In this document: one piece after another, positions 1-64,000 of the stretch | Layout of the letters: each line of letters opens with the position of its first letter | Position numbering within the stretch: position 1 is the stretch's first letter | From: Patescibacteria group bacterium | GTDB taxonomy: Bacteria; Patescibacteriota; WWE3; JAMCXX01 | Assembly: GCA_023474425.1 (NCBI GenBank) | Contig: JAMCXX010000004.1 | Span: forward strand, 148,729-212,728 | Length of the DNA stretch: 64,000 nucleotides | Direction: 5' to 3' | Translations under genes and position numbers: made by a program | The notes under the pieces: model-generated | Databases searched by the model: none | What the model was told of the DNA's origin: nothing | The model's input: only the letters and a program-made list of their open reading frames with translations

Positions 1-195
1 CTCGAGCAAATCGACTTCATCAAACTTTACGGAATCGGGTGCAATAGAAAGGCAGGACCGAAGCGGCGCGTCTTCCTTGCGATAAAGGCACACGACTTGA
101 GAACCAAGCTGCGCCAATTCTTCAATAAAATGGCTGCCAATAAAGCCCAAGCCGCCGGCAACCATCACTTTTTTTCCTTGCCAAAAATCGTCCAT
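1..195 (-). CDS. NAD-dependent sugar epimerase/dehydratase, N-terminal fragment; the gene runs off the window edge
   Basis: My own minus-strand translation from the ATG at 195-193 gives MDDFWQGKKVMVAGGLGFIGSHFIEELAQLGSQVVCLYRKED... It has a Rossmann GxxGxxG motif (GGLGFIGS). It is absent from the ORF track because there is no stop in the window. Confidence 0.6.
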   Translation of the reverse strand, partial: MDDFWQGKKVMVAGGLGFIGSHFIEELAQLGSQVVCLYRKEDAPLRSCLSIAPDSVKFDEVDLLE

Positions 196-270
196 TCTGA
201 CCGTCTTAACCAAAACTTATTATATAGATTATACTTTTCTTTGACTATGCCCATTGAATCGAGAATCCAA

Positions 271-298
271 TTGACCGATAATTTAAATCAATTACAAT
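271..298 (+). promoter_or_regulatory. Candidate sigma70-type promoter for the SDR gene
   Basis: TTGACC (271-276), a 16-nt spacer, then TACAAT (293-298), 17 nt upstream of the ATG at 315, in a divergent intergenic region. Confidence 0.35.
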
Positions 299-314
299 CT
301 AAACCATATATAAT

Positions 315-1067
315 ATGACTGTGGCATTAGAATTTTCGGAAAAGATTGCCGTAATTACCGGTGGCGGTACGGGGGTTGGTTTGGCTACGGCTAAATTTCT
401 TGCCGAAAAAGGTTGCCAACTGGCTCTAATCGGCCGTCGAATCGAAAAGCTTGATGAAGCAAAAAACGGGCTTAAGCCGCTCGGTACTCACGTAGAAGTC
501 TTTGCCGGTGATGTGAATAAAGACAGTGATGTTTGGACTATCTTCCAGAAAATTTACAAAGATTTTGGTCGACTTGACTTTTTGGTGAATAATGCCGGCA
601 TCAATAAATATAAAAAGGTGGAAGAAATAACGGCTAGTGACATTGACGAGGAGATTAGCGTTAAAAGCAGAGGTATCATTTTCTGCACCCGTGAAGCTTC
701 CAAACTTATGCACGAAGGAAGCGCGATTGTAAACATTACTTCGGTCACGGCTTTTTTAGGTGGGCAAAGTTCGCCGGCCTACGCCGCCGCCAATGCCGCC
801 GCCAACAACCTGACAAAATCATTCGCCCAAAAACTGGCCGGACAAAAAATTAGGGTTAATGCGGTAGCTCCGGGATTTATCTTTCCGACCGGATTTACGC
901 AAAACTACGACCCGGAAAAACTTAAGAAGCTGGCCGAAGTCAGCCTTATGAAAAGAGTTGCCTCTCCAGAAGATGTGGCCAAGGCCATTTACTTTCTGCT
1001 TTCGGACCTTTCCAGTTACATCACCGGCCACACTCTCCATGTGAACGGCGGGTACTACATGAACTGA
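315..1067 (+). CDS. Short-chain dehydrogenase/reductase (FabG-like) with an atypical active site (YxxxN)
   Basis: TGGGTGVG Rossmann motif, NNAG, and IRVNAVAPGFI. The catalytic segment reads SSPAYAAANAAANNLTKS, with Asn where the YxxxK lysine is expected. Confidence 0.8.
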   Translation: MTVALEFSEKIAVITGGGTGVGLATAKFLAEKGCQLALIGRRIEKLDEAKNGLKPLGTHVEVFAGDVNKDSDVWTIFQKIYKDFGRLDFLVNNAGINKYKKVEEITASDIDEEISVKSRGIIFCTREASKLMHEGSAIVNITSVTAFLGGQSSPAYAAANAAANNLTKSFAQKLAGQKIRVNAVAPGFIFPTGFTQNYDPEKLKKLAEVSLMKRVASPEDVAKAIYFLLSDLSSYITGHTLHVNGGYYMN

Positions 1068-1112
1068 CCAGAGATTGGGGCTTTTAGCAGTCTTTAAGCC
1101 CGAAGACCGGAG

Positions 1113-3338
1113 ATGTGGTATCCTTTTATAAACTGCCGGGCCTTTATGCAGAAACCGATTCTCTACTTTACTTTAAGCACCCTGGTAATTCTTTTGGCGC
1201 TGGCAATCACCTGGCCTATTCTGCCCCACATTCTCCCCCACGCCGATGAATACCTTTTTTACACCAACGCCTGGAGTATCTTAAGCGGAAAAGAACTACA
1301 AAATTATTTCCACGTCGCCGCCACCGAATACGCGTTCACCGCCTTTCTGTCCGTAGTCAACATGCTTACCAAGTCAGGAATAAACTTCCCAAATGGCGAT
1401 CCCGATGTGGTTACTTACTATTACGGGCGCATTTTTGGCCTAATTCTTTACCTTATAACCTACCTCGCTGCCGTGGTTGTACTCCAACGTGGAGAAAACA
1501 AATTCAAGCTTAGGACTCTGTTCTTTACTCTTCTTTACTTTGGTTCCCTGGGAATCTTTGAGAGGGCGTTCCGGGTTAACTCCGACGAGACCTCGGTTCT
1601 GGTTATCCTTAACTTCCTGATTGTTTCACTTTACTTGCACAAAAAACGCTCCCAGCCGTTCAAATTTTTTCTCGTCAATCTCGGCTTCGGTTTTTTGGCA
1701 ACCTTTACCAATTTCAAATCGATCTATTTGGCTACTCCTATACTAGTTTTAAATACTCTGCTGCCGTTTATTTTTTATGACAATGAAAAAGAAAACCACG
1801 AATCATTCTACACAAAATTATATAAAATGGCACTCTATACATTGGGAGTTTTTGGCGGAACGGTGGCCTTGTGGGCCATCTTTATTCCCAAACCCTTTAA
1901 TTATTTCAACTTCTGGATGTCTTTAAGAAACACCATCGTTACCCAGTCCAACTTTGATTTCAACTTTCCCAACCAAACCAACGGCAACCTGGGTAGCTGG
2001 TCCTCTTACTTTTATGATTTCTTCGTCGAGTACATCGGGCTGACACAACTGGCGGCCATCTTGACGGTCGTTGGGACCGCCTATTATCTTGGGCGAAAAC
2101 GCTACTTAAGTTTTATTTTTGATTTTTTAAGAAAACAATTAAAATTTCAAAATTTTAAAACTGGCGAACTCTTTTTAAGCACCGAACTTATTATTTTGGC
2201 CAGCGCTTTTTGCTACTATCTCGGTATCGGCCACGCTACGACTCACTGGTCACGCTGGGGCTTGCCCGTCGGTTTTTTCGGGTTGATAATTTTAGGAACC
2301 GTCCTGGAAAAGAGTTTCCTTTTTATAACTAACGAACGGGCAAGCTGGCCGAGAAGACCGAAATTTTGGCTGGCTGTTTTACTACTCTTTACCTTCGGCT
2401 GGTCACTGAGGTTTGCCTTAGCCTACGACATTTCCCGAAGCAACTACCCCAGTCAGGGCGGACTAAAACTGACCTCAGCTGATGTAAAGCAATTTCTCAC
2501 GGATAAGGGAGTAGCTCCGTCCGACTACACGAAGACGGCAGCTTGGTACGGCTTTGGCTCGGAGGGTATAGGTAACATTCTCTTGAGCCAACTAACCGAC
2601 CCCGAACACAAAGAAACCAAATATCTTTTTTGGCCCTATTGGAATATTGGCGTTCTTTATGAAAATGGGATGGACGACAAAGAAAGCGCCAACCAAATGT
2701 ATCTGGTCAAGAAATACGCGCAAAAAGTTGACTTCCGCTTCCCCACTCTCCTCTCGCACTATATTCACTACACCAAAATGTTCGCCTGGAGGTACTTGGG
2801 CATTACCTGGTACCCAGAAGTTGAATCGCTGGTAGAGTCCCAGTACGGCGTGGTTGAACTTAAGAGCTTGCCCAATCGGATTATGCTTGACTACGATGTA
2901 CCCTTCGACAAAATGACCTACTATTACACTCCTTACTCCGAAATTTTTAACCTTAAAAACCTGCCCAACGGCTATATGTTTCCGCCCTGCTATTCCAATC
3001 CGTTTGTCGTCTACGCCCAAGACGGCAAACCCGTGCCGGAAAACCCCGTTTTGGGCGGTTCTGGCAAAACGGCCGGTCTTTATTGCCACGGCACCCGGTT
3101 TGTGATGACTTTTAAAGGTAATTACTGGATCAAAATTGAGGGCTTGCCCAAGGGAGACGAAAACGGGGCAATGATCTATTCGGCCTACAACTACACTTAC
3201 GATCCGATAACCAAGACTATCTACTTCCACAACCCTTCCGATGCTTATTCGGCCGAGTTCGGTGTTGCTACTAGAGAAAAAAACGTACCCGGACTTAAAT
3301 TTCACGTCTCCTATGACTCCTTGGTGAACTCGAACTAG
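1113..3338 (+). CDS. Polytopic membrane protein with a large C-terminal soluble domain; possible GT-C-type glycosyltransferase
   Basis: 741-aa ORF. The N-terminal ~430 aa hold many hydrophobic helices and the C-terminal ~300 aa are hydrophilic. It sits in the glycosylation island. No family was recognised. An alternative start is the ATG at 1146. Confidence 0.45.
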   Translation: MWYPFINCRAFMQKPILYFTLSTLVILLALAITWPILPHILPHADEYLFYTNAWSILSGKELQNYFHVAATEYAFTAFLSVVNMLTKSGINFPNGDPDVVTYYYGRIFGLILYLITYLAAVVVLQRGENKFKLRTLFFTLLYFGSLGIFERAFRVNSDETSVLVILNFLIVSLYLHKKRSQPFKFFLVNLGFGFLATFTNFKSIYLATPILVLNTLLPFIFYDNEKENHESFYTKLYKMALYTLGVFGGTVALWAIFIPKPFNYFNFWMSLRNTIVTQSNFDFNFPNQTNGNLGSWSSYFYDFFVEYIGLTQLAAILTVVGTAYYLGRKRYLSFIFDFLRKQLKFQNFKTGELFLSTELIILASAFCYYLGIGHATTHWSRWGLPVGFFGLIILGTVLEKSFLFITNERASWPRRPKFWLAVLLLFTFGWSLRFALAYDISRSNYPSQGGLKLTSADVKQFLTDKGVAPSDYTKTAAWYGFGSEGIGNILLSQLTDPEHKETKYLFWPYWNIGVLYENGMDDKESANQMYLVKKYAQKVDFRFPTLLSHYIHYTKMFAWRYLGITWYPEVESLVESQYGVVELKSLPNRIMLDYDVPFDKMTYYYTPYSEIFNLKNLPNGYMFPPCYSNPFVVYAQDGKPVPENPVLGGSGKTAGLYCHGTRFVMTFKGNYWIKIEGLPKGDENGAMIYSAYNYTYDPITKTIYFHNPSDAYSAEFGVATREKNVPGLKFHVSYDSLVNSN

Positions 3339-4018
3339 GGCTCAAAAGTTAAGAGGGTGTCTCGGTTTAAATTGACCCTGTTAGTTTTACCGTCCCAGCC
3401 GACTTCGTAATCAAAATTTTCCGATCCGATTTGCTTCTGCAAAAGAATTTGGTATCCCTGACCAGCCGGTACACTCACAGGACTGTGATATTCGAGAGTC
3501 AGTGGTGTCTCCGAACCGCCTCTCACAATAGCCTCGGCGAGAAAAACCGTCTTGCCCGAGTCCGAAGCACTCGCAATCGTATTATTAACACCTTGGTATC
3601 CTAGTAAAGCTGAATCTTTCGGCACATAAATTTGCAAAAGCAATTTTTGCTGGGTCGGATTCTGTCCGGAGGTTTTTAAAGTAATCTTAAGCTTCGACGA
3701 AACCTGACCGTTCTCCTCCAAACCGCTTTTCACGACCAAAGCTTGAAGATTGGCTCTCTCGTGAGCCCCGGGGAGCAAAGAAACGTTGACGTTCAAATAG
3801 TCTGCAGAGGTATTGTCCAAAGAACCGGCCAGGTTGTACTTCTCTAAAAGACTTTGAACCGGGGAATTAAAAAGATTGATAACTACATGTTTGCCCCAAA
3901 CCATGGACTCGAGCGAGAGCAGCTGACGGAGATAATCCAGACTTTTAAAATTCGCCGCTTTTTTTAGCAGCTCATTCAATAAAACGCTGACGGTATCTTT
4001 GTAACGGCGCGACGACAA
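3335..4018 (-). CDS. C-terminal part of a DUF4012-like envelope protein, out of frame with the upstream part
   Basis: 227-aa ORF opening with TTG. This frame stays open upstream to 4051 and overlaps the end of ORF 3972-5234. See the frameshift finding. Confidence 0.5.
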   Translation of the reverse strand: MSSRRYKDTVSVLLNELLKKAANFKSLDYLRQLLSLESMVWGKHVVINLFNSPVQSLLEKYNLAGSLDNTSADYLNVNVSLLPGAHERANLQALVVKSGLEENGQVSSKLKITLKTSGQNPTQQKLLLQIYVPKDSALLGYQGVNNTIASASDSGKTVFLAEAIVRGGSETPLTLEYHSPVSVPAGQGYQILLQKQIGSENFDYEVGWDGKTNRVNLNRDTLLTFEP

Positions 4019-5234
4019 AGAGCGGTCGCCGACGTGGGAAAAAAAAATCTCTCATAACCTCGTCAGCGTTTTGGGAGTTAACTGTCTGCTCGGGTGAGAG
4101 GGTCACCGGGCCAAGAAGATCTATGAGCGCCTTAACAAAATCGGTGTCCACAACCATAATCCCCTCCAGCGGAAAGGAACCGGGTGTGGATTGCCACAAT
4201 TCGCGAATAACACCGGCGGTGGCCTTAAAATCCACCGAGTAATTAGCTTCCCGCATATAGGTCGAGTATCCGTAGTACCGTCTAAGAAACTCCGGAATGA
4301 CCGGACGCGGGCCGTCGACTGTTTCGTCAAGAAAATAAATGTCGCCGGATTTCATAACACTAAAACTACCGTCATGAACGGCGAAAAAAGCGTAGCCGCC
4401 TAAAAGGCCTCCGCCCGGCCGGGGCTCATTGTTATCCTGAATAATAATAAGGTAACTTTTGTCCTGGTCCAGTCCGGACAATTCCGGAAGATTAGCCAAA
4501 AGCTTGATTAAATCGTCGAAAGAATTAAAAGAAATTCTGGCGGCACTTTTTAAGGTTTTGATCGTTTGGCGGACACTAATACCCTTAAAGGTTTGGGGGT
4601 ACCGTCTTTCATCAATTGAGCTAATTTCCCGATTAATATCTTCCAATTCCTTCTTATACTCCGGTAGGTTAACGGAAATCTGTTTCAAGGCCGTCGTGGC
4701 TTGGGCAAGGCGGGTTTCTGAGGCAGACGTCTCCGACGGGCCCGGATTATAACGTAGTGTGGGAACGGCCGCTTTCACCTTATTCACCAAGTTCGAAGAC
4801 AGATCATAGGCCTTAAGAACCGCTAGAGAACCCCGATATAAATCTCGAACATAGGGACCGACGACAGGCAGTGGAGAAAACAAGTTAAGTTTCGAGGCAT
4901 CATCTCTAACTCCGACTATTTGCGGACGCAGGTATTCCATTTCAAAGGCTAACGTATCCAAATCGTAACTTGACAAAGCAACTCTAATAGGTCGGAGGCT
5001 CACCGATAATTTCTTGTATTTTAAATAAAGATCTAAAGCTGGAGAAATTAAAAAAATATAAAAAAACAACATTAAGAGCAGAGTTGCCGAAGAGACAACC
5101 GTCAATCGTTTGTGCTTCCGGTAGAACCGGGATAAGAAATTGCAGATACGACTTCCGTTAGACCCCATAATGCTTAGTAAATTATAATTGAGATGTACAC
5201 CTATTGTCGAAACAGCCGTAAAACTTACCCCCAT
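3972..5234 (-). CDS. N-terminal part of a DUF4012-like membrane-anchored protein
   Basis: N-terminal TM (LLLMLFFYIFLISPAL), a helical region, and the motif NNEPRPGGGLLGGYAFFAVHDGSF, which I recall as typical of DUF4012. It ends shortly after a T9 run. Confidence 0.5.
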   Translation of the reverse strand: MGVSFTAVSTIGVHLNYNLLSIMGSNGSRICNFLSRFYRKHKRLTVVSSATLLLMLFFYIFLISPALDLYLKYKKLSVSLRPIRVALSSYDLDTLAFEMEYLRPQIVGVRDDASKLNLFSPLPVVGPYVRDLYRGSLAVLKAYDLSSNLVNKVKAAVPTLRYNPGPSETSASETRLAQATTALKQISVNLPEYKKELEDINREISSIDERRYPQTFKGISVRQTIKTLKSAARISFNSFDDLIKLLANLPELSGLDQDKSYLIIIQDNNEPRPGGGLLGGYAFFAVHDGSFSVMKSGDIYFLDETVDGPRPVIPEFLRRYYGYSTYMREANYSVDFKATAGVIRELWQSTPGSFPLEGIMVVDTDFVKALIDLLGPVTLSPEQTVNSQNADEVMRDFFFPRRRPLFVVAPLQRYRQRFIE

Positions 5235-5311
5235 AGTTATGGTAATTGTTTTAAATTCGGTATAATCACAAATAGAGACTTAACCGTTTAATCGGAAAGG
5301 AGACCGGAAAA

Positions 5312-6118
5312 ATGATGCAAGAGATCAAAACACTGGTCGTCGTGGTCGATTCGCTCAACGTCGGCCCCGAATCACTACGGGCATTAATCCGAAGAATCTT
5401 TTGTGCGATAAATGCCCTGCCGGCAAGGCGCGGCCTGGTGGTTTTGACTATCCACCACGGCCTCGATCGTTGCAGCGAATTGGAAAAGCTGCCGGCCGAG
5501 TTCGGCGAGCGAGTGTTCCTGGCATCCGTAGACAGTAAGACTTTTGCTCACGCCTACACTAACGGACTGCAAAAAGCCCTCACTCTGGGTGCTGACCTTG
5601 TTGTAGAACTCGATTCGGGGGGAGGGCATTTGCCCGAAGAACTCCCCCGCTTTGTTGCCGCACTGGAGCAAAACGACGTCGCCCTAGGATCAAGGTTTAT
5701 GCCGGGGTCCGTCAACAAATATCCATGGCAAAGGCGGGTGGTGAGCCTTGGCGTAACCTGGCTGGTCAACCTATTCTTTGCCCTTGGGTTCAAGTACACG
5801 GACGCCGCCAGCGGCTTTCAGGGATTCCGGGCGGAAACTCTGAAAAGAGTCTTCGGCCTTTTAGACCCGAAGCGCTGGGCTTCGGCGAACATTGGCCCGT
5901 TCCATCTCTATCAAACGGAGATGAGAGTCCTTTTGGCGCTGTTGCCACAATGTTCGATTGTGGAAGTTCCTATTACATACGGTGCCGAAAAGAAAGGTCG
6001 ACCGCTTGGGATTTTTTATCTCATGAGGAGTCTTTGGTGCCTGTGTCTTATTTGGAAGGAGAGAATCGATATCCATAAGCATCTGCCCCGATCGGCACTA
6101 ATGGGTGTGGAGGAGTAG
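5312..6118 (+). CDS. GT2 glycosyltransferase, polyprenol-phosphate sugar synthase-like (DPM1/CsbB-like)
   Basis: ADLVVELDSGGGHLPEELPRFVAALEQNDVALGSRF resembles the DxD/GSR core of Dpm1/GtrB-type enzymes. There is an AAAGGAG RBS about 10 nt upstream. It is directly upstream of the YfhO-like gene. Confidence 0.65.
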   Translation: MMQEIKTLVVVVDSLNVGPESLRALIRRIFCAINALPARRGLVVLTIHHGLDRCSELEKLPAEFGERVFLASVDSKTFAHAYTNGLQKALTLGADLVVELDSGGGHLPEELPRFVAALEQNDVALGSRFMPGSVNKYPWQRRVVSLGVTWLVNLFFALGFKYTDAASGFQGFRAETLKRVFGLLDPKRWASANIGPFHLYQTEMRVLLALLPQCSIVEVPITYGAEKKGRPLGIFYLMRSLWCLCLIWKERIDIHKHLPRSALMGVEE

Positions 6119-6160
6119 CTTTATTCTGCCACACCCAATTCAATTTATGGCCATAACAAT

Positions 6161-8464
6161 ATGAAACGCCTAAAACCCGTGTTACTTATTCTCGTCTTTA
6201 TTGTTCTTGTCTTCATTAAAAATGTAGCTTTCTGGTCCGATTCGCGAACTTATTTTTTTGGTGACACCGCCGTTTACCCTCTGCATTTAGCCGCCTTAAG
6301 CAACAACCTGGGTTCACTTTTTAGCGCCAAAGATTCCCTGTTTTTGTGGAATCCTAACTACCTCTCCCTGGGCATTCCCACTCTATCCGTCGTTGATATG
6401 GGGATTTTATACCCTCCGAACATTGTCATTGCCATCCTGGCCCGAATTTTTAATCAAGAAATGCTGGTTTTTCCTCTTTACGATCTTTTTATCCTCTTTC
6501 ACTTATTTTTTGGCGCTTTATTTATTTATAAAATCCTTAAAGATGGCTTAAATCTTAACTTTTTTTCCTCAATCATCGGCGCATTCTTCTGGATCTATTC
6601 CGGCTTTAATCTTGAGTTCATTACTTCAGCTCCGGTGATGATGGCAGCGGCTTACCTACCATTCTGTTTTTATTTATCGCTAAATCAGACCATCCCTAAA
6701 CTCGACCGCCGTTTTATTTCTTTTTTTATTGCCCTCGGATTCAGCTTTCTCGTCGGCTATCCAATGGTCAGCCTTATTGTCTACGGTATCTGCCTTATAT
6801 TCAGATTGTTCAACCGTCAAGAGCTTCGTCGGAAATTTCTTAAAGCGGCCGCCTTTGAGATTTTGGGATTTATGTTTATTACTCTGCCAATGATTATGCC
6901 CTTATACCTTACCTCATATTTTTACCTCGGCCTTTCAGTACGCGCTTCCCTAAGCCTTGAGGGTTTTCTTTTTTCTCCGGTTCCGCCGTTAAACATTGTA
7001 GAACCGTTTCTGCCCAAGAACACGTTTTTTAACACTATCTCTTCCGTTAACCAGGTATACCTCTACTTTAGTCTTGTAGCTCTGTTAATCACACTCCAGG
7101 TAAAGTCCCTAAAAACCCTCATTGGTAGTAAACAGAATCGAATCCTAATCTTCCTCGGCCTTGCCGGACTTCTCCTCTGTCTGGGAAAAGCCGGAGACTT
7201 GGCAACGCTTGTCTATTTCTTGGTTCCGGGGATAAACATCTTCCGTCGTCTTTCCGTCTTCTCTCTTGTTCCGACTTTTGTGTTTGTACTTCTTGTTCCG
7301 CAGATTATTGAAGGCGCCCTAGAAAATAAATTTTTCTCTAAAGCCACTTTATTTTGGATTAAGGTTCTGGCCGTTCTTTGGATTTATGCCCAGGCAATTA
7401 GCCTCTTAAATTACGGGGATTTAGCCAATTCCGCTAATCTTAACTATCTTTTTCAGAGTCTTCTTTTGACAACCTTAATTAGCGGTCTGGCCATTCTTGC
7501 CTTCTATCTCTACCGGACTAATAAGAAGCTTGGACAGGCAGTGCTAATTTTTGCCGTCCTTATGGAAGGAGGCAGTCTGACGGCCTCTAAATTTTTTCTC
7601 AACGCCAAACTTGACCCGGCGACCCTGTTTAAACCCAACTCCATTATTAGACTCCTAAAGGAAAACCTAAAACCAATGGAAAGAGTCGATTTAATCTCGA
7701 CGCAGAACGGTTACAACACGGACTTTTTAAATATCGAGCAGGAAGGCGGCTATCTCTCTTTGGCCAGTAATTACGGGGTCGAAATCAATGAGGCATTTAA
7801 TCGTGATGATTATAGTAAAAACAATCTTCGAGACATCTTAGGAATCAGGTACGTTATCAAAAAGACGGAGCTCAACGATTCCGGCCTCACAAAGATTAAG
7901 ATTCTAAAACAAAACTCGGTAAAACCCGACCTCTTCTACTTCAGCGCCTCAACCATTAGCTGGGAACCGGAGCCGCCGGAAGTAAACTACAATATTTATG
8001 TAAACAAAAATTCATTACCGAGAATTTATTTGGCTTCCGGCCTGATTGGGGTTGACCACCAAGACAAAGACACCCTGAAATTTCTGGAAAGCTTAAAAGA
8101 ACCGACGGAGGTCGTCCTCAACACTCAAGACCTTAAGAAAGCTTCTTTGGCGAACGGTTCAGTCCGGGTGGTTGAGTATCGCCGCAATTATATTAAAACG
8201 GTAGTCAACTCCGGCGGCCCTGTCTTTCTGGCCAATGCCACGGCTTTTTACCCCGGTTGGAGTCTTAAAATAAACGGCCAGGACGCTAAACCTTTGCAGA
8301 CCAACTGGTTTATGATGGGGACTTATCTGCCTAAGGGGCAGAATACCGTGGAATTTTCTTATTTCCCGAAGACAATCACCTTATCTCTTTACTACTTTCT
8401 CCTGTCCATTGTATTCTGGTTATTCTTAATACCTTTAAGATGGATGACAAAAATTAAACCGTGA
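6161..8464 (+). CDS. YfhO-family polytopic membrane glycosyltransferase
   Basis: 767 aa with many TM helices. The C-terminal FYPGWSLKINGQDAKPLQTNWFMMGTYLPKGQNTVEFSYFP, followed by a final TM, is the typical YfhO C-terminus. Confidence 0.7.
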   Translation: MKRLKPVLLILVFIVLVFIKNVAFWSDSRTYFFGDTAVYPLHLAALSNNLGSLFSAKDSLFLWNPNYLSLGIPTLSVVDMGILYPPNIVIAILARIFNQEMLVFPLYDLFILFHLFFGALFIYKILKDGLNLNFFSSIIGAFFWIYSGFNLEFITSAPVMMAAAYLPFCFYLSLNQTIPKLDRRFISFFIALGFSFLVGYPMVSLIVYGICLIFRLFNRQELRRKFLKAAAFEILGFMFITLPMIMPLYLTSYFYLGLSVRASLSLEGFLFSPVPPLNIVEPFLPKNTFFNTISSVNQVYLYFSLVALLITLQVKSLKTLIGSKQNRILIFLGLAGLLLCLGKAGDLATLVYFLVPGINIFRRLSVFSLVPTFVFVLLVPQIIEGALENKFFSKATLFWIKVLAVLWIYAQAISLLNYGDLANSANLNYLFQSLLLTTLISGLAILAFYLYRTNKKLGQAVLIFAVLMEGGSLTASKFFLNAKLDPATLFKPNSIIRLLKENLKPMERVDLISTQNGYNTDFLNIEQEGGYLSLASNYGVEINEAFNRDDYSKNNLRDILGIRYVIKKTELNDSGLTKIKILKQNSVKPDLFYFSASTISWEPEPPEVNYNIYVNKNSLPRIYLASGLIGVDHQDKDTLKFLESLKEPTEVVLNTQDLKKASLANGSVRVVEYRRNYIKTVVNSGGPVFLANATAFYPGWSLKINGQDAKPLQTNWFMMGTYLPKGQNTVEFSYFPKTITLSLYYFLLSIVFWLFLIPLRWMTKIKP

Positions 8465-8468
8465 CCCT

Positions 8469-10232
8469 ATGAAGATTCTGGGAATATACTATGGACACAA
8501 CGCCACTGTTTGTTATCTTGAGGACGGAGTCATAAAGGCAGCCGTTAGCGAAGAGAGGTTCACTAATGTTAAGAACCAAAGGGGCATACCCAAAATGGCC
8601 ATCGACTGGATTCTTAAAAACTACCGCCTGAAAGGAGACGACTTCGATCTCGTTGTCGTTCCAGTAAAAACCAATGCCCCAATCTATGCTTCCGATGATT
8701 CCCGAAATCGATCCGTCCCAATTAAAGTTTTGAATCTCATTTATCATCGAGTGCCCATAATCAATCAAACCTTCGGCTTAACCAGCTTTTACAACCAACG
8801 CTTACGACCACTAGGAAGACTTTTCTACGACATCCTCGCTTCAACAATTGGCTCTTACACGGCCCTTCAGGAAAGAAGGGGGGTCGCCGATTTCCTAAAC
8901 ATCCACCCTAACAAAGTTAAGGCTTTTGACCACCACCTCTGCCATGCTTTTGGCGCTTACTATGGCTCGCCGCTTCCCAGAGAAGAGTCTCTGGTTTTGA
9001 CCCTCGATGCGGAAGGCGACGGATTATGCGCCAGCGTCCGCATCTTCAACGGGAACGAGTATCGCCTTCTCTCCGTCGCTCGTAGCGAACACTCAATCGG
9101 CTATTTGTACCAAGCCGTTACGGAATTTCTGGGCATGAAACCTCTGGAACATGAGTATAAAGTTATGGGTCTGGCTCCTTACGCTAAGGGCGAGGCGGTC
9201 GAAAAGGCCTACAATAAAGTCAAAGGCCTTTTTTGGATCGGCGGCCTTACAGGTTTAGAATTTGTTTCCAAGTTCGACATGCATCAGTCACTTAAATTTC
9301 TTAGGAAGGAGATTGCCGACGTCCGATTTGACATTGTCGCCGCGGCCTTCCAGAGACTGACGGAGGAAACGGTTGTCGCTTGGGTCAAGAAGTGTATCAG
9401 GCAAACGGGAATTAAAAAGGTTTGCCTTGCCGGCGGAGTCTTCATGAATGTTAAAGCCAACCAAAAGATTGCGGAATTACCAGAAGTCGAAAGCCTTTTT
9501 GTCTTCCCCAGCTGCGGCGATGAGTCCACTCCGATAGGAGCCGCCTATTTGGGAACCAAAGAAATATCCGGAGAGACAAAACTTGAGCCAATCCGGTCAC
9601 TGTATCTCGGTCCGTCTTTTGACAACGAAAAAGTCAAAGAAGAAATCAAGAAGCAGACATCAAATAAAAGGTATCAAGTAGAATACTTTGAAAACATCGA
9701 AGGGAAGGTCGCCCAACTCTTAGCCGAGGGAAAGATTGTGGCCAGAATGAGTGGCTCTATGGAATGGGGCGCCCGCGCCCTGGGCAATCGGTCAATTCTC
9801 GCCCATCCTCAAAACCCCGATGTGGTTAGAGAGATCAACGAACAGGTTAAAAACCGGGACTTTTGGATGCCGTTCGCACCCTCAATACTGGCTGAAGACG
9901 AAGATAGGTATATTATCAACCCCAAGCATATCTCGGCGCCCTACATGATACTCTCCTTTGAAACAACGGCATTAGGCCGGAAGTACCTAAAGGCGGCTAT
10001 CCATCCCCACGACTTTACGGCTCGGCCACAAATCGTGACCGCGGAAATGAACCCCAAGTATCACAGTTTGATTAGCGAGTTCAAGAAACTCACCGATATT
10101 GGTGCCGTTCTAAACACCTCATTTAATCTCCACGGCTATCCAATTGTCCTGGGGCCCCAGGAAGCCCTCCGGGTCTTTGAAAATTCCGGTCTTAAGCATT
10201 TGCAAATGGAAAACTACCTAATTTCCAAGTGA
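8469..10232 (+). CDS. Carbamoyltransferase (NodU/CmcH family)
   Basis: MKILGIYYGHNATVCYLEDGVIKAAVSEERFTNVKN N-terminus, the length (587 aa) and the C-terminal NTSFNLHGYPIV motif. Confidence 0.8.
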   Translation: MKILGIYYGHNATVCYLEDGVIKAAVSEERFTNVKNQRGIPKMAIDWILKNYRLKGDDFDLVVVPVKTNAPIYASDDSRNRSVPIKVLNLIYHRVPIINQTFGLTSFYNQRLRPLGRLFYDILASTIGSYTALQERRGVADFLNIHPNKVKAFDHHLCHAFGAYYGSPLPREESLVLTLDAEGDGLCASVRIFNGNEYRLLSVARSEHSIGYLYQAVTEFLGMKPLEHEYKVMGLAPYAKGEAVEKAYNKVKGLFWIGGLTGLEFVSKFDMHQSLKFLRKEIADVRFDIVAAAFQRLTEETVVAWVKKCIRQTGIKKVCLAGGVFMNVKANQKIAELPEVESLFVFPSCGDESTPIGAAYLGTKEISGETKLEPIRSLYLGPSFDNEKVKEEIKKQTSNKRYQVEYFENIEGKVAQLLAEGKIVARMSGSMEWGARALGNRSILAHPQNPDVVREINEQVKNRDFWMPFAPSILAEDEDRYIINPKHISAPYMILSFETTALGRKYLKAAIHPHDFTARPQIVTAEMNPKYHSLISEFKKLTDIGAVLNTSFNLHGYPIVLGPQEALRVFENSGLKHLQMENYLISK

Positions 10233-10345
10233 AACTCTTTAAGTAACCAACAAAGATTTTGGTAACAGATCAACAAACTTATCCCAAAGAACAAAAATGA
10301 AATGCATAATTAATCTAGGAAAAAATAAAACAGATTACGGGAAAG

Positions 10346-11368
10346 CTAATTCTTAAACTTCAGAGATATTCGATACTTGAGGGTCCGATACATAAGAATT
10401 GAGGACGAAACACCGTAGGCCGCAAGAAAACTTAGACAAACAAAAGGATGCAAAAACCAGGCTGCGTCTTTCTTTTTTAGGTATCCCCTGACGGACAGCC
10501 AAATCGGCTGCACCAAGGTTATGGTACAAAGGAAAAAAATGATGATTCCAATAACGTCCTTCTTCTTGTGAACGTCAAAGACGAAATAACGTCGGGCAGA
10601 AAAGGAGGGACTGTGCAGAAGAAAATACCTCATCCTCTTTAAAGCAAGATTTCTGAGCTGGTAAGCTGTATCATGATAGATTTCGTTTCGAACCATGGCA
10701 AACCGGCGGTAGCCTTTAGCAACCAAATCGGAAATTACGTCAATGTGAAAAAACTCGTCGGGCGAGCAATGTGATTTTAAAAGCATTTCCCGACGGACGA
10801 AAAACCCGTTAGTGCCGACGGTCGGCAAATTTTCCAAAGTAAAATCGACCAGGAAATAGGCGCTCCTATCTTCAACAATTGGCGAACTCTTCCATTCATC
10901 GTCAAGGTAAGAAATCTTTTCCGTCTTGCCAAGATAAAAAGGCACCGGGTCATTGTTGCCGACCAGAGCGCAATAGCGGTTGAACGGAGAGAAACCGGGT
11001 TTGAGTCCAAATCTCCACGTTTGAGCCCCGATAACTTCCGGAAAATCAACAAATGGCTGAATCATCTCTTTAAAATAGTTCCGGTTCGGCAGAATGTTGT
11101 CAGAGTCGATGTAGGCCACGATTTCGTTTTTAGATCTCAAAAGGCCGACGCCCCGCCGCGGCTCCATGTTGTTGCGGTAGCCGCCGTCAATGACGGTGGC
11201 GCCAAAACTTCGAACGACTTCAATCGTTCCGTCGGTAGAACCACCGTCAACAATCAGAACTTCGATTAACTCTTTGGGGTAGTCCTGATTAATAATCGCC
11301 TGCAGACTTTCCGCCAATGTTCTTCTGGCGTTGAGTGTAGGCATTATTACGGATATAGATTTGAACAT
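10346..11368 (-). CDS. GT2 glycosyltransferase with a C-terminal membrane segment
   Basis: SVIMPTLNARRTLAESLQAIINQDYP...VLIVDGGSTDGT and YIDSDN (DxD), followed by C-terminal hydrophobic helices. Confidence 0.75.
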   Translation of the reverse strand: MFKSISVIMPTLNARRTLAESLQAIINQDYPKELIEVLIVDGGSTDGTIEVVRSFGATVIDGGYRNNMEPRRGVGLLRSKNEIVAYIDSDNILPNRNYFKEMIQPFVDFPEVIGAQTWRFGLKPGFSPFNRYCALVGNNDPVPFYLGKTEKISYLDDEWKSSPIVEDRSAYFLVDFTLENLPTVGTNGFFVRREMLLKSHCSPDEFFHIDVISDLVAKGYRRFAMVRNEIYHDTAYQLRNLALKRMRYFLLHSPSFSARRYFVFDVHKKKDVIGIIIFFLCTITLVQPIWLSVRGYLKKKDAAWFLHPFVCLSFLAAYGVSSSILMYRTLKYRISLKFKN

Positions 11369-11403
11369 TTATAAATGCCAGATAAAAATTTATTCTACTA
11401 AAT

Positions 11404-12141
11404 CTAATCCGGCCAAACTTTCCAAGGTCTTCCGTTATTCCAAAGATTATTTATAACTGACAAATCTTTATACGTGTCCACGGCTCCCCAAAATCCTCGG
11501 TGGTAATAGACATTCATTTTTCCTCTTTTGGCCAGATAATTAAACGGACACTCTACTTCGTCACTCTCTTCCAAGTAATTCAGATATTTTCTATTAAACA
11601 CCATAAAACCCCCATGAACTATTTCCTTCATCATTTGGCCTTTTTCATAACTGATCATCTTCCCATTAGAACCAGTCTCAATAATACCCAATCTATGTGG
11701 AACACGAACTCCGGTAACAGTACCTAAGACTTTTGATTTTAAATGGAAATCTAAGAGTTTTCTGATGTTCACATTGGAAACACCGTCGCCGTAAGTGCAC
11801 ATAAAATGTTCGGTTTTAACGTACTTGGCCGATTTTAAAAGCCGTCCTCCGGTCGTTGTGTTCTCGCCCGTCTCCGCCATGATCACGTTAAATTCCTTAA
11901 AAAGTCCGTTGTTCTTATTAATAAATCTCCTAATGTAGCTGCCGCGATATCCGAGAGTCAAAATAAAATTGTTAAACCCGTAGTGCTGATAAATCTTCAT
12001 GATGTGCCAAATGAGTGGACGGTAGCCGACCTCGACCATCGGTTTCGGCCGATCCAGCGTTATCTCCCGCATCCGGCTACCGGCGCCGCCGCAAAAAATA
12101 ACCACTGGAATTTCACTTGTCGATAATACTTTTCTGTTCAT
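11404..12141 (-). CDS. rfbF: Glucose-1-phosphate cytidylyltransferase
   Basis: VVIFCGGAGSRMREITLDRPKPMVEVGYRPLIWHIMKIYQHYGFNNFILTLGYRG closely follows the RfbF/DdhA signature. Confidence 0.85.
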   Translation of the reverse strand: MNRKVLSTSEIPVVIFCGGAGSRMREITLDRPKPMVEVGYRPLIWHIMKIYQHYGFNNFILTLGYRGSYIRRFINKNNGLFKEFNVIMAETGENTTTGGRLLKSAKYVKTEHFMCTYGDGVSNVNIRKLLDFHLKSKVLGTVTGVRVPHRLGIIETGSNGKMISYEKGQMMKEIVHGGFMVFNRKYLNYLEESDEVECPFNYLAKRGKMNVYYHRGFWGAVDTYKDLSVINNLWNNGRPWKVWPD

Positions 12142-12297
12142 AAAGCATTCAATTCCCTATGAATGTTCGGTGCGAAAGTTATCGTTGTGGGGTAGTCCAT
12201 CAGAAGGAGCCATCGGAGAAGACCCCTTGAGCTAATTGTGAGACCTACCCGATTCAGAAAAGAATAGGCTTGAGGATAACGTCAAACTAAAGCTTCT

Positions 12298-13623
12298 CTA
12301 AATCTTGGACTCCATAAATTCCTCAAAAACTCCAACCGTGTAATCAATCGTCTCTTTGGAAATGCCCGGATAACAACCGATCCAAAAAGTATTATTCATG
12401 ACAATATCGCTGTTTCTAAGTGGTTTTGGAACCCTAAAAACAGTTTTTTGAAACGCTGGTTGTTTCGTTATATTACCACCAAAAAGTAGTCTGGTTGCTA
12501 CTTTTTGGCTCTCTAGGTATTCGGTTATCTCGCTCCTGCTGAAAGGAACTCCTTTACGCAAAGTTATAAGAAATCCGAACCACGATGGTTCACTGTTGTG
12601 AGTTGCTTCAGGCAAAATGAGGTAGTCGGAAAATTTCTTCAGAGAACTTACAAAATATGCGTGGTTTTCTGCTCTTTTTCGGATAAAGCCCTCAAGCTTT
12701 TCCATCTGCGCTAGCCCAACAGCCGCCTGCATATCCGTCATCTTCAAATTAAAACCGACGTGGCTGTAAATATACTTGTGATCATAACCACGAGGAAGTT
12801 TCCCCAACTTCCATTTAAACCGGACGCCACAGGTATTCTCCTTTCCGGTCGCACACCAGCAATCTCTACCCCAGTCTCTGAATGAACGAATGTTCTTGTC
12901 AAGTAAGGCGTTATTGGTTAGAACTGCTCCTCCCTCACCACAGGTAATTTGGTGGGCCGGATAGAAACTGACAGTAGCAATGTCTCCAAAGGTGCCAACT
13001 TTACGTCCTTTATACTTGGCTCCCAATGCATCGCAGCAATCTTCAATTAGCCAAATGCCTCTCTTTTTGCAAAAATCGGCAATCTCCTCCACTTCGTAGG
13101 GGTTGCCCAAAGTGTGCGCCAGAAAAATCGCTTTGGTTTTGCCCGTCACCGCCGCCAGAACGTCTTTGGCCAAAGGGTTGTAGGTCGAAAGCTGCGTATC
13201 CACAAAAACCGGCACGGCGCCGAACTGAACAACCGGCGCCAGGGTTGTCGGAAAACAGCTGGCCGTCTCAATCACCTCGTCGCCCTTTCTAATTTCCCGT
13301 CCGGAAAGCTTTTCCGAAGTCAAAGCATAGAAAGCAATGAGATTCGCGGAAGAGCCGGAGTTGACCGTGGAGGCAAACTTTAGACCAAAAAAATCCGCCA
13401 GTCTCTCTTCAAAAGCCTGGTTAAAGCGGCCCTCAGTCAGCCAGAAATCGAGAGCAGAATCAACGAGATTGACCATTTCCTTCTCGTCGAAAACCCGTCC
13501 TGAAGTCGGAATGTAGCTTTCTCCCGGTACGATCTTACGGGCGGCAAAAGCAGCCCGGTAATACTCGGCGGTTAAATCCAAAATTTCGCGTCGGAGTTCT
13601 TCTTTTGAAGGACTGGAAGCCAT
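12298..13623 (-). CDS. rfbH: CDP-4-keto-6-deoxy-D-glucose-3-dehydrase (E1), DegT/DnrJ/EryC1 fold
   Basis: 441 aa. N-terminus EELRREILDLTAEYYRAAF...IPTSGRVFDEKEMVNLVDSALDFWLTEGRF, plus CFPTT and SFYPAHQITCGEGG, are as in RfbH/DdhC. Confidence 0.8.
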   Translation of the reverse strand: MASSPSKEELRREILDLTAEYYRAAFAARKIVPGESYIPTSGRVFDEKEMVNLVDSALDFWLTEGRFNQAFEERLADFFGLKFASTVNSGSSANLIAFYALTSEKLSGREIRKGDEVIETASCFPTTLAPVVQFGAVPVFVDTQLSTYNPLAKDVLAAVTGKTKAIFLAHTLGNPYEVEEIADFCKKRGIWLIEDCCDALGAKYKGRKVGTFGDIATVSFYPAHQITCGEGGAVLTNNALLDKNIRSFRDWGRDCWCATGKENTCGVRFKWKLGKLPRGYDHKYIYSHVGFNLKMTDMQAAVGLAQMEKLEGFIRKRAENHAYFVSSLKKFSDYLILPEATHNSEPSWFGFLITLRKGVPFSRSEITEYLESQKVATRLLFGGNITKQPAFQKTVFRVPKPLRNSDIVMNNTFWIGCYPGISKETIDYTVGVFEEFMESKI

Positions 13624-13628
13624 AGTTG

Positions 13629-14603
13629 TCAGTCTACGGAGAAATATTTTTTGTACCAGGCAATCGTTTCTTTGAGCGCCTCCCGCACCGAGTACTTCGG
13701 ATGCCAGCCTAAAACTCTTTTAACCTTGTCAATGCTTAGATACTGCTCACGGATTTCGTTGGAGGCTTCGTTTTTGATGACCGGCGTGAGGCTCGATCCC
13801 ATTTCTTCGGTGATGAGAGAAACCAAATCCAATACCGAATAACGCTCTTCAGAACCGACGTTGAAAACCTGGCCAACCGTTTTTTCAAAGTTTTCGGAAA
13901 TTTCCAAGTAAGCGTTGGCGGCGTCTTTAGTATAAAAATAGTTTCGGATATACTGACCATCACTTCTGATAATGGGCGGTTCATTTTTCATTAGAGAAAG
14001 AATTGTGCCGGGAACAATACGATTAAAGTTAAGATCCCCTGGCCCAAACAGATTGCCGCACCGGGTAACGGCCACTGGAAGATTGAAACTGACCCGGTAG
14101 CTTTGGGCGACGAGATCCGCGCAGGATTTGGAAACGTCATACGGATGCCGCCCTTGCAGAGCCGTTTCCTCGTTGTAGGGCAGAATTTTTTGATCGCCGT
14201 AGGCTTTGTCGGAAGAAGCGACAACTAAAGAGCGGACGTGCGGCCGATGGAGCCGGACGGCTTCAAGAACATTCCACGTTCCCTTGATATTGCTGTTGAA
14301 GGTGGAAAGCGGCGAGACGTTGCCGACTTTGACCTGGGTCTGCGCCGCCAGGTGGAAAACGGTCTCCACCTCGTACTCGCCGATCACACGTTCGACGAAC
14401 TCAAAGTCTGTGATATCTCCGTATGCGATATTCAATTTCCTGTAAAAATCCTCCAAATATAGACGGGATTTGTGTACCCGATCGCGGATAATCACAGACA
14501 CATCAGCTCCTTTCGAAAGAAGCTGATGAGTTACTTCGGAACCAAGCATTCCGCTCGCTCCAGTGACTAAAACTCGACGACTATGCCAAAAGCTATCGCC
14601 CAT
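13629..14603 (-). CDS. rfbG: NAD-dependent sugar 4,6-dehydratase, most likely CDP-glucose 4,6-dehydratase
   Basis: FWHSRRVLVTGASGMLGS, FHLAAQ, SSDKAYG and HPYDVSKSCADLVAQSY. It lies between rfbH and the upstream GT-C gene. Confidence 0.7.
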   Translation of the reverse strand: MGDSFWHSRRVLVTGASGMLGSEVTHQLLSKGADVSVIIRDRVHKSRLYLEDFYRKLNIAYGDITDFEFVERVIGEYEVETVFHLAAQTQVKVGNVSPLSTFNSNIKGTWNVLEAVRLHRPHVRSLVVASSDKAYGDQKILPYNEETALQGRHPYDVSKSCADLVAQSYRVSFNLPVAVTRCGNLFGPGDLNFNRIVPGTILSLMKNEPPIIRSDGQYIRNYFYTKDAANAYLEISENFEKTVGQVFNVGSEERYSVLDLVSLITEEMGSSLTPVIKNEASNEIREQYLSIDKVKRVLGWHPKYSVREALKETIAWYKKYFSVD

Positions 14604-14642
14604 AAGATGGATTACATTATAACAAACAATCTACGGTTGTCA

Positions 14643-17600
14643 TCATTTTGGGCGACGCCAATTAAATCCTGATCTTTCCAGCCCCGAGCCAAAAAGCTTT
14701 CGGGCAACAAGATACGCTGTAGTTAAAACCAGAGATGCGAATGAGACAAAGACAAAAAACAGGAACCACCTCTCCGGTTCGTAATTAATGACAACATCGT
14801 AATTTCCTTTTTTGTCTAAAAGCCAGGCATTGGCGTAACCGTTAACCAAAAAGTGGCGGGCATCAGAAACCGAAGACACACCGGAAGAGTTGTCCATATA
14901 GCTCAACTTCCAATCTTTTGAATATGTCTCACTGAGAACCAAGAAAAAAGGTTTTTCGGCACCGCTTATATGGGCGGTATATCTTGTGGCCGAACTAGCC
15001 GTTGTTACCACCTTAGGCAATTGTATTAAAGGCTGACCATTGTCTCTTTTTAAAACAAACCCAGACTCCAGCTTCGGCCTTAGTGAAAATCCATTAAGTA
15101 AAGTCTGCCCACCGTTTTCATAAATATTACCGTTGCCGCCCAGGAAAGCAAAAACAAAACCGAACCTTTTAGAAGAGGGGTTTGGGCTGTAGTCAATACT
15201 GTATTCCGACCAGTCCGGGTAGTTGCCCAAGGATGGCTGAACAATAAAATTTGAAGAACAGGTAGAATTGTGGCTGCTACTGCCCGCAGCAACCCAGATG
15301 GGTTCGTCGACATCACAGTTGTTCTCCCAAATAACCAAAACCGGAGGGTAGTCTGAGACAACTTTGTAGAAGAAGGAAAAAACATACGTCTCATTCTTCG
15401 AAAGGCTCACAGGAGCGGCCAAATAGGCGTCAGTGGAACCCGGACCCAAATCCAAGGACCCGCCGGAAAAGTATGAATCGGAAGAAAGTGGAATCGCCTT
15501 TCTATATAAGCTGCTTTTCCATTCGCCTTTAGATACTTTATCAATCAGGCTCTCGACCCCATCAAATTTTATAGTTAATTCATAAGAACCTCCACCTAAA
15601 TCGAGGGTTTTCAAGTAGCTAAAGTTGCCGTTAAAACCTGGAAGACCCCGACTCGATCCGGAAACCAGTGAATTAGAGTTGTTCAAATTATAGAGGTTTA
15701 AGCTAGTCGTCCGAACATATTTTTGCTCTTGGCCTAAACCTGCTGCGTATAAGTCGTACTGCCCGGGATTATCGTTAACAAAATAATAGGTTTTCGCGTA
15801 TTCACCGCGGTTTACTTTCTCGTTAGCGTCCAAGGAGTTATATAAATTATCCGGAACGGCCGAAAGGGACGTACCTAAAATTGAAGAAAAGGTAAATTGC
15901 CGGTTAGTCTTGGTTAGTTTCCAGGGAACAATATAACTTGTGGTGCATAAGAGTTGAGTAGAATCTTTATAGGGCGCGGCTTTAGAATCCGAAAGTATGA
16001 GCGGAGAGATACCGGAACCCGTGAATTCCAAAGGAAAATTGAGTGCGCTTTTATCACCGGAAAGGCAGTCAACTTCGTTGGGAATATAAATTCTGCCTAA
16101 CGTCTGCTCTTTGTTTATACGGTAAACATCCAGGGGTCCGAAGCTCTTTTCCGGAGTAAAGTCCCTCTGCCGGCTGATGACCTGTCGCATGTTGTCCGGA
16201 GAATAGTTTTCGGGATGCGAATCTATCCTTAACAAGTTTATGTCGTTCCTTTGAAGGAGGTAGTCTACATCCATAATTTTCATTAAACCGGTAATACTCG
16301 AAGGAATTTTCGAAAACCCTTGAATCCGGTTATAAGCCAGCTTCGAAACATCGTCCATAAGTGTTGGCATCGGATAAAAACCGTTATTTCTTTCTACCCA
16401 AGGAACACCTAACAAAAGAGGGGCGACGTCGGCTGAATCGTAACCCCAAATATAAGGAATGCCGGAACGTAAATAGTCCGGGTTATCCGGCAAAATGAGT
16501 ACACGGCCCTCGGGTTTCTGTCGTTCAAACCACGCCGAAACTTCGAACCAATATTTCGGTATCTGCGTCCGCAAAGCCGGCATAACCCCACGAGCATCCG
16601 GGTAATGCGCCCCCGTCACCAACGGCCAGGCAATCGTTAAAATAACGGCCGTAACAGACAAACCCAACAAATTCACCGTCCATCTCGACGAAAAACTATC
16701 TTCAAGAAAGGCAAACAGAGCCCCCAAAAGAATTGAGTAGGAAAAGGCAATCAGGGCGGCAAACTTCGCAAAAGGTTCCCGATAAATCCAAAAGAACGGA
16801 ACAAATCTATAGAACAGGGAATTGACAAAACCGAAAATGTCATTGGCCCTTCCGTGGGCCAGGAGAATTCCAATAACGGCTAAAACGGCAAAAAAACTGA
16901 CAGTTTTTTTGCCGCTTCGGTAAGCGAATATAATCCCGAACATTACCAAAACGGGAACAGTAAAAGTAATACCGGAGAGCACCGGGTTTAAATAACTGGC
17001 AGCGAAAGGAAAATAAGGTGTTCCCCTGTTACCGGCAAAAAAAGCCCACGAACCGAGCAGCCTGATTAAATCGGTAAAACTCGAAGATGCGCCGACGACG
17101 GCGGCTGAGGTTACACTTTCTACAATTCCTATCTGGGAATTTAAACCTCTTACAAACGGGTACAGCCACCAGGCGTTAAACAACAGATAAAAAATTGCCG
17201 CTAAAAAATTAAATTTCCAAAAAAAGCGTTCGCGACGAAGAAAAACAAGCGCATATACGAAGAAAAAGAAAATAGCCATAAACGGTATAGCGTAGATTGG
17301 CGGGTTGCCGGCGGCAGAAGACATAAAGACCGTGACTAAGGCAAAGCAGAAGGCGTAGCAAAAGGTATCTTTAGACCTCAAACCCCTTAAGTAAATCCAG
17401 AAAATTAGGGGCAAAAACATGTAGGCCAGAAGGGTTGTGGTCACAACCCCGGTAATCATTATGTAAAGGTTAAAAAGATATAGAGCGGAAGGCAAAAAGT
17501 TGTGCCAACCCTCCTTCTTGTTTCTGAATATTTCCTTTGTCAGAAAGTACATGGAAATTGACCCCGTTAAAAAAAGACTCACAAACCACAACTTTTCTAT

Positions 17601-17879
17601 ATCACTTAAAGAAAAAGAAACTAACTTAAACAAAGCCCAAAAACCAACCCAGGGAATTATGTGAAAAGGAACGTTGTTAATCTGCCCGCCGGAAGCGTTC
17701 TCTATCCAAGCCGAAGAAATGTTTTTCAAGTAATTAAACGGGTCAAGAGGCAGCCAGAAATCCGACCCGGTTATAAGGGTGTTCCAGGGATGAAACCAGA
17801 ATAAAGGAACGGCGCACAACAAAACCGAAAGCAATAAAAATTTTTTCCTGGATACAAAACGAAAAAAACTTGACAGCAT
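14643..17879 (-). CDS. Very large GT-C-like membrane protein, AftD/DUF3367-like (arabinofuranosyltransferase family)
   Basis: 1078 aa. The N-terminus SDFWLPLDPFNYLKNISSAWIENASGGQINNVPFHIIPWVGFWALFK...IEKLWFVSLFL parallels the conserved AftD N-terminal loop. It has about 12 TM helices, a large beta-rich C-terminal domain and a terminal TM. Confidence 0.55.
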   Translation of the reverse strand: MLSSFFRFVSRKKFLLLSVLLCAVPLFWFHPWNTLITGSDFWLPLDPFNYLKNISSAWIENASGGQINNVPFHIIPWVGFWALFKLVSFSLSDIEKLWFVSLFLTGSISMYFLTKEIFRNKKEGWHNFLPSALYLFNLYIMITGVVTTTLLAYMFLPLIFWIYLRGLRSKDTFCYAFCFALVTVFMSSAAGNPPIYAIPFMAIFFFFVYALVFLRRERFFWKFNFLAAIFYLLFNAWWLYPFVRGLNSQIGIVESVTSAAVVGASSSFTDLIRLLGSWAFFAGNRGTPYFPFAASYLNPVLSGITFTVPVLVMFGIIFAYRSGKKTVSFFAVLAVIGILLAHGRANDIFGFVNSLFYRFVPFFWIYREPFAKFAALIAFSYSILLGALFAFLEDSFSSRWTVNLLGLSVTAVILTIAWPLVTGAHYPDARGVMPALRTQIPKYWFEVSAWFERQKPEGRVLILPDNPDYLRSGIPYIWGYDSADVAPLLLGVPWVERNNGFYPMPTLMDDVSKLAYNRIQGFSKIPSSITGLMKIMDVDYLLQRNDINLLRIDSHPENYSPDNMRQVISRQRDFTPEKSFGPLDVYRINKEQTLGRIYIPNEVDCLSGDKSALNFPLEFTGSGISPLILSDSKAAPYKDSTQLLCTTSYIVPWKLTKTNRQFTFSSILGTSLSAVPDNLYNSLDANEKVNRGEYAKTYYFVNDNPGQYDLYAAGLGQEQKYVRTTSLNLYNLNNSNSLVSGSSRGLPGFNGNFSYLKTLDLGGGSYELTIKFDGVESLIDKVSKGEWKSSLYRKAIPLSSDSYFSGGSLDLGPGSTDAYLAAPVSLSKNETYVFSFFYKVVSDYPPVLVIWENNCDVDEPIWVAAGSSSHNSTCSSNFIVQPSLGNYPDWSEYSIDYSPNPSSKRFGFVFAFLGGNGNIYENGGQTLLNGFSLRPKLESGFVLKRDNGQPLIQLPKVVTTASSATRYTAHISGAEKPFFLVLSETYSKDWKLSYMDNSSGVSSVSDARHFLVNGYANAWLLDKKGNYDVVINYEPERWFLFFVFVSFASLVLTTAYLVARKLFGSGLERSGFNWRRPK

Positions 17880-17962
17880 ATATACGCTAGTCCGGGTTCT
17901 AATACAACTTAATTATGTAAGATATATAATTAAAATCAATAATGCCTGGATAAGAATACCAA

Positions 17963-19828
17963 ATGAAACTGACAAAAAAACAAAAAAATGCTATCGAAAA
18001 GCTTAGGGGGAGAAAGCCTATGGAAATCGCTGAGGTTCTGGGTGTTCATCTGGGACTGGTCAACGCTTATCTTGAGAAAAAAGGCGATTCGAAAAAAGAC
18101 GGTAATAGCGATGAACCTAAGATGTTAACAGGTACATTAAAAACGAGACTGTTTAACTTTTGGCAGTCTAAACGAACTCAAGTAATCATTCTCGCTGCAG
18201 TCACAGTTATTGCTTACCTAGGCTGTCTGCCGAACTCTTTTGTTTCCGACGATAAACCTCTAATGGTTAGCCCGAACTTAATAAATCCGTTACCAACTAT
18301 ACAGAGCGACCCAGTTGTTGCTATTATTAATTCTTATACCTATACACTGAATTATTTAATTAACGGAACTTCCCCCCTCGGATACCACCTATTTAACCTT
18401 ATCCTACACCTAGCTGTTTCCCTGATTATTTTCTTTTTCCTATACTCCTTCGTTGAGGCAAAGTTATCTTTTCTCGCCTCTCTCCTATTTGCCGTATCTC
18501 CTTTGCACAGCGAAGCGGTTTTCTGGGTTTCGGGCCGCCACTACATCCTCTACTCGCTATTCCTCCTTATCTCCATTATTTTCTATCTCCGATTCACCGA
18601 GGCAAAAAAGCGAATCTTCAATTACATCTGTGCGCTTCTGGCCTTTGTGGCCTCCGTCTACTCTTTTCCGGAACAAGCTATTGTGCTACCTCTCTTTCTA
18701 CCACTCTTAGACTTTTTTAGGGGCGGACCAAAAAGAGTGCTCCAGAATTTAAAATATTATTTGCTCTTCCTAGCGCTAACCGCAATCTTTGCCTATCTGT
18801 CTTTGGGACGGGTTGAAACCCGTATTGTTCAGGTTTCCGGCGACGCGGTCTCCTCTCAGTCTCATCCTGTAAACTTCGTTATCACCGACATTATAGCCCT
18901 ATCAACATATACAAAACTCTACCTCTATCCTATTGGACTGTCTTTCTACCATGAAAATATCTCAACCGCTCCGCTCGCCCTTATTTTTATGGCGTCAGCT
19001 GTCATATTCCTATTCTTCTTTTTACCTTTTTATTTTTATAAAGTTAAAGGAAACCGCGTTTTGATCCTTGCCAGCGGAATCTTTTTAATCTCGCTTCTGC
19101 CAACACTCACACCCCTTAAAGTTTCCTGGGTCGTGGCCGAGCGCTATACATATTTGGGAACGTTGGGATTAGCTCTTCTTACCGCCTGCATCTTAAACCT
19201 CGTTCTTAATAGCAGCCGAAAGATTCAAAGGCCTTTAACTTTCGCGCTAATTCTGACTATTCTGGCGTATGGCTGGATCACTTTTTATCGAGGGTTTGAC
19301 TGGAGAAATGAAGATGGTCTCTGGCTGGCCACCGTCAAAGCCGAACCCACAAGCTCCAAAGCCTGGAACAACATGGGCGACTATTACGGCCGCCACGGGG
19401 ACATGCAAAAATCGTTTGAGGCGTTTGTGCAGGCGACGAAGCTTAATCCGTCCTACGCCGACGCCTGGCACAACGCCGGCAACACTTTGGTGCAGATGGG
19501 GAAACTGGACGAGGCTATTCCCTATTTTGAAAAGTCCCTGCAGTTTAACCCCAATTTGATTGAGGCTTACAACAACCTGGCTCTGGTTTATCACAAGAAG
19601 GGAGACCAAAAAAAGGCCTACGAGTATCTTCAAAAATCTATCTCTATTAACAATCAAAGCGCTAAAACTTACGCAACTCTTGGCGTCATTGAATACGAAA
19701 ATGGAGATAAGCAAAAAGCCCTTGAGGCCTTGCTCGCCGCCCTAAAATTGGACCCAACCAACACTAATCTTCAACAAAATATTGCCATTCTTCAAAACCA
19801 ACTCGGCGCCGGAACAACCGCTCCTTAA
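17963..19828 (+). CDS. PMT/TMTC-like GT-C membrane protein with C-terminal TPR repeats and a short N-terminal HTH-like segment
   Basis: Multi-TM core followed by TPR repeats (AWNNMGDYYGRHGDMQKSFEAFVQATKLNPSYADAWHNAGN...). The N-terminal 40 aa read KPMEIAEVLGVHLGLVNAYL. Confidence 0.6.
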   Translation: MKLTKKQKNAIEKLRGRKPMEIAEVLGVHLGLVNAYLEKKGDSKKDGNSDEPKMLTGTLKTRLFNFWQSKRTQVIILAAVTVIAYLGCLPNSFVSDDKPLMVSPNLINPLPTIQSDPVVAIINSYTYTLNYLINGTSPLGYHLFNLILHLAVSLIIFFFLYSFVEAKLSFLASLLFAVSPLHSEAVFWVSGRHYILYSLFLLISIIFYLRFTEAKKRIFNYICALLAFVASVYSFPEQAIVLPLFLPLLDFFRGGPKRVLQNLKYYLLFLALTAIFAYLSLGRVETRIVQVSGDAVSSQSHPVNFVITDIIALSTYTKLYLYPIGLSFYHENISTAPLALIFMASAVIFLFFFLPFYFYKVKGNRVLILASGIFLISLLPTLTPLKVSWVVAERYTYLGTLGLALLTACILNLVLNSSRKIQRPLTFALILTILAYGWITFYRGFDWRNEDGLWLATVKAEPTSSKAWNNMGDYYGRHGDMQKSFEAFVQATKLNPSYADAWHNAGNTLVQMGKLDEAIPYFEKSLQFNPNLIEAYNNLALVYHKKGDQKKAYEYLQKSISINNQSAKTYATLGVIEYENGDKQKALEALLAALKLDPTNTNLQQNIAILQNQLGAGTTAP

Positions 19829-21360
19829 GTGGATTCGTTAGACGGATCTTTTGAGGATTTTTTACTGCTGACGGTCAAATTATAAAGGTGGTTTCGCACC
19901 CGCCGCAACGCGCGCCAGCCGTAGGTAAATAGGAACTGCCAATCCCTCTTTCTAAAATTGAACAGAAATAACATCTGACGAAGTAAGAATCGCGGACTTA
20001 AGGCAATACCATACATCTCACGAATGGCGTCGTAGTAACGCTCGTGGGGGATAGGGGTTTTTACAATGAGTTTGCTCATATCGTGGTCGTTATAATCATC
20101 GGTGAGCAAAACTCCTTTTTCAATACACTCCAGGTGGTATGGGGTAAAGTCGAGCGGCGTGCAAAGAGTCACCTGCAAAGTGCGGGCCAGCCCAGAATAC
20201 ATAATTTTTTTCACAAAACCCACGGTCTCGTTGAGCATTTCCCGGGTCTCCCAATAATAACCCACCATAATGGTTAAATGAGGATGAAGTCCGTATTGAG
20301 TGAGCCACTTAAGCGTCTGCTCAATATACTGATTCTGGTAACCCTTGTTAAGACGCCGCAAAGTTTCATCGCTGGCCGCCTCGAGACCGATTAAAACAAA
20401 ACGAAAATTAGCCTCGGCTAATAGTTTTATGGTTTCTTCGTCCAAATATTCAAAGCGGGTGTTAAAACCGAAATAGCAACCTTTCTTGTGCAAGCCCCGG
20501 TCAATAATCCCCTGGGCAAACTCCCGGGCATCGACGCCGCGGTACCAAACCCCGGAATCGTCAAAAATTTCTTTGACATGATATTTTTCAATTAAGGTCT
20601 GATACTCGTCCAGACTCCTTTTGACGGACATTTTGGAAAAAGTTAAATCCGGGCCGTTGTAGCGGCAAAATGTACACTTGCCAAACATACAATCGCGAAT
20701 GACGCTTGTGGCGTAGGTCCCGGGGGTTTGCAGAAAGTTTCCGTTCTCGAAGGCATAATTTTTCCAATCCACCAAATCGCGGTCAATGAGTGGAGATTTG
20801 TCCAAAGGTTCAACCTGGCGAAAGTTGCCGGTGTCGCGAAAACTCCCGTCTTCGGTGCGGATAAAAAGACCTTCAATCGGACAGGCGGTCCGCCAATCCC
20901 GACGATGCTGATCAATATAAGGAATCAACTTGGCCAGGACAAAGTCAATGTGATTGCTGCGCAAAACCACATCCGTCGGCGAAAGACTCAGCGTTTCCTC
21001 GGGCCGCCTCATAGAGTGGTAACCGGTCATTATAAAAATTGTTTGCGGCAGTTTTTTCTTGAGTTCCTCGGTTGTACGCCAGTAAAACTTCATGACGGGA
21101 GTGGTACTCTCAAAAACGACAACATCCGGCTGCCAGGAGACCAGATCATTGAACCACTGCCCGTAAGTTTTGCGCTCGGCATTGCCGTCGTCCCAGCGCA
21201 CAGTAAAGCCCAAGTCCCTAAGCCAAGTGGCCGCCTGGGCCTCAATCACAGGCAAAAGGTAGGTTGGCGTTTTAAAAAATTGGACATTGCGGTTCTGGGA
21301 GACCATAGCCGTCTGCCCGCGCTCATTAATAATCGGAGGATATGAGATGGCTATTTTCAT
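19825..21360 (-). CDS. B12-binding-domain radical SAM enzyme (class B-like)
   Basis: N-terminal Rossmann-like B12-type domain (DVVVFESTTPV), then the cluster motif RDCMFGKCTFCRYNG, then a TIM-barrel-like region. 511 aa. Confidence 0.7.
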   Translation of the reverse strand: MKIAISYPPIINERGQTAMVSQNRNVQFFKTPTYLLPVIEAQAATWLRDLGFTVRWDDGNAERKTYGQWFNDLVSWQPDVVVFESTTPVMKFYWRTTEELKKKLPQTIFIMTGYHSMRRPEETLSLSPTDVVLRSNHIDFVLAKLIPYIDQHRRDWRTACPIEGLFIRTEDGSFRDTGNFRQVEPLDKSPLIDRDLVDWKNYAFENGNFLQTPGTYATSVIRDCMFGKCTFCRYNGPDLTFSKMSVKRSLDEYQTLIEKYHVKEIFDDSGVWYRGVDAREFAQGIIDRGLHKKGCYFGFNTRFEYLDEETIKLLAEANFRFVLIGLEAASDETLRRLNKGYQNQYIEQTLKWLTQYGLHPHLTIMVGYYWETREMLNETVGFVKKIMYSGLARTLQVTLCTPLDFTPYHLECIEKGVLLTDDYNDHDMSKLIVKTPIPHERYYDAIREMYGIALSPRFLLRQMLFLFNFRKRDWQFLFTYGWRALRRVRNHLYNLTVSSKKSSKDPSNEST

Positions 21361-21367
21361 AAGCTAC

Positions 21368-21395
21368 ATCCGCCTTCGCTAAAGCTTCGGCGGAT
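21368..21395 (-). promoter_or_regulatory. Hairpin 7 nt upstream of the rSAM start codon
   Basis: Minus-strand RNA AUCCGCC-GAA-GC-UUUA-GC-GAA-GGCGGAU: a 7-bp GC-rich stem, a symmetric GAA/GAA internal loop, a 2-bp stem and a UUUA loop. Confidence 0.35.
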
Positions 21396-21437
21396 TGATG
21401 GTTGGTAAATTCGTCCGAAGACTCATTAACCAACCAA

Positions 21438-22094
21438 TCAAAAGAATACCTCGGTAAATATTTGACTGCCGGATACATTGACGCTTCTCAATATATCATA
21501 AACCTCGTTAATCATCGAACTGTTGCCGCAAAGATAGTAGACCGCCTCTTTATCAATTTCGTGACTTTTTAAATAATCCGTAACACGGCCGGAAAAATCT
21601 CCCCCACCGCCGCGGGAAACACAAGACACATAACGCCCGGATTCGTAGTCTTCGCGATCATACTGGTCTGAAACCTGGCGCACACCATGCAAAACCCGAT
21701 AATTTAAATTGGGATAAGATTTAATATAGGAATGAAAGGGGGCAATGCCGGTACCAGAGCCAACAAAAACATACCGCTGATTTAAGTTTCCCGGTTCATT
21801 AAGAACGAATAGCCCGTAAGCTCCATCGAGACTCACCTCCTGGCCCTCCTCAAGCCCGCAGAGGTCTGGGGACACGGCCCCGCCCTCAACTCTCTTAATC
21901 AGAAATTCCAAATAAGAATCGTTAACGCCGGAATAAGTTGAGTACTCACGATTGATAGCCTTGTTGGGCAGACCCAGATTTACACACTGCCCGGGAACAA
22001 ACTCAAAGCCATTGCGTTCCAATCGCAAGACATAGGTTGTCTCGCCGAGTTTTCTAACTCTCAAAACCCTGGCCCTCTGAATTTGATTAACCAT
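21438..22094 (-). CDS. Ferredoxin-NADP reductase-like flavoprotein (FAD/NAD(P) two-domain module, no fused Fe-S domain)
   Basis: RxYS (NREYSTYS), GGAVS, GSGTGIAPF and LCGNSSM motifs. 218 aa. Confidence 0.75.
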   Translation of the reverse strand: MVNQIQRARVLRVRKLGETTYVLRLERNGFEFVPGQCVNLGLPNKAINREYSTYSGVNDSYLEFLIKRVEGGAVSPDLCGLEEGQEVSLDGAYGLFVLNEPGNLNQRYVFVGSGTGIAPFHSYIKSYPNLNYRVLHGVRQVSDQYDREDYESGRYVSCVSRGGGGDFSGRVTDYLKSHEIDKEAVYYLCGNSSMINEVYDILRSVNVSGSQIFTEVFF

Positions 22095-22212
22095 AAAAAT
22101 TCAGTGGAATTAAATAAACCGTAACAAATCTTACCAAATCGCCGTTGGAAAATCTAAATCGATGTGCTAAATTCTTTATGATTCTAAAGATTCATTGTAA
22201 CTGTTTCGTTGT

Positions 22213-22431
22213 ATGCCTTACGACATTTACGTTGACCGGGAGTTATGCATTGGCGCGGCTACCTGTTTTGCCGTGGCACCCAAGACTTTTAAGATTGACG
22301 AGGAAAATAAAGCAGTCGTTACCGAAAGCGGGCACGAAGACGATCAAACAATTCTGGAAGCGGCCCAGTCCTGCCCGGTGAGCGCTATTATTCTAAAACT
22401 CAAAGAAAGCGGCAAGCAGGTTTACCCCTAG
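22213..22431 (+). CDS. Small single-cluster ferredoxin, probably [3Fe-4S] type
   Basis: 72 aa with CIGAATC...CP. The second Cys of CxxCxxC is replaced by Ala, the pattern of 3Fe-4S ferredoxins. It is divergent from the FNR-like gene. Confidence 0.7.
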   Translation: MPYDIYVDRELCIGAATCFAVAPKTFKIDEENKAVVTESGHEDDQTILEAAQSCPVSAIILKLKESGKQVYP

Positions 22432-22435
22432 TTGA

Positions 22436-23440
22436 TTATCTTCTCAACCGCGGTGAAATAATACCGCGGATGAATTGAAACCCATACCAAAAGTGGGTTA
22501 AAAAAATTGCCGGAATGGTCCAAAAAGCAATTTTTAAACTTTTGGACTTTTGCCAAACCCAAAAGGCATTAAAAGCCAGAAGTAAGAAGTAAGAAGTAAT
22601 ACTTGATAAGTAAACAATCAAAACGGACTGTCGATTAATAATTTGAAATTTGAAATTTGAAATTTGAAAAAGAGACGTAGTAACTAACCCGAAGAAAAAG
22701 GCTAACAGAAGCATTGATGGGAGAAAATAGATAAGACGGCGGGAGGTGCGGGGCAGAACTTTGGCAAAAAAGCCGCGATGCAGGCCGTAGCGCCCTACTT
22801 GCAAAAGATGGCCCTTAAAAATCGGCCGGCGGTGGTGGTAAACCAAAACTTCCGGATCGTAAATAATTTTTTTGCTAAGTTTCGCGGTTAAGTCCAAACA
22901 TAGCTTGGTGTCCTCTCCCGGCCAAAAGTTGCTGTCAAAGCCGCCAATATTGTCAAAGTCGGATTTTCTAACCAAAAGATTCATTGAAGGGAAATCGTCG
23001 ACCTCGCGTATTCTGTCGGGCCGGGTGCGGAAACTGAACGAGCCGGCTCCCACCGGAGAGGTGTGCACGAAGCCAGAAACCTGCCTCTTCCAATCGTCCT
23101 CCGGCGGAGTAACTCCCGGTCCCCCAACGGCGGCAACCCTCTCATCCTCAAAGTGGGGCAGAGCTTTGGAAAGCCAGGAAACCGAAGGATAAGCGTCATC
23201 GTCCAAAAAAGCCAAAATCTCGCCCTGTGCTTCCGTAATAGAAAGATCCCGCCTCTGTGACGGATTGCCGGCCAAATCTGGTCTTGCCAAAAGACGGGTT
23301 TTAGGGAAAGTCTCACCACTTGCCTCACCCAAAAAAAGGAGTATTTCAAAGTCCTGAAAATCAAGCTTAAGCAAATGCTCAATCGCTTCACGGACATAAT
23401 CGTTAACGGCTTCGACTACAATTACCACCGAAACTTTCAT
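22436..23440 (-). CDS. GT2 glycosyltransferase with a C-terminal membrane domain
   Basis: MKVSVVIVV..., LAFLDDDAYP (DxD) and FWPGEDTKLC, then C-terminal TM helices. Confidence 0.7.
   Translation of the reverse strand: MKVSVVIVVEAVNDYVREAIEHLLKLDFQDFEILLFLGEASGETFPKTRLLARPDLAGNPSQRRDLSITEAQGEILAFLDDDAYPSVSWLSKALPHFEDERVAAVGGPGVTPPEDDWKRQVSGFVHTSPVGAGSFSFRTRPDRIREVDDFPSMNLLVRKSDFDNIGGFDSNFWPGEDTKLCLDLTAKLSKKIIYDPEVLVYHHRRPIFKGHLLQVGRYGLHRGFFAKVLPRTSRRLIYFLPSMLLLAFFFGLVTTSLFQISNFKFQIINRQSVLIVYLSSITSYFLLLAFNAFWVWQKSKSLKIAFWTIPAIFLTHFWYGFQFIRGIISPRLRR
22641..22668. repeat. Perfect tandem heptanucleotide repeat (ATTTGAA)x4 inside the GT2 gene
   Basis: Read directly: atttgaa atttgaa atttgaa atttgaa. 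It encodes QISNFKFQII within the C-terminal membrane domain. Confidence 0.9.
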
Positions 23441-23447
23441 AAAAAAT

Positions 23448-24407
23448 TTAGCTAACTTTTGACCTCGACTTAATCTGACTTTGATAGTATGGCAAACTCA
23501 ACTTCAGGCCTTCTTCGAGGCTAATCTTCGGCTGCCAGCCCAAAAGTTTTTTAGCCAAAGTTATGTCCGGTTTTCTCTTGACAGGGTCGTCGGCCGGCAA
23601 ATCCAGATGAGCAATTTGTGACGAAGACCTAACCAGCTTAACAATCAGTCCGGCCAGTTTAAGAATAGTAAACTCTCCGGGATTTCCCAGGTTAATCGGC
23701 CCAAATTCCCTACTTTTCATCATTAAGATCAAGCCGGAAACCATGTCCGAAACGTAGCAGAATGAACGCGTCTGAAGACCGTCTCCAAAAACGGTAACGG
23801 GCTTGCCTGTAAGCGCCTGAGAAAGAAAAGTGGAAATCGCCCGTCCGTCGCTCGGGTGCATCTTAGGCCCGTAGGTGTTAAATATTCGCACAATTTTTGC
23901 TTCTAATTTATACAGATTCCGATAGGTATAGATTAGGCTTTCGGCAAACCTCTTGCCCTCGTCATAGCAGGACCTCTCGCCCACCGGATTAACATTGCCC
24001 CAGTAACTTTCCTTTTGCGGGTGAACCAGAGGATCGCCATAGACTTCGGAGGTTGAGGTCTGCAAAAACTTGGCCTTACATTGTACGGCCAGATCCAAAA
24101 GATTTTTAACTCCCACGGAAGAGGCCAGAAGAGTCTCCAGAGGTCTTCTCTGATAGCCGCCGGGCGAGGCAATGCAGGCCAGGTTATAGATTTCATCAAC
24201 TTTATTCTTGAAAGAAAACTTTTTAGTGATGTCTGTCTTTACGAAGCTGAAATTCGAATTGCCTCTCAAATCCGCAATATTTTCGAGCCGACCGGAATAG
24301 AGATTGTCCCAACAAATAACCTTATAGCCGTCCCCAACCAGACGGCGGCACAAGTGACTGCCAATAAAGCCGGCCCCGCCGGCAACCAAAATTATTTTCT
24401 TTCTCAT
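23448..24407 (-). CDS. uxs: UDP-glucuronate decarboxylase (UDP-xylose synthase)
   Basis: ILVAGGAGFIGSHLCRRL, DNLYSGR and TSTSEVYGDPLVHPQKESYWGNVNPVGERSCYDEGKRFAESL form the UXS signature. Confidence 0.85.
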   Translation of the reverse strand: MRKKIILVAGGAGFIGSHLCRRLVGDGYKVICWDNLYSGRLENIADLRGNSNFSFVKTDITKKFSFKNKVDEIYNLACIASPGGYQRRPLETLLASSVGVKNLLDLAVQCKAKFLQTSTSEVYGDPLVHPQKESYWGNVNPVGERSCYDEGKRFAESLIYTYRNLYKLEAKIVRIFNTYGPKMHPSDGRAISTFLSQALTGKPVTVFGDGLQTRSFCYVSDMVSGLILMMKSREFGPINLGNPGEFTILKLAGLIVKLVRSSSQIAHLDLPADDPVKRKPDITLAKKLLGWQPKISLEEGLKLSLPYYQSQIKSRSKVS

Positions 24408-25213
24408 TAAATATTTACCCGCATTTGGAGTTCGGGATCATAAAACCATTTACGTTCGTTACCGTCATCATAATAGTGTTTTATTTTAAGCCGGTAAAAG
24501 ACGGCCAAGGTGTCTTTAAGCATCCGAAAAATCGTTCTTAACATTGAGGCTTGGGTCAGAGAGGCAAAAGAGTGTTTGACAATAACCGGCGCTTCGTAAA
24601 TTCTTTTAAAACCTAGGTGGTGCGCTACCGCCAATATTTCAATGTCAATAGCGTAATCTTTAACCATAAGCCGCGGCATCACTCTTTCCAGAACCTCCCG
24701 ACGAAAAACTTTTAAACCCGTCTGCGTGTCCCTAATCCGTAGCCCGAAAAGTAGCCGCACCAGCATTTGGTATCCGAAACTGGTAAAACGGCGAACCATT
24801 GGGTAATCAACTTGGGAAACCGGATGCCTCTTGGAGGCCACAATGGCATCGGCTTTATACCATTCCATGTGTGAGAGGAGCATGGAAATACCCAATGGGT
24901 CAATATCCATCCCGGCATCCAAAAAAACGATTCTCCCGCCCCGAGCTTTGGCGGAACCGAACCGCAGTGCGTATCCCTTGCCGCGGTTTCTCCCGGGATA
25001 GCCAAAAACCCGAAGCCTACCACCTTCAATCTCTCTGGCTTTCTCGAAGGTCCCGTCCATGGTGCCGTCGGCGACGACGATTAATTCGTAATTTAAATTC
25101 AGGGAATTAAGAATTTTATCAACGTTTCTAAGGTCGGTTTGAATCGTCCTTTCCTGCCGGAAAGCCGGCATAACCACGCTGATTAAATTCGACAAGTCAG
25201 TTTCTTCGTTCAT
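24407..25213 (-). CDS. GT2 glycosyltransferase, polyprenol-phosphate hexose synthase-like
   Basis: Start moved to the ATG at 25213 (MNEETDLSNLISVVMPAF...). ELIVVADGTMDGT, NRGKGYALRFG and FLDAGMDIDP. Confidence 0.7.
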   Translation of the reverse strand: MNEETDLSNLISVVMPAFRQERTIQTDLRNVDKILNSLNLNYELIVVADGTMDGTFEKAREIEGGRLRVFGYPGRNRGKGYALRFGSAKARGGRIVFLDAGMDIDPLGISMLLSHMEWYKADAIVASKRHPVSQVDYPMVRRFTSFGYQMLVRLLFGLRIRDTQTGLKVFRREVLERVMPRLMVKDYAIDIEILAVAHHLGFKRIYEAPVIVKHSFASLTQASMLRTIFRMLKDTLAVFYRLKIKHYYDDGNERKWFYDPELQMRVNI

Positions 25214-26462
25214 TAAAAAGAAAATATAACAAAAGAGAGACCAAAAGAAAAAGCACACTAAAAATTGAGGAGAAAATTACCTGTGTGAAGGAAGCATGAA
25301 ATCGGCTAATAAGCCAAAGCTGCATAAGGGCCGAAATGAATGGCAGGATGGCCGATATCAGAGTCCTGTGCAAAGACAAATAATACAAAATCAACACATT
25401 GGCCAACGAGTAGAGAAGATAATAAAACCCCAGATAGCCAACGATGGAAGAGCCCTCGAGGTAGGCGCTCCGGCTAAAACCGGAAAAGAAATAAATTGTT
25501 AAAGAAGGAAAAACAAAATAAAACGTTGTGATCGCCGATGAGATGATTAGGGTTATAAACAAGACATAGTAAAGAAGATGGCTGTGTTTCCGGCCGCCGG
25601 AAGCCCTTTCCGAAACCAGAGGAAACATGATTGTACCAATAGAAGAAGACGCAAAAAAGACTACCCGACCGATTAGGGCCACAAAGGAATAAACTCCGGC
25701 TTCCGAAGGATTAAAAAATTTCTTTACCAAAACCACATCCGTACCAGCCAGAGAGGCAATCCCCCACAGGGAAAATGCCGCCGGCAGAGAGTATTTAAAA
25801 AGATTTTTCCAGGGCAGGTTTATTTCTTTAATAAAAGAAAGATAACTTCTCAAAGGCAGGTAAGAGAGAACGTAAACAAAGAGCACCGAAAGAACCACCC
25901 CCAAAACGGCGCCGTTAACTCTAAATCCCAAGTAGATGAGGCTTAAACCAAAAGCAAACTTTAGGAAAGAAGATAAAAAACCAAAGCCGGCCAAAAGCTG
26001 GAATTTTTGCAAACCGGCAATGGAACCTAAATTTATTGTCTGGAGAAAGGAGAACCAAATCATAAGCCCCACCAAAATAAAAGCCACCGGATAAGGAATA
26101 TTTAAAAAGTCGGAGAGTTGATTCCGGAAAACAAAAAATCCGAGAAAAACGGAAAAGCCTAAGAAAATAAAGGCCCGAGTCAGACCGGAAATAAGATCTT
26201 TAATCTCCTTCTCTTTGCCGATCCCCCGATAGCCCGAGACAAACTTGGTAACCGTCGTTTGGACCGATTGAGAAAAAACGCCGGTTATGCCAATAACAGC
26301 CATAACCGAGGCAAAGGCGCCGTATTCGGAAGGTCCCAGCATCTTAGCCGAAAAAAGGTTAAAAAGGTAGGCAAAGATGTTGCCAAAAAGATTGGAACCC
26401 AAAACCAAAAAACCGCTTAGAGCCAGAGGGTGCCGAGCTATGTAAGTAATTCTAAATTTCAT
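25197..26462 (-). CDS. Polysaccharide/oligosaccharide flippase (Wzx/MOP superfamily)
   Basis: About 12 TM helices with a typical MOP-type N-terminus. Start moved to the ATG at 26462 (MKFRITYIARHPL...), which avoids an overlap with galE. Confidence 0.65.
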   Translation of the reverse strand: MKFRITYIARHPLALSGFLVLGSNLFGNIFAYLFNLFSAKMLGPSEYGAFASVMAVIGITGVFSQSVQTTVTKFVSGYRGIGKEKEIKDLISGLTRAFIFLGFSVFLGFFVFRNQLSDFLNIPYPVAFILVGLMIWFSFLQTINLGSIAGLQKFQLLAGFGFLSSFLKFAFGLSLIYLGFRVNGAVLGVVLSVLFVYVLSYLPLRSYLSFIKEINLPWKNLFKYSLPAAFSLWGIASLAGTDVVLVKKFFNPSEAGVYSFVALIGRVVFFASSSIGTIMFPLVSERASGGRKHSHLLYYVLFITLIISSAITTFYFVFPSLTIYFFSGFSRSAYLEGSSIVGYLGFYYLLYSLANVLILYYLSLHRTLISAILPFISALMQLWLISRFHASFTQVIFSSIFSVLFLLVSLLLYFLFNERRN

Positions 26463-27447
26463 CGCGGGAAAATCCATAGGGGTGGGTTCGGTGCCACAAA
26501 TAGGCGCTTTCAACAATTTCTTTAAGGCCCCTCTTTGCCCGCCAGCCAAGTTCCCGTTCAACTTTGCTCACATCGGCGAACGAGGCCGGCCAATCTCCGG
26601 CCCGGCGGGGCGCCTCTTTGACTTTAAAATCGGCTCCCGAAACTTCTTTAACCAAATCTATAATCTCCCGATTCGAAACTCCCCGGCCGGTACCCAAGTT
26701 AAAAACCAAAAAACAAGAATCCGTATTCTCCAAACTTTTCAAAACCAGGCTATGAGCTTCGGCCAAGTCTTCAACGTGAATATAATCCCGCACGGCCGTA
26801 CCGTCGTGGGTCGGATAATCGGTGCCGTAAAGTTTAAGCTCTCCGCGCCGTCCCAAGGCCGTCTGAATAACCAAAGGAATCAAATGCGTTTCCGGGTTGT
26901 GACTCTCTCCCAAGGAACCGTCGGCAAGGGCTCCGGCGGCATTAAAATACCTAAGCACGGCCACCTTAAATCCGTTGGAGGATGAGACGGATCTAAGAAT
27001 TTCCTCAAAAAAATACTTGCTTTGCGAGTAATAACTTGTGATTTTAATCGGACTTAGCTCACTAAAGGGCGGCTCGCCGTCCCCGTAAACTCCGGCCGTA
27101 GAAGAAAAAACGATTCGCCGGACACCGCTTTTGTCTAACGCCTTAAGCAGATTAATTCCTCCGGCCACGTTGTTTTCGAAAAACTTCAGAGGATTGGCCA
27201 TTGACTCTCCAGACTCAATATACCCGGCAAAATGAATAACCGCGTCGAATGCCGAAGATTCCGTAAGACTAACAATCGCCGCCAAATCACGTAAGTCGCC
27301 CTGAACAAATTTGGCCCGGTTGTCTACCGCCTGCCGATGCCCATTTTCTAAAGCGTCAAAAACGGTGACCGAGTGCCCTTCCTCCAAAAGTTTTTTTACG
27401 GTAACACTGCCAATAAAACCGGCTCCGCCCGTGACTAAAACGTTCAT
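26452..27447 (-). CDS. galE: UDP-glucose 4-epimerase
   Basis: MNVLVTGGAGFIGS, YYSQSKYFFE (YxxxK) and RYFNAAGA. The start ATG at 27447 overlaps the upstream stop as ATGA. Confidence 0.8.
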   Translation of the reverse strand: MNVLVTGGAGFIGSVTVKKLLEEGHSVTVFDALENGHRQAVDNRAKFVQGDLRDLAAIVSLTESSAFDAVIHFAGYIESGESMANPLKFFENNVAGGINLLKALDKSGVRRIVFSSTAGVYGDGEPPFSELSPIKITSYYSQSKYFFEEILRSVSSSNGFKVAVLRYFNAAGALADGSLGESHNPETHLIPLVIQTALGRRGELKLYGTDYPTHDGTAVRDYIHVEDLAEAHSLVLKSLENTDSCFLVFNLGTGRGVSNREIIDLVKEVSGADFKVKEAPRRAGDWPASFADVSKVERELGWRAKRGLKEIVESAYLWHRTHPYGFSRDEI

Positions 27448-28571
27448 ATTTTTTCGACGGCACGCCAAATGACGCGGCTGTAAACGGTAAAGTTATAAAT
27501 CACCAAAACGGCCGTTGCCAGGAAGAAGAAAAGAATGTGAAGTTCGGTGCCGAAAAAGTAAGTGAAGACGAAAATAAGGCCTGATTGTATAAAAATCACA
27601 CCGAACGCTGAGGCCAGGTTAAAATGAACAAATTTGACCAAAAATTGCTTAAGGTCAATGTGTTTGCGGTCGGAGAAGGTCCAGCGGTTGTTAAAATAAT
27701 AGTTGGAAATAATGGCGCCTTCGGCGCCGATTAAATTGGACAAAGCCGGATGAATTTTAAAGACGGCAAAGAAGAACTGGTAACCCACAAAGTTAATAAC
27801 CAAACCAACAAAACCGACGATAAGAAATTTAATAAACCGATGACTTTTCTTAACCCGTATTTTAAGGACAACTTTAAGCGAGTCCAGAGGGTTATTGCCC
27901 TCCATTTTGGAGACGCCCTTTTCGCGATTGGCAAAATGAATGGGAATTTCCTTAATTTTGGCGCCATGGTCAACCATTTCCACAAGAAGATGCATTTTGT
28001 AGGCAAAGCCGCGGGACTCCAAATGCTCTAAGTCAATTTGATCCAAGAACCCCTTGACCCTAGAGGCTTTGTAACCGGTGGTGTAGTCGGAAATTTTAGG
28101 CAGATTTAAAACCACGCGCGTAAAAATATTACCTGCAACACTTAAAAATTTGCGGTAAAAACCCCAGTCTTTGGGAATGGAACCCCCCTTGGTAAAACGG
28201 GAACCAATCACATAATCGGCTCCGTTGTCAATCTGCACCACAAATCTTTTTAAGTCGGCCGGGTCATGCTGGAAATCGGCATCCATCTCCACAACCACAT
28301 CGGCAGCCATATTCTTCATGGCATGGGTCATACCGGTAATGTAGGCAGCACCCAAACCGCGCTTGCTTTCTTCAACAAGAAGTTCAATGTTGCCAAACTC
28401 CGGCTGCATTTTGCGGATGAGTGCAGCCGTGCCGTCAGGGGAGTTGCCGTCAACAAAAAGCAGAGAGATTTCGTGGCCGGCAATAGAAGAGGTTTCGGCC
28501 TCAATCGTCCGAATGAGTTTTTCTACGTTATCGGCTTCGTTGTAAGTAGGTATAATGACCACAAATTTCAT
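27444..28571 (-). CDS. Polyprenol-phosphate sugar synthase (GT2, DPM1-like) fused to a GtrA-like 4-TM domain
   Basis: VVIIPTYNEADNVEKLI, LLFVDGNSPDGT and EMDADFQHDP, then a C-terminal GtrA-like region (FIKFLIVGFVGLVINF...NNRWTF). Confidence 0.8.
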   Translation of the reverse strand: MKFVVIIPTYNEADNVEKLIRTIEAETSSIAGHEISLLFVDGNSPDGTAALIRKMQPEFGNIELLVEESKRGLGAAYITGMTHAMKNMAADVVVEMDADFQHDPADLKRFVVQIDNGADYVIGSRFTKGGSIPKDWGFYRKFLSVAGNIFTRVVLNLPKISDYTTGYKASRVKGFLDQIDLEHLESRGFAYKMHLLVEMVDHGAKIKEIPIHFANREKGVSKMEGNNPLDSLKVVLKIRVKKSHRFIKFLIVGFVGLVINFVGYQFFFAVFKIHPALSNLIGAEGAIISNYYFNNRWTFSDRKHIDLKQFLVKFVHFNLASAFGVIFIQSGLIFVFTYFFGTELHILFFFLATAVLVIYNFTVYSRVIWRAVEKI

Positions 28572-28603
28572 AAAACGGTGCAAACCTAAATTAATAATCT
28601 AAT

Positions 28604-28861
28604 TCAAAACGGAAAGAGTATTAAAGAGGCGCTGGCCAAGACGACCAGAGCCACAAGAAGGTATTCGGAAAGGACAACCCAGGAAAATCGGTGTTCAATA
28701 TAGTGGTGCCAGGCACCCCACAAAACGTAGCCGACAACCGAAAAGAAAATGCTAAAAAAGCGGGCGGAAGGATTCTGTTTAAAAACGGCCACGCCGAAAA
28801 GGCCAACTAATACCACCAAAACCAAAATAGAGTAATGCCAAAGGTGTTCTCGACTTTCCAT
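28604..28861 (-). CDS. Small integral membrane protein (3 TM), unknown function
   Basis: 85-aa ORF with three hydrophobic helices, tightly packed between neighbours. Confidence 0.5.
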   Translation of the reverse strand: MESREHLWHYSILVLVVLVGLFGVAVFKQNPSARFFSIFFSVVGYVLWGAWHHYIEHRFSWVVLSEYLLVALVVLASASLILFPF

Positions 28862-28865
28862 AATT

Positions 28866-29816
28866 TTAACGAATCACGCCCGGGCTCAAAAGAAAGGTTG
28901 AGCCCAAGAGTAATAATAGCATCAAAATGTGGGCGCCGTTGTGACCGGAAATACGCACAACGTTGCGCCTAAAGACAATCAAACCATCGAGAACAAAAAG
29001 GGAGAGCAGGAAAAATCCCACCGAATAAGAAACGGTCTTGGCCAGGGAAATAACATCGATAACGGGAACGCTGCGCGAAGACGAAGCCTGCGTTACGGTA
29101 ACCGGCGAGGGTTGGGCCGTAACCCCCGGGGCCGGGCTAGGGTTGACTTGAGGAGAAATATTTTCCGTAACCTTTGCCGGCTGCGGTGCAGGAGCGGCCG
29201 GAATAGGAGACTTTGACGCTGGAGCCGCCGAAACCTCATTGGAGGCCAGCGAGGCGGACGTAGAACCAAACATCTGAACGACGAGAGTGGTTTGGAATCC
29301 TCCCAAAGTACCGTTAACCACGGCTACGCCAATATCGGTATAATTTTTATTTAAAATATTTTCGCGATGCCCCATCTTTGAGGCCATCCAGGCAGCTACC
29401 ACGTCGTCGGAACTCTGAAAATCCTTAGCCAAATTTTCCCCAGCGTAGACGTAGCGATAACCGGCGTCGAGTATAAACTTCCAGGGCGTTGTGCCGTCGG
29501 GAGCCACATGAGCCCAGTAGTCATTTTTAAACATGTAGTCGGCTTTGGCGGCGGCGGCCCGGCTCAACTCGTCGTTTAACTTCAGGGCCGGCAGGTTGTT
29601 GGCCAAACGTTGATTATTGGTATCGCCAATTATTTGGTCTGCGGTAATGTTGGAAGCAAATCCTAAAACCCCCGGGAACTTGAGGGCCACAAAACTCAAG
29701 CTGAACTGAACTAAAAAAATGAAGGTGGCGTACAAAAAAAGAGCCTCGTGAGAAAGGGTTGCGGCCCGCCGGTTATAAGGCTCGCGGGGAATTATTATTT
29801 TAACAATCGGTCGCAT
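28866..29816 (-). CDS. Membrane-anchored CAP/SCP (PR-1-like) domain protein
   Basis: N-terminal TM, a CAP core (YWAHVAPDGTTPW...AGENLAKDF...GHRENILNKNYTDIGVAV), a Pro/Ala/Ser-rich linker and C-terminal TM helices. Confidence 0.7.
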   Translation of the reverse strand: MRPIVKIIIPREPYNRRAATLSHEALFLYATFIFLVQFSLSFVALKFPGVLGFASNITADQIIGDTNNQRLANNLPALKLNDELSRAAAAKADYMFKNDYWAHVAPDGTTPWKFILDAGYRYVYAGENLAKDFQSSDDVVAAWMASKMGHRENILNKNYTDIGVAVVNGTLGGFQTTLVVQMFGSTSASLASNEVSAAPASKSPIPAAPAPQPAKVTENISPQVNPSPAPGVTAQPSPVTVTQASSSRSVPVIDVISLAKTVSYSVGFFLLSLFVLDGLIVFRRNVVRISGHNGAHILMLLLLLGSTFLLSPGVIR

Positions 29817-29860
29817 TTAACAAGAATAATATCAGGAAATTGCCACTGCCCGCAAAAAAA

Positions 29861-30604
29861 TTACAGCTCCTCGGTGGCGTAGAGTTTCCAGCCGCCGTTC
29901 TCAAAATGAAAAACAGCCGTGTATTCTTGGGTCGCGCCGTCGGAAAGAGTTAACTTTATAGACTGCTCGGCCCAGTCATTGTTTGCCCCGTAAATCTTAG
30001 GCACGGAGTCGGACACCCCGCCAACAACCGCCTGGGCGCCGGAAAAACTTAAGGCAAATTCGGCTTCGCTGTAAGTCGTCTTAAAGTCTTGGCTCATTAA
30101 GTTATAGAGGTGATCAAGAGGCACCCCATCGGCATTTTCGGCCCCTTTAAGGTAGGTAATAACCAAATTGGTTGAGTCCTCCACCACCTGCTCTGTGCTA
30201 CCAATAGGCTGATCTTCCGCTGAATTGCCCGCCACGGTAGTTACATTGGAGGAACCGGAGTTGCTTACATCGGAAGAAGTTGAAGGAGCGGAATTATCCG
30301 CAAAAGGAGCGGCGGGTGCGGGTGTGGGAGCGACCATAGGCCGGATCGGCCGACTTTGAGACGGAAGCCGCGCAGCACTCAATGTGGAGTCCCGAACCGA
30401 AGACCCCAGCACCATTCCGGAATCGGTGCTTTGAGCAGATGACAGAATGGAAGCAAAAGGCGACAACCTACCCATGGAGGCCGGCGAGATTAGGCTGGGC
30501 GAATAAGGCGCCAAAAAGTAAGCAACCAGAAAACCCACAGGAGTTCCCAAGACCAAAATCACCAGAAGAAATTTAAGGGAGAGTTTTATTTTTGTGTCCA
30601 TCAA
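29861..30604 (-). CDS. Secreted or membrane-anchored hypothetical protein
   Basis: N-terminal TM, a Ser/Ala/Pro low-complexity linker and a ~110-aa C-terminal globular region. No family recognised. Confidence 0.5.
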   Translation of the reverse strand: MMDTKIKLSLKFLLVILVLGTPVGFLVAYFLAPYSPSLISPASMGRLSPFASILSSAQSTDSGMVLGSSVRDSTLSAARLPSQSRPIRPMVAPTPAPAAPFADNSAPSTSSDVSNSGSSNVTTVAGNSAEDQPIGSTEQVVEDSTNLVITYLKGAENADGVPLDHLYNLMSQDFKTTYSEAEFALSFSGAQAVVGGVSDSVPKIYGANNDWAEQSIKLTLSDGATQEYTAVFHFENGGWKLYATEEL

Positions 30605-30612
30605 AAATCGCT

Positions 30613-30903
30613 TTAATATTCCGGATACTCCAACTGACCCACCGGTTTAAGACCTAAAACATAGTTCAGAGCGTTGGCCGCACTTACCCCAATCAAAATC
30701 CCCACTCTCGACTCCCCCTCCATTTTGGCCTTTATTTCTTTAAGATCTGAAAGTTCAACTTTGTACTTTTTTAAAAGCTGGTTGAGTAAGACCAAAACAT
30801 CCGACCCACCTTCTTCAAAACCCAACACTTGATTGGTTGAGTCTAATAACGAAATTTTGCGAGAGAATCTATTTGAAGTGTCTATTAATAGATTTGAGGT
30901 CAT
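30613..30903 (-). CDS. tsaB: Miniature TsaB-like protein (N-terminal ASKHA subdomain only)
   Basis: LLIDTSNRFSRKISLL...VLVLLNQLLKKYKVELSDLKEIKAKMEGESRVGILIGVSAANALNYVLGLKPVG aligns by eye with the first ~95 aa of YeaZ/TsaB. It is in an operon with tsaE. Confidence 0.55.
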   Translation of the reverse strand: MTSNLLIDTSNRFSRKISLLDSTNQVLGFEEGGSDVLVLLNQLLKKYKVELSDLKEIKAKMEGESRVGILIGVSAANALNYVLGLKPVGQLEYPEY

Positions 30904-31742
30904 TTATGACTTTCCTCGTAACCAGCTTCCAGATTACGGACGACACGTCCGGCGGTATCAGTATTCCCATCAAGCCCTTTAGCAAGGCCCAAAACCCGTT
31001 GTTGGTAGTCTGCTAACCAAGACTCCATGTAGGCATGAAACTCCTTGACCACCGTTAAAGTTTCTCGCATAGCCGTAAGACTTGGATGATTTTTATTGTC
31101 AAACTCGGTATCAGAGATAGATGCAGCAAGTCGTCCTTCGACCGCCTCGATCTCAACCAACGAATCTCTGTATAGTCCACTTCTGTGTTGGGCACGATCA
31201 CCGTTGACTCTAGACGCAAGCTCCTCGGTAACTGAATTTAACCCTCTTAATTGCTGGGCAGCTTCGCCAACAACCGTCATTCCCTGAGCATCTTCCACTC
31301 CATGTGACCGTATGAAATTCCCACGATTTCCCAAGTTTTCCCGTGAAAGGTCACCGTTGGCCTGCGCCTCCACTTCAGACCATAATTGTTGATTCGGACT
31401 TCTAGTTGCCGTTAGTGGGTCAATAACATCCCTTTCTAAAACCTCAAGCGTAGAACGTGGACTAAAGTAACTATCGCTACCCTTGTTAATTCTGCCTGAT
31501 ATAGAATCCTTTCTTACGCCGTCACCATAGAAATAACCCCTCAACTGACCTTCACATAGACGTTCCTGAACACAAGTAACCCTAGCGAGTTCACCTGACT
31601 TCCCGGCCAGTTCCAGCACGGATAAAGCCTCATTAGTTCGCTCCTCACGTTCCGCGTTTCGCTCATCTTTGGCAGTTTCCTGAGACCTAGCACCCCTTGC
31701 TCCGCTGTCGCCAGCTTCCTGGACAGTTCCTTCATCATTCAT
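30900..31742 (-). CDS. Hypothetical soluble protein, compositionally atypical (Arg-rich, Lys-poor)
   Basis: 280-aa ORF with ATGA overlap onto the mini-tsaB start. No TM helix and no recognisable motif. Confidence 0.55.
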   Translation of the reverse strand: MNDEGTVQEAGDSGARGARSQETAKDERNAEREERTNEALSVLELAGKSGELARVTCVQERLCEGQLRGYFYGDGVRKDSISGRINKGSDSYFSPRSTLEVLERDVIDPLTATRSPNQQLWSEVEAQANGDLSRENLGNRGNFIRSHGVEDAQGMTVVGEAAQQLRGLNSVTEELASRVNGDRAQHRSGLYRDSLVEIEAVEGRLAASISDTEFDNKNHPSLTAMRETLTVVKEFHAYMESWLADYQQRVLGLAKGLDGNTDTAGRVVRNLEAGYEESHK

Positions 31743-31750
31743 AGCTTCAA

Positions 31751-32269
31751 TTATCTACAATACACTTTTATCTGTCTATTCTTACCTAAATAATTGAAAT
31801 CTAGATTTATTGCAGACCTGTAAGTGCTGCTCTCTAGTCTTTCCGCCCACTCGACAACGACGATACCTTTGGGATCGGAAAGGATTTCGTCAAAGCCGAA
31901 AGATTGTAAGGTTTTTTTGTCCTGATTTTCAAGACGGTAAAGATCCAAATGGTAAAGGGCGTCTTTGTGGAAACTTTGGCGGATGATTGGTTTAAAGGAA
32001 TAGGAACGGACAAAAACATAGGTGGGTGAGGTGATTACTTCTTTAATCCCGAGCCCTTTAGCCAGTCCTTTAATAAAAGTAGTTTTGCCGGCTCCCAACT
32101 CGCCATTCAAAGCTATGGCGAAAGCGCGATCCGTGTCCCTAACAGTTGTATCGATGTATCGATACATCGATACAAACTTACCCGCCCCACTGCCCAGACG
32201 CAAAGACTCGGCCAGGTCATTCCCTAAATTTTCCGTCTCTGAAGCGCTCTTTGTCTCAAAAACTTCCAT
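31751..32269 (-). CDS. tsaE: tRNA t6A biosynthesis ATPase TsaE, carrying an internal insertion
   Basis: LNGELGAGKTTFIKGLAKGLGI...ITSPTYVFVRSY...YHLDLYRL...VVEWAE. There are ~23 extra residues before the P-loop. Confidence 0.8.
   Translation of the reverse strand: MEVFETKSASETENLGNDLAESLRLGSGAGKFVSMYRYIDTTVRDTDRAFAIALNGELGAGKTTFIKGLAKGLGIKEVITSPTYVFVRSYSFKPIIRQSFHKDALYHLDLYRLENQDKKTLQSFGFDEILSDPKGIVVVEWAERLESSTYRSAINLDFNYLGKNRQIKVYCR
32146..32175. repeat. Perfect 30-bp palindrome inside tsaE
   Basis: ttgtatcgatgtatcgatacatcgatacaa is its own reverse complement and contains three ATCGAT hexamers. Confidence 0.95.
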
Positions 32270-32613
32270 AATACAAAACCTAAGAAACCGCCCAAAGTGT
32301 CAATTAAAACATCCACGGCGTGGGAGCCCCGGCCGGGTACGAACCTCTGGTGAAACTCATCGGTTACTCCGTAAAGAAAAACGAAAAACAATCCATAGAA
32401 AACTTTTTTCTTCTCAATTTCCCAGAAATTTCTGGCAACACTCAAGTAATACAACAGATACAAAACTCCATACTCAAACAAATGAACGGATTTATGGACC
32501 ACAAAATCAACAACGCTGTTCCGCGAGGCGTGCACGGACGGCAGGCTGGAACCCAAAAAAATTAAGGCAGCCCAAACTAAAAGAGGAAGTTGAAGCCTAA
32601 ACCTTTTTTCCAT
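32224..32613 (-). CDS. VanZ-family membrane protein
   Basis: Start moved to the ATG at 32613 (MEKRFRLQLPLLVWAALIFLGSS...). KSVHLFEYGVL and DEFHQRFVPGRGSHAVDVLIDTLG. Confidence 0.7.
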   Translation of the reverse strand: MEKRFRLQLPLLVWAALIFLGSSLPSVHASRNSVVDFVVHKSVHLFEYGVLYLLYYLSVARNFWEIEKKKVFYGLFFVFLYGVTDEFHQRFVPGRGSHAVDVLIDTLGGFLGFVLWKFLRQRALQRRKI

Positions 32614-34303
32614 ACATTCTAATTCTAACGGACAAACCAATAAATATGAAAATCCAACCCAAAACATAAAAATCACCATTAATACCGGTGCGGGGAAGTT
32701 CCTGGATTTGCGCTCCGAGGATCGAGCCTTTTATTATTTCGGCTTCGGTGATATTAACAATATCGCTCTGGAAACGTGGTAGAATCCGGTAATTCCGGTC
32801 TCCGCTTTTTAAAAGTCCGTACTGGGAAACGATCCCTACCACCTTAACCAAATCACCCGATGAGAGCTTAGGCTTCACAATACCGGTAGAATCTTTAATG
32901 TAGACCTTAACCCGACCCGAGCCGTCGTTAAGATAAAATGTATCGCCGCTCTGCTCCTCCAATTTTCCCTCAACTTTCACCAAGCTTCCCTCGTAATTTT
33001 CGGTGGCCTCGCCGGTGAGTATACCGCGGGGTTCAACATTAAGGGCATCCGGCTGAATTAGAGTGACTGTTTCCGTTTTAATGTATTTCTCCCCGTTGCT
33101 CTCCTCAAGAGTACTGGAAACTTTCACCTTATCACCCAAACCAAGCTTGGAATCCGGTGTCTGACTGCAGGAAATTTTAATACCCGACTCCTTGTCCCAA
33201 ACATAAAGTTCTTTGTCACCCAAAAGTCCCGGCGGCGAGGAAATATATGCCTCCAAAGAAATCTTGTGGCCCAGAGGCAAACTCTTTATTTCGGTAATTA
33301 TACCCTTAAAGATCTCCGGATCTCCGGCCAAAACATTAGCCGCTCCGGGCGTGGGCTGGGAAGTTTCCTCCCATGAACCGTTAATTAGGGCGTACGAAAA
33401 ACCCAATTTAGATTCGCTATAATCAACTGTATCGGAAACCACCCCATCCGGCCTAATGAGACGAACTTGATCGGCCTCGCTGTTATTTAGAATACTGGAA
33501 GATTTATTGGGGTCTGAGGAGAAATAAAAAACAAAGTAGCCCGAAGACGGCAATGTGGCGCTAAAGGTTTTGGGCGAAGAGCCGCCGTCTTTATCGTCAA
33601 TCTGCCAGCCGGTTAACTCGGCCGCAGCCGTATCCGAAGAATTATATAGCTCCACCCACTCGCTGCCCATCTTGGGATTGGGCATAAATTCGTTGATTTT
33701 AACCGTCTGCGGGTAGTTGACAGGAACCGGCTCTTTGTATGCCTGACCGGGAGTGCCTCCGGCCGTGTAACTTCCAACCCAGTTGGACCCGTCATTAACA
33801 CCGGCAAGGTTTTCCTTCTCAATACTGTGTCCCTTGCCCAAAGTTCCCCGCCAGCTTGTTTCGTAAGTAACCTGGGCAAAAGGCGTGCCGTTGGAACCTT
33901 CGCGAAAACCAAGCAGCTGCGAAGTGTTATTTAAATCCATTGACGACGCTTCCAAAAGAATCCCGTTGTAATCCGGATAAAGGTTTTTAAAACTTATCGC
34001 ACTGTGGGCAATCACAAAATAGCTACGAGCATCTACCGTTGCCTCTTTTTCTCCGCTGGGCATCTTTAAAAGGCGATTATCGCTGCCGTCAATTAATCTT
34101 AAAGAATCGGCGGAGGACCCAAGAGTAATAGTTGTATCGGCGGACCCGTTGTTATATACTTCAACCCACTCATCATCGTTGCCGGAACTCTGCGGCTCAT
34201 ACATAATCTCCGAAACAATAAAGTCTTGAGACGAAGCAAAAATTTGATCGCCGAACAAAAACAGGAACGAAAGAAAAAACAGAAAAATAAACTTTACATT
34301 CAT
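32597..34303 (-). CDS. Cell-surface protein: two lamin-tail domains, an OB-fold and an LPXTG-type sortase signal
   Basis: Signal peptide. LTD motifs SEIMYEPQSSGNDDEWVEVYNNG and INEFMPNPKMGSEWVELYNSS. OB-like GSLVKVEGKLEEQSGDTFYLNDGSGRVKVYI. C-terminal LPRTG, a hydrophobic helix and a basic tail. Confidence 0.75.
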   Translation of the reverse strand: MNVKFIFLFFLSFLFLFGDQIFASSQDFIVSEIMYEPQSSGNDDEWVEVYNNGSADTTITLGSSADSLRLIDGSDNRLLKMPSGEKEATVDARSYFVIAHSAISFKNLYPDYNGILLEASSMDLNNTSQLLGFREGSNGTPFAQVTYETSWRGTLGKGHSIEKENLAGVNDGSNWVGSYTAGGTPGQAYKEPVPVNYPQTVKINEFMPNPKMGSEWVELYNSSDTAAAELTGWQIDDKDGGSSPKTFSATLPSSGYFVFYFSSDPNKSSSILNNSEADQVRLIRPDGVVSDTVDYSESKLGFSYALINGSWEETSQPTPGAANVLAGDPEIFKGIITEIKSLPLGHKISLEAYISSPPGLLGDKELYVWDKESGIKISCSQTPDSKLGLGDKVKVSSTLEESNGEKYIKTETVTLIQPDALNVEPRGILTGEATENYEGSLVKVEGKLEEQSGDTFYLNDGSGRVKVYIKDSTGIVKPKLSSGDLVKVVGIVSQYGLLKSGDRNYRILPRFQSDIVNITEAEIIKGSILGAQIQELPRTGINGDFYVLGWIFIFIGLSVRIRMYGKKV

Positions 34304-34329
34304 CGCAAAGAGCCCGCAGGGTAATATGA

Positions 34330-34442
34330 CAAAATGGCATTCCGCAGCGTGAGCGACCTGCCCGCATTGCTACGCAAAGCGTTGCAGGCGGGGGCTTAGC
34401 GCCCCGCCAGTGTCTTTCCTGGCGGGGACAGCGGCCATTTTG
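34330..34442 (-). ncRNA. Candidate structured RNA or cis-regulatory element, copy 1; class unknown
   Basis: Closing stem caaaatggc (34330-38) / gccattttg (34434-42). A 9-bp hairpin 34402-10 / 34419-27 with loop tgtctttc. A second hairpin at 34361-92. A homologous covarying copy lies at 61271-61356. The strand is assigned from gene context only. Confidence 0.5.
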
Positions 34443-34471
34443 GCGCTTACCCGAGGGCTCGCCCAAATCAA

Positions 34472-35734
34472 CTAATTCACGGTTACTCTCTCGACTTCGG
34501 TAATAGCGCTCAACGGATACTTGCTGGTAAAACTTATATCGTGCCCATTTTCCACAAACGGATCATCCATTACATAGTTCCCCCCGGAGCCGCTCTTTAG
34601 AACCACAAAGTGAGCGGGACCTCTGTAGAGACCCACGATTACCGGCCGTCCGGCGGCCAGCTCGCTGTCAATACTGGCCGTGGTCGGCGAAAGACTGACC
34701 CGCAAAATCCGAACGCCGTTAACGGTAATATCTTTCCACAAATAAGCGGTGGAGCTGTCCGGACTAAAAAAAGCCGCAGGATTGGCGGCAATATCGGCCG
34801 GATTAAGACCTTTCTGGTAGTGGCTGGCGATCATGGCGCTCGAAGATACAAGACAGCCATACTCGGCCACGGAAAGAGTGGAACTTCCCAAAGGCTTGGC
34901 TCCCCAACTAGAGTCTCTCTGGTTATAATAACAGCCCCAGCCGTCGCAAAAAGTCTGATTGGACAAAAGACTGGCGCCACCCTGCAGATTAACAAATCTC
35001 TGGATAGCCGCCTGCTCGGCAATCACCTGGGCTAAAAGCTGCTGGTATCTGTTTTCGTCGCTGGCTGTAGCCTGCAATAGGTTCTGCTTCTCGGCTCTTT
35101 GCGTTTGCAGAGATTGGTTGTAGGCCTCCAAGTTCTTCTTGGTCGCTTCGATTTGATCTTTTAAAACCTGCACCTGGTCTTTTTTGTCGCCCAAAACAAT
35201 TTTTTGCGATTGGAAAGCCTGCTGGGTATCCTCCATTTGCAAAAGATATTTACTGTCCTGAAGCTCAAAAACCTGCAGGTATTTAAGACGGTCAATGAAA
35301 TAGGAAAAATCCTGCCCGCCCAAAACAAGGTCAAGGGGGGTTACGGCGGAACTGCGATAGAATGCGTTGGCCCGACCGGCGAATATGGATTTCTGACGGT
35401 CAAGCGTTTGGCCGAGAGTATCAATTTTTGACGAAACCAAACCAATGTCGCTGGTCAGTTTTTCCAACTCGGCCTCATTTAGTACGATTTGCGTCTTGGC
35501 CTGTTCAATTTTAATTTGGGTTATATTGATTTGACTGTCCATGAGACTGATTTGATTCTGAAGAGTCTTTTTCTGGCTTTGCAGTGAAGCAATCTTATCT
35601 TCATACACCTTTTGTTGCTCCTGCAAACTTTTAAGCTGATCTTCCGTGGTATCGGCGAGACTAATCTTCCCGCTTCCTACCCCAATAAAAAGAAAAAATA
35701 AAAAAAGGAGAAACAACCGGGCAGTATTATTCAT
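34472..35734 (-). CDS. Secreted coiled-coil protein with a C-terminal papain-like (C39-like/CHAP-like) Cys-His peptidase domain; putative FtsEX-controlled cell-wall hydrolase
   Basis: Signal peptide, ~230 aa of heptad-rich Q/L/K sequence, then YYNQRDSSWG...AEYGCLVSSSAMIASHY...GRPVIVGLYRGPAHFVVL...MDDPF. Immediately downstream of ftsE-ftsX. Confidence 0.55.
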   Translation of the reverse strand: MNNTARLFLLFLFFLFIGVGSGKISLADTTEDQLKSLQEQQKVYEDKIASLQSQKKTLQNQISLMDSQINITQIKIEQAKTQIVLNEAELEKLTSDIGLVSSKIDTLGQTLDRQKSIFAGRANAFYRSSAVTPLDLVLGGQDFSYFIDRLKYLQVFELQDSKYLLQMEDTQQAFQSQKIVLGDKKDQVQVLKDQIEATKKNLEAYNQSLQTQRAEKQNLLQATASDENRYQQLLAQVIAEQAAIQRFVNLQGGASLLSNQTFCDGWGCYYNQRDSSWGAKPLGSSTLSVAEYGCLVSSSAMIASHYQKGLNPADIAANPAAFFSPDSSTAYLWKDITVNGVRILRVSLSPTTASIDSELAAGRPVIVGLYRGPAHFVVLKSGSGGNYVMDDPFVENGHDISFTSKYPLSAITEVERVTVN

Positions 35735-35737
35735 GGC

Positions 35738-36628
35738 TTAAACTCGAAGATACTTTCTGACACCCAAAAAGCTGCTGGCCGCGCCAAGTAAGGGTCCCAA
35801 CAGAAAATGAAAAGCGGCAACTGCGGCTAGGTAAAAATAAATGGTGTGGTCCAGGGTAACGGTCTGTGTAAAAAATTTTAAGTACGGAACAGTGAATATA
35901 AGAGTAACAGCAAAGATAATGAACGAGATGGCAGAAGAAAAAAGACCGTAAATAGCCCCCTGCCAAATAAACGGGGAGGTTACCTGTCCGTCACTGGCAC
36001 CAACAAGACGCATAATTTCGATTTCGTCCGCGCGGATTTTTACCGAAATACCCACCGAAAGCAAAACAACGAGCAGGGAAACGAGAAGCATTGCCGAAAC
36101 CAAAGCGAGTCCAACCACCCTTAAGATAAACGCCCAGCGCCCCAGGGTTTCCACAACATCCTTAAAAAAGACCACCTCCTCCACCTCCGGCCGGGCTTTA
36201 AGCTCGGCTGCCAGAGAATTAAGGGAGGAAATTTTTCTGGTTTTAATTTCTAATGACGCCGGCAGGATGTTGGCGCTTACCGCCTCCAAAAGACCCGGCT
36301 CGTCTTGGTGCTGACCCAAATATATTTTTAAGGCATCGTTCTGTGAAACATACTTCACCGACTCCACTTCGCTGCGTTTTAGCAGAGTGTCGCGGATTTC
36401 CAGAATCGTCGGCTCGGCCACATCGGTTTTAAAAAAAACGGTTATTTGAGCTTTGTCTTCAAGACTCCGCAGCAAAAAGTGGGAAAAAACAAAAGCCGAG
36501 GCAAAACTTAAAAAAACCAGAAAACTTAGGCTCATAACAAAAACCGAAGCCAGGGTTAAAAAACGGCTGCGCCGAATATATTTAAAACCAGTTTTTAACG
36601 AATGGGGCCGGACCAAAAATCTAGACAT
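35738..36628 (-). CDS. ftsX: Cell-division ABC transporter permease-like protein FtsX
   Basis: 296 aa. One TM, an extracellular domain and three C-terminal TM helices. Overlaps the ftsE stop. Confidence 0.8.
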   Translation of the reverse strand: MSRFLVRPHSLKTGFKYIRRSRFLTLASVFVMSLSFLVFLSFASAFVFSHFLLRSLEDKAQITVFFKTDVAEPTILEIRDTLLKRSEVESVKYVSQNDALKIYLGQHQDEPGLLEAVSANILPASLEIKTRKISSLNSLAAELKARPEVEEVVFFKDVVETLGRWAFILRVVGLALVSAMLLVSLLVVLLSVGISVKIRADEIEIMRLVGASDGQVTSPFIWQGAIYGLFSSAISFIIFAVTLIFTVPYLKFFTQTVTLDHTIYFYLAAVAAFHFLLGPLLGAASSFLGVRKYLRV

Positions 36629-37298
36629 AGGTTCCCTTTTTATCGTCTTTAATTATGCGGCCACGATCAATTTTAACCACCCGTTTCTTAAGAGAGTTAA
36701 CAATTTCGCTGTCGTGGGTGGCCACAATCACCGTGGTTCCGCGCTTATTGAGTTCGTCCAAAATTTCCATAAGCCCCCAGGTAAGCGCCGGATCCACTTC
36801 GGCCGTGGGCTCGTCGGCCAGAATAACCTTGGGACAGCCCACCAGTGCCCGCGCCAGAGCCACCCGCTGGCGCTCGCCGCCCGAAAGCTGCCAGGGAAAG
36901 TTGTCGACCTTCTCGGAAAGACCAACTAAGTCCAAAGCCGCGGTGGCCTGCTCGCTTATTTCTTTTTCGGCTTTGCCCAAAACTTCCAAAACCAGGGAGA
37001 CGTTTTCATAAACGGAAGCGGTTGGCAAAAGCCGAAAATCCTGGAAAACAACGCCAATGTCGCGCCGGAGCTTAAACAAATCCGGCCGCTTAAGAGACGT
37101 CACCTCTTTCTCCTCAAAAAAAACCTTGCCGGCTTCCGGCTTTTCCTCACAGTAAATAAGTTTTAAAAGCGTGGTTTTGCCGGCTCCAGAAGGACCAATG
37201 AGAAAAAGGAAATCTTTGGGGTGTACCTCTAAATCCACGTCTGCTAGGGCCCGAACTCCGTTGCCATATGTTTTGGAAACTCCTTCAAACCGAATCAT
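36621..37298 (-). CDS. ftsE: Cell-division ATP-binding protein FtsE
   Basis: MIRFEGVSKTYGNG, GPSGAGKTTLLK, LSGGERQRVALARAL and ILADEPT. Confidence 0.9.
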   Translation of the reverse strand: MIRFEGVSKTYGNGVRALADVDLEVHPKDFLFLIGPSGAGKTTLLKLIYCEEKPEAGKVFFEEKEVTSLKRPDLFKLRRDIGVVFQDFRLLPTASVYENVSLVLEVLGKAEKEISEQATAALDLVGLSEKVDNFPWQLSGGERQRVALARALVGCPKVILADEPTAEVDPALTWGLMEILDELNKRGTTVIVATHDSEIVNSLKKRVVKIDRGRIIKDDKKGTYV

Positions 37299-37304
37299 AT
37301 AATC

Positions 37305-37682
37305 TTACTTAAAACTCACCTTATCCACCTGCACAATCGGGATGCCGTCGTTAAGAATTCTCTCCTTAACACCGTGAATACTGGCCCGAAACCCTTCTAA
37401 AATACTCAAATCAATTTGGCGGCTTTCTAGATAGGCAATCACCTTTCCATTTTCATCGACCAAACGGTGGGTGGCCAAGGAATCAACCGGGGTCATGAGT
37501 TTTTCTACCAGGCCCGTATAATAATCCCCGGCCGGGCTGCTTGAATTCGAGGAATCTATGGCAACCTCAGACGGCGCAGCAGCTTTCTGAAACGAAGTGA
37601 AAGTAAATCCAAGATAAATTAAAGAACCCAGCAAAAAAATAAAGGCGAGCACGGTTAACAGCTTATTTAATCCCGGCCTCAT
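37305..37682 (-). CDS. Membrane-anchored hypothetical protein
   Basis: 125-aa ORF with an N-terminal TM. No family recognised. Confidence 0.45.
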   Translation of the reverse strand: MRPGLNKLLTVLAFIFLLGSLIYLGFTFTSFQKAAAPSEVAIDSSNSSSPAGDYYTGLVEKLMTPVDSLATHRLVDENGKVIAYLESRQIDLSILEGFRASIHGVKERILNDGIPIVQVDKVSFK

Positions 37683-37716
37683 ACTAAACCCACTCTAAAC
37701 AATTGAAGGCAAAATT

Positions 37717-38727
37717 TCAAACTCCCTGCCGCAGTTCGGCCTCAAGAAATTCCTCCAAACGTCCGTTAAGAACTAAATCCGGATTAGTTGACTCGATACC
37801 TGTTCTTAAATCCTTAACCAATTTGTAGGGGTGTAAAACGTAGGAACGAATTTGGTTACCCCAGCCTGGAACCTTATAGACGCCCCTAAGCCGCCTTTTC
37901 TCTTCGTCCAACTTTTCGAGCTCCTTTTGAAGAATTCGAGCTTTAAGCAAACGCAAGGCGATTTCACGGTTTTTCGCCTGGTAGCGCTCGGCCTGACAGG
38001 CAACGACAATGCCGGTGGGTTTGTGGCGAAGTCTCACCGCCGTGGAAACCTTGTTAACATTCTGTCCGCCGTGGCCGCCGGAGCGGAAGGCCTCGAATTC
38101 AATATCCTCGTCCCTAATTTCCACTTGAACATCGTCGGAAATTAAGGGAATAACCTCAACCATGGCAAAAGAAGTCTGGCGCAACTTGTTGGCGTTAAAG
38201 GGGGACTGGCGAACGAGCCGATGAACTCCGGCCTCGCCTTTTAAAAAACCGAAGGCATAGGACCCGCTTACCTCCAAAACAACACTTTTGACGCCGGCTT
38301 CCTCCCCGACCGTTTCGTCCACGGTCACAAAGCGCCAGCCTTTAGATTCAAAATACTTAAGATACATGCGCTTGAGCATTCCCGCCCAGTCCATGGCTTC
38401 GGTGCCGCCTTGGCCGGAGTGGATAGAAAAGAGGGCGTCGCCGCGGTCGTATGGGCCGGAAAGAAAGGTTAAGAATTCCAGATCTTTAAGCCCCTGCTCA
38501 AAGGCGGCCCAATCTTTTTCCTGACGGTACAAATCGAGCAATTCCAGTTTTTCCACTTCGTCTTTAAGGGTAGAGAGCTCCGCCATCTTCTTGCCGGCAG
38601 TACCGCTGTCGTTCCAAAAACTCGGACCGACGGATTCTTGGGTCAACTCTTGAATCCTTTTCTTTTTTCCCTCAATATTTAGTTTCAAACAAAGATTTGT
38701 ATAACGCGAAATAAGCTCTTCTTCCAT
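37717..38727 (-). CDS. prfB: Peptide chain release factor 2, single uninterrupted ORF
   Basis: SPF tripeptide (RQSPFNANK), GGQ ([18 protein letters not shown]) and an N-terminus aligning with RF2 helix 1. Confidence 0.9.
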
Positions 38728-38778
38728 GACTCAATTCTGACCCAATTTGGGAAGTTTATCAAAAAACTTTAAAAGAGT

Positions 38779-41331
38779 TTAGAGAAGAACGGAAATATCA
38801 ACGCTAAAAGGAATCTCCTTTTTAATCTCTCCGGAAAGAATTTTTTTGGCGATGGAGGATTCCACTTTATCCTGAATCAGCCGGCGCATGGGCCTAGCGC
38901 CCAAAGCCACGTCGTAGCCATCAGCCGCCAATTTTTTAACAAGCTCTTCGCTAAAACTAACCACAAAACCTTCCTTAAGCAGATCGGCGGCAATTTTTTT
39001 AAGCTTCAGCCGGGCAATCATTTCCGTGTGCTTTGGCAAAAGCGGTTTATAAACAATAATGCCGTCAAAACGGTTGAGGAGTTCAATTCTAAATGACGAC
39101 TCCAGTTTTTGGGAAAGCTCTCCCTTAAATTCATCGATGCTTCGCCCGACCCGCAGGTTTTCGTAAATAAACTGGGTACCGGCATTACTCGTAAAAACCA
39201 AAATTGTATTGGCAAATGAAGCCGTCTTCCCTCCTTCATCCGTTAGCCGTCCGTCGTCAATCACCTGCAGAAAAATGTCGAGAATCCGCGAGTTGGCTTT
39301 CTCGGCCTCGTCCAAAAGAACCAGGGAAAACGGGTGGTGGCGAACCCCATCGGTTAACTTGGCAATTAAGGAGTCCACCGAACCCTCGGTCTGATACTCG
39401 GTCATATCAAAACGTATTAGGCGCTCCTCGTGTCCGTAAAAAACTTCGGCCAGAGCTTTGGCCGTTTCTGTTTTACCCACTCCGGTCGGTCCTACAAAAA
39501 GCAGTGAGGTAATGGGCCTCTTCTCCTCCCGCAAACCGACCCGGGCCCGCCGAATAGCGTCGGAAAGGGCTAAAACCGCCTCCGTCTGGTCAACCAATCT
39601 TTCGTGAATCTTGCCCTCCAAATTCAGGAGAGAGGCCGCTTCCTCGGTGTTGCCCACAGCCAGCGTTACCGGAATACTGGTTTTCTCGGCCACAATTTTT
39701 TGAACATCAGCCTTAAGAACGAGCGGCAGGCTCCGGTTTTGGGAACGCACGAAACTTACCGTTTCCTCCAGCAAATCTACGGCTTTATCGGGCAAAACCC
39801 GCCCGTAGATGTAGCGCGAAGAAAGGTCAATACAGGCCTTTAGACAGTCCAGAGTAATTATTACTTTATTTTCTTCCTCCAAATCCAAACCGAGGTACTC
39901 CAAAATTTCTAGGGTTTCGTCAAAACCGGCTTCGGGAATTTCCACCTTCTCAAAAAGTCTGGCAAAAGCCGAATTAGGCTCAATGTACTTGCGGTAATTT
40001 TCCCAAGTGGCCGCACCAATTACCTGAAACCCTTTCTGTCCGATTCGCGGCTCCAATGATCCAAAAACCACGGAAGTATCGGCCGAGCCCCCGGCACTAA
40101 CTGCGTTCTGAATTTCATCCAAGAAAAGAATAATATTGCCGGAATTTTGGATATCGTCCAAGACATTGTTAATCCGCTCCTGCACTTCACCAACGCTCCT
40201 TGTGCCAGCAGAAATCCTGGAAATCTCAAGCATCATAAGCCTTTTGTCGGCCAAGCCCCGGGCAGCCGTACCTTTCACAATTTCCTGGGCCAAGCCGTAA
40301 ACCAGAGTTGTCTTGCCGCAGCCGGGCTCCCCAATGAGCAAAACGCAATTTTTTAAACTTCGCTCCAAAACCCGTAAAGCTTCCTCCACCTGGTTCTTCT
40401 TGCCAATGAGCGGCGGGAGATAACCCGCTTCCGCCTCTCGAGTCAAGTCCCGTGAATAACGGTCCAGATTGTAAGTTACCCGTCCCGTCCAGCCGCGGTT
40501 AAAACCGCCCAAGCCGTCAACTTTATAGTTCTCGTCCCAAAAATGCGGCGGATGGGAGCGGCGGTACTCACGGTTGCTCCAAATTAAAACTTCTCGGGCG
40601 TCGGCAAAGCGGTAGTTTGAGGCCTTGAGCAGTGACAAAAGGAGGTGAACCGAAGATATATGGCGGTGCCCCAAGTCCAAAGCCTGGTAAAGTGAATCCT
40701 TAAGCAAAGCGTCACGCCCTAGGGATTGAATTTTGGTTAAACGCGTCCCGTCCGGCCCTCTAAAGTCCTTAAGAAAATCATCACAGGTTTGGTAGCTTAA
40801 CTTTTGCAGGAGTCTTTGTGGTACACGCCTTCGGCAAATCTTTCCCAGAAGTTCCAGGTTATCCCGAGACGAAGAAATAAGTTTAATCATCGAGGAACGC
40901 AAAAATAACTCCGGGTTTTCGTTAAGATTCCCGGGTCCGAGTATTGTTCTTTCCGGCTCATCAAAGCGGTCCCGTAAGTAAACCAAAAAAACTAAGCCAA
41001 TAAATATAAATGAATAAATCCGCCAATCGGTGAATACTAAAAACGGCAGAAAAACCCAAATCAAAAGAAGAAAAGCGTTTAGCACCTCCGCAAGAAGAAT
41101 AACCAGCAAGCCAAATAAAATTCGTCCAGTTCTAAAAACGACGGCAATTAAATGCCCCACTAAATTCGGGTCGCCAAAAAGGGGTGTCAGCCAAAGGCGG
41201 ACCATTAGGGTAATAGCCAGTTGCCGATTTAGAAAAAGGGCTAAATTCTTAAAGAGTCTTAAAAACCATAAACTGCGCTCCTTATACCACCAGATGGGAA
41301 ATTTAAAAATAAGCTTCGGCAGGTTTAACAT
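38779..41331 (-). CDS. Clp/Hsp100-type double AAA+ ATPase with an N-terminal membrane domain
   Basis: The N-terminal ~120 aa are hydrophobic. A Clp_N-like repeat (HISSVHLLLSLL). AAA1 with GEPGCGKTTL and ILFLDEIQ. AAA2 with FVGPTGVGKTE and LVLLDEAEKA. Confidence 0.75.
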   Translation of the reverse strand: MLNLPKLIFKFPIWWYKERSLWFLRLFKNLALFLNRQLAITLMVRLWLTPLFGDPNLVGHLIAVVFRTGRILFGLLVILLAEVLNAFLLLIWVFLPFLVFTDWRIYSFIFIGLVFLVYLRDRFDEPERTILGPGNLNENPELFLRSSMIKLISSSRDNLELLGKICRRRVPQRLLQKLSYQTCDDFLKDFRGPDGTRLTKIQSLGRDALLKDSLYQALDLGHRHISSVHLLLSLLKASNYRFADAREVLIWSNREYRRSHPPHFWDENYKVDGLGGFNRGWTGRVTYNLDRYSRDLTREAEAGYLPPLIGKKNQVEEALRVLERSLKNCVLLIGEPGCGKTTLVYGLAQEIVKGTAARGLADKRLMMLEISRISAGTRSVGEVQERINNVLDDIQNSGNIILFLDEIQNAVSAGGSADTSVVFGSLEPRIGQKGFQVIGAATWENYRKYIEPNSAFARLFEKVEIPEAGFDETLEILEYLGLDLEEENKVIITLDCLKACIDLSSRYIYGRVLPDKAVDLLEETVSFVRSQNRSLPLVLKADVQKIVAEKTSIPVTLAVGNTEEAASLLNLEGKIHERLVDQTEAVLALSDAIRRARVGLREEKRPITSLLFVGPTGVGKTETAKALAEVFYGHEERLIRFDMTEYQTEGSVDSLIAKLTDGVRHHPFSLVLLDEAEKANSRILDIFLQVIDDGRLTDEGGKTASFANTILVFTSNAGTQFIYENLRVGRSIDEFKGELSQKLESSFRIELLNRFDGIIVYKPLLPKHTEMIARLKLKKIAADLLKEGFVVSFSEELVKKLAADGYDVALGARPMRRLIQDKVESSIAKKILSGEIKKEIPFSVDISVLL

Positions 41332-41372
41332 AAACTTTTCAAATTAAGAATACCAGTTTCCCCGTCCGGCTG

Positions 41373-42209
41373 TTAACCGACTAAGCCGCGCAGAATCTCC
41401 AAGTTCTTTTTATCCGGTCCTTTATTGTCAAACCCGGGCGTTTCGATTATGAAAGGCAGCTCTTTAAGTAAAGGGTGATTAAGAATATTTTTGAAGCCGT
41501 CGAGACCAATAAACCCCCGGCCAATATTTTCATGCCGGTCCCGAAGTGACCCCAAAGGAAATTTGGAATCATTGGTGTGCACCGCCACTAACTTTTTAAG
41601 AAGTCCCAACGCCTGCAATTTATTGATAACATCATCCAACCCTTGAGGCAGATTTATTGGATATCCGGCGGCAAAGGCATGCTGGGTATCCAAACAAACG
41701 GCGGTCCGTGAACTATCTGCGGCCGAAACAAGTTCCGCTAGCTCTTCGAACCTAGTACCAATCCCGCCGCCCTGACCGGCGTTGTTCTCAAAAATTAAGA
41801 GACCGGCTTCTGTTTGAGCGAGAACCGTTTTGACGGCCTCAACCACCCTCTTTTTTACGGAATCAAACCCCTGACCATGATGAGAACCGAGATGAAAAAT
41901 AACGCCCTGGGCGGCCGCTTTTTGGCATAGGTTTAAATAAAATATCAGGGATTTTATGGAGAGTTCGAAAAGAGTTTTGTTCGGCGAACCCAAGTTGATT
42001 AAATAAACACCGTGGAAAAAAATTGGCGCCATCTTGGCCGACTTAACCGCGCGTCGAAACCGCTCAAAATCTTCCTCACTATAATTAATTGTATTAAAAC
42101 TCCTGGGCGAAGAACCAAAAATCTGAAAGGTTTGCGAACCGAGAGACACGGCCCTCTCAACGGCCCGGTAGAGCCCTCCGGAAATCGAGACGTGCGCTCC
42201 CAGTTTCAT
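41373..42209 (-). CDS. nfo: Endonuclease IV (AP endonuclease)
   Basis: Start at the ATG at 42209 (MKLGAHVSISGGL...), with ATGA overlap onto the upstream gene. HGVYLINL, LDTQHAFAAGY and HTNDSK. Confidence 0.8.
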   Translation of the reverse strand: MKLGAHVSISGGLYRAVERAVSLGSQTFQIFGSSPRSFNTINYSEEDFERFRRAVKSAKMAPIFFHGVYLINLGSPNKTLFELSIKSLIFYLNLCQKAAAQGVIFHLGSHHGQGFDSVKKRVVEAVKTVLAQTEAGLLIFENNAGQGGGIGTRFEELAELVSAADSSRTAVCLDTQHAFAAGYPINLPQGLDDVINKLQALGLLKKLVAVHTNDSKFPLGSLRDRHENIGRGFIGLDGFKNILNHPLLKELPFIIETPGFDNKGPDKKNLEILRGLVG

Positions 42210-43501
42210 AAATACCTTCCAAAGAGGCTCAATAACATAGACAGGACAGCCAAAGTCATAAAAACAAAGGTAAGCCAAACAAAAAAATTAGAGAGATTGC
42301 CGCTTTTATACTCTCCCATAATTTTGGCGCTGCCGGCAATTTTGGCAATTAGAAAAATAAGCGGCACGGCCACAATACCGTTGATGACGGCGGTAATTAG
42401 GAGGGCCTGAATCGGGTCAACGCCCACAAAATTAATAAGCAGTCCGACGAGTGTAGCAATGGTAATCACGCCGTAAAACCCGTGAGCCCGTTTAAGTTTA
42501 TAGCCCAGGCTGGCTTTCCAATTTAGGGCCTCGGCCACGGCATAGGAAGCGGAGCCGGAAAGTACCGGCACAGCCAAAAGACCCAGGCCAATAATTCCTG
42601 AAGCAAAAATTAATTTGGCCAAAAACCCCGAGTGAGGAAAGGTTCGAACCAGGGGCTCAAGGGCTTGAGCGGCTTGCGCCGAGGTCGTAATATTGGTAAC
42701 TCCGTTGGCGTTAAGAACGGTGGCGGCGGTCACAATAATGCACCAGGTAACCAGGTTGGAGGCAACCATACCTACGGCATTATCGACTCTCATTGTTTTA
42801 ACCCGGTGCCAATTTACCTTCGGAGGCTGTCCCGAACGGTTTCTTAAAAGATGCTTTTCCCGCTCCTCTTCCACTTCCTCATCTGCTTCCCAAAAAAACA
42901 GGTAGGGGGAAATAGTCGTACCCACCACGCCGGTAATAATAAAAAGAAAAGCGAAACTGAATTCCAGATGGGGAATAAAGGTGGCCCGAAGAATCAGCGG
43001 CCATGGTTCTCTAACCAGGAAAACCGTAATCGGATAGGCCAAAAGAAAGAGGGCCAGCCATTTTAGAATCCGGGCATAGACTTTGTAGGAGGTGAATATT
43101 TCCAGAACCAAAATAAGAGCGGTAAAAACCAGAGTAGCCGCGGCAAAGTTGAGGGGCAAAATTAAACGCAAGGCGGCGGCCATGGCGCCAATGTCCGCCC
43201 CAATATTAATGGTATTGGCCAAAAGTATTAGAAAAACCGCCGCCAGGGCAATCTTTTCCGCATAAAACTCCTTAATGACGGCCACAATCCCCCTGCCGGT
43301 GATAAGACCAATGCGGGCGCAGGCTTCCTGGACCGCCGTCATTAAAGGCAGGGTAAAGAGAGACAGCCAAAGCTGGCCGTAACCGAAGCGGGCGCCGGTT
43401 TGCGAATAGGTAGCAATGCCCGAAGGGTCATCGTCGGCCGCGCCGGTAATAATCCCCGGCCCCAGCTCTTTAAAAAATTTATTAATCTTTTTAACCAACA
43501 T
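42206..43501 (-). CDS. mntH: NRAMP-family divalent metal transporter
   Basis: GPGIITGAADDDPSGIATYSQTGARFGYGQLW, about 11 TM helices. Confidence 0.8.
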   Translation of the reverse strand: MLVKKINKFFKELGPGIITGAADDDPSGIATYSQTGARFGYGQLWLSLFTLPLMTAVQEACARIGLITGRGIVAVIKEFYAEKIALAAVFLILLANTINIGADIGAMAAALRLILPLNFAAATLVFTALILVLEIFTSYKVYARILKWLALFLLAYPITVFLVREPWPLILRATFIPHLEFSFAFLFIITGVVGTTISPYLFFWEADEEVEEEREKHLLRNRSGQPPKVNWHRVKTMRVDNAVGMVASNLVTWCIIVTAATVLNANGVTNITTSAQAAQALEPLVRTFPHSGFLAKLIFASGIIGLGLLAVPVLSGSASYAVAEALNWKASLGYKLKRAHGFYGVITIATLVGLLINFVGVDPIQALLITAVINGIVAVPLIFLIAKIAGSAKIMGEYKSGNLSNFFVWLTFVFMTLAVLSMLLSLFGRYL

Positions 43502-43810
43502 TTACTTTCGCCAAAGGTAGCGCTCAAGATCTACACGATACTCGGAGCTAAATTTAACACCGTCTTTCCAAAGCCTCCTCTTCTGCTCCAGGTAACCGCC
43601 TAAAGAATAATTTTTGGCCAAAGAACCATTGGCAAAGACGACTCGGTGACAGGGAATATTAACATCCTGATTACCAAAAACGGCCCAACCTACCTTGCGG
43701 GCGTCCCGAATACCAACCAATGATGCGATTTGACCGTATGTAGCCACTTTTCCTTTAGGAATTCTTTTGACTACATTTCTAATTCTTTCAAACAAACCAG
43801 AATTTTTCAT
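43502..43810 (-). CDS. MGMT-family protein (O6-alkylguanine-DNA alkyltransferase DNA-binding/active-site domain only)
   Basis: IPKGKVATYGQIA...IPCHRVV, with the PCHR active-site motif. 102 aa. Confidence 0.7.
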   Translation of the reverse strand: MKNSGLFERIRNVVKRIPKGKVATYGQIASLVGIRDARKVGWAVFGNQDVNIPCHRVVFANGSLAKNYSLGGYLEQKRRLWKDGVKFSSEYRVDLERYLWRK

Positions 43811-44079
43811 TGCCTCTTCCGGCGAACGACACGACGAGCTTTAGCCCCAGGCGAACTCTTTCTAAGATCTGCAATTTCCTCTCTAATCTGCTCAATCATA
43901 AGGCTGATTTTATCCACGTCGGCGTTCATTAGATCATAGGCGGGGTTATCGTGCCAGCCATCCCCGCCCAAATAAAAAATGTCGTTCGATTTTCTTAGAG
44001 TTTTGGAAAGCCTGTCTTTAAGGGCAGCCAGTTCCTTTTCCAGCTCCTCAATCTTTATTTCCCGGCTGATTTTGACCAT
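43807..44079 (-). CDS. Small coiled-coil protein resembling a stand-alone GreA N-terminal domain
   Basis: 90 aa. Helix, tip (GDGWHDNPAY versus the GreA GDLKENAEY), helix, then a basic tail. ATGA overlap with the MGMT gene. Confidence 0.35.
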   Translation of the reverse strand: MVKISREIKIEELEKELAALKDRLSKTLRKSNDIFYLGGDGWHDNPAYDLMNADVDKISLMIEQIREEIADLRKSSPGAKARRVVRRKRQ

Positions 44080-44102
44080 AATATATTCTAACTATCTAAG
44101 CT

Positions 44103-45551
44103 ATGAACGGCAAAGTTGCGCTTGTTACTACCTTCCTGATTTTTTTTACCCTCTTTCTAATTCCCTTACGCGACACCGATTTCGGCTGGCACTACCGCTG
44201 CGGAGAAATGATCGTTAAAACCCAAACTCTTTGTCACCTTAACAATTTTACAACTCTGCTCAAAGAGCATTCCTGGTACTCGCCGTCGCAGGGATACCAA
44301 ATTCTTATTTACTTTCTTTACAACCGCTTCGGTTTTGCCGGTATTACCGTATTTTATGCTGTCTCGGCCGCCTTCGTTTTAACTTTTTTTCTAAAGTCTT
44401 TGAGTGGAAACTGGCTCCAAAAAATTATCTTTTTTCTAATATTACTTTGGCTTTCCTGGTCGGTCTGGCTTGTTGGATTTAGATCGCAAATTATTTCCTT
44501 CTATTTCTTTGCGATAGTTCTTGCGTTAATTGAGATCTCAAAAAGAAAACCAGAAGTATTATTGACCGTACCCGCCATTATGATTATTTGGGCCAACTCC
44601 CACCCGGGATTCTTCCTGGGTCCAATCCTAATGACTTTCTGGTCGGCTGATGTTTTTGTGAGATACAAAACTTCCGGAACGGAAAAAAAGAATAATTTTA
44701 TTTTCTCCTTACTTATAACGGCTCTATGTTTCCTGACCACTCTCGCTAACCCATACGGCATCAAAATTTACCTCGAAGTTCTAAGACATACCCAGGTACC
44801 GCTCAATACTCTAATCGCTGAATGGGTTGCCCCGCCGCCTTGGCTTTCCTTGACGGCCGTTTTTTTCTCTTTTTACACCGCGATCAGCCTAGCCAAAGAT
44901 TTAAACAAAAACGTTTTTAGAATTCTTCTGATCGTATTCGTTACCGTCCTTGCTGTGGAGGCCCGCCGCAACCTGCCGCTCTATTCCATGGGTTTAGCCT
45001 TCGCCTGGTTCAACGAAAACGGGACGCTGCGATTCAACCGATTTTTTAATCATCCGTTCATAAAACAGATCTGCCTAATTCTTATCCTCATTCTGATTGG
45101 GATTAACGCCAGACAAAACCTGCCTATATTTTTAAAGACGGGCGACCATTTTTATTGCCAAAACGCTCTGGTACGCCTGCCCTGTGAGGCCGCAAGTTTT
45201 ATGAAAAAACAAAACCCAGGCAACATTTTTAACGCCTATGAATGGGGTGGCTTTCTGGACTGGCAACTGACGCAATTTAAAATTTTTGTGGACGGACGCA
45301 TGCCCACCTGGGATACAAGGGGAGAAACTTCCCTGCCGGTAGACTGGCGCGGCAAAAGCCCCTACACCATTTATATTGAAACGCTGCAAACCCAACCCGG
45401 CTGGCAGGAAATACTTAAGGCGTACAATACGGAATATCTGGTTATCCAAACTGGAACTTTTATGGATTTGGAACTTAAAGAAAATTGGCAGCGCGACGGC
45501 TTTAAACAAATATACAACGACGGCATTGCCGCGGTTTATAAAAAGATTTAG
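44103..45551 (+). CDS. Polytopic membrane protein, possible GT-C-like glycosyltransferase
   Basis: 482 aa, about 10 TM helices and a C-terminal ~130-aa soluble domain. No family recognised. Confidence 0.4.
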   Translation: MNGKVALVTTFLIFFTLFLIPLRDTDFGWHYRCGEMIVKTQTLCHLNNFTTLLKEHSWYSPSQGYQILIYFLYNRFGFAGITVFYAVSAAFVLTFFLKSLSGNWLQKIIFFLILLWLSWSVWLVGFRSQIISFYFFAIVLALIEISKRKPEVLLTVPAIMIIWANSHPGFFLGPILMTFWSADVFVRYKTSGTEKKNNFIFSLLITALCFLTTLANPYGIKIYLEVLRHTQVPLNTLIAEWVAPPPWLSLTAVFFSFYTAISLAKDLNKNVFRILLIVFVTVLAVEARRNLPLYSMGLAFAWFNENGTLRFNRFFNHPFIKQICLILILILIGINARQNLPIFLKTGDHFYCQNALVRLPCEAASFMKKQNPGNIFNAYEWGGFLDWQLTQFKIFVDGRMPTWDTRGETSLPVDWRGKSPYTIYIETLQTQPGWQEILKAYNTEYLVIQTGTFMDLELKENWQRDGFKQIYNDGIAAVYKKI

Positions 45552-45898
45552 TTAAGGAATGTTTCGGAGAGTTTCTTAACCTGGGTGTCTTTTAAGAACC
45601 GATCAATGATTTTGGCGTAGCCGCCGCGGTTACGGTTTAACTTTTTGGACACACTGCTTATGGTGTTGGGGGAAACCTTGAGCGTATCGCAAATCTGACG
45701 AAAGCTTAAACCTTCGCATAAAAGTAGAGCGATCATAAACCGTTTGGCAATCATCACCTTTTCCACCGGCGAAAAAAGACTGCCGGTGAAAAACTCCATC
45801 TCCCGCACGTCTTTGAGTCCGGCCACAGACTTCCAAAAAAGGTAAAACATGCGGTTTTGATTCTTGGCAGTTAGTTTGCGCGAAGAAACCCTGGTCAT
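45548..45898 (-). CDS. TrpR-like YerC/YecD-family DNA-binding protein
   Basis: LKDVREMEFFTGSLFSPVEKVMIAKRFMIALLLCEGLSFRQICDTLKVSPNTISSVSKKL parallels YerC. Confidence 0.55.
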   Translation of the reverse strand: MTRVSSRKLTAKNQNRMFYLFWKSVAGLKDVREMEFFTGSLFSPVEKVMIAKRFMIALLLCEGLSFRQICDTLKVSPNTISSVSKKLNRNRGGYAKIIDRFLKDTQVKKLSETFLN

Positions 45899-45953
45899 AA
45901 GTTCACTCTAAGCACACTCTCCGATTATGTCAATTAATTGAACCGGTGACAAA

Positions 45954-46823
45954 TTACCATTGATAAACCCTGTGCAGAAGCCATTCCCAAAGAAATTCCG
46001 GCAACAGCTTTTTCAGAAGATTTAAAAAGCGGGCGTCTAGCCCTATTAAATAACGGGCTTTAGGATTTGGGGTTTGGGAAATTCTAAAAATTAAGTCAGC
46101 TACCTTTTGCGGGTCCCCGGCCTCACGCAGAAAAGTCGGAAGAAATCTCTTGTAAGTTTTCACCGGACCTACTCCGGATTGACCCAAAAGTTTGTGGTAG
46201 CTTGTATCATGGACTTCGTCGGGACGGGGTCCTCGACGGCCCCTGTCGAAACCGGTCCTAAACGAACCCGGCTCAACGAGAGTAACTTTAATGCCAAAGG
46301 GCTTAAGCTCAAACCTTAAGGCTTCGCTTAAGGCTTCCAAGGCCCGTTTTGAAGAGGCATAAACTCCGTAGAGAGGAAAAGTTATGAGGCCGGAAATGGA
46401 ACTAATGTTTATAATCGTCCCCAACTTCTGCTCACGCATTATTGGCGCAACGCTTTTGGTCATCCTTAAAACCCCAAAAACATTGGTTTCGTACTGACTT
46501 TTAACCTCGTCGATTGTAAAGTTCTCCACCGGACCAAAGTAACCAAAACCGGCGTTGTTCACCAGAACATCAATACGTCCGAATTTATTTACGGCCATAT
46601 TTACTCCTTCCTCAACACTCAAACTGCCGGTAACGTCAATGGGCAAAAGCTCCAAAGGAAGATTCTCCTTTTTCTTTATCTCCCAAAGCTCCTTGGCTCC
46701 GGTACTTTCCAAATCCCTGACCGACGCAAAAGTAAACCAGCCCCCGCGGGCGAATTTTAACGCTGTTAAATAACCGAAACCCGACGAACAACCGGTAATT
46801 AAAACTACCTTTTTACTTTCCAT
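45954..46823 (-). CDS. Classical short-chain dehydrogenase/reductase
   Basis: VVLITGCSSGFG, NNAG and YASSKRALEALSEAL (YxxxK). Confidence 0.8.
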   Translation of the reverse strand: MESKKVVLITGCSSGFGYLTALKFARGGWFTFASVRDLESTGAKELWEIKKKENLPLELLPIDVTGSLSVEEGVNMAVNKFGRIDVLVNNAGFGYFGPVENFTIDEVKSQYETNVFGVLRMTKSVAPIMREQKLGTIINISSISGLITFPLYGVYASSKRALEALSEALRFELKPFGIKVTLVEPGSFRTGFDRGRRGPRPDEVHDTSYHKLLGQSGVGPVKTYKRFLPTFLREAGDPQKVADLIFRISQTPNPKARYLIGLDARFLNLLKKLLPEFLWEWLLHRVYQW

Positions 46824-46837
46824 TTACATATTAATCT

Positions 46838-46931
46838 CGTCATTCTGAGCGCCGTCACGAACGCGAAGAATCCTTCGACAGGCTCAGGACAGATTCTAGA
46901 TCCTTCTCCGGCTAGCCGGATCAGGATGACG
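46838..46931. repeat. GTCAT-type palindromic intergenic repeat, copy A
   Basis: Termini cgtcattctgagc / gatcaggatgacg: 11 Watson-Crick pairs, 1 T:G and 1 mismatch out of 13. Internal palindrome ccggctagccgg. Confidence 0.75.
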
Positions 46932-46943
46932 AAGGACCAAGAC

Positions 46944-47360
46944 CTATTTAACGAGCTTCTCTTCTAACTTTGAGATTGCTCTTTTAATGCTTTCGTCACT
47001 AATAAGTTCTAAGGCTTCATCTGGTGTGGCCCAGAGGAACTGGCTATGCTCGTGCGGATCAATCTTAACTTCCCCGCCCCGGTACTTACACCAAAAGCTG
47101 ACACCCAAATGTTCCGCTTTTTCCGCTCCCCTAAGGAATCTGAAGGTGTAAATGGGTTCAACAACTTCCACCTCCAAGCCTGTTTCTTCCTTAGCCTCAC
47201 GTCTTGCGGCTTGTTCCAGAGTTTCTCCCTGTTCCACTCTTCCGCCCAAAGCCTCCCATTGCCCTGGGGCGTGGTCACGGTCATCGGCCCTTTTACAAAT
47301 TAACACCTTTCCACCGTCTACAATTAAAGCGTCGACAGCGACATTAAATAATCCCGGCAT
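46944..47360 (-). CDS. NUDIX hydrolase
   Basis: Nudix box GGRVEQGETLEQAARREAKEETGLEV. Confidence 0.85.
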   Translation of the reverse strand: MPGLFNVAVDALIVDGGKVLICKRADDRDHAPGQWEALGGRVEQGETLEQAARREAKEETGLEVEVVEPIYTFRFLRGAEKAEHLGVSFWCKYRGGEVKIDPHEHSQFLWATPDEALELISDESIKRAISKLEEKLVK

Positions 47361-47396
47361 AATATAAAATTTTACGTTACAAAAATAAACTCAATA

Positions 47397-48422
47397 TTAA
47401 AGCAATCCACCCTGCTTAAAACGTTCCGGATAGTGGGCATTTAGATGTTTATAGGCAGATTCTGTGGCCTGGCGGCCGCGGGGAGTGCGTTTAATAAAGC
47501 CTATTTGCATAAGGTAAGGCTCAATCACTTCTTCCACCGTACCAATGTCTTCGGAAATACTGGAAGCAATAGTTTCTATTCCCACCGGTCCCCCGCTGTG
47601 TTTATGAATGAGTGAAGAAAGATAGCGTCGGTCTGCTTCGTTAAGTCCCAAGGGATCCACCTCCAACACGGCCAGAGCCTTCTCGACTGTCTCAAGGTTA
47701 ACATTCCCGTCGCCCTTAACTTGGGCAAAGTCGCGAACCCTTTTTAAAAGTTTTAAGGCAATCCGGGCCGTGCCGCGGGCGCGTAGCGAAAGTTCTAAGG
47801 CAGAATCCCCGTCAATCTTAACTGCCAACTTCGCGGCGGCGGACTTAACCATTTTGGAAAGTTCCTCGGGAGAATAAAAAGTTAAATGATGCACAACACC
47901 AAATCGGTCGCGCAATGGGGCGGAGAGAAGGCCGATGCGGGTGGTTGCGCCGATCACCGTGAAACGCGGCAGATCCAAATTCAGTGTCCTGGCGGAAGGA
48001 CCCTTGCCAACCACAATATCCAGCTTGTAATCCTCCATAGCCGGGTAAAGAGTTTCCTCCACAACTTTTGGCAGGCGATGAATTTCATCAATGAATAAAA
48101 TGTCAAAAGGTTCCAAATTGGAAAGAATGGCCGCCAAATCCCCGGCCCTTTCAATGGCCGGGCCGGAGGTAGGGCGAATGCTGACTCCCATTTCGCCGGC
48201 AATAATGTGGGCCAGGGTGGTTTTACCAAGGCCCGGCGGGCCATATAAAAGAATGTGGTCAATGGATTCCTTGCGGGCGCGGGCAGCGGCGATGGCTGTT
48301 TTTAAAGACTCTTTAACTTTTTCCTGACCGGCAAAATCGGCCCAGGAATCCGCCCGCAGCGAAACATAGAGCTTTTCCTCTTCCGGAGATTCTTTTTCTA
48401 CGTCTTCTTTTTCCTTTTTCAT
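47397..48422 (-). CDS. ruvB: Holliday junction branch migration helicase RuvB
   Basis: [20 protein letters not shown] and the RuvB C-terminal winged helix. Start moved to the ATG at 48422 (MKKEKED...). Confidence 0.9.
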
Positions 48423-48437
48423 AATCAGCGCTCTAAC

Positions 48438-48529
48438 GTCATTCCGGACTTGATCCGGAATCCAGACTTCTGGATCCCGAAATCGTCGCCGAGCGAGATC
48501 CCGCTTTGCGGTGACAAGTTCGGGATGAC
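48438..48529. repeat. GTCAT-type palindromic repeat, copy C (ruvA-ruvB spacer)
   Basis: gtcattccggac / gttcgggatgac: 10 Watson-Crick pairs plus 2 T:G out of 12. Local hairpin attccgga-cttga-tccggaat. Confidence 0.75.
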
Positions 48530-48539
48530 AGAAAAACAA

Positions 48540-49121
48540 TCATCTTGAAAGAGATTTGAGCGCCAGTTTTATTTTCTGCTCGATGGTCAGTTCTGAATTC
48601 TTAGGCAGGGCTTTCACCGCTTCGCGGGCTTCATATTCTTTAAAGCCGAAACCCTTAAGAGCCTCCGTAATCTGTTTATTTTCCGATTCTTTCTCGGCCG
48701 ACAAATCAAGATCTCCTACGGCTCCAACTTTGTTTCTTAAATCAACGATGATTCTTTGTGCGCCTTTAGTACCCAGCCCTGGCGTCTGCGTAAAAAAGTC
48801 GGTGTCGCCTTTGGCAATGGCGGCCGTAACGTCGGCCACCGAACCCGAAGACATGACGGTAATCGCTGTCTTGGGGCCGATGCCGGAAACAGAAAGCAGA
48901 AGTTCAAAAAGCCCCAACTCGGACTTACTCTCAAATCCATAAAGGTCAAAGGCGTCTTCACGGATGTGGCTGTAAATGTGGAGCTTAACACTTTGGCCGA
49001 CGTTTATTTTTGACAAGGCCTCGGTCGTGGCTCCCACTTTGTAACCGACCCCGCCGGAGGTCACAATAATAAGATATTTTTCTTTTTTGTCTTCGACGGT
49101 TCCGGAAATTAGTGCAATCAT
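48540..49121 (-). CDS. ruvA: Holliday junction DNA-binding protein RuvA
   Basis: MIALISGTV..., GVGYKV, and HhH motifs (VSGIGPKTA, TPGLGTKGAQRI). Confidence 0.9.
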   Translation of the reverse strand: MIALISGTVEDKKEKYLIIVTSGGVGYKVGATTEALSKINVGQSVKLHIYSHIREDAFDLYGFESKSELGLFELLLSVSGIGPKTAITVMSSGSVADVTAAIAKGDTDFFTQTPGLGTKGAQRIIVDLRNKVGAVGDLDLSAEKESENKQITEALKGFGFKEYEAREAVKALPKNSELTIEQKIKLALKSLSR

Positions 49122-49132
49122 CTTTGTTTATT

Positions 49133-49211
49133 GTCATCCCGGACGGCGATCCGGGATCCATGTTTTTGGATTCCGGGTCAAGCCTGACTGCGCAGGCAGG
49201 CCCGGAATGAC
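49133..49211. repeat. GTCAT-type palindromic repeat, copy B (overlaps the ruvC 3' end)
   Basis: gtcatcccgg / ccggaatgac, 9 of 10 paired. Local hairpin atcccgga-cggcga-tccgggat. Inverted relative to copy C. Confidence 0.75.
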
Positions 49212-49702
49212 GTTAAGACACTACTTTTCATCAGTTTTCGACTGTAACAGTGGCAAAGGGCAATGGCCACGGCGTCGGCGGCGTCGTCGGGCTTGGGAAC
49301 GGACTTTAACTTAAAGGTCTTTTGAACCATCTTCCCTACCTGATTTTTCTCCGCCCGGCCGTAACCCGTTAAAGCTATTTTAACCTGCAGAGGGGTATAT
49401 TCAAAAATGGGAAGATTGTTTTTGGCTGCAGAAAGCTTTATAACTCCGCGTGACTCTCCCACCGCCAAAACCGTTTTGGCATTAGTGTTAAAAAAAACCA
49501 ATTCCACGGATATTTCGTCAACCCGCCACTTTTTAATAAGCTTATTCAGACGTTCATAAATCACCTTTAGACGTATTTCTGATTTCTTAGATTTGTCTGT
49601 AAGAATAACTCCAAAATCCAATAGTTCCTGTTTCCCCTTTTCGTTTTTGATAATGGAATACCCCGTGGTGGCCGTCCCCGGATCAACTCCAAGAATAATC
49701 AT
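49178..49702 (-). CDS. ruvC: Holliday junction resolvase RuvC
   Basis: MIILGVDPGTATTGY, FEYTPLQVK and DDAADAVAIALCH. The last ~12 codons and the stop lie inside repeat copy B. Confidence 0.9.
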   Translation of the reverse strand: MIILGVDPGTATTGYSIIKNEKGKQELLDFGVILTDKSKKSEIRLKVIYERLNKLIKKWRVDEISVELVFFNTNAKTVLAVGESRGVIKLSAAKNNLPIFEYTPLQVKIALTGYGRAEKNQVGKMVQKTFKLKSVPKPDDAADAVAIALCHCYSRKLMKSSVLTSFRACLRSQA

Positions 49703-49726
49703 TATTCATATGATACCATCATTTTT

Positions 49727-50515
49727 ATGGGACAAAGCATTGGCGTTTTTGACTCGGGGCTCGGCGGTCTTTCCGTCTATAGAGAAATCAAAAAATTGCT
49801 ACCCGGACAGCGGATCATTTATTTCGCCGATCACAAAAACGCCCCTTACGGAACCAGGAAAGAAAAGGAAATAAGGAATCTGACAATCCGGGCGATTGAA
49901 TTTCTGAAGCAAAAGAGTTGCAGCCCTGTAGTCATTGCCTGTAATACCGCCACCACCGGCGGCATAGATTTTTACCGCCGGAAGTTTCCAAATATCTCTT
50001 TTGTTGGGGTGGTTCCGCCCATAAAGCCGGCGGCTATAGGTAGTAAGAGTAAGAAGATTGTTATTCTTTCCACCACGGCTACTTCAAAAAGTAAATATCT
50101 AAAGAGGTTAATAAAATGGTTTGCCCGTGACTGTAAAGTCTGGAACTTTGGCTGTCCGGAATTGGTGGAGGCGGTTGAAAACGGAACTGTTGACAGGGAA
50201 AAAACAAAATCTATGCTAAGAAGATATTTGGACAAACCCTTAAAAGACGGAGCTGATTCTATTGTTTTTGGCTGCACCCACTTTCCGTTTTTATCAAAAG
50301 TTATTAAAGAGGTATCTGGAAGTGGAATTAAGATATTAGAACCGTCCAAACCTGTTGCCACCCAGGTACGAAGGATTTACCAAAACGATCAACGATCGTG
50401 GAGCAAAAATGTAAAAATCTTAGATAAGTTTTATACGTCTGGAAATTCACGTACAATATCACAAGTAGCCACAAAACTTTTAAAAAGGGGAATTAATTTC
50501 CAGAACGCTTATTGA
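49727..50515 (+). CDS. murI: Glutamate racemase
   Basis: IGVFDSGLGGLSV, ACNTAT and GCTHFP. Confidence 0.9.
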   Translation: MGQSIGVFDSGLGGLSVYREIKKLLPGQRIIYFADHKNAPYGTRKEKEIRNLTIRAIEFLKQKSCSPVVIACNTATTGGIDFYRRKFPNISFVGVVPPIKPAAIGSKSKKIVILSTTATSKSKYLKRLIKWFARDCKVWNFGCPELVEAVENGTVDREKTKSMLRRYLDKPLKDGADSIVFGCTHFPFLSKVIKEVSGSGIKILEPSKPVATQVRRIYQNDQRSWSKNVKILDKFYTSGNSRTISQVATKLLKRGINFQNAY

Positions 50516-51071
50516 ACTCTTCCGCCGAAAGAAAAATTGGTTGAGGAAGATTTTTGTAATTGGGATTTGGAACCGGAACAATTGTGTCTCCATCCTTAGT
50601 CAAATAGTAAGCCATGCCGTGCAAATCCTTTATGACTTCGTAGTCGGAAGGGCTGTGTCCCGCTTTCCAATTATCATAAGTAATAAAAGGTCGAGGACCG
50701 ATGTTTGACCAGGAATGGCCGTATTCCGGCTTAATGGTAATCTTTTCCCCTTGGGAAACTCTAACTAAAAGAGCTTCCGAGACTTCGTCGGGGACAAATT
50801 TTCCGTTTCTCGCAATTTTCTTTTGCAGAAGAAGTATACCCTGCCCGGAAACTTCCGCATAAATTTCGTCTATGTTGGTGCCGTGGTAATGACCAAAAGT
50901 CTTTGGCAATTCTTTGCCCAAAAACCCGGGGGTAATAATGGTCATGTTTTCCCAAGTTACATCAAGACTGGCTTTTCCAAAAACCCAGTAAACTGTTTCC
51001 GGTCCGTCAGTCTTCGGGTCCAAAAGAACGGGACGCAAATCATCAAGAGTCCGAGTCACATTCAGCCTCAT
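50493..51071 (-). CDS. Cupin-type glucose-6-phosphate isomerase-like protein
   Basis: TFGHYHGTNIDEIYAEVSGQG resembles the metal site (GHxH...E.Y) of archaeal cupin PGI. 192 aa. Confidence 0.45.
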   Translation of the reverse strand: MRLNVTRTLDDLRPVLLDPKTDGPETVYWVFGKASLDVTWENMTIITPGFLGKELPKTFGHYHGTNIDEIYAEVSGQGILLLQKKIARNGKFVPDEVSEALLVRVSQGEKITIKPEYGHSWSNIGPRPFITYDNWKAGHSPSDYEVIKDLHGMAYYLTKDGDTIVPVPNPNYKNLPQPIFLSAEEFNKRSGN

Positions 51072-51083
51072 AAAAATATTCTA

Positions 51084-51950
51084 CTACATTAGGGACAGTT
51101 TTACCGCCGCGGCAATCATCACTGCCGCCGCGGCAAACCTTGCCGCATAAACCTTTAAGGAATGGTTTTCCATAAGACTCGGAAAAATACGGGAAAGGAT
51201 AAAAGCCATCATCATAGAAAACGGCAGGGAAAGGATTACCGTCGTTAGAGAAATACTGCCGGCGTAAGCCCTGTTGGCACAAAGCGTTCCCACCAAACCA
51301 AAGACGGCAATAAGAATTATGGCCAAGTGGTTCTTAACAGTTACCCCTTTAAGTTCCGTTAAGAATTTGGGCAAAGAAGCAAGTAAAACTAATTGGCCGA
51401 TTAGAGGCATGAAAAGAGTCACCGTCCAGTAGCCATTTTGGGCTACTGAATATTTTATAAAAGCTCCCATGAGCGCAGAAAAGATTGTGGCCGCAAGAGC
51501 CGTAAAGATACCCCGATTAAGAAACGAGCGAAGATTAAACTTTTCCTCATAAGTTACAAGAACACCGGATAAGATTAGGAACCCAATAAGAATTAATTGC
51601 CCGGGACCCAAAGATTCTTTGAGCCAGAAAACTCCCAGCATCAGGCTAAAGAGAGTACGAAAGTTATAAAGCGGAGCAATAATGGTCACGTCAATTTGGT
51701 AAAGGGCCAAAATGTAGGCGAGACTGCTTAGGGCATAAAATAGTCCGGCAGTCAAAACGCTAAACCAATCGCGGGGCCAGGCAACCCCATTGCCCAGAGC
51801 TAAAGGCACGGTAAAGATAAGAATCCATAAAAGCCAAAAGAAATTAAAGAGGTATTGATTAGCAATCAGATGGCGGCCAACAATTTTGGTAACCACCGCC
51901 TCCAAGCCGTAAACGAACGAAGCCGTCCAGGCAAAAACAACAAAAGACAT
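51084..51950 (-). CDS. EamA/DMT-family transporter
   Basis: 288 aa, 10 TM helices in a two-fold repeat arrangement. Confidence 0.6.
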   Translation of the reverse strand: MSFVVFAWTASFVYGLEAVVTKIVGRHLIANQYLFNFFWLLWILIFTVPLALGNGVAWPRDWFSVLTAGLFYALSSLAYILALYQIDVTIIAPLYNFRTLFSLMLGVFWLKESLGPGQLILIGFLILSGVLVTYEEKFNLRSFLNRGIFTALAATIFSALMGAFIKYSVAQNGYWTVTLFMPLIGQLVLLASLPKFLTELKGVTVKNHLAIILIAVFGLVGTLCANRAYAGSISLTTVILSLPFSMMMAFILSRIFPSLMENHSLKVYAARFAAAAVMIAAAVKLSLM

Positions 51951-52029
51951 ATTTGAAATTTATTACCTACAATATAATAAACGAGACCAACCTAAAACAC
52001 TATTAACCTAATGTTATACTGTGGGAGCT

Positions 52030-53001
52030 ATGTTAATAGACGAAGTGACAATAAAAGTTTCCGCCGGAAAGGGCGGGGACGGCTGTGTGGACTTTAATAA
52101 AAACTTGAGGAGTTTGGGACCGGTAGGGGCAAGAGGCGGCAACGGCGGCAGCGTCTATTTTGAAGGCGTTTCCGACCTTTCCGCGCTCTCACAATTCCGA
52201 TACAAAAAGGAAATCAGAGGTGAAAACGGACAAAACGGCCGCGGCCAGTTTATGGACGGGGCTAAAGCCGAAGATATTACTATAAAAATTCCGGTGGGAA
52301 CCGTGATCACCAACCTCTCCCGCAGTACCAAACACGAAATTACAAAAGTTGGAGAAAAAATTCTAATCGCCAAGGGCGGACGGGGCGGACGGGGCAACTT
52401 CTTTTTTAAGTCCCCCACCAACACCACCCCCATGGAATTTGAATACGGAAAACCTGGACAGAGTTTTAACCTAAAACTGGAAATGAAAATGATTGCCGAT
52501 GTGGGTCTTGTTGGGCTTCCCAATGTTGGCAAAAGCAGCCTTTTAAACGAACTCACTAAAGCCAAAAGCAAGGTGGCCGATTACCGTTTTACAACGCTTG
52601 AGCCCCACCTCGGAGACTACTACGGATTAATAATTGCCGATATCCCCGGCTTAATTGAGGGGGCTTCCGGAGGAAGAGGATTAGGGGACAAGTTTTTGCG
52701 GCACGTGGAACGAACCAAGGTGCTTTTTCACCTTATCGCCGCCGATTCCGCGGATCCGGTTTTAGACTACAATGTCATACGAAGGGAGCTTGGGTTATAC
52801 AATAAAAATCTTTTGGAAAAGCCGGAATACATTTTTTTAAGCAAAAGCGATGAGGTTGCCGCCAATGAGCTAAAGGAAAAAATAAAAACCCTAAAAAAGA
52901 AGAAGCTGGAAGTTACACCTCTTTCCATAATAGATGAGGCCAGCCTCAAGGTCGTAAAAAAAATCCTCAACCAACTAAATCAGGAGAAACAGAAAAGTTA
53001 A
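52030..53001 (+). CDS. obg: GTPase Obg
   Basis: MLIDEVTIKVSAGKGGDGCVDF, glycine-rich Obg fold, GLPNVGKSSL and DIPGLIEGAS. The ATG at 52030 is preferred over the GTG at 52021. Confidence 0.9.
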   Translation: MLIDEVTIKVSAGKGGDGCVDFNKNLRSLGPVGARGGNGGSVYFEGVSDLSALSQFRYKKEIRGENGQNGRGQFMDGAKAEDITIKIPVGTVITNLSRSTKHEITKVGEKILIAKGGRGGRGNFFFKSPTNTTPMEFEYGKPGQSFNLKLEMKMIADVGLVGLPNVGKSSLLNELTKAKSKVADYRFTTLEPHLGDYYGLIIADIPGLIEGASGGRGLGDKFLRHVERTKVLFHLIAADSADPVLDYNVIRRELGLYNKNLLEKPEYIFLSKSDEVAANELKEKIKTLKKKKLEVTPLSIIDEASLKVVKKILNQLNQEKQKS

Positions 53002-53002
53002 A

Positions 53003-53566
53003 TTATATTTTCCCAACCAAATCGGCGCCGGGTTTTAAGGTTGCCTCGCCGGGCTTCCAGGAGGCAGGGCAAACTTCTCCGTGATGTTCACGGACAAAAA
53101 TAGCCGCCTGAAGTTTACGTATTAACTCCGCGGCGCTGCGGCCAATATTGTTATCGTGAATTTCAATCGTCCGCAAAATTCCATCGGGGTCAATAATAAA
53201 TGTTCCTCGTAATGACAGGCCTTCCTCTTCCAAATACGTTCCCATTTCGCGACAAAGTTTACCGGTAGGGTCGGAAAGCATGGGAAAATTAATCTTTTTA
53301 ATGGCCGGAGACTCGTTGTGCCAGGCCAGATGCACGTATTTTGAGTCGGTACTGACACTCAAAAGCTCGGCATTTAAGCCTCTAAATACCTCATAATTAT
53401 CGGCTAATTCGGAAAGTTCTGTGGGGCAAACAAATGTAAAGTCGGCCGGGTAAAAAAATAAAACCAACCACTTCCCAAGATAGTTTGAAAGCTTAACCTT
53501 GCCGAATTCATTATTTTGATAAGAATCAAACTCAAAATCCGCAACTTTTTGTCCAATTTTTGTCAT
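53003..53566 (-). CDS. Typical 2-Cys peroxiredoxin (AhpC/Tsa family)
   Basis: FYPADFTFVCPTEL, with the resolving Cys in GEVCPASW. Confidence 0.9.
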   Translation of the reverse strand: MTKIGQKVADFEFDSYQNNEFGKVKLSNYLGKWLVLFFYPADFTFVCPTELSELADNYEVFRGLNAELLSVSTDSKYVHLAWHNESPAIKKINFPMLSDPTGKLCREMGTYLEEEGLSLRGTFIIDPDGILRTIEIHDNNIGRSAAELIRKLQAAIFVREHHGEVCPASWKPGEATLKPGADLVGKI

Positions 53567-53613
53567 ACGTCTATTATAAACCTTCGGGGAAACTAAATTT
53601 TTATTTCTCGTTT

Positions 53614-56226
53614 CTATTTACCGTGACAATGTTTGTACTTGATTGGAGTTCCGTCTGATTTTTTCGCTCCGCAGGGACAGGGGTCATTGCGACCTACCTT
53701 GTTGTTATTTACAATAGACAGGGAGTCCCGCTCAGCGGGACGGCCTACGGGGCTACCTGTCTGAACAGGACTGTCATGCCGGTACACAAGACGATTGTCT
53801 TTTACCGCGGACTCCGGCTTTTCGCTAACTTCTTTTGGCTCCACCGTCACCGCCTGCACAATCCGTTCACCGATTGTCCCGTAAATCTCGTCAACCAGAC
53901 GGCTAAAAAGAGCGTGGCCTTCCCGCTTGTATTCAACCAGCGGGTCAATACCGCCGTAGCCGCGAAGCCCTATTCCTTCGCGAAGGTCATCCATATTGTC
54001 CAGATGCTCAATCCACAAAGTGTCAATCACCTGCAGGGACATTTGCTTTACAAAAATACGCCAGGGCTCACCAAACCTTTTTTCGGCCTCAAAGTAAAGC
54101 GCCCGCGGGTCTCCCTTGGCGGCAAAACTTTCCTTATACAAATCCACCTTTTCCAAAAGCCAGTCTTTTTGTTCCAGATTTCCCTCGAGAATTTTTCGCC
54201 GCAGTTTGTAAACGACCTCGCGCTGGCTGTTCATAACGTCGTCGTATTCCACAAGTTGTTTTCGCACGTCAAAGTTATAGCCTTCAACCTTCTTTTGCGA
54301 CTGTTGAATAGATCCGGATACCAGGGAATTTTCAATAGGTATGTTTTCGTCAAGGCCCAACCTGTCCATAAGCTTCTCCACCATTTCACCGCCAAAAATT
54401 CGCATTAAATCATCCTGAAGGGAAACAAAAAAACGCGAGGAACCCGGGTCGCCCTGGCGCCCGGTACGCCCGCGTAGCTGGTTGTCGATCCGCCGAGATT
54501 CGTGGCGCTCGGTGCCAATGACGGCCAAACCCCCTAAACCCACCACCTCGTCATGATCTTTTTTCCATTCCTCGGAATTGCGAATTCCTACCTTGCCGGC
54601 AGGCAGGTCGAATTTCGAATTTCGAATTTCCGGGTCTTCGAACCCGGCAGGATCACCGCCAAGTATTATATCCACCCCCCGGCCGGCCATGTTGGTGGCC
54701 AAAGTCACCGCCCCCCGGCGCCCGCTCTGGGCAATAATTAAGGCTTCTTTTTCGTGATACTTGGCGTTTAAAACCTGGTGGGGAATCTCTTTGCGCTCAA
54801 GAAGGCTGTGCAAAAGTTCGTTTTTTTCGATGGAGGTCGTACCCACCAAAACCGGCTGACCGCGCCGATAATGCTCTTCTATGGAGTTGACAATAGCGCG
54901 GTATTTGGCCGATTCGGTTTTGTAGACCACATCGGGCAGATCTTGACGGACCATGGGTTTATGGGTGGGAATAACCACCACATCCAACTTGTAAATCTTG
55001 TAAAATTCCTCTGCCTCGGTCACGGCTGTGCCCGTCATGCCGGAAAGCTTTTGGTACAGGCGGAAATAGTTTTGAAAAGAAACGGTGGCCAGAGTTCTTG
55101 ACTCGCGCTGAATGGCCACACCCTCTTTGGCTTCAATCGCCTGGTGCAAGCCGTCGCTGTAGCGCCGGCCAAACATGAGACGCCCGGTAAATTCATCCAC
55201 AATAATCACTTCGCCTTCCTTAACCACATAGTCCTTGTCTTTTACAAAAAGCGCCCGGGCCTTAAGCGCTTGCTCAATGTGGTGTACGGTCTGAAAATCT
55301 TTTTCGTAAAGATTGGAAACCCCTAACCAGCCCTCAATTTTAACAATGCCCAACTCGGTCAGGTGTGACGTTTTGTGCTTCTCGTCCACGGTGTAATCGG
55401 TTTGGGCGGTAAGTCTCGAGGCCAACCGGGCAAATTCGTAATACTTTTCCGTCGATTCTTCCGCCGGCGCCGAAATAATTAAGGGGGTGCGCGCCTCGTC
55501 AATGAGAATTGAATCCACCTCGTCGACAATGGCAAAATGGTGCGCCCCAAAGTCGCCGCGGGGGTTTGTTTGGACTGCCTGGCTAATGTCATAAACCATG
55601 TTATCCCGCAGATAATCGAAACCGAATTCGTTGTTCGTGCCGTAAACAACGTCCGCCGTATAAGCCTCGCGCCGACTAACCGGCCGCAGACGTTTGGAAT
55701 ATTCGTCAAGAAAAGTTTCGTTTGTAAACTCCGGGTCGTAAAGAAAAGCCTGCTCGTGAATAATGACGCCGACGCTCACCCCCAGAGCGTGGTAAATGGG
55801 TCCCATCCAGCCGGCGCCGTGCCTCGACAAATAATCGTTGGGGGTCACAATGTGACCGCCCAAACCTTCCAAACTATTTAAATAGAGCGGCAGAGTGGCC
55901 GTAAGCGTTTTGCCTTCCCCCGTTTTCTGCTCGGCAATTTTTCCCTCATGCAAAACCATACCCGCTAAAAGCTGGACGTCAAAATGGCGCATTCCTAAGG
56001 TCCTCCTGCCGGCCTCGCGCACCAGCGCAAAAGCCCTAGGAATTAAACTCTCCGTTGTCTCCTTGCCTGCCGCTAAACTTTCCTTAAACTCGTGGGTCTT
56101 ACCCTTTATTTGCTCTTCGGAAAGCTTTTGAAATTCCGGTTCTAAAGCGTTAATTTTGGCGACTACCGGGCGCAATTTCTCTATCTGTTTTTCGTTGGAA
56201 TCAAAAATCTTGGCAATAAAGTTCAT
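53614..56226 (-). CDS. secA: Preprotein translocase ATPase SecA
   Basis: 870 aa. MRHFDVQL, GEGKT, TGTA, ERHESRRIDNQLRGRTGRQGDPG and the C-terminal zinc motif GRNDPCPCG...CHG. Confidence 0.95.
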   Translation of the reverse strand: MNFIAKIFDSNEKQIEKLRPVVAKINALEPEFQKLSEEQIKGKTHEFKESLAAGKETTESLIPRAFALVREAGRRTLGMRHFDVQLLAGMVLHEGKIAEQKTGEGKTLTATLPLYLNSLEGLGGHIVTPNDYLSRHGAGWMGPIYHALGVSVGVIIHEQAFLYDPEFTNETFLDEYSKRLRPVSRREAYTADVVYGTNNEFGFDYLRDNMVYDISQAVQTNPRGDFGAHHFAIVDEVDSILIDEARTPLIISAPAEESTEKYYEFARLASRLTAQTDYTVDEKHKTSHLTELGIVKIEGWLGVSNLYEKDFQTVHHIEQALKARALFVKDKDYVVKEGEVIIVDEFTGRLMFGRRYSDGLHQAIEAKEGVAIQRESRTLATVSFQNYFRLYQKLSGMTGTAVTEAEEFYKIYKLDVVVIPTHKPMVRQDLPDVVYKTESAKYRAIVNSIEEHYRRGQPVLVGTTSIEKNELLHSLLERKEIPHQVLNAKYHEKEALIIAQSGRRGAVTLATNMAGRGVDIILGGDPAGFEDPEIRNSKFDLPAGKVGIRNSEEWKKDHDEVVGLGGLAVIGTERHESRRIDNQLRGRTGRQGDPGSSRFFVSLQDDLMRIFGGEMVEKLMDRLGLDENIPIENSLVSGSIQQSQKKVEGYNFDVRKQLVEYDDVMNSQREVVYKLRRKILEGNLEQKDWLLEKVDLYKESFAAKGDPRALYFEAEKRFGEPWRIFVKQMSLQVIDTLWIEHLDNMDDLREGIGLRGYGGIDPLVEYKREGHALFSRLVDEIYGTIGERIVQAVTVEPKEVSEKPESAVKDNRLVYRHDSPVQTGSPVGRPAERDSLSIVNNNKVGRNDPCPCGAKKSDGTPIKYKHCHGK

Positions 56227-56253
56227 AAATTCGGTCTTCCTACATGGTTAACT

Positions 56254-56919
56254 TTACTTCGAGACGGCTTTTTTTACAAAATATAGATAATTGCGCGAGG
56301 CCGAAACCCCGGGCAGCTCTTTTTCGATAACTTCGCCAAAAGCTGCGGTCAAAAGATTCTTATATCGTATTCTCTCCGGTACCTGTGAACGTTTAAAGAT
56401 ACGATTAATTGAAGCGGCGCCGCCAGGCACAAGTCTTCGGTTAATATTTTTATAGAAGTCATAAAAGCCGCCTTCAGTAAAAAATTCTCCGCCCAAATAA
56501 AGGTCAACCACAATTAAATCGTAGTTCGGGCGTCCGCCGGCCAAAAAAGATGAGGCGTCACCCAAAATTACCTCTAAATTATGGATCGCCGAAAGGTCAA
56601 AAAAATCCCGGGCAATTTTAATAATCAGCGGATCCAACTCCACCGCCGTCAGCCGCGAAGGCTTAAGATAATCGGCCGCCAAGTGAACCGTGGTCGCGCC
56701 GCCTAAACCCAAAATCAAGATATTTGGCTCGTCTTTAAGCGGATACGGAAACTTAATGAGCTGACCCCAAACTTTCTCGTCCAATCCGGTGCGATTCCGG
56801 CTGACGCTCTGCACAAAACCGTTGACAATTAACCGGCGTACACCCCGGGCCTCAACAACCTGAACCCGGCCGGAGACCGGCGAGTTAGCCGAAAAAAGAA
56901 CCTTGGGAAAAAGAATCAT
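56254..56919 (-). CDS. Spermidine synthase-like class I SAM-dependent methyltransferase-fold protein
   Basis: ILILGLGGATTV, VELDPLII and DLIVVDLY. Confidence 0.6.
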   Translation of the reverse strand: MILFPKVLFSANSPVSGRVQVVEARGVRRLIVNGFVQSVSRNRTGLDEKVWGQLIKFPYPLKDEPNILILGLGGATTVHLAADYLKPSRLTAVELDPLIIKIARDFFDLSAIHNLEVILGDASSFLAGGRPNYDLIVVDLYLGGEFFTEGGFYDFYKNINRRLVPGGAASINRIFKRSQVPERIRYKNLLTAAFGEVIEKELPGVSASRNYLYFVKKAVSK

Positions 56920-58148
56920 GAGGGAATTTTATCCTTACCCAGGTAGGGGCGCAAAACTTCGGGAATGGTTACCGAGCCGTCCTCATTCTGATAATTTTCC
57001 AAAATGGCCAAGGGGGTGCGCGAAGTGGCAATGGCCGTACCGTTAAGCATGTGCACAAAGTTCACTGTACCGTCGGCCCGGCGGCAGCGGATGTTCAAAT
57101 TTCTGGCCTGGTAATCGGTGCAGTTTGAGGTGGAGGTTACTTCGCCGTAATCGTTGCGGCCGGGCATCCAGGCCTCGATGTCAAACTTGCGCGCCGCCAT
57201 AGCTCCCAAATCGCCGGCGCACATTTCCACCACCCGGTAAGGAATTTTTAAATCCTGATAAATCTTTTCCTCCAAGGAAAGAATTAACTCATGATATTTT
57301 TTGGAGTCTTCGGGCAGACAATATATAAACATTTCCGCTTTGGTAAATTCGTGAACGCGGTAAAGCCCTTTGGAATACTTGCCGTAAGCGCCTGCCTCCC
57401 GGCGGAAACAGTGGGAATAGCCAATGTACTTAAGTGGCAGATTTTTTTCCTCCAAGATTTCGTCGGCGTGCTTGCCGGCCAGAGTTACCTCGGCCGTGGC
57501 AATCAAACCCAAATCCTCGCCTTCAACAACATAAGTTTGAGCTTCCTTGCCTTTGGGGGCGTAACCGGTGCCCAAGTAGTAGCGCGATTTGGCCAAATCG
57601 GGAGTAATAACCGGCGTAAAACCTTCCTGGCCCAAAAGGTTAAAGGCATACTGCACCAAAGCCAACTCCAAAAGAGCGCCCTCATTATAAAGAAAGTAGA
57701 ACTGGCTGCCGGCCACCTTGGCTCCGGTTTCAAAGTCCAAAAGGTTCAGGGACTTACCTAACTCCAGATGATCCTTCGGTTGAAAATCAAAAATAGGGGG
57801 CTCGCCCCATTTCCGCAAAACCACATTTTCCGACTCATCTTTACCCGAAGGCACTTCCGGCAAGGGCATATTTGGTATCCCGTTTAATGCCTCTTCCAGC
57901 TTTGATTTGGCTTCGTCAATTTTTGGCTCCAGCTCTTTAAGCTTTTCTTTAACGGCCCTCCCGGCCTGTGCGTCTGACCGATCGGGTTTGTTCCTTTGGG
58001 CTCGAAGCTCCTCGACTTGCCTAAGAAGCTCCCGATACTCCCGATCCAGCTGAAGAACATCGTCAACCAAAGAGGCGTTGTAACCCTTTCGGCCCACACC
58101 TTCTTTGACCAACTCCGGATTTTCGCGGATAACTTTAATGTCCAACAT
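56916..58148 (-). CDS. serS: Seryl-tRNA synthetase
   Basis: MLDIKVIRENPELV coiled-coil arm and class II motifs (FRREAG, GLYRVHEF, NGTAIAT). Confidence 0.95.
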   Translation of the reverse strand: MLDIKVIRENPELVKEGVGRKGYNASLVDDVLQLDREYRELLRQVEELRAQRNKPDRSDAQAGRAVKEKLKELEPKIDEAKSKLEEALNGIPNMPLPEVPSGKDESENVVLRKWGEPPIFDFQPKDHLELGKSLNLLDFETGAKVAGSQFYFLYNEGALLELALVQYAFNLLGQEGFTPVITPDLAKSRYYLGTGYAPKGKEAQTYVVEGEDLGLIATAEVTLAGKHADEILEEKNLPLKYIGYSHCFRREAGAYGKYSKGLYRVHEFTKAEMFIYCLPEDSKKYHELILSLEEKIYQDLKIPYRVVEMCAGDLGAMAARKFDIEAWMPGRNDYGEVTSTSNCTDYQARNLNIRCRRADGTVNFVHMLNGTAIATSRTPLAILENYQNEDGSVTIPEVLRPYLGKDKIPS

Positions 58149-58165
58149 ACATTTAATTATATCAC

Positions 58166-58942
58166 CTAAAGTTCGTTGGGAACGTCAACAAATTCTACTG
58201 GCAATTGCGGAAACTGCTTTTTAATAACTTCGCCCAAATTCTTAACGCCAATCGTTTCGGTGTTGTAGTGGCCAAAAGCGGCCACAGTCAAATTTATTTC
58301 CCGGGCAACGGCAAAATGACTTTCGCGCACGTCGCCCGTAACCAAAAGGTCTATAGCCTTTTCCCTAAATTCTTCGGCCAGGTTAAAATCGGGTCCGCCC
58401 GAGCCGGAAACCACGGCTACCCGCGAAATTTTGCGGTCGTTGGGGTAGAGCACATAGCCCGGATGCCGGTAGTATTTTTCCAGAAAATCCACCACATCCT
58501 CTAAAGGCCTTTCAACCGAAAGATTGCCCCAATAGCCCCAAGATCCGTGAATATTGCCTTGAATCTCGGCGCCCAGTTCCCGAAGCACCGGCGCGTTGTT
58601 GCCGATTTCGGGGTGATGATCAAGCAAAAAATGGTAACCGCACAAACTTAAGTCGTTCTTAAACAAAAAACGCAGACGCTCGGCCATAATTCGGCTCATC
58701 AAATTTTTGTCAAAACCGCGGTTAAGACCAAAACCGTGATGAACAATCAAAAAATTACCGCCCTGCTCAACCGACTTTTCAAAAAATTCCAGATTGGCAG
58801 AAACTCCCAAGGCAACTTTGGTCACTTCCTCCGCCCCGGGAATTTGCAAGCCGTTGGCAATCATTTCGTTCTCATCGGCCAATTTTTGGTACGGTTCAAA
58901 ATAGTTATTCAGAAAATTTACTAACTCGTCTCTCTTGATCAT
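58166..58942 (-). CDS. Nif3-family dinuclear metal centre protein
   Basis: NGLQIPGAEEVTKVALGVSANLEFFEKS...FLIVHHG and GHYNTE. Confidence 0.75.
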   Translation of the reverse strand: MIKRDELVNFLNNYFEPYQKLADENEMIANGLQIPGAEEVTKVALGVSANLEFFEKSVEQGGNFLIVHHGFGLNRGFDKNLMSRIMAERLRFLFKNDLSLCGYHFLLDHHPEIGNNAPVLRELGAEIQGNIHGSWGYWGNLSVERPLEDVVDFLEKYYRHPGYVLYPNDRKISRVAVVSGSGGPDFNLAEEFREKAIDLLVTGDVRESHFAVAREINLTVAAFGHYNTETIGVKNLGEVIKKQFPQLPVEFVDVPNEL

Positions 58943-58987
58943 ATTTCAAAAAAAAGCTCTAAGACCAAACTACTCAAACGGCGCCAA

Positions 58988-59040
58988 CGTCATTCTGGTA
59001 AGTCCCGCCAAAGGCGGGACGCATCCGGAATCAAAGACGA
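58988..59040. repeat. Degenerate GTCAT-type repeat, copy D, with an internal GC hairpin just 3' of lysS
   Basis: Left end cgtcattctgg. Hairpin gtcccgcc-aaa-ggcgggac (59002-59020). Right end ccggaat..gacg interrupted. Confidence 0.5.
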
Positions 59041-59046
59041 TGAAAT

Positions 59047-61215
59047 CTACAACCCGATCTGTGACGCGATTCCTTTCATCGCCTTAAGAACAATCTCGAT
59101 AAACTCCGCAAGTTTTATGCCTAACTTTTCTTCGCATTGTTCAATTTGCCTGCGGTCTACACCCGCGGCAAATTCTTTGCTCTTCCATTTTTTAAGCACC
59201 GATTCAACTTCGACGGATGATATTTTTTTGTCCGGTCGGACTAAAGCTACCGAGACTATAAAACCGGTCAGTTCGTCGCAGCACTCAAGCGCCCATTCCA
59301 TATTTGACTGAATCTCGGAAAGATTGGTGTGGCGCCGATTGTGAGATTTAAGCCCTTGCACCACCGGGCCTTCGCGGCGACCTTCTCCGGAAAGCCATTC
59401 CAGAGCCGCCATCGTGTGACGGGACGGTTCGGCTTTGGTCTCTTCCCAATCGGCATCGTGAATTAAGCCCAGCGCTCCCCACGCCTCTTCATTTCCCCCA
59501 AATTTTCGGGCCAGAGCCCTCATGGCCGCCTCTACGGCCAAGCAGTGCCGCAGCAGGTTTTGGTTTTTAATGTGACTGCTCACAATTTGGAAAACTTTTT
59601 CCCTTGACGGAAAGTCCCCCACAGGTTCCAGAGGTAGCTTAGTCCCTCCCTCTTTGTCATTGCGAGGTGTTCGGCCCACGGCAATCTCTGCATCATTAGA
59701 TGACGTAATAGATTGCTTCACTTCGTTCGCAATGACGGAGGAAATGGGGGCACCCTCTGGCCTTAGCGTGGGGAAAAGAATTACATCTTTAAGGGTATGC
59801 CTACCGGTAAGGACGGAAACGAACCGGTCCACTCCCATGCCCCAACCGGCTGTGGGCGGCATGCCGTACTCCAAAGCCCGAATGTAATCTTCGTCCAAAA
59901 CCTGGTACTCGGCCAATCCCTCTTTGTTCATTTCCGCTTCCTTTTCCCATCGGCTCCTCTGATCAATCGGATCGTTAAGTTCGTTGTAGGCATTCACCAT
60001 CTCCCGCCCGGCAATAAGAAGCTGAAAACTGGCCGCCTTAGATTCGTCATCCTCTTTGCGCTTGGCTAAAGGCTTCATTTCGTAGGGGTGGTCCACAAGA
60101 AATAGCGGCCCAAAAAGGTGTGGCCGCACCAATTTTTTGTAGAGCTCGTCCAAAAGCGGGGCGTAGCCCACCACTCCTTCCAAATCAATTTTTAAACCGG
60201 ACTCTTTAATGAACCTGACGGCCTCTTCAAAACTGCGCACCCGGTCAACGTCCAATCCGGTATATTTAATTATAGCATCATGGAAGGTTAGCCGCGGCCA
60301 GGGTGGCGTAAAATCAATAACATTACCTTCGAAATCCACCATTGGCTTACCCAAAACTTTCTCAACCGTCTTAGAGAGCAGTTCTTCGGTAAAACACATG
60401 AGCTTTTCGTAGTCCGAGTAAGCCCAGTAAAATTCCAGCATGGTAAATTCCGGATTATGCTCGCGGTCAATGCCTTCGTTGCGGAAATCTTTGCCGATTT
60501 CGTAAACCTTTTCGAACCCTCCGACAATCAGCCGTTTGAGGTAAAGCTCGTCGGAAATACGCAAATAAAGATTTAAATCCAAGGACTCGTGGTGAGTCAC
60601 AAAAGGCTTGGCCGTGGCCCCGCCGTAAATGGGCTGCAATACGGGCGTTTCTACTTCCAAAAATCCCTCGGCCTTCAAAAGACGGCGAAGCTCTCCCACC
60701 ACCAGGCTTCTCACTTCAAAAACACTTTTGGAATCGGGATTAATTAGCAAATCCACATAGCGCTGGCGATAAATCTCTTCTTTATCTCTAAGACCGTAAA
60801 AATCGCTTGGCAGCGGCCGCAGAGATTTAGTGAGTATGGAAAAACTCTTGACGCGAAGGGTGAGCTCGCCGGCCGCCGTTTTAAAAAGCTGGCCGGTAGC
60901 AACAATAAAGTCGCCCAGGTCCAAAAGCGACAAATGTTCGTAAGTTTTTTGACCCAATTCCGAGAGACTAAAAAAAAGTTGGATTTTACCCGATTCATCA
61001 ACCAGATCGGCAAATGTGGAACCGCCGTGGGCCCTAATCGCCCGCAATCTTCCGGCCACCGACGCTTCGGTTTCCAAAGTCTTCTCCAACAATCCGCCAA
61101 CAGGCTCTCGGATTATTTTTGGCTGACTAAAGGGGTTAAAACCCAATTTCTTAAATTTTTCCAGCTTTTGCAAACGGGCTTGGCGTAACTCATTGAACGG
61201 CTGCGGCATAAGCAT
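59047..61215 (-). CDS. lysS: Lysyl-tRNA synthetase (class II) fused to a C-terminal HD-domain phosphohydrolase module
   Basis: The first ~495 aa are a complete LysRS (OB fold plus class II motifs, ending ILFPTLRPE). A ~35-aa linker follows. The last ~190 aa are an HD/HDIG-type module (LLRHCLAVEAAM...GLIHDADWE...VALVRPDKK). Confidence 0.85.
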   Translation of the reverse strand: MLMPQPFNELRQARLQKLEKFKKLGFNPFSQPKIIREPVGGLLEKTLETEASVAGRLRAIRAHGGSTFADLVDESGKIQLFFSLSELGQKTYEHLSLLDLGDFIVATGQLFKTAAGELTLRVKSFSILTKSLRPLPSDFYGLRDKEEIYRQRYVDLLINPDSKSVFEVRSLVVGELRRLLKAEGFLEVETPVLQPIYGGATAKPFVTHHESLDLNLYLRISDELYLKRLIVGGFEKVYEIGKDFRNEGIDREHNPEFTMLEFYWAYSDYEKLMCFTEELLSKTVEKVLGKPMVDFEGNVIDFTPPWPRLTFHDAIIKYTGLDVDRVRSFEEAVRFIKESGLKIDLEGVVGYAPLLDELYKKLVRPHLFGPLFLVDHPYEMKPLAKRKEDDESKAASFQLLIAGREMVNAYNELNDPIDQRSRWEKEAEMNKEGLAEYQVLDEDYIRALEYGMPPTAGWGMGVDRFVSVLTGRHTLKDVILFPTLRPEGAPISSVIANEVKQSITSSNDAEIAVGRTPRNDKEGGTKLPLEPVGDFPSREKVFQIVSSHIKNQNLLRHCLAVEAAMRALARKFGGNEEAWGALGLIHDADWEETKAEPSRHTMAALEWLSGEGRREGPVVQGLKSHNRRHTNLSEIQSNMEWALECCDELTGFIVSVALVRPDKKISSVEVESVLKKWKSKEFAAGVDRRQIEQCEEKLGIKLAEFIEIVLKAMKGIASQIGL
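59656..59736. repeat. GTCAT-type palindromic repeat, copy E, in frame inside the lysS-HD linker
   Basis: Perfect 10-bp termini gtcattgcga / tcgcaatgac. Nested inverted repeat gcaatct / agattgc. 81 nt, which is 27 codons. Confidence 0.75.
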
Positions 61216-61270
61216 ATTTTAGGACAAAAGGAATAATTATGATACTAATAAAAACAATCCGCAGCAAAGG

Positions 61271-61356
61271 TTTTTCTCGCGGCATTCCGCAGTCCGCAGA
61301 CGAGGCATAGCGCTGCGAAAGTCTCTTTCCTTTCGCAGACAGCGGCCGCGAAAAAA
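61271..61356 (-). ncRNA. Candidate structured RNA or cis-regulatory element, copy 2; homologous to 34330-34442
   Basis: Closing stem tttttctcgcggc / gccgcgaaaaaa. A 9-bp hairpin 61313-21 / 61330-38 with loop tctctttc. Conserved blocks ggcattccgcag, ggcatagcgc and gacagcggcc are shared with copy 1. Confidence 0.5.
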
Positions 61357-61383
61357 CCGTAGCGAGGATTGTGAAACACTTGA

Positions 61384-61869
61384 TTAAAAAATTTTGAGGA
61401 TGGTGTAAATAAGCTTGCCCACCGGCGCTTCCACCTCGGCCTTGTCGCCGGTTTTCTTGCCCAAAAGCGCCTGACCCAAAGGCGATTCATGCGATATTTT
61501 GTTTTTATTGGGGTCGGCTTCGAGCTCGCCCACAATTTCAAATTCCTGCTCGCTGCCCTCCAGATGAACCAAAACACGACTGCCAACACTCACCTGCGAC
61601 TCGCGCGGTTCCCGGACGTCTTTTTTGGTAATTACTTCGGCTCTTTTTACCACCTCTTCGAGTTCAGTAATGCGGCCTTCAATAAAGGCCTGCTCTTCCA
61701 AAGCCGACTCGTATTCCGAATTTTCGGTTATATCGCCAAGCTCCCGGGCGGACTGAATTCGCTCGGCTACTTCCTTGCGTTTGGCGGTTGTTAAATTTTC
61801 CAGCTCATTCTTTAGTTTTTCTAAGCCCTGCGCGGTAACAAAAAATTTCCCGCCTTTGTTATTTTCCAT
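61384..61869 (-). CDS. greA: Transcription elongation factor GreA
   Basis: LEKLKNELENL...RELGDITENSEYESA, with a C-terminal FKBP-like domain (SHESPLGQALLGKKTGD). Start at the ATG at 61869. Confidence 0.9.
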   Translation of the reverse strand: MENNKGGKFFVTAQGLEKLKNELENLTTAKRKEVAERIQSARELGDITENSEYESALEEQAFIEGRITELEEVVKRAEVITKKDVREPRESQVSVGSRVLVHLEGSEQEFEIVGELEADPNKNKISHESPLGQALLGKKTGDKAEVEAPVGKLIYTILKIF

Positions 61870-62067
61870 AATTCGCAAAAGCTAAAATACTCTATATAAA
61901 CACTTATGTATTTTGGATACTTTCCCCTCTAACCGTAAAAGTTCGCGGAACCAACAACGGCTCAATTTAAAACTACGCTTTCCCGCTTGTCAAGATGTGT
62001 ATCTTATGGGCCTCTAAGTGATTCTGCTGGACACCTCCCTTCCACCATTGCTAAACTAACCTTGACC

Positions 62068-63717
62068 ATGTCCGCCAAATCTGCCCTTTTAACCTCCCTC
62101 TCCCTCCTCCTTCTCTCCTCAACCGGTCTCTCCTTTGATGATGAAGCTTTAGCCAATCCCATCTATGAACGCCACCCATGGCCAAAAGAACTCTTTGGTC
62201 AGGAGATTGAAATTGATAATACCGACTACCTAGATGCCGATCATCCCTGCAGCCGAAGTCAAGGCCGGGTCTTTGAGGTAACGCACAAGGATACCTTAAA
62301 GGTCTCGGGTATCTCGGTTTATGTCTATGTACCCGATCGGAATGAGGCCAAGTTTAATAAAGGATTATTCAAGCTAACCCTCTTGGACGGAGAGGGGGAA
62401 ATACTTCTGGGGCAGGTTTCATCTACCTACGCCAATATCATTGACCGGGGCGGGGATTTAAGTCCGACTTTCGAGGTCTACTTTCCTTTAGGCTTAAGTC
62501 TCTTTGGGGGAAGACCGTATGCCTTTAGGGTTGAGTGTCTGACCGAGGAGCCCGTAATGTTTAGACTGGCTGAGTCGTCGAGAGTTAAGGAGGGGCTAAT
62601 CTTGGGGTATTATGACTCAACTACGGGTGAGACCCTGCCTTACTACGAAGGACACAATCCTCGAGTCAGTCTCCTCTTTACAACCTTCATTGAAAGGGGT
62701 ACCCCAAGATTTCCGCCCATACCCAAAGAGACTCCGGAGTCTTCTCCTTCCGGTCAGACTAAGGCTAACCTTCCCCCGCCTAAATACCATCCGGTAGTGC
62801 TTATTCACGGCTTGGGGGGAGACCCTACTAACTTCGAGTCGGAGAGTGAGAACCGCAACTACGTGAAGCTCCTGACAAGCTTGGGGTATCCTCGGGAGTA
62901 CATTAACCTCTACTCCTACGGATACAAGGTAGACATTAAGGGAGAGAGACACTACAACTACCAGGGAGATGTGAGGGAGATTGCGGAAGGCCTCGAGGCG
63001 GTGGTAAACACCCTCTCCAGCCTGCACAAGGCGGAAGGCGGGGATGGGAGGGTGGATATCGTTGCTCACTCGCTCGGTAACCTTGTTACCCGGCAATACC
63101 TTCTGACACATAAGGATAACCATAAGATTCGAAGGTACATTGCCGTGGGGGCTCCTTTTAAAGGCGCCTGGCCTATGGGGGTGGATAAAAACATCAGATC
63201 GATTCCTCTTATAGGAGCGAGTATAGAAAAAGCAATAGCTAATTTGGCGCTTAATTTATACAACAGGGATGCCGTCGGAAAGTTAACCAGTGACAGCATC
63301 GCCGCCGGCCAAGTAACCCCAGGGTCGGACTTCCTCGAAGGTCCAAATGGAATAAATAAAACACAAATCGGAAATTTGGAGGTGTACACTATCTATGGAA
63401 ACGTTGCCACAACGGTCAAACAAAAAATTTTCAACCGAACCATTGAAACAAAAATAGATATTGGTGACGGGTTAATTCTGTCTGAAAGCGCAACCTACGC
63501 CGCGTGGTCGAGTACCGGATCTAAAAACTTTGCTTACAACGACGGGATGATTGTTGACTTAAAATTCGATCACCAACAAGGGGCGTTAGCCGCGGAAGTC
63601 GAGGTTAGCGATCCCAAATCAATAAAATCGCTTCACGGTGATTTATTAACCAGGAATGACTCACGCGGTGAAATATTTTGTCTCCTCGGCAAGGAGGATA
63701 CAAGCAGCTGTTATTAG
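62068..63717 (+). CDS. Secreted alpha/beta-hydrolase (class 2 lipase/esterase-like) with an N-terminal domain of unknown function
   Basis: Signal peptide from the ATG at 62068 (MSAKSALLTSLSLLLLSSTGLS). Lipase core HPVVLIHGLGGDPTNF and VDIVAHSLGNLV (GxSxG variant AHSLG). Confidence 0.65.
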   Translation: MSAKSALLTSLSLLLLSSTGLSFDDEALANPIYERHPWPKELFGQEIEIDNTDYLDADHPCSRSQGRVFEVTHKDTLKVSGISVYVYVPDRNEAKFNKGLFKLTLLDGEGEILLGQVSSTYANIIDRGGDLSPTFEVYFPLGLSLFGGRPYAFRVECLTEEPVMFRLAESSRVKEGLILGYYDSTTGETLPYYEGHNPRVSLLFTTFIERGTPRFPPIPKETPESSPSGQTKANLPPPKYHPVVLIHGLGGDPTNFESESENRNYVKLLTSLGYPREYINLYSYGYKVDIKGERHYNYQGDVREIAEGLEAVVNTLSSLHKAEGGDGRVDIVAHSLGNLVTRQYLLTHKDNHKIRRYIAVGAPFKGAWPMGVDKNIRSIPLIGASIEKAIANLALNLYNRDAVGKLTSDSIAAGQVTPGSDFLEGPNGINKTQIGNLEVYTIYGNVATTVKQKIFNRTIETKIDIGDGLILSESATYAAWSSTGSKNFAYNDGMIVDLKFDHQQGALAAEVEVSDPKSIKSLHGDLLTRNDSRGEIFCLLGKEDTSSCY

Positions 63718-63719
63718 AG

Positions 63720-64000
63720 ATGACTAATTTAAAATTCTATTTACTTTCAACACTATCTTTTATAGTCTTACCGGTTCTCGGTTTCTTTACCGGAATGAAA
63801 ATATTTTATGAATTTATTATGCGGAACTTCGGTCAGGCAAAATACGGCGAAGAAATTCTAGCCTACGCCTTTTATACCGGTATCTTTTCGATATTTACTT
63901 TCTTTATCGGAATTCTGGCTTCGTTGATTGTAATTCACAAAATGGGTAAGATCTGGGGTCCTTATCTCTCCTTCGGCTCCCATCCGGTCTTAAAGCTCGC
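63720..64000 (+). CDS. Membrane protein, 5' partial (runs off the window)
   Basis: My own translation from the ATG at 63720 gives MTNLKFYLLSTLSFIVLPVLGFFTGMKIFYEF...FTFFIGILASLIVIHKMG... It is open to the window end and has at least 3 hydrophobic helices. Confidence 0.5.
   Translation, partial: MTNLKFYLLSTLSFIVLPVLGFFTGMKIFYEFIMRNFGQAKYGEEILAYAFYTGIFSIFTFFIGILASLIVIHKMGKIWGPYLSFGSHPVLKL

Follow-up and report, generated by a model that had tools for sequence, protein, structure and literature searches.

The 168-nt gap at 34304-34471 of the window, by which we mean the whole 64-kb stretch of DNA analysed here, separates the stop codon of the open reading frame at 34472-35734 from the ATG of the open reading frame at 32597-34303. 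All of the stems that the initial annotation named in this gap were found on the minus strand at the coordinates it gave, and its description of the block as GC-rich also holds (0.63 in the element, designated c1, compared with 0.46 in the window). The features of the c1 locus are as follows.

34308-34462, minus strand: whole c1 element, consisting of P0+P1, P2 and the copy-specific P3 (117.6 bits with covariance model R1 and 113 bits with model R2; fold z -3.3)
34434-34460, minus strand: 5' arm of the long stem P0+P1, which holds the CCUCG block and ends in GGC (alignment A5, columns 3-29)
34399-34432, minus strand: P2 hairpin of 12 bp with two bulges and the loop GAAAGACA, in conserved flanks GCUGUC...GCGC (helix 2 support, four copies)
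34361-34393, minus strand: c1-specific P3 hairpin, the basis of the alternative helix (gap columns in alignments A3 and A5)
34310-34338, minus strand: 3' arm of the long stem, GCCAUUUUG ... CUGCGG GCUC (alignment A5, columns 127-155; sequence)
34472-35734, minus strand: gene for a coiled-coil peptidase, PcsB-like / C39-like, upstream of c1 (Pfam)
35738-36628 and 36621-37298: ftsX and ftsE, respectively, which precede the PcsB-like peptidase gene (Pfam)
32597-34303, minus strand: gene for a secreted lamin-tail domain (LTD) protein, downstream of c1 (Pfam LTD, E 2.3e-25)

Within c1, P1 is formed by CAAAAUGGC (34442-34434) with GCCAUUUUG (34338-34330), P2 reads CCCCGCCAG-GAAAGACA-CUGGCGGGG (34427-34402), and P3 runs from 34392 to 34361. 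The additional CUGCGG motif that had been noted between P1 and the ATG is present at 34318-34313. The extent first proposed for the element was correct in that P1 ends 26 nt before the ATG, but the element is larger than was proposed, with an outer stem, P0, that extends it to 34308-34462. At this extent c1 starts about 10 nt past the stop codon of the peptidase gene and leaves 6 nt between itself and the LTD start codon, and its overall fold is a long irregular stem (P0+P1) with the 12-bp hairpin P2 as a cap. The fold also held up against shuffled controls. The sense strand of c1 was predicted to fold at -79.1 kcal/mol, compared with -65.8 +/- 4.0 kcal/mol for dinucleotide shuffles (z -3.3), and 1 of 200 such shuffles folded as well; the fold of c1 beats chance, though not dramatically. 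The opposite strand folds better than the sense strand (z -5.1), as is expected for the complementary strand of a palindrome. Since the LTD open reading frame begins 6 nt after c1, the LTD mRNA must include the element, and c1 is necessarily part of the leader or intercistronic region of that mRNA. The c1 stem would bury the 30-40 nt ahead of the LTD start codon and place its 3' arm over the expected region of the ribosome-binding site.

A second copy had been reported near 61.3 kb, and it was confirmed as c2 on the minus strand, with the following features.

61253-61373, minus strand: whole c2 element, without P3 (120.9 bits with model R1 and 116.2 bits with model R2; fold z -2.9)
61345-61371, minus strand: 5' arm of the long stem (alignment A5, columns 3-29)
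61310-61343, minus strand: P2 hairpin CUGCGAAAG-GAAAGAGA-CUUUCGCAG with conserved flanks (sequence; alignment A5)
61255-61283, minus strand: 3' arm of the long stem, followed by UUUUUAUUAG (sequence, fold, alignment A5)
61384-61878, minus strand: gene upstream of c2, greA (translation; homologues named GreA)
59047-61215, minus strand: gene downstream of c2, lysyl-tRNA synthetase (lysS; Pfam tRNA-synt_2, E 9e-85)

The greA-lysS spacer that holds c2 is 168 nt, the same length as the c1 spacer, and the GC content of c2 is 0.55 compared with 0.46 in the window. The C-terminal extension of the lysyl-tRNA synthetase shows a weak HD-domain match (E 7.8e-4), which falls below the curated cut-off. Copies c1 and c2 have exact blocks in common at the same spacing, namely CCUCG-N15-GGCCGCUGUC, GCGCUAwGCC and CUGCGGAAUGCC-N16-CUGCGG, together with the P2 loop GGAAAGAsA. 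The stems between these blocks differ in sequence while their complementarity is kept.

To search for further copies, covariance model R1 was built from three copies (c1-c3). Run on the window with filters off, models R1 and R2 each recovered exactly c1 and c2 in the 64-kb window, with nothing else above 15 bits, and motif searches that allowed mismatches identified no additional copy there. Homologues were found beyond the window, all of them in dinB of related lineages. These scored 128.1 bits (c3; L013/L015-L018) and 83.6-114.6 bits (c4; L014/L027/L029), where the lower value for c4 was obtained with the three-copy model and the higher value with the four-copy model. A pattern scan of metagenomes returned one true match, which was c3. 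A scan of species-representative genomes with the pattern GCCGCTGTC..GGAAAGA..GCGCTA yielded only matches by chance, three of them, in coding regions of unrelated bacteria. A scan of a viral collection likewise gave one chance match; it lay in a high-GC contig and did not pass the covariance model. In about 250 kb of further DNA from relatives the covariance model found no additional copy, and it found no half-elements elsewhere in the window or in the relatives' DNA. The copy density is very low throughout: 2 in 64 kb of the window and 0 in another 21 kb from the source lineage (L026), with 0 to 1 per locus of 11-30 kb in relatives, of which two carry 1 each in approximately 20-30 kb. In-frame copies were also sought at the peptide level. 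A concatenated six-frame peptide query gave none among 8000 candidates, which were likely mostly irrelevant word matches, and the c1 antisense peptide returned only P0241 from a library of 1.84 billion representatives. P0241 was rejected: this open reading frame spans a tandem repeat of an unrelated kind, and its score is added up from five weak stretches.

Compensatory base-pair changes, for which the initial annotation had proposed a test among homologues, were found across c1-c4. In the four intact copies, standard pairs occupy 92.3% of cells, compared with 37-46% when the partners are slid by 1-3 columns, and double compensatory changes occur in 20 of 42 pairs, compared with 3-5 in the slid controls; none of 500 shuffles reached the observed covariation values. 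Helix 1, the long stem, has 26 pairs, 15 of which show double changes, and helix 2, corresponding to P2, has 12 pairs that are 100% paired, five of them with double changes. A short helix that the consensus fold of the four copies predicted in the place of P3 was unsupported by covariation. The terminal 6-8 bp vary between copies and keep their complementarity (GAGCCC/GGGCUC, ACAAUCC/GGAUUGU and GUGAGUCC/GGACUCAC; A5 columns 3-8 with 150-155). The P2 loop is GGAAAGAsA in three copies and CUUCGGUA in c4. Although c1 and c3 come from different genomes and different loci, they agree in 36 of 43 unpaired columns and in 59 of 76 paired ones. Overall the element is 119-155 nt in length, with a GC content of 55-63% in a 46% GC genome.

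The element also has a direction. Short asymmetric conserved blocks (CCUCG, GGCCGCUGUC, GCGCUAwG, UGCC and CUGCGG) confer polarity; as DNA, the 5' half reads CCTCG..GGCCGCTGTC and the 3' half TGCC..CTGCGG. The covariance model scores the sense strand at more than 110 bits and the antisense strand at about 14 bits, and G-U pairs outnumber A-C mismatches 8 to 2 on the sense strand. At every site (three independent locations, four intact copies) it is the G-rich strand that carries the element in sense orientation, and the strand opposite to it has a GC skew of -0.07 to -0.10. All of these comparisons rest on four or five sequences from at most three independent sites. In palindromic DNA, template switching during replication (quasipalindrome mutagenesis) can produce matched changes without selection. 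Since the arms of inverted repeats may gain matched changes in this way, covariation alone is not proof of RNA function.

The initial annotation had described c1 as a three-way junction in which P2 plus P3 exclude an alternative helix between GGCGGGG and CCCCGCC. P3 is indeed present in c1, but P3 and the junction are absent from the other copies, where 9-15 unstructured nt stand in place of the 45-nt copy-specific stretch that forms the P3 region of c1. We measured the longest alternative helix that the 3' strand of P2 can form with all downstream sequence. In c1 it is 8 bp, a length reached in 728 of 2000 shuffles; c2 also has 8 bp (86 of 2000), while c3 and c4 have 6 bp each (1656 and 362 of 2000, respectively). 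The mutually exclusive helix is not conserved, and because it depends on P3, which is held by c1 only, the competing hairpin is not a feature of the family. The proposed link to the LTD gene is not supported either, since c2 precedes lysS and the three other sites lie antisense inside dinB. The flanking contexts, a surface-protein gene, lysS and the interior of dinB, are unrelated.

The statement that the element belongs to no known RNA class still stands: over the whole window there was no Rfam 15 match at gathering score, and at E<=10 the region 34250-34520 gave only chance-level matches, the best at 19.3 bits compared with a gathering score of 34. The 64-kb window also contains neither tRNA nor tmRNA genes. 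An integron attC site was rejected on sequence, there being no GTTRRRY or RYYYAAC boxes, and hammerhead and other small ribozyme cores, T-box, 6S or SRP RNA, and Dif or Xer sites were each rejected on reading the sequence.

The three sites beyond the window all fall in the same loop-coding part of dinB, which encodes a Y-family DNA polymerase, in three related Patescibacteria lineages; two are intact (c3 and c4) and one is a rearranged remnant. Copies c3 and c4 run antisense to dinB (Pfam IMS and IMS_C), and the reading frame stays open throughout. The insert adds about 48-50 in-frame residues without breaking the gene, resulting in DinB proteins of 468 aa (c3) and 453/473 aa (c4) compared with approximately 413-423 aa in homologues. 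In alignments to solved polymerase IV structures, the insert falls between the catalytic SIDEA strand and the next helix. A multiple alignment shows this loop to be filled in P0121 and P0123, whereas in P0124 and P0126, the uninterrupted homologues, it is short, with 14-16 aa at the insert site. The corresponding loop in the DinB of the source lineage is 34 residues long. Its DNA (L026:10352-10510) keeps only a rearranged 102-nt version of the element, which the covariance model did not detect. The 5' end of this remnant is still GGAGUCCUC. It has retained a hairpin resembling P2, CCGUCAG-ACCGAAUA-CUGACGG, and its predicted fold is a long hairpin (z -4.2).

The gene order P-type ATPase-dinB-TP_methylase is kept in the three lineages, and the three dinB loci are syntenic and thus orthologous. 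Of the pairs compared between c3 and c4, 21 are unchanged, 9 show double compensatory changes, 3 changed through G-U and 5 include a non-pair, so the fold has been kept at dinB across lineages whose DinB proteins are 63-75% identical. Judged from these sequences, the dinB insertion appears to be ancient and orthologous, and is most simply explained by a single old event predating the split of the three lineages, with in-frame insertions and deletions thereafter. Relative to the flanking codons, however, the model core is offset by approximately 27 nt between c3 and c4, and given this offset there may have been two independent insertions into the same dinB loop. An rve-type open reading frame adjoins dinB in L013/L016 and is absent from L017. 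It was rejected as a partner of the element, since the covariance model gave no sign of element-like ends and the contig stops short of the far boundary of this open reading frame.

Orthologous sites that lack the element were identified as well. By eye and by covariance model, the element is absent from the greA-lysS spacers of four related contig sets (L002/L004, L009, L019, L020, L023), in which the junction is syntenic, the spacers measure 74-236 nt and GreA identity is 65-74%. Filled and empty orthologous sites therefore exist both at greA-lysS and at the dinB loop, in comparisons that are between species and not between strains. One relative with an empty greA-lysS spacer shares samples with c3, and the L019 metagenome also holds a contig with c4 (L028); these co-occurrences indicate that the element can be in a genome yet absent from its greA-lysS spacer.

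As a fallback, the initial annotation had offered a REP-like element or a palindromic repeat at the DNA level, and this lies much closer to the evidence. We favor, with modest confidence, the reading that c1 is a member of a small dispersed family of non-coding palindromic repeats carried by a narrow group of related Patescibacteria. A selfish or mobile repeat is the most likely identity of the family, rather than an RNA switch tied to one gene. Each intact copy consists of the 12-bp hairpin P2 inside a long, imperfect inverted repeat of 26 bp (P0+P1), and the sites comprise two short spacers between co-directional genes and one surface-loop-coding segment of dinB. The unrelated contexts, the presence and absence at orthologous sites, the high GC content, the in-frame insertion and the decayed copy together place the element in the class of small palindromic repeats. 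Against a mobile repeat stand the very low copy number, the absence of any recent insertion among the copies seen, of a filled and empty pair in near-identical strains and of a clear target-site duplication, and the lack of an autonomous partner in the window, where no match to transposase, RAYT or integrase families (Pfam) was found among approximately 55 open reading frames. Furthermore, the retention of the fold between c3 and c4, the match between c1 and c3 and the well-folding remnant amount to more constraint than a decaying selfish insert should show.

That constraint bears on a different reading, that of a functional structured element of a new class, not primarily selfish DNA, which occurs in a few copies per genome, is kept by selection on its fold and would act as a small RNA (antisense at dinB) or as a single-stranded DNA hairpin bound by a host protein. 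We regard this as possible, although rather unlikely. In its favor are the strong covariation and the exact conservation of the unpaired blocks. The orthologous dinB site has retained the fold despite DinB identities of 63-75%, even in the remnant, and the marked polarity, the excess of G-U over A-C and the consistent orientation with the G-rich strand all agree with a functional single strand, as do the few copies and the want of an Rfam family. Yet a promoter scan gave no promoter-like site preceding any copy on the sense strand, the genomic contexts share nothing, orthologous spacers in relatives lack the element, and at dinB of the source lineage it has been lost or rearranged. In addition, the P2 loop varies in c4, the number of sequences and independent sites is small, and template switching can mimic compensatory changes without selection. 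In its more specific form, an element maintained by selection in Patescibacteria, either as a small RNA from the G-rich strand or as a strand-specific single-stranded DNA hairpin for a host or mobile-element protein, with its fold long preserved inside dinB, the proposal is in our view unlikely. If it were true, the intragenic copy would not be a fossil insertion but a place where a protein loop and a nucleic-acid structure overlap functionally.

The positions of c1 and c2, which begin about 10 nt past a stop codon and point the same way as the genes on either side, would suit a domesticated REP-like mRNA element, serving as a terminator or 3' stabilizer for the PcsB-like peptidase gene or greA, or as an intercistronic processing site. 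The outer stem of c2 directly precedes UUUUUAUUAG, and MITE and REP hairpins are known to influence adjoining mRNAs (PMC2229807). This role is nonetheless improbable for the family. No U-tract follows c1, c3 or c4, and c2 alone has a U-run past its outer stem; a terminator scan gave no sense-strand site at c1 or c2; the dinB copies lie in the middle of an open reading frame, where termination would be harmful; and the LTD gene, 6 nt after c1, must be transcribed through it. An intrinsic terminator as such was rejected on the same grounds, with a stem and an immediate U-tract in c2 only.

A riboswitch or attenuator in the LTD 5' UTR working through mutually exclusive hairpins is very improbable: c1 does resemble such expression platforms in being a GC-rich leader with conserved junction nucleotides directly before a start codon, folds more stably than shuffled controls and can form a 7-8 bp alternative helix, and the 8-bp helix of c2 is marginally above chance, but P3 and the alternative helix are unique to c1, where the helix is at chance level, c3 and c4 are without one, the family has neither conserved alternative pairing nor a conserved gene association, its downstream genes being unrelated and two intact copies lying antisense within a coding sequence, orthologous lysS leaders are without the element and no Rfam class matches, such that the reading is already contradicted by the comparative data and is not supported.

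Under the dispersed palindromic repeat, which remains our preferred explanation, the family would have spread by occasional insertion. Its propagation or recognition may have occurred as a folded single strand, like REP/RAYT or IS200/IS605-type hairpin DNA. Handling of a folded single strand, and not of sequence-specific terminal repeats, is suggested by termini that co-vary instead of being conserved. Such handling would fit the one-strand fold with its unpaired blocks, the polarity and the placement on the G-rich strand, as seen at no more than three independent sites. Pairing could have been kept by selection on the fold or by template-switch correction between the palindrome arms. Effects on neighboring genes are probably incidental. 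Any damping or stabilizing of LTD expression by c1 may be a side effect of where the element landed and not a ligand-controlled switch, and the U-run after c2 could terminate some greA transcripts, again a plausible incidental effect. Copies c3 and c4 share neither the start-codon proximity of c1 nor the U-run of c2.

The closest analogues are the Rickettsia palindromic elements (RPE), which are 105-146 bp long stem-loops found in intergenic spacers and in frame within genes whose proteins are still functional (PMC2229807, PMC10969869); RPE go back to Ogata et al. 2000, as reviewed in the same two papers, and insert in frame into conserved genes. Both systems are palindromic repeats of approximately 105-150 bp that form a long stem-loop, both occur in intergenic spacers as well as in frame inside conserved housekeeping genes, and in both the host open reading frame is not broken but lengthened by about 35-50 residues, in a region that tolerates them. 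In each case a transposase is not known and the host is a bacterium with a reduced genome. The two differ in phylum and sequence, and the difference in phylum makes homology with RPE seem unlikely. R. conorii has 44 copies, compared with 2 per 64 kb here, and RPE are described with a 12-bp terminal inverted repeat, whereas the termini of the present element co-vary. Also unlike RPE, the intragenic copy is read from the strand opposite to the sense strand of the element, and the dinB insert looks ancient, with its pairing kept across lineages.

Similarities are also seen with REP/BIME sequences (RAYT, Y1/HUH) and IS200/IS605-derived elements, which are GC-rich extragenic palindromes between co-directional genes. 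As in our element, what they conserve is a one-strand hairpin and a few unpaired bases, not the stem sequence, and they display orientation or strand bias and can affect mRNA ends. In PMC3733652, REP sequences are given as 20-40 bp with a GTAG or CGTC tag; set against that description, the present element is 119-155 nt and branched or bulged, with no GTAG or CGTC at the ends of c1, c2 and c4. REP sequences are usually not found in frame inside genes, and no RAYT or TnpA gene was identified among the window's open reading frames. Classical MITEs (Correia/NEMIS, ERIC and RUP) resemble the element in their 100-170 bp length and long stem-loop transcripts, in being intergenic and occasionally intragenic, with some copies holding an open reading frame that runs through, and in their possible cis effects on adjoining genes (PMC2229807). 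However, MITEs have sequence-conserved terminal inverted repeats, target-site duplications of TA or other sequences and a parent IS, none of which is evident here. The flanks of the copies gave no consistent direct repeat, with the element ends not nucleotide-exact. A classical DDE-type MITE is a poor fit, since the terminal pairs co-vary, no target duplication is evident and no transposase was matched among the window's open reading frames. We found no paper on such palindromic elements in Patescibacteria, and conclude that this is a new family of a known kind of small palindromic repeat.

These results remove a false riboswitch lead, as the mutually exclusive hairpins were confined to a single copy and were no better than chance. 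For scans of other genomes, they mean that GC-rich structured spacers in AT-leaning, streamlined genomes need to be checked for dispersed or intragenic copies before a cis-regulator is called. They also place in-frame palindromic repeats, which are best known from Rickettsia, in the ultra-small and gene-dense genomes of Patescibacteria. Here dinB offers a natural experiment, in which a hairpin insert of 120 nt has been carried in frame in an enzyme with an essential fold, its pairing kept while the proteins diverged to 63-75% identity. The case bears on how covariation in inverted repeats is read as evidence of RNA function, and on how selfish DNA makes new protein loops.

In three related Patescibacteria lineages, dinB, the gene for a Y-family DNA polymerase, contains an in-frame expansion of 19 to ~48 residues directly behind the catalytic SIDEA motif, and the code for this expansion is the antisense strand of the palindromic GC-rich element. 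The dinB ORF is unbroken in all three of the lineages that carry it:

L013:3239-4645 (the same as L015:10001-11407), dinB with expansion, lineage 1
L014:24-1385 / L027:10001-11422, dinB with expansion, lineage 2
L026:10001-11335, dinB with expansion, lineage 3 (further DNA of the source lineage)

Immediately 3′ of c3, the element copy in lineage 1, lies a short direct repeat, GTAGTCCG-N6-GTAGTCCG, within the dinB insert (L013:4241-4275). The repeat is not present in c4, the copy in lineage 2, and it explains part of the 24-nt offset between the two dinB copies.

Two contigs of one population allowed a comparison of the surroundings of dinB. L016:8259-11005 and L017:7660-10871 are 99.9% identical and diverge just past a 123-aa gene downstream of dinB, beyond which L016 runs on into an ORF of 421 aa that weakly matches rve (integrase core) and L017 into methyltransferase genes. 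This divergence is probably an IS insertion or rearrangement polymorphism, and no element-like ends were detected at it. The same contigs, otherwise 99.9% identical, differ by 67 nt in or just ahead of a P-type ATPase gene (L016:5013-5017 versus L017:4346-4414), the products of which, as called, are 831 and 855 aa.

A protein search with the antisense peptide of c1, the window copy before the LTD gene, returned P0241, a 327-aa predicted protein consisting of five tandem copies of a ~57-aa unit (..FFSCPHCHPERLRRILSSRVVRFFAVAQNDRWGLVK..). P0241 was rejected: its match to the peptide consists solely of summed weak stretches, and the ORF was evidently predicted over tandemly repeated DNA in some unrelated genome.

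Within the window, the two element-bearing spacers (34304-34471 and 61216-61383) are each exactly 168 nt long, whereas the elements themselves measure 155 and 121 nt; the equal spacer length is probably a coincidence. A large cluster of cell-envelope glycan genes takes up the first half of the window; several large membrane ORFs there (e.g. 1113-3338) had no match in Pfam:

1-32000, GT2 glycosyltransferases, a 1078-aa GT-C AftD-like protein, a YfhO-like membrane protein and a DegT aminotransferase
1-32000, epimerases/dehydratases, a carbamoyltransferase, a flippase and a radical-SAM enzyme

Downstream of the second spacer is lysS:

59047-61215, minus strand, lysyl-tRNA synthetase gene, product 722 aa

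Its product has a ~220-aa C-terminal extension with a weak HD-domain match (E 7.8e-4, under the Pfam cut-off). The long form also occurs in the relatives L002 and L009 (706-727 aa), and the 456-aa enzyme of L020 is without the extension.

In the c3-carrying relative, greA occurs upstream of lysS as a tandem pair of paralogues of 167 and 157 aa (L002:2718-3850; also L004-L007), and a serine recombinase gene (L002:390-1934) lies ~0.8 kb beyond the pair on the upstream side. The greA-lysS spacer of this relative (L002) is 236 nt long and contains another GC-rich hairpin, GAGGGGTGCC..GGCGCCCCTT, unlike the element. Upstream of lysS, two relatives (L002:3900-4087 and L008:4619-4660) have in common CTAGCGCCCT, then TAGAATAGCC(C/T)(T/C) right before the ATG. 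In the window, TAAAAT abuts the ATG of lysS. In L002 and L008 a -10-like hexamer is located just 6 nt from the lysS start codon, which suggests that the lysS mRNA of these relatives is leaderless.

What the first reader, a model, noticed from the sequence alone, without database searches (positions are those of the whole stretch)
61271..61356. Second copy of the same element upstream of lysS: conserved blocks plus fully compensated stems
The greA-lysS spacer carries a shorter homologue of the 34330-34442 element.
- Four blocks are conserved in the same order (plus-strand text). They are ggcattccgcag (34336-47 / 61281-92), ggcWtagcgc (34393-402 / 61304-13), the hairpin loop tSTCTTTC, and gacagcggcc (34427-36 / 61338-47).
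- The 9-bp stem around the conserved loop differs completely in sequence but stays perfectly paired. It is ccccgccag/ctggcgggg in copy 1 and ctgcgaaag/ctttcgcag in copy 2.
- The outer closing stem also covaries: AAAAUGGC/GCCAUUUU versus UUUUCGCGGC/GCCGCGAGAAAA.
- The competitor strand tracks the stem in each copy. In copy 2, CUGCGG pairs with UCGCAG of the hairpin, with one G-U on the minus strand. In copy 1, CCCCGCC pairs with GGCGGGG.
- Copy 2 has CUGCGGA three times (twice in tandem, once downstream). Copy 1 has CUGCGGA once plus CUGCGGG.
- Conserved loops and junctions with compensated stems are the classical signature of selection on structure.
- The two downstream genes (a surface protein and LysRS-HD) share no obvious ligand logic. 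A protein-binding element, an sRNA or a terminator/insulator remains possible.
Basis: seen in the sequence. Interest (0 to 1): 0.7.

Follow-up and report, generated by a model that had tools for sequence, protein, structure and literature searches.

The report
Unclassified three-way-junction RNA element in CPR bacteria
The greA-lysS spacer holds one of two copies of a real folded element, with homologues in a distant lineage and no match in Rfam, but it is a sporadic stand-alone module of unknown function rather than a regulator specific to lysS.

Summary
Both window copies (core 61269-61358 and 34330-34442, minus strand) share the stated blocks and perfectly paired stems.

- **Homologues elsewhere.** A metagenome scan found two more members, L047 and L055, from a Parcubacteria-like organism.
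- **Independent test.** A covariance model built only from those two recovers both window copies (E 8.5e-7 and 1e-4) and nothing else in 208 kb.
- **Covariation.** Across the four, all 76 pair cells are standard pairs. 15 of 20 pairs carry compensatory changes.
- **Invariant parts.** The junction strands CGCUGU, CGCUAWGCC and CUGCGGAAU and the inner GGC/GCC pairs do not vary.
- **Not family-wide.** The hairpin loop and the "competitor" strand are not conserved in L047/L055.
- **No known family.** No Rfam 15 family matches.
- **Sporadic.** The element is absent from the same spacer in four relatives. Its neighbours differ in every case: lysS, a surface protein, a Nudix gene with its own promoter, and the 3' side of tRNA-Pro.

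This argues against a lysS leader or riboswitch. My best reading is an autonomous co-transcribed RNA module: a long closing helix of about 19-24 bp with a conserved junction, recognised by a protein or nuclease. That mechanism is inferred. Ribozyme and DNA-palindrome readings remain open.

The parts
61254..61372 (-). Copy 2, full element including the outer helix P0. It lies in the 168-nt greA-lysS spacer, starting 11 nt after the greA stop and ending 38 nt before the lysS ATG.
   Evidence: Folds; flank duplex test; ORFs.
61269..61358 (-). Copy 2 core. P1 is 61345-61358 paired with 61269-83, enclosing the three-way junction.
   Evidence: covariance-model hit at 61275-61353.
61338..61347 (-). 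Block A, GGCCGCUGUC: the inner P1 pairs GGC, junction strand J12 CGCUGU, and the first base of P2.
   Evidence: Exact in both window copies. GCCGCUGUC is also found in L047 and L055.
61313..61338 (-). P2 hairpin: CUGCGAAAG, loop GAAAGAGA, CUUUCGCAG (9 bp).
   Evidence: Sequence and loop vary across the family; the pairing is kept.
61304..61313 (-). Block B, GCGCUAUGCC (junction strand J23).
   Evidence: CGCUAWGCC is invariant in all four members.
61293..61303 (-). Variable segment UCGUCUGCGGA. It stands where L047/L055 have a 4-bp P3 hairpin. Copy 1 has a 36-nt hairpin insert upstream of its UCG, then CUCACG at this position.
   Evidence: Model alignment.
61281..61292 (-). Block C, CUGCGGAAUGCC: junction strand J31 plus the inner P1 pairs GCC.
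   Evidence: Exact in all four members.
61254..61265 (-). 3' strand of outer helix P0 (GCUGCGGAUUGU). It pairs with 61362-61372 (ACAAUCCUCGC). The irregular motif CCUCG / CUGCGG is shared with copy 1.
   Evidence: 44 of 1000 shuffles pair as well.
34305..34462 (-). Copy 1, full element including P0. It nearly fills the spacer between the PcsB-like gene (34472-35734) and the LTD surface-protein gene (32597-34303). The base of the helix lies 1 nt before the ATG.
   Evidence: Pfam.
34330..34442 (-). Copy 1 core: P1 of 9 bp, blocks A, B and C, P2 of 9 bp, and an extra inserted hairpin after block B.
   Evidence: Covariance-model hit at 34330-34442.

Best explanation
This is a member of a previously unclassified family of structured elements found in Patescibacteria (CPR). 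It most likely acts as RNA read from the minus strand, the same sense as greA and lysS.

**Architecture**
- A long closing helix of about 19-24 bp in total. L047/L055 have a single P1. The window copies have P1 plus an outer helix P0.
- A three-way junction whose single strands are invariant: CGCUGU, CGCUAWGCC(UCG) and CUGCGGAAU.
- A P2 hairpin of free sequence.
- An optional or variable P3.

**Proposed mode of action (inferred, not shown)**
- It is a self-contained module, co-transcribed with whatever lies upstream: greA, the pcsB-like gene, or tRNA-Pro.
- The invariant junction is the recognition surface for a conserved trans-acting factor, most likely a protein.
- The long helix is a substrate for a double-strand-specific nuclease of the RNase III type. 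Cutting would separate or stabilise the flanking transcripts.
- It is not a lysS-specific leader.

**Shown:** homology, pairing under selection, invariant junction, no match to known families, sporadic distribution, unrelated neighbouring genes.

**Inferred:** that it acts as RNA, the functional strand, and the processing or protein-binding role.
For: **Family and structure**
- Two independent homologues were recovered from a metagenome.
- Model R1, built only from them, hits both window copies and nothing else in 208 kb.
- 100% of 76 pair cells are paired, and 15 of 20 pairs carry double changes. No shuffle out of 500 reaches this. Slid controls reach only 34-46% pairing.
- The junction strands are identical between a Microgenomates-like organism and a Parcubacteria-like one.

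**Against gene-specific regulation**
- The element is absent from the greA-lysS spacer of four relatives.
- It is absent upstream of the Nudix orthologues.
- It is absent from 45 kb of L047's nearest relatives.
- The Nudix gene has its own conserved TGTATAAT box downstream of the element.
- In L055 the element follows tRNA-Pro by 7 nt and faces a convergent gene that has its own terminator-like hairpin.

**Sense strand**
- Both window copies lie in co-directional operons, in sense orientation.

**Long closing helix**
- L047 and L055 each have a perfect 19-bp P1.
- The window copies have P1 plus P0.
Against: - There are only four members, from two or three organisms, so the covariation rests on few independent events.
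- Both strands fold equally well. Wobble pairs do not settle the strand.
- There is no expression data.
- L047 has no same-strand upstream gene and no recognisable promoter.
- Nothing here demonstrates nuclease cleavage or protein binding.
- Perfect compensation with no intermediates, together with patchy multi-copy occurrence, also fits a DNA palindrome that spreads.
Confidence: 0.4

Rival explanations
1. A DNA-level repeated palindromic element, in the manner of REP, MITE or attC sites. It would spread or be maintained as folded single-stranded DNA recognised by a recombinase or transposase. Transcription would be incidental.
For: - At least two copies occur per genome, yet the element is absent at orthologous sites in all relatives examined.
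- The conserved core is nearly identical in two distant CPR lineages, which suggests transfer.
- The inverted repeats are long and perfect.
- Both strands fold equally well.
Against: - The outer ends of the stems, where a transposase would act, are not conserved in sequence or length, even within one genome.
- I saw no target-site duplication.
- No transposase, RAYT or integrase gene lies nearby in the loci read. Gene lists are, and ORFs of L047 and L055.
- Copies within one genome share only the junction blocks. That is unlike recently amplified repeats.
Confidence: 0.2
2. A new small self-cleaving ribozyme. The invariant three-way junction would be the catalytic core, and cleavage would separate the flanking RNAs.
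For: - The pattern is typical of small ribozymes: invariant junction nucleotides, free stems, an optional stem, several copies per genome, patchy distribution and no consistent gene association.
- One member lies directly 3' of a tRNA.
Against: - Nothing matches a known ribozyme core. Rfam gives no hit.
- The hammerhead core strands (CUGANGA, GAAA) and the twister-sister loop nucleotides are absent (and by inspection).
- Catalysis cannot be tested here.
- A 19-bp closing helix is longer than ribozymes usually need.
Confidence: 0.15
3. A riboswitch or cis-regulatory leader that controls the downstream gene (lysS-HD, the LTD protein, Nudix), perhaps sensing a nucleotide such as Ap4A. That idea comes from LysRS and Nudix chemistry, which is my own knowledge.
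For: - A downstream gene in sense orientation exists in three of four cases.
- Alternative pairings for P2 exist in the two window copies.
- The conserved junction resembles a ligand pocket.
Against: - The element is not conserved with any of these genes in relatives.
- The Nudix promoter lies downstream of the element.
- L055 has no downstream gene on that strand.
- L047/L055 have no competitor strand.
- A perfect 19-bp P1 is too stable to switch.
- No terminator or start-codon sequestering structure was found.
Confidence: 0.1
4. A trans-acting small RNA gene present in several copies, for example a protein sponge carrying repeated CUGCGG / GGA boxes.
For: - CUGCGG boxes are repeated in and beside all members.
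- L047 stands alone between divergent genes.
Against: - No promoter or terminator-like signals flank any copy on the sense strand.
- The window copies are wedged 11-12 nt after stop codons and 1-38 nt before start codons, which leaves little room for an independent gene.
Confidence: 0.1

Closest known systems
Orphan structured RNA motifs found by comparative genomics (the kind catalogued in Rfam as motifs of unknown function)
   Same: An intergenic element of about 90-160 nt, defined by covarying stems and invariant junction nucleotides, with no assigned function.
   Different: It matches none of the 4227 Rfam 15 models. So far it is known only from CPR metagenome sequences.
Small self-cleaving ribozymes with a multi-helix junction (hammerhead, twister-sister)
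   Same: A junction with invariant single strands, stems of free sequence, an optional stem, multi-copy and patchy occurrence. Block B (GCGCUAUG) resembles the twister-sister strand GCGCUCAUG.
   Different: No hammerhead core (CUGANGA / GAAA). No conserved hairpin loop like the twister-sister SL4 loop. No C-A cleavage step. No Rfam hit. Activity untested.
Transcribed palindromic repeats that are cut by RNase III (Correia elements of Neisseria; phage T7 intercistronic RNase III sites). This comparison rests on my own knowledge.
   Same: A long helix formed by inverted repeats, sitting between co-transcribed genes. It is a plausible double-strand nuclease substrate and sits next to unrelated genes.
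   Different: Here the outer repeats are not conserved while the inner junction is. Only four members are known, not hundreds of near-identical ones. No cleavage data.
Integron attC sites
   Same: Structure is conserved more than sequence. Located shortly after the stop codon of the upstream gene, with helices interrupted by an internal loop and extrahelical bases.
   Different: No RYYYAAC / GTTRRRY core sites at the ends. The flanking genes (greA, lysS, ftsEX-pcsB) are core genes with conserved synteny, not cassettes. No integrase seen.
T-box and lysine (L-box) leaders
   Same: Position upstream of an aminoacyl-tRNA synthetase gene.
   Different: No Rfam match. Far too small for a T-box. Also occurs beside unrelated genes, and is absent from lysS of relatives.

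Membership tests
Any Rfam 15 family | Score at or above the family's gathering threshold. | tested here: not met
   The whole window gives 0 matches. At E up to 10, all four elements give only unrelated low-scoring hits: miRNA hairpins, snoRNA, and CPEB3 at 12.8-15.4 bits against a threshold of 35.
This new family (window copies, L047, L055) | Ordered junction strands CGCUGU / CGCUAWGCC / CUGCGGAAU between paired P1 and P2. | tested here: met
   A model built without the window sequences scores them at 45.7 and 35.9 bits.
Twister-sister ribozyme | Conserved L1 internal loop with a C-A cleavage step, plus a conserved SL4 hairpin loop that docks on it. | tested here: not met
   Sequences and description come from PMC7373991 and PMC5660989. 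In this family the hairpin loops are not conserved (GAAAGAGA, GAAAGACA, UGCU). Block B lacks the C of the C-A step. No Rfam hit.
Twister-sister ribozyme | Site-specific self-cleavage. | not testable with these tools
   Needs an in vitro assay.
Hammerhead ribozyme | Three-way junction with core strands CUGANGA and GAAA and a cleavage triplet (defining features from my own knowledge). | tested here: not met
   The junction strands are CGCUGU, CGCUAWGCC and CUGCGGAAU. No Rfam hit.
T-box leader | Specifier loop and conserved T-box sequence upstream of an aaRS gene; about 200 nt or more (defining features from my own knowledge). | tested here: not met
   No Rfam hit. The core is 90 nt. The family also occurs next to non-aaRS genes.
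Riboswitch (generic) | Conserved association with a functional set of genes, plus an expression platform. | tested here: not met
   Downstream genes are unrelated or missing. Absent in orthologous leaders. No terminator or sequestering structure.
Riboswitch (generic) | Ligand binding. | not testable with these tools
   Needs in-line probing or ITC.
Integron attC site | R''/R' core sites (RYYYAAC ... GTTRRRY) at the ends, cassette context, and an integrase (defining features from my own knowledge). | tested here: not met
   The ends read GGUUUUUU...AAAAACC and CAAAAUGGC...GCCAUUUUG. The flanking genes are syntenic core genes in relatives.
REP / MITE-type repeat | Many near-identical copies with conserved termini; linked transposase or RAYT (defining features from my own knowledge). 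| tested here: inconclusive
   Two copies occur in 84 kb of this genome, and they share only the junction blocks. The termini are not conserved. The rest of the genome and its gene content could not be read.

The most novel reading that the evidence does not exclude
The invariant three-way junction is the active core of a new RNA class specific to CPR bacteria. It would be either a new small self-cleaving ribozyme or a new ligand- or protein-sensing aptamer, and it moves between distant CPR lineages.
Probability: 0.2. Interest if true: 0.85.

Novelty: new member of a known kind. Interest (0 to 1): 0.55.

Why it matters
CPR/Patescibacteria have small genomes and, as far as I know, few described non-coding RNAs.

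This element has a junction of about 24 single-stranded positions, plus three closing base pairs, that is identical in two distant CPR lineages. Its stems change freely around that junction. That pattern points to a specific molecular partner or to catalysis.

If the element is a processing module or a ribozyme, it would bear on how these organisms punctuate operon transcripts. This genome mostly lacks Shine-Dalgarno sequences. If it is a selfish DNA palindrome, it would be a first repeat family of that type for the group.

In either case, the covariance model now allows a proper census.

Tried and rejected
- **GTDB genome scan** with GCCGCTGTN{7,12}GGAAAGAN{9,15}GCGCTA. It gave 16 hits, all chance, with no stems. 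In hindsight the pattern demanded the hairpin loop, which the family does not conserve.
- **Metagenome scan**. Only 2 rows are real, so the family size is unknown.
- **Five viral-contig scans** with four block combinations. All hits were chance.
- **Strain variants.** Exact-protein look-ups of LysRS and GreA returned only the source contig.
- **More copies in the same genome.** I read 10 kb on each side of the window and found none.
- **Orthologous sites.** greA-lysS in four relatives, Nudix in two, and the nearest relatives of L047: none carry the element.
- **MAFFT alignment of the four elements** failed across the variable insert. I used the model-based alignment A6 instead.
- **Known families considered and rejected:** T-box, L-box, hammerhead, twister-sister, attC, k-turn, intrinsic terminator, promoter.
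- **Literature searches** for CPR RNA motifs found nothing relevant.

Full report
**1. The observation**

On the minus strand, the greA (61384-61878) to lysS-HD (59047-61215) spacer reads as follows:
- GGUUUUUUCGCGGC (P1 5' strand)
- CGCUGU
- CUGCGAAAG-GAAAGAGA-CUUUCGCAG (P2)
- CGCUAUGCC
- UCGUCUGCGGA
- CUGCGGAAU
- GCCGCGAGAAAAACC (P1 3' strand)

The spacer at 34304-34471 lies between a PcsB-like gene and a lamin-tail-domain surface protein (Pfam). It has the same order of blocks, with different stems and an extra hairpin after the second block.

One claim is overstated. The two 9-bp stems differ at 4 of 9 positions, not completely. All four changes are compensated.

Both strands fold well, with z-scores of about -3 to -4.

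**2. Not a known family**

The whole window has no Rfam 15 match at gathering thresholds. ARAGORN also finds no tRNA gene in it. Permissive searches of all four elements give only unrelated weak hits.

**3. Homologues elsewhere**

The organism is a Patescibacteria MAG. Its nearest LysRS is 70% identical. The named hits are Microgenomates and Daviesbacteria.

My first genome-wide pattern required the hairpin loop and returned only chance matches. That scan is uninformative, because the loop later proved not to be conserved.

Among 120 rows it contained two true homologues, L047 and L055. Both show:
- a perfect 19-bp P1;
- the same CGCUGU, CGCUAUGCC-UCG and CUGCGGAAU strands;
- a 7-bp P2 with a UGCU loop;
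- a 4-bp P3.

Between L047 and L055, five P1 positions and two P2 positions differ. Every change is compensated.

The nearest named relatives of the L047 organism are Candidatus Liptonbacteria, in the Parcubacteria. That is a different CPR lineage from the window organism.

**4. Independent test and covariation**

Model R1 was built only from L047 and L055.
- It scores copy 2 at 45.7 bits (E 8.5e-7) and copy 1 at 35.9 bits (E 1e-4).
- It finds nothing else in 208 kb.
- Among the pattern-selected chance loci it finds nothing above 25 bits.

On the four-sequence alignment A6:
- 100% of 76 pair cells are standard pairs;
- 15 of 20 pairs show changes on both sides;
- 0 of 500 shuffles reach this;
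- slid partners give 34-46% pairing.

A6 was fitted to the model. However, P1 and P2 are anchored by invariant flanks, so the result is robust. The real weakness is the small number of independent sequences.

**5. What is and is not conserved**

Invariant in all four members:
- the inner P1 pairs GGC/GCC;
- CGCUGU;
- the first P2 pair;
- CGCUAWGCC;
- CUGCGGAAU.

Not conserved: the P2 sequence, length and loop; P3; the outer P1.

The 'competitor' of the P2 3' strand is present in both window copies. In copy 2 it is block C itself. In copy 1 it is the 5' arm of the inserted hairpin. Each matches 8 of 9 positions. No counterpart exists in L047/L055.

Folding the whole spacers shows a further outer helix, P0, in both window copies. 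The flank duplex is better than about 96% of shuffles. Both P0 helices share an irregular CCUCG / CUGCGG motif.

With P0 included, the closing helix is about 19-24 bp in all four members. Copy 1 then fills its spacer almost completely.

**6. Context**

| Member | Upstream | Downstream |
|---|---|---|
| Copy 2 | 11 nt after the greA stop | 38 nt before the lysS ATG |
| Copy 1 | 9 nt after the stop of the PcsB-like gene | 1 nt before the ATG of the LTD gene |
| L047 | divergent sortase gene | Nudix gene |
| L055 | 7 nt after tRNA-Pro | convergent gene |

- **L047.** The Nudix gene has a TGTATAATCAATCC box just before its start codon. The box is conserved in two relatives and lies about 90 nt downstream of the element. 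The element is therefore probably not in the Nudix leader.
- **L055.** The convergent gene has its own terminator-like hairpin before the element.

The element is absent from every orthologous site examined:
- the greA-lysS spacer of four relatives with conserved synteny;
- upstream of the Nudix orthologues;
- 45 kb of L047's closest relatives;
- the 10-kb flanks on each side of the window.

The family is thus sporadic. It occurs at least twice where it is present, and it is not tied to any gene function.

**7. Strand**

In the sense orientation, three of four members are certainly within or directly behind a transcription unit. In the antisense orientation, only L047 would be. Thermodynamics and wobble pairs do not discriminate. 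I favour the sense strand, but this is an inference.

**8. Mechanism**

A lysS leader or riboswitch is unlikely:
- there is no conserved gene association;
- there is no expression platform;
- the 19-bp P1 is too stable to switch.

The anatomy consists of a long closing helix of about two turns, an invariant junction and free peripheral stems. The element is packed between cistrons or behind a tRNA. This fits best a self-contained, co-transcribed module that is recognised by a conserved factor and probably cut or protected at the helix, in the manner of an RNase III site. That step is inferred.

A new self-cleaving ribozyme would show the same comparative pattern and cannot be excluded.

A DNA palindrome that spreads would explain the patchiness and the perfect arms. 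It fits poorly with the non-conserved termini and with the low similarity between copies in one genome.

**9. Comparison with known families**

- **Twister-sister.** It shares GCGCU(C)AUG with block B (sequences in PMC7373991). Its defining L1/SL4 nucleotides and C-A step (PMC5660989) are absent here.
- **Others.** The hammerhead core, T-box, L-box and attC core sites are not met.

The element is best filed as a new, unclassified structured-RNA candidate.

**10. Caveats**

- There are only four members.
- The metagenome scan was truncated and the genome scan was misdesigned, so rarity cannot be claimed.
- There are no expression data.

Noticed in passing
window 59047-61215 (-): LysRS carries a C-terminal HD-domain extension of about 200 aa (Pfam HD, weak). 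Many Patescibacteria homologues share this architecture, and some carry a B3/4 domain (PF03483) in addition to, or instead of, the HD domain.
   Followed up: partly
window 1-64000: There is no tRNA gene and no Rfam family at all in 64 kb. Several intergenic gaps of 600-900 nt have no ORF of 120 aa or more in my greedy gene set: about 24408-25196, 26562-27443, 41332-42205 and 43502-44102. I did not examine them.
   Followed up: no
window, all gene starts: Hardly any gene has a Shine-Dalgarno-like motif. Many have TATAAT-like hexamers within about 10-25 nt of the start codon, which suggests short or absent leaders.
   Followed up: partly
L047:5325-5345, L155:70-90, L156:707-727: A TGTATAATCAATCC box sits immediately before the Nudix start codon and is conserved across three Parcubacteria-like relatives. 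It is a likely extended -10 promoter giving a near-leaderless mRNA.
   Followed up: partly
window 61359-61362 (-); L047:5138-5141: The tetranucleotide CUAC lies directly 5' of P1 in copy 2 and in L047, but not in copy 1 or L055. This could be chance. It recalls the conserved tetranucleotide beside REP hairpins, though on the wrong side.
   Followed up: no
L047:5238-5250; L055:1232-1244 (-): Both metagenome members are followed by UCCGCGGUAA. The CCGCGGUAA part is identical to a stretch of the universally conserved 16S rRNA 530 loop, as I remember that sequence. The window copies have CUGCGG there instead.
   Followed up: no
L006, L007, L159, L160, L161: Several relatives carry two tandem greA paralogues upstream of lysS. 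The window organism and the P0003 organism (L002-L005) have one.
   Followed up: no
window 61197-61202 (-): The lysS coding sequence starts AUG CUU AUG CCG CAG. The hexamer CCGCAG is the exact complement of the CUGCGG boxes repeated in the element. No stable pairing with it appeared in the minimum-energy fold.
   Followed up: partly
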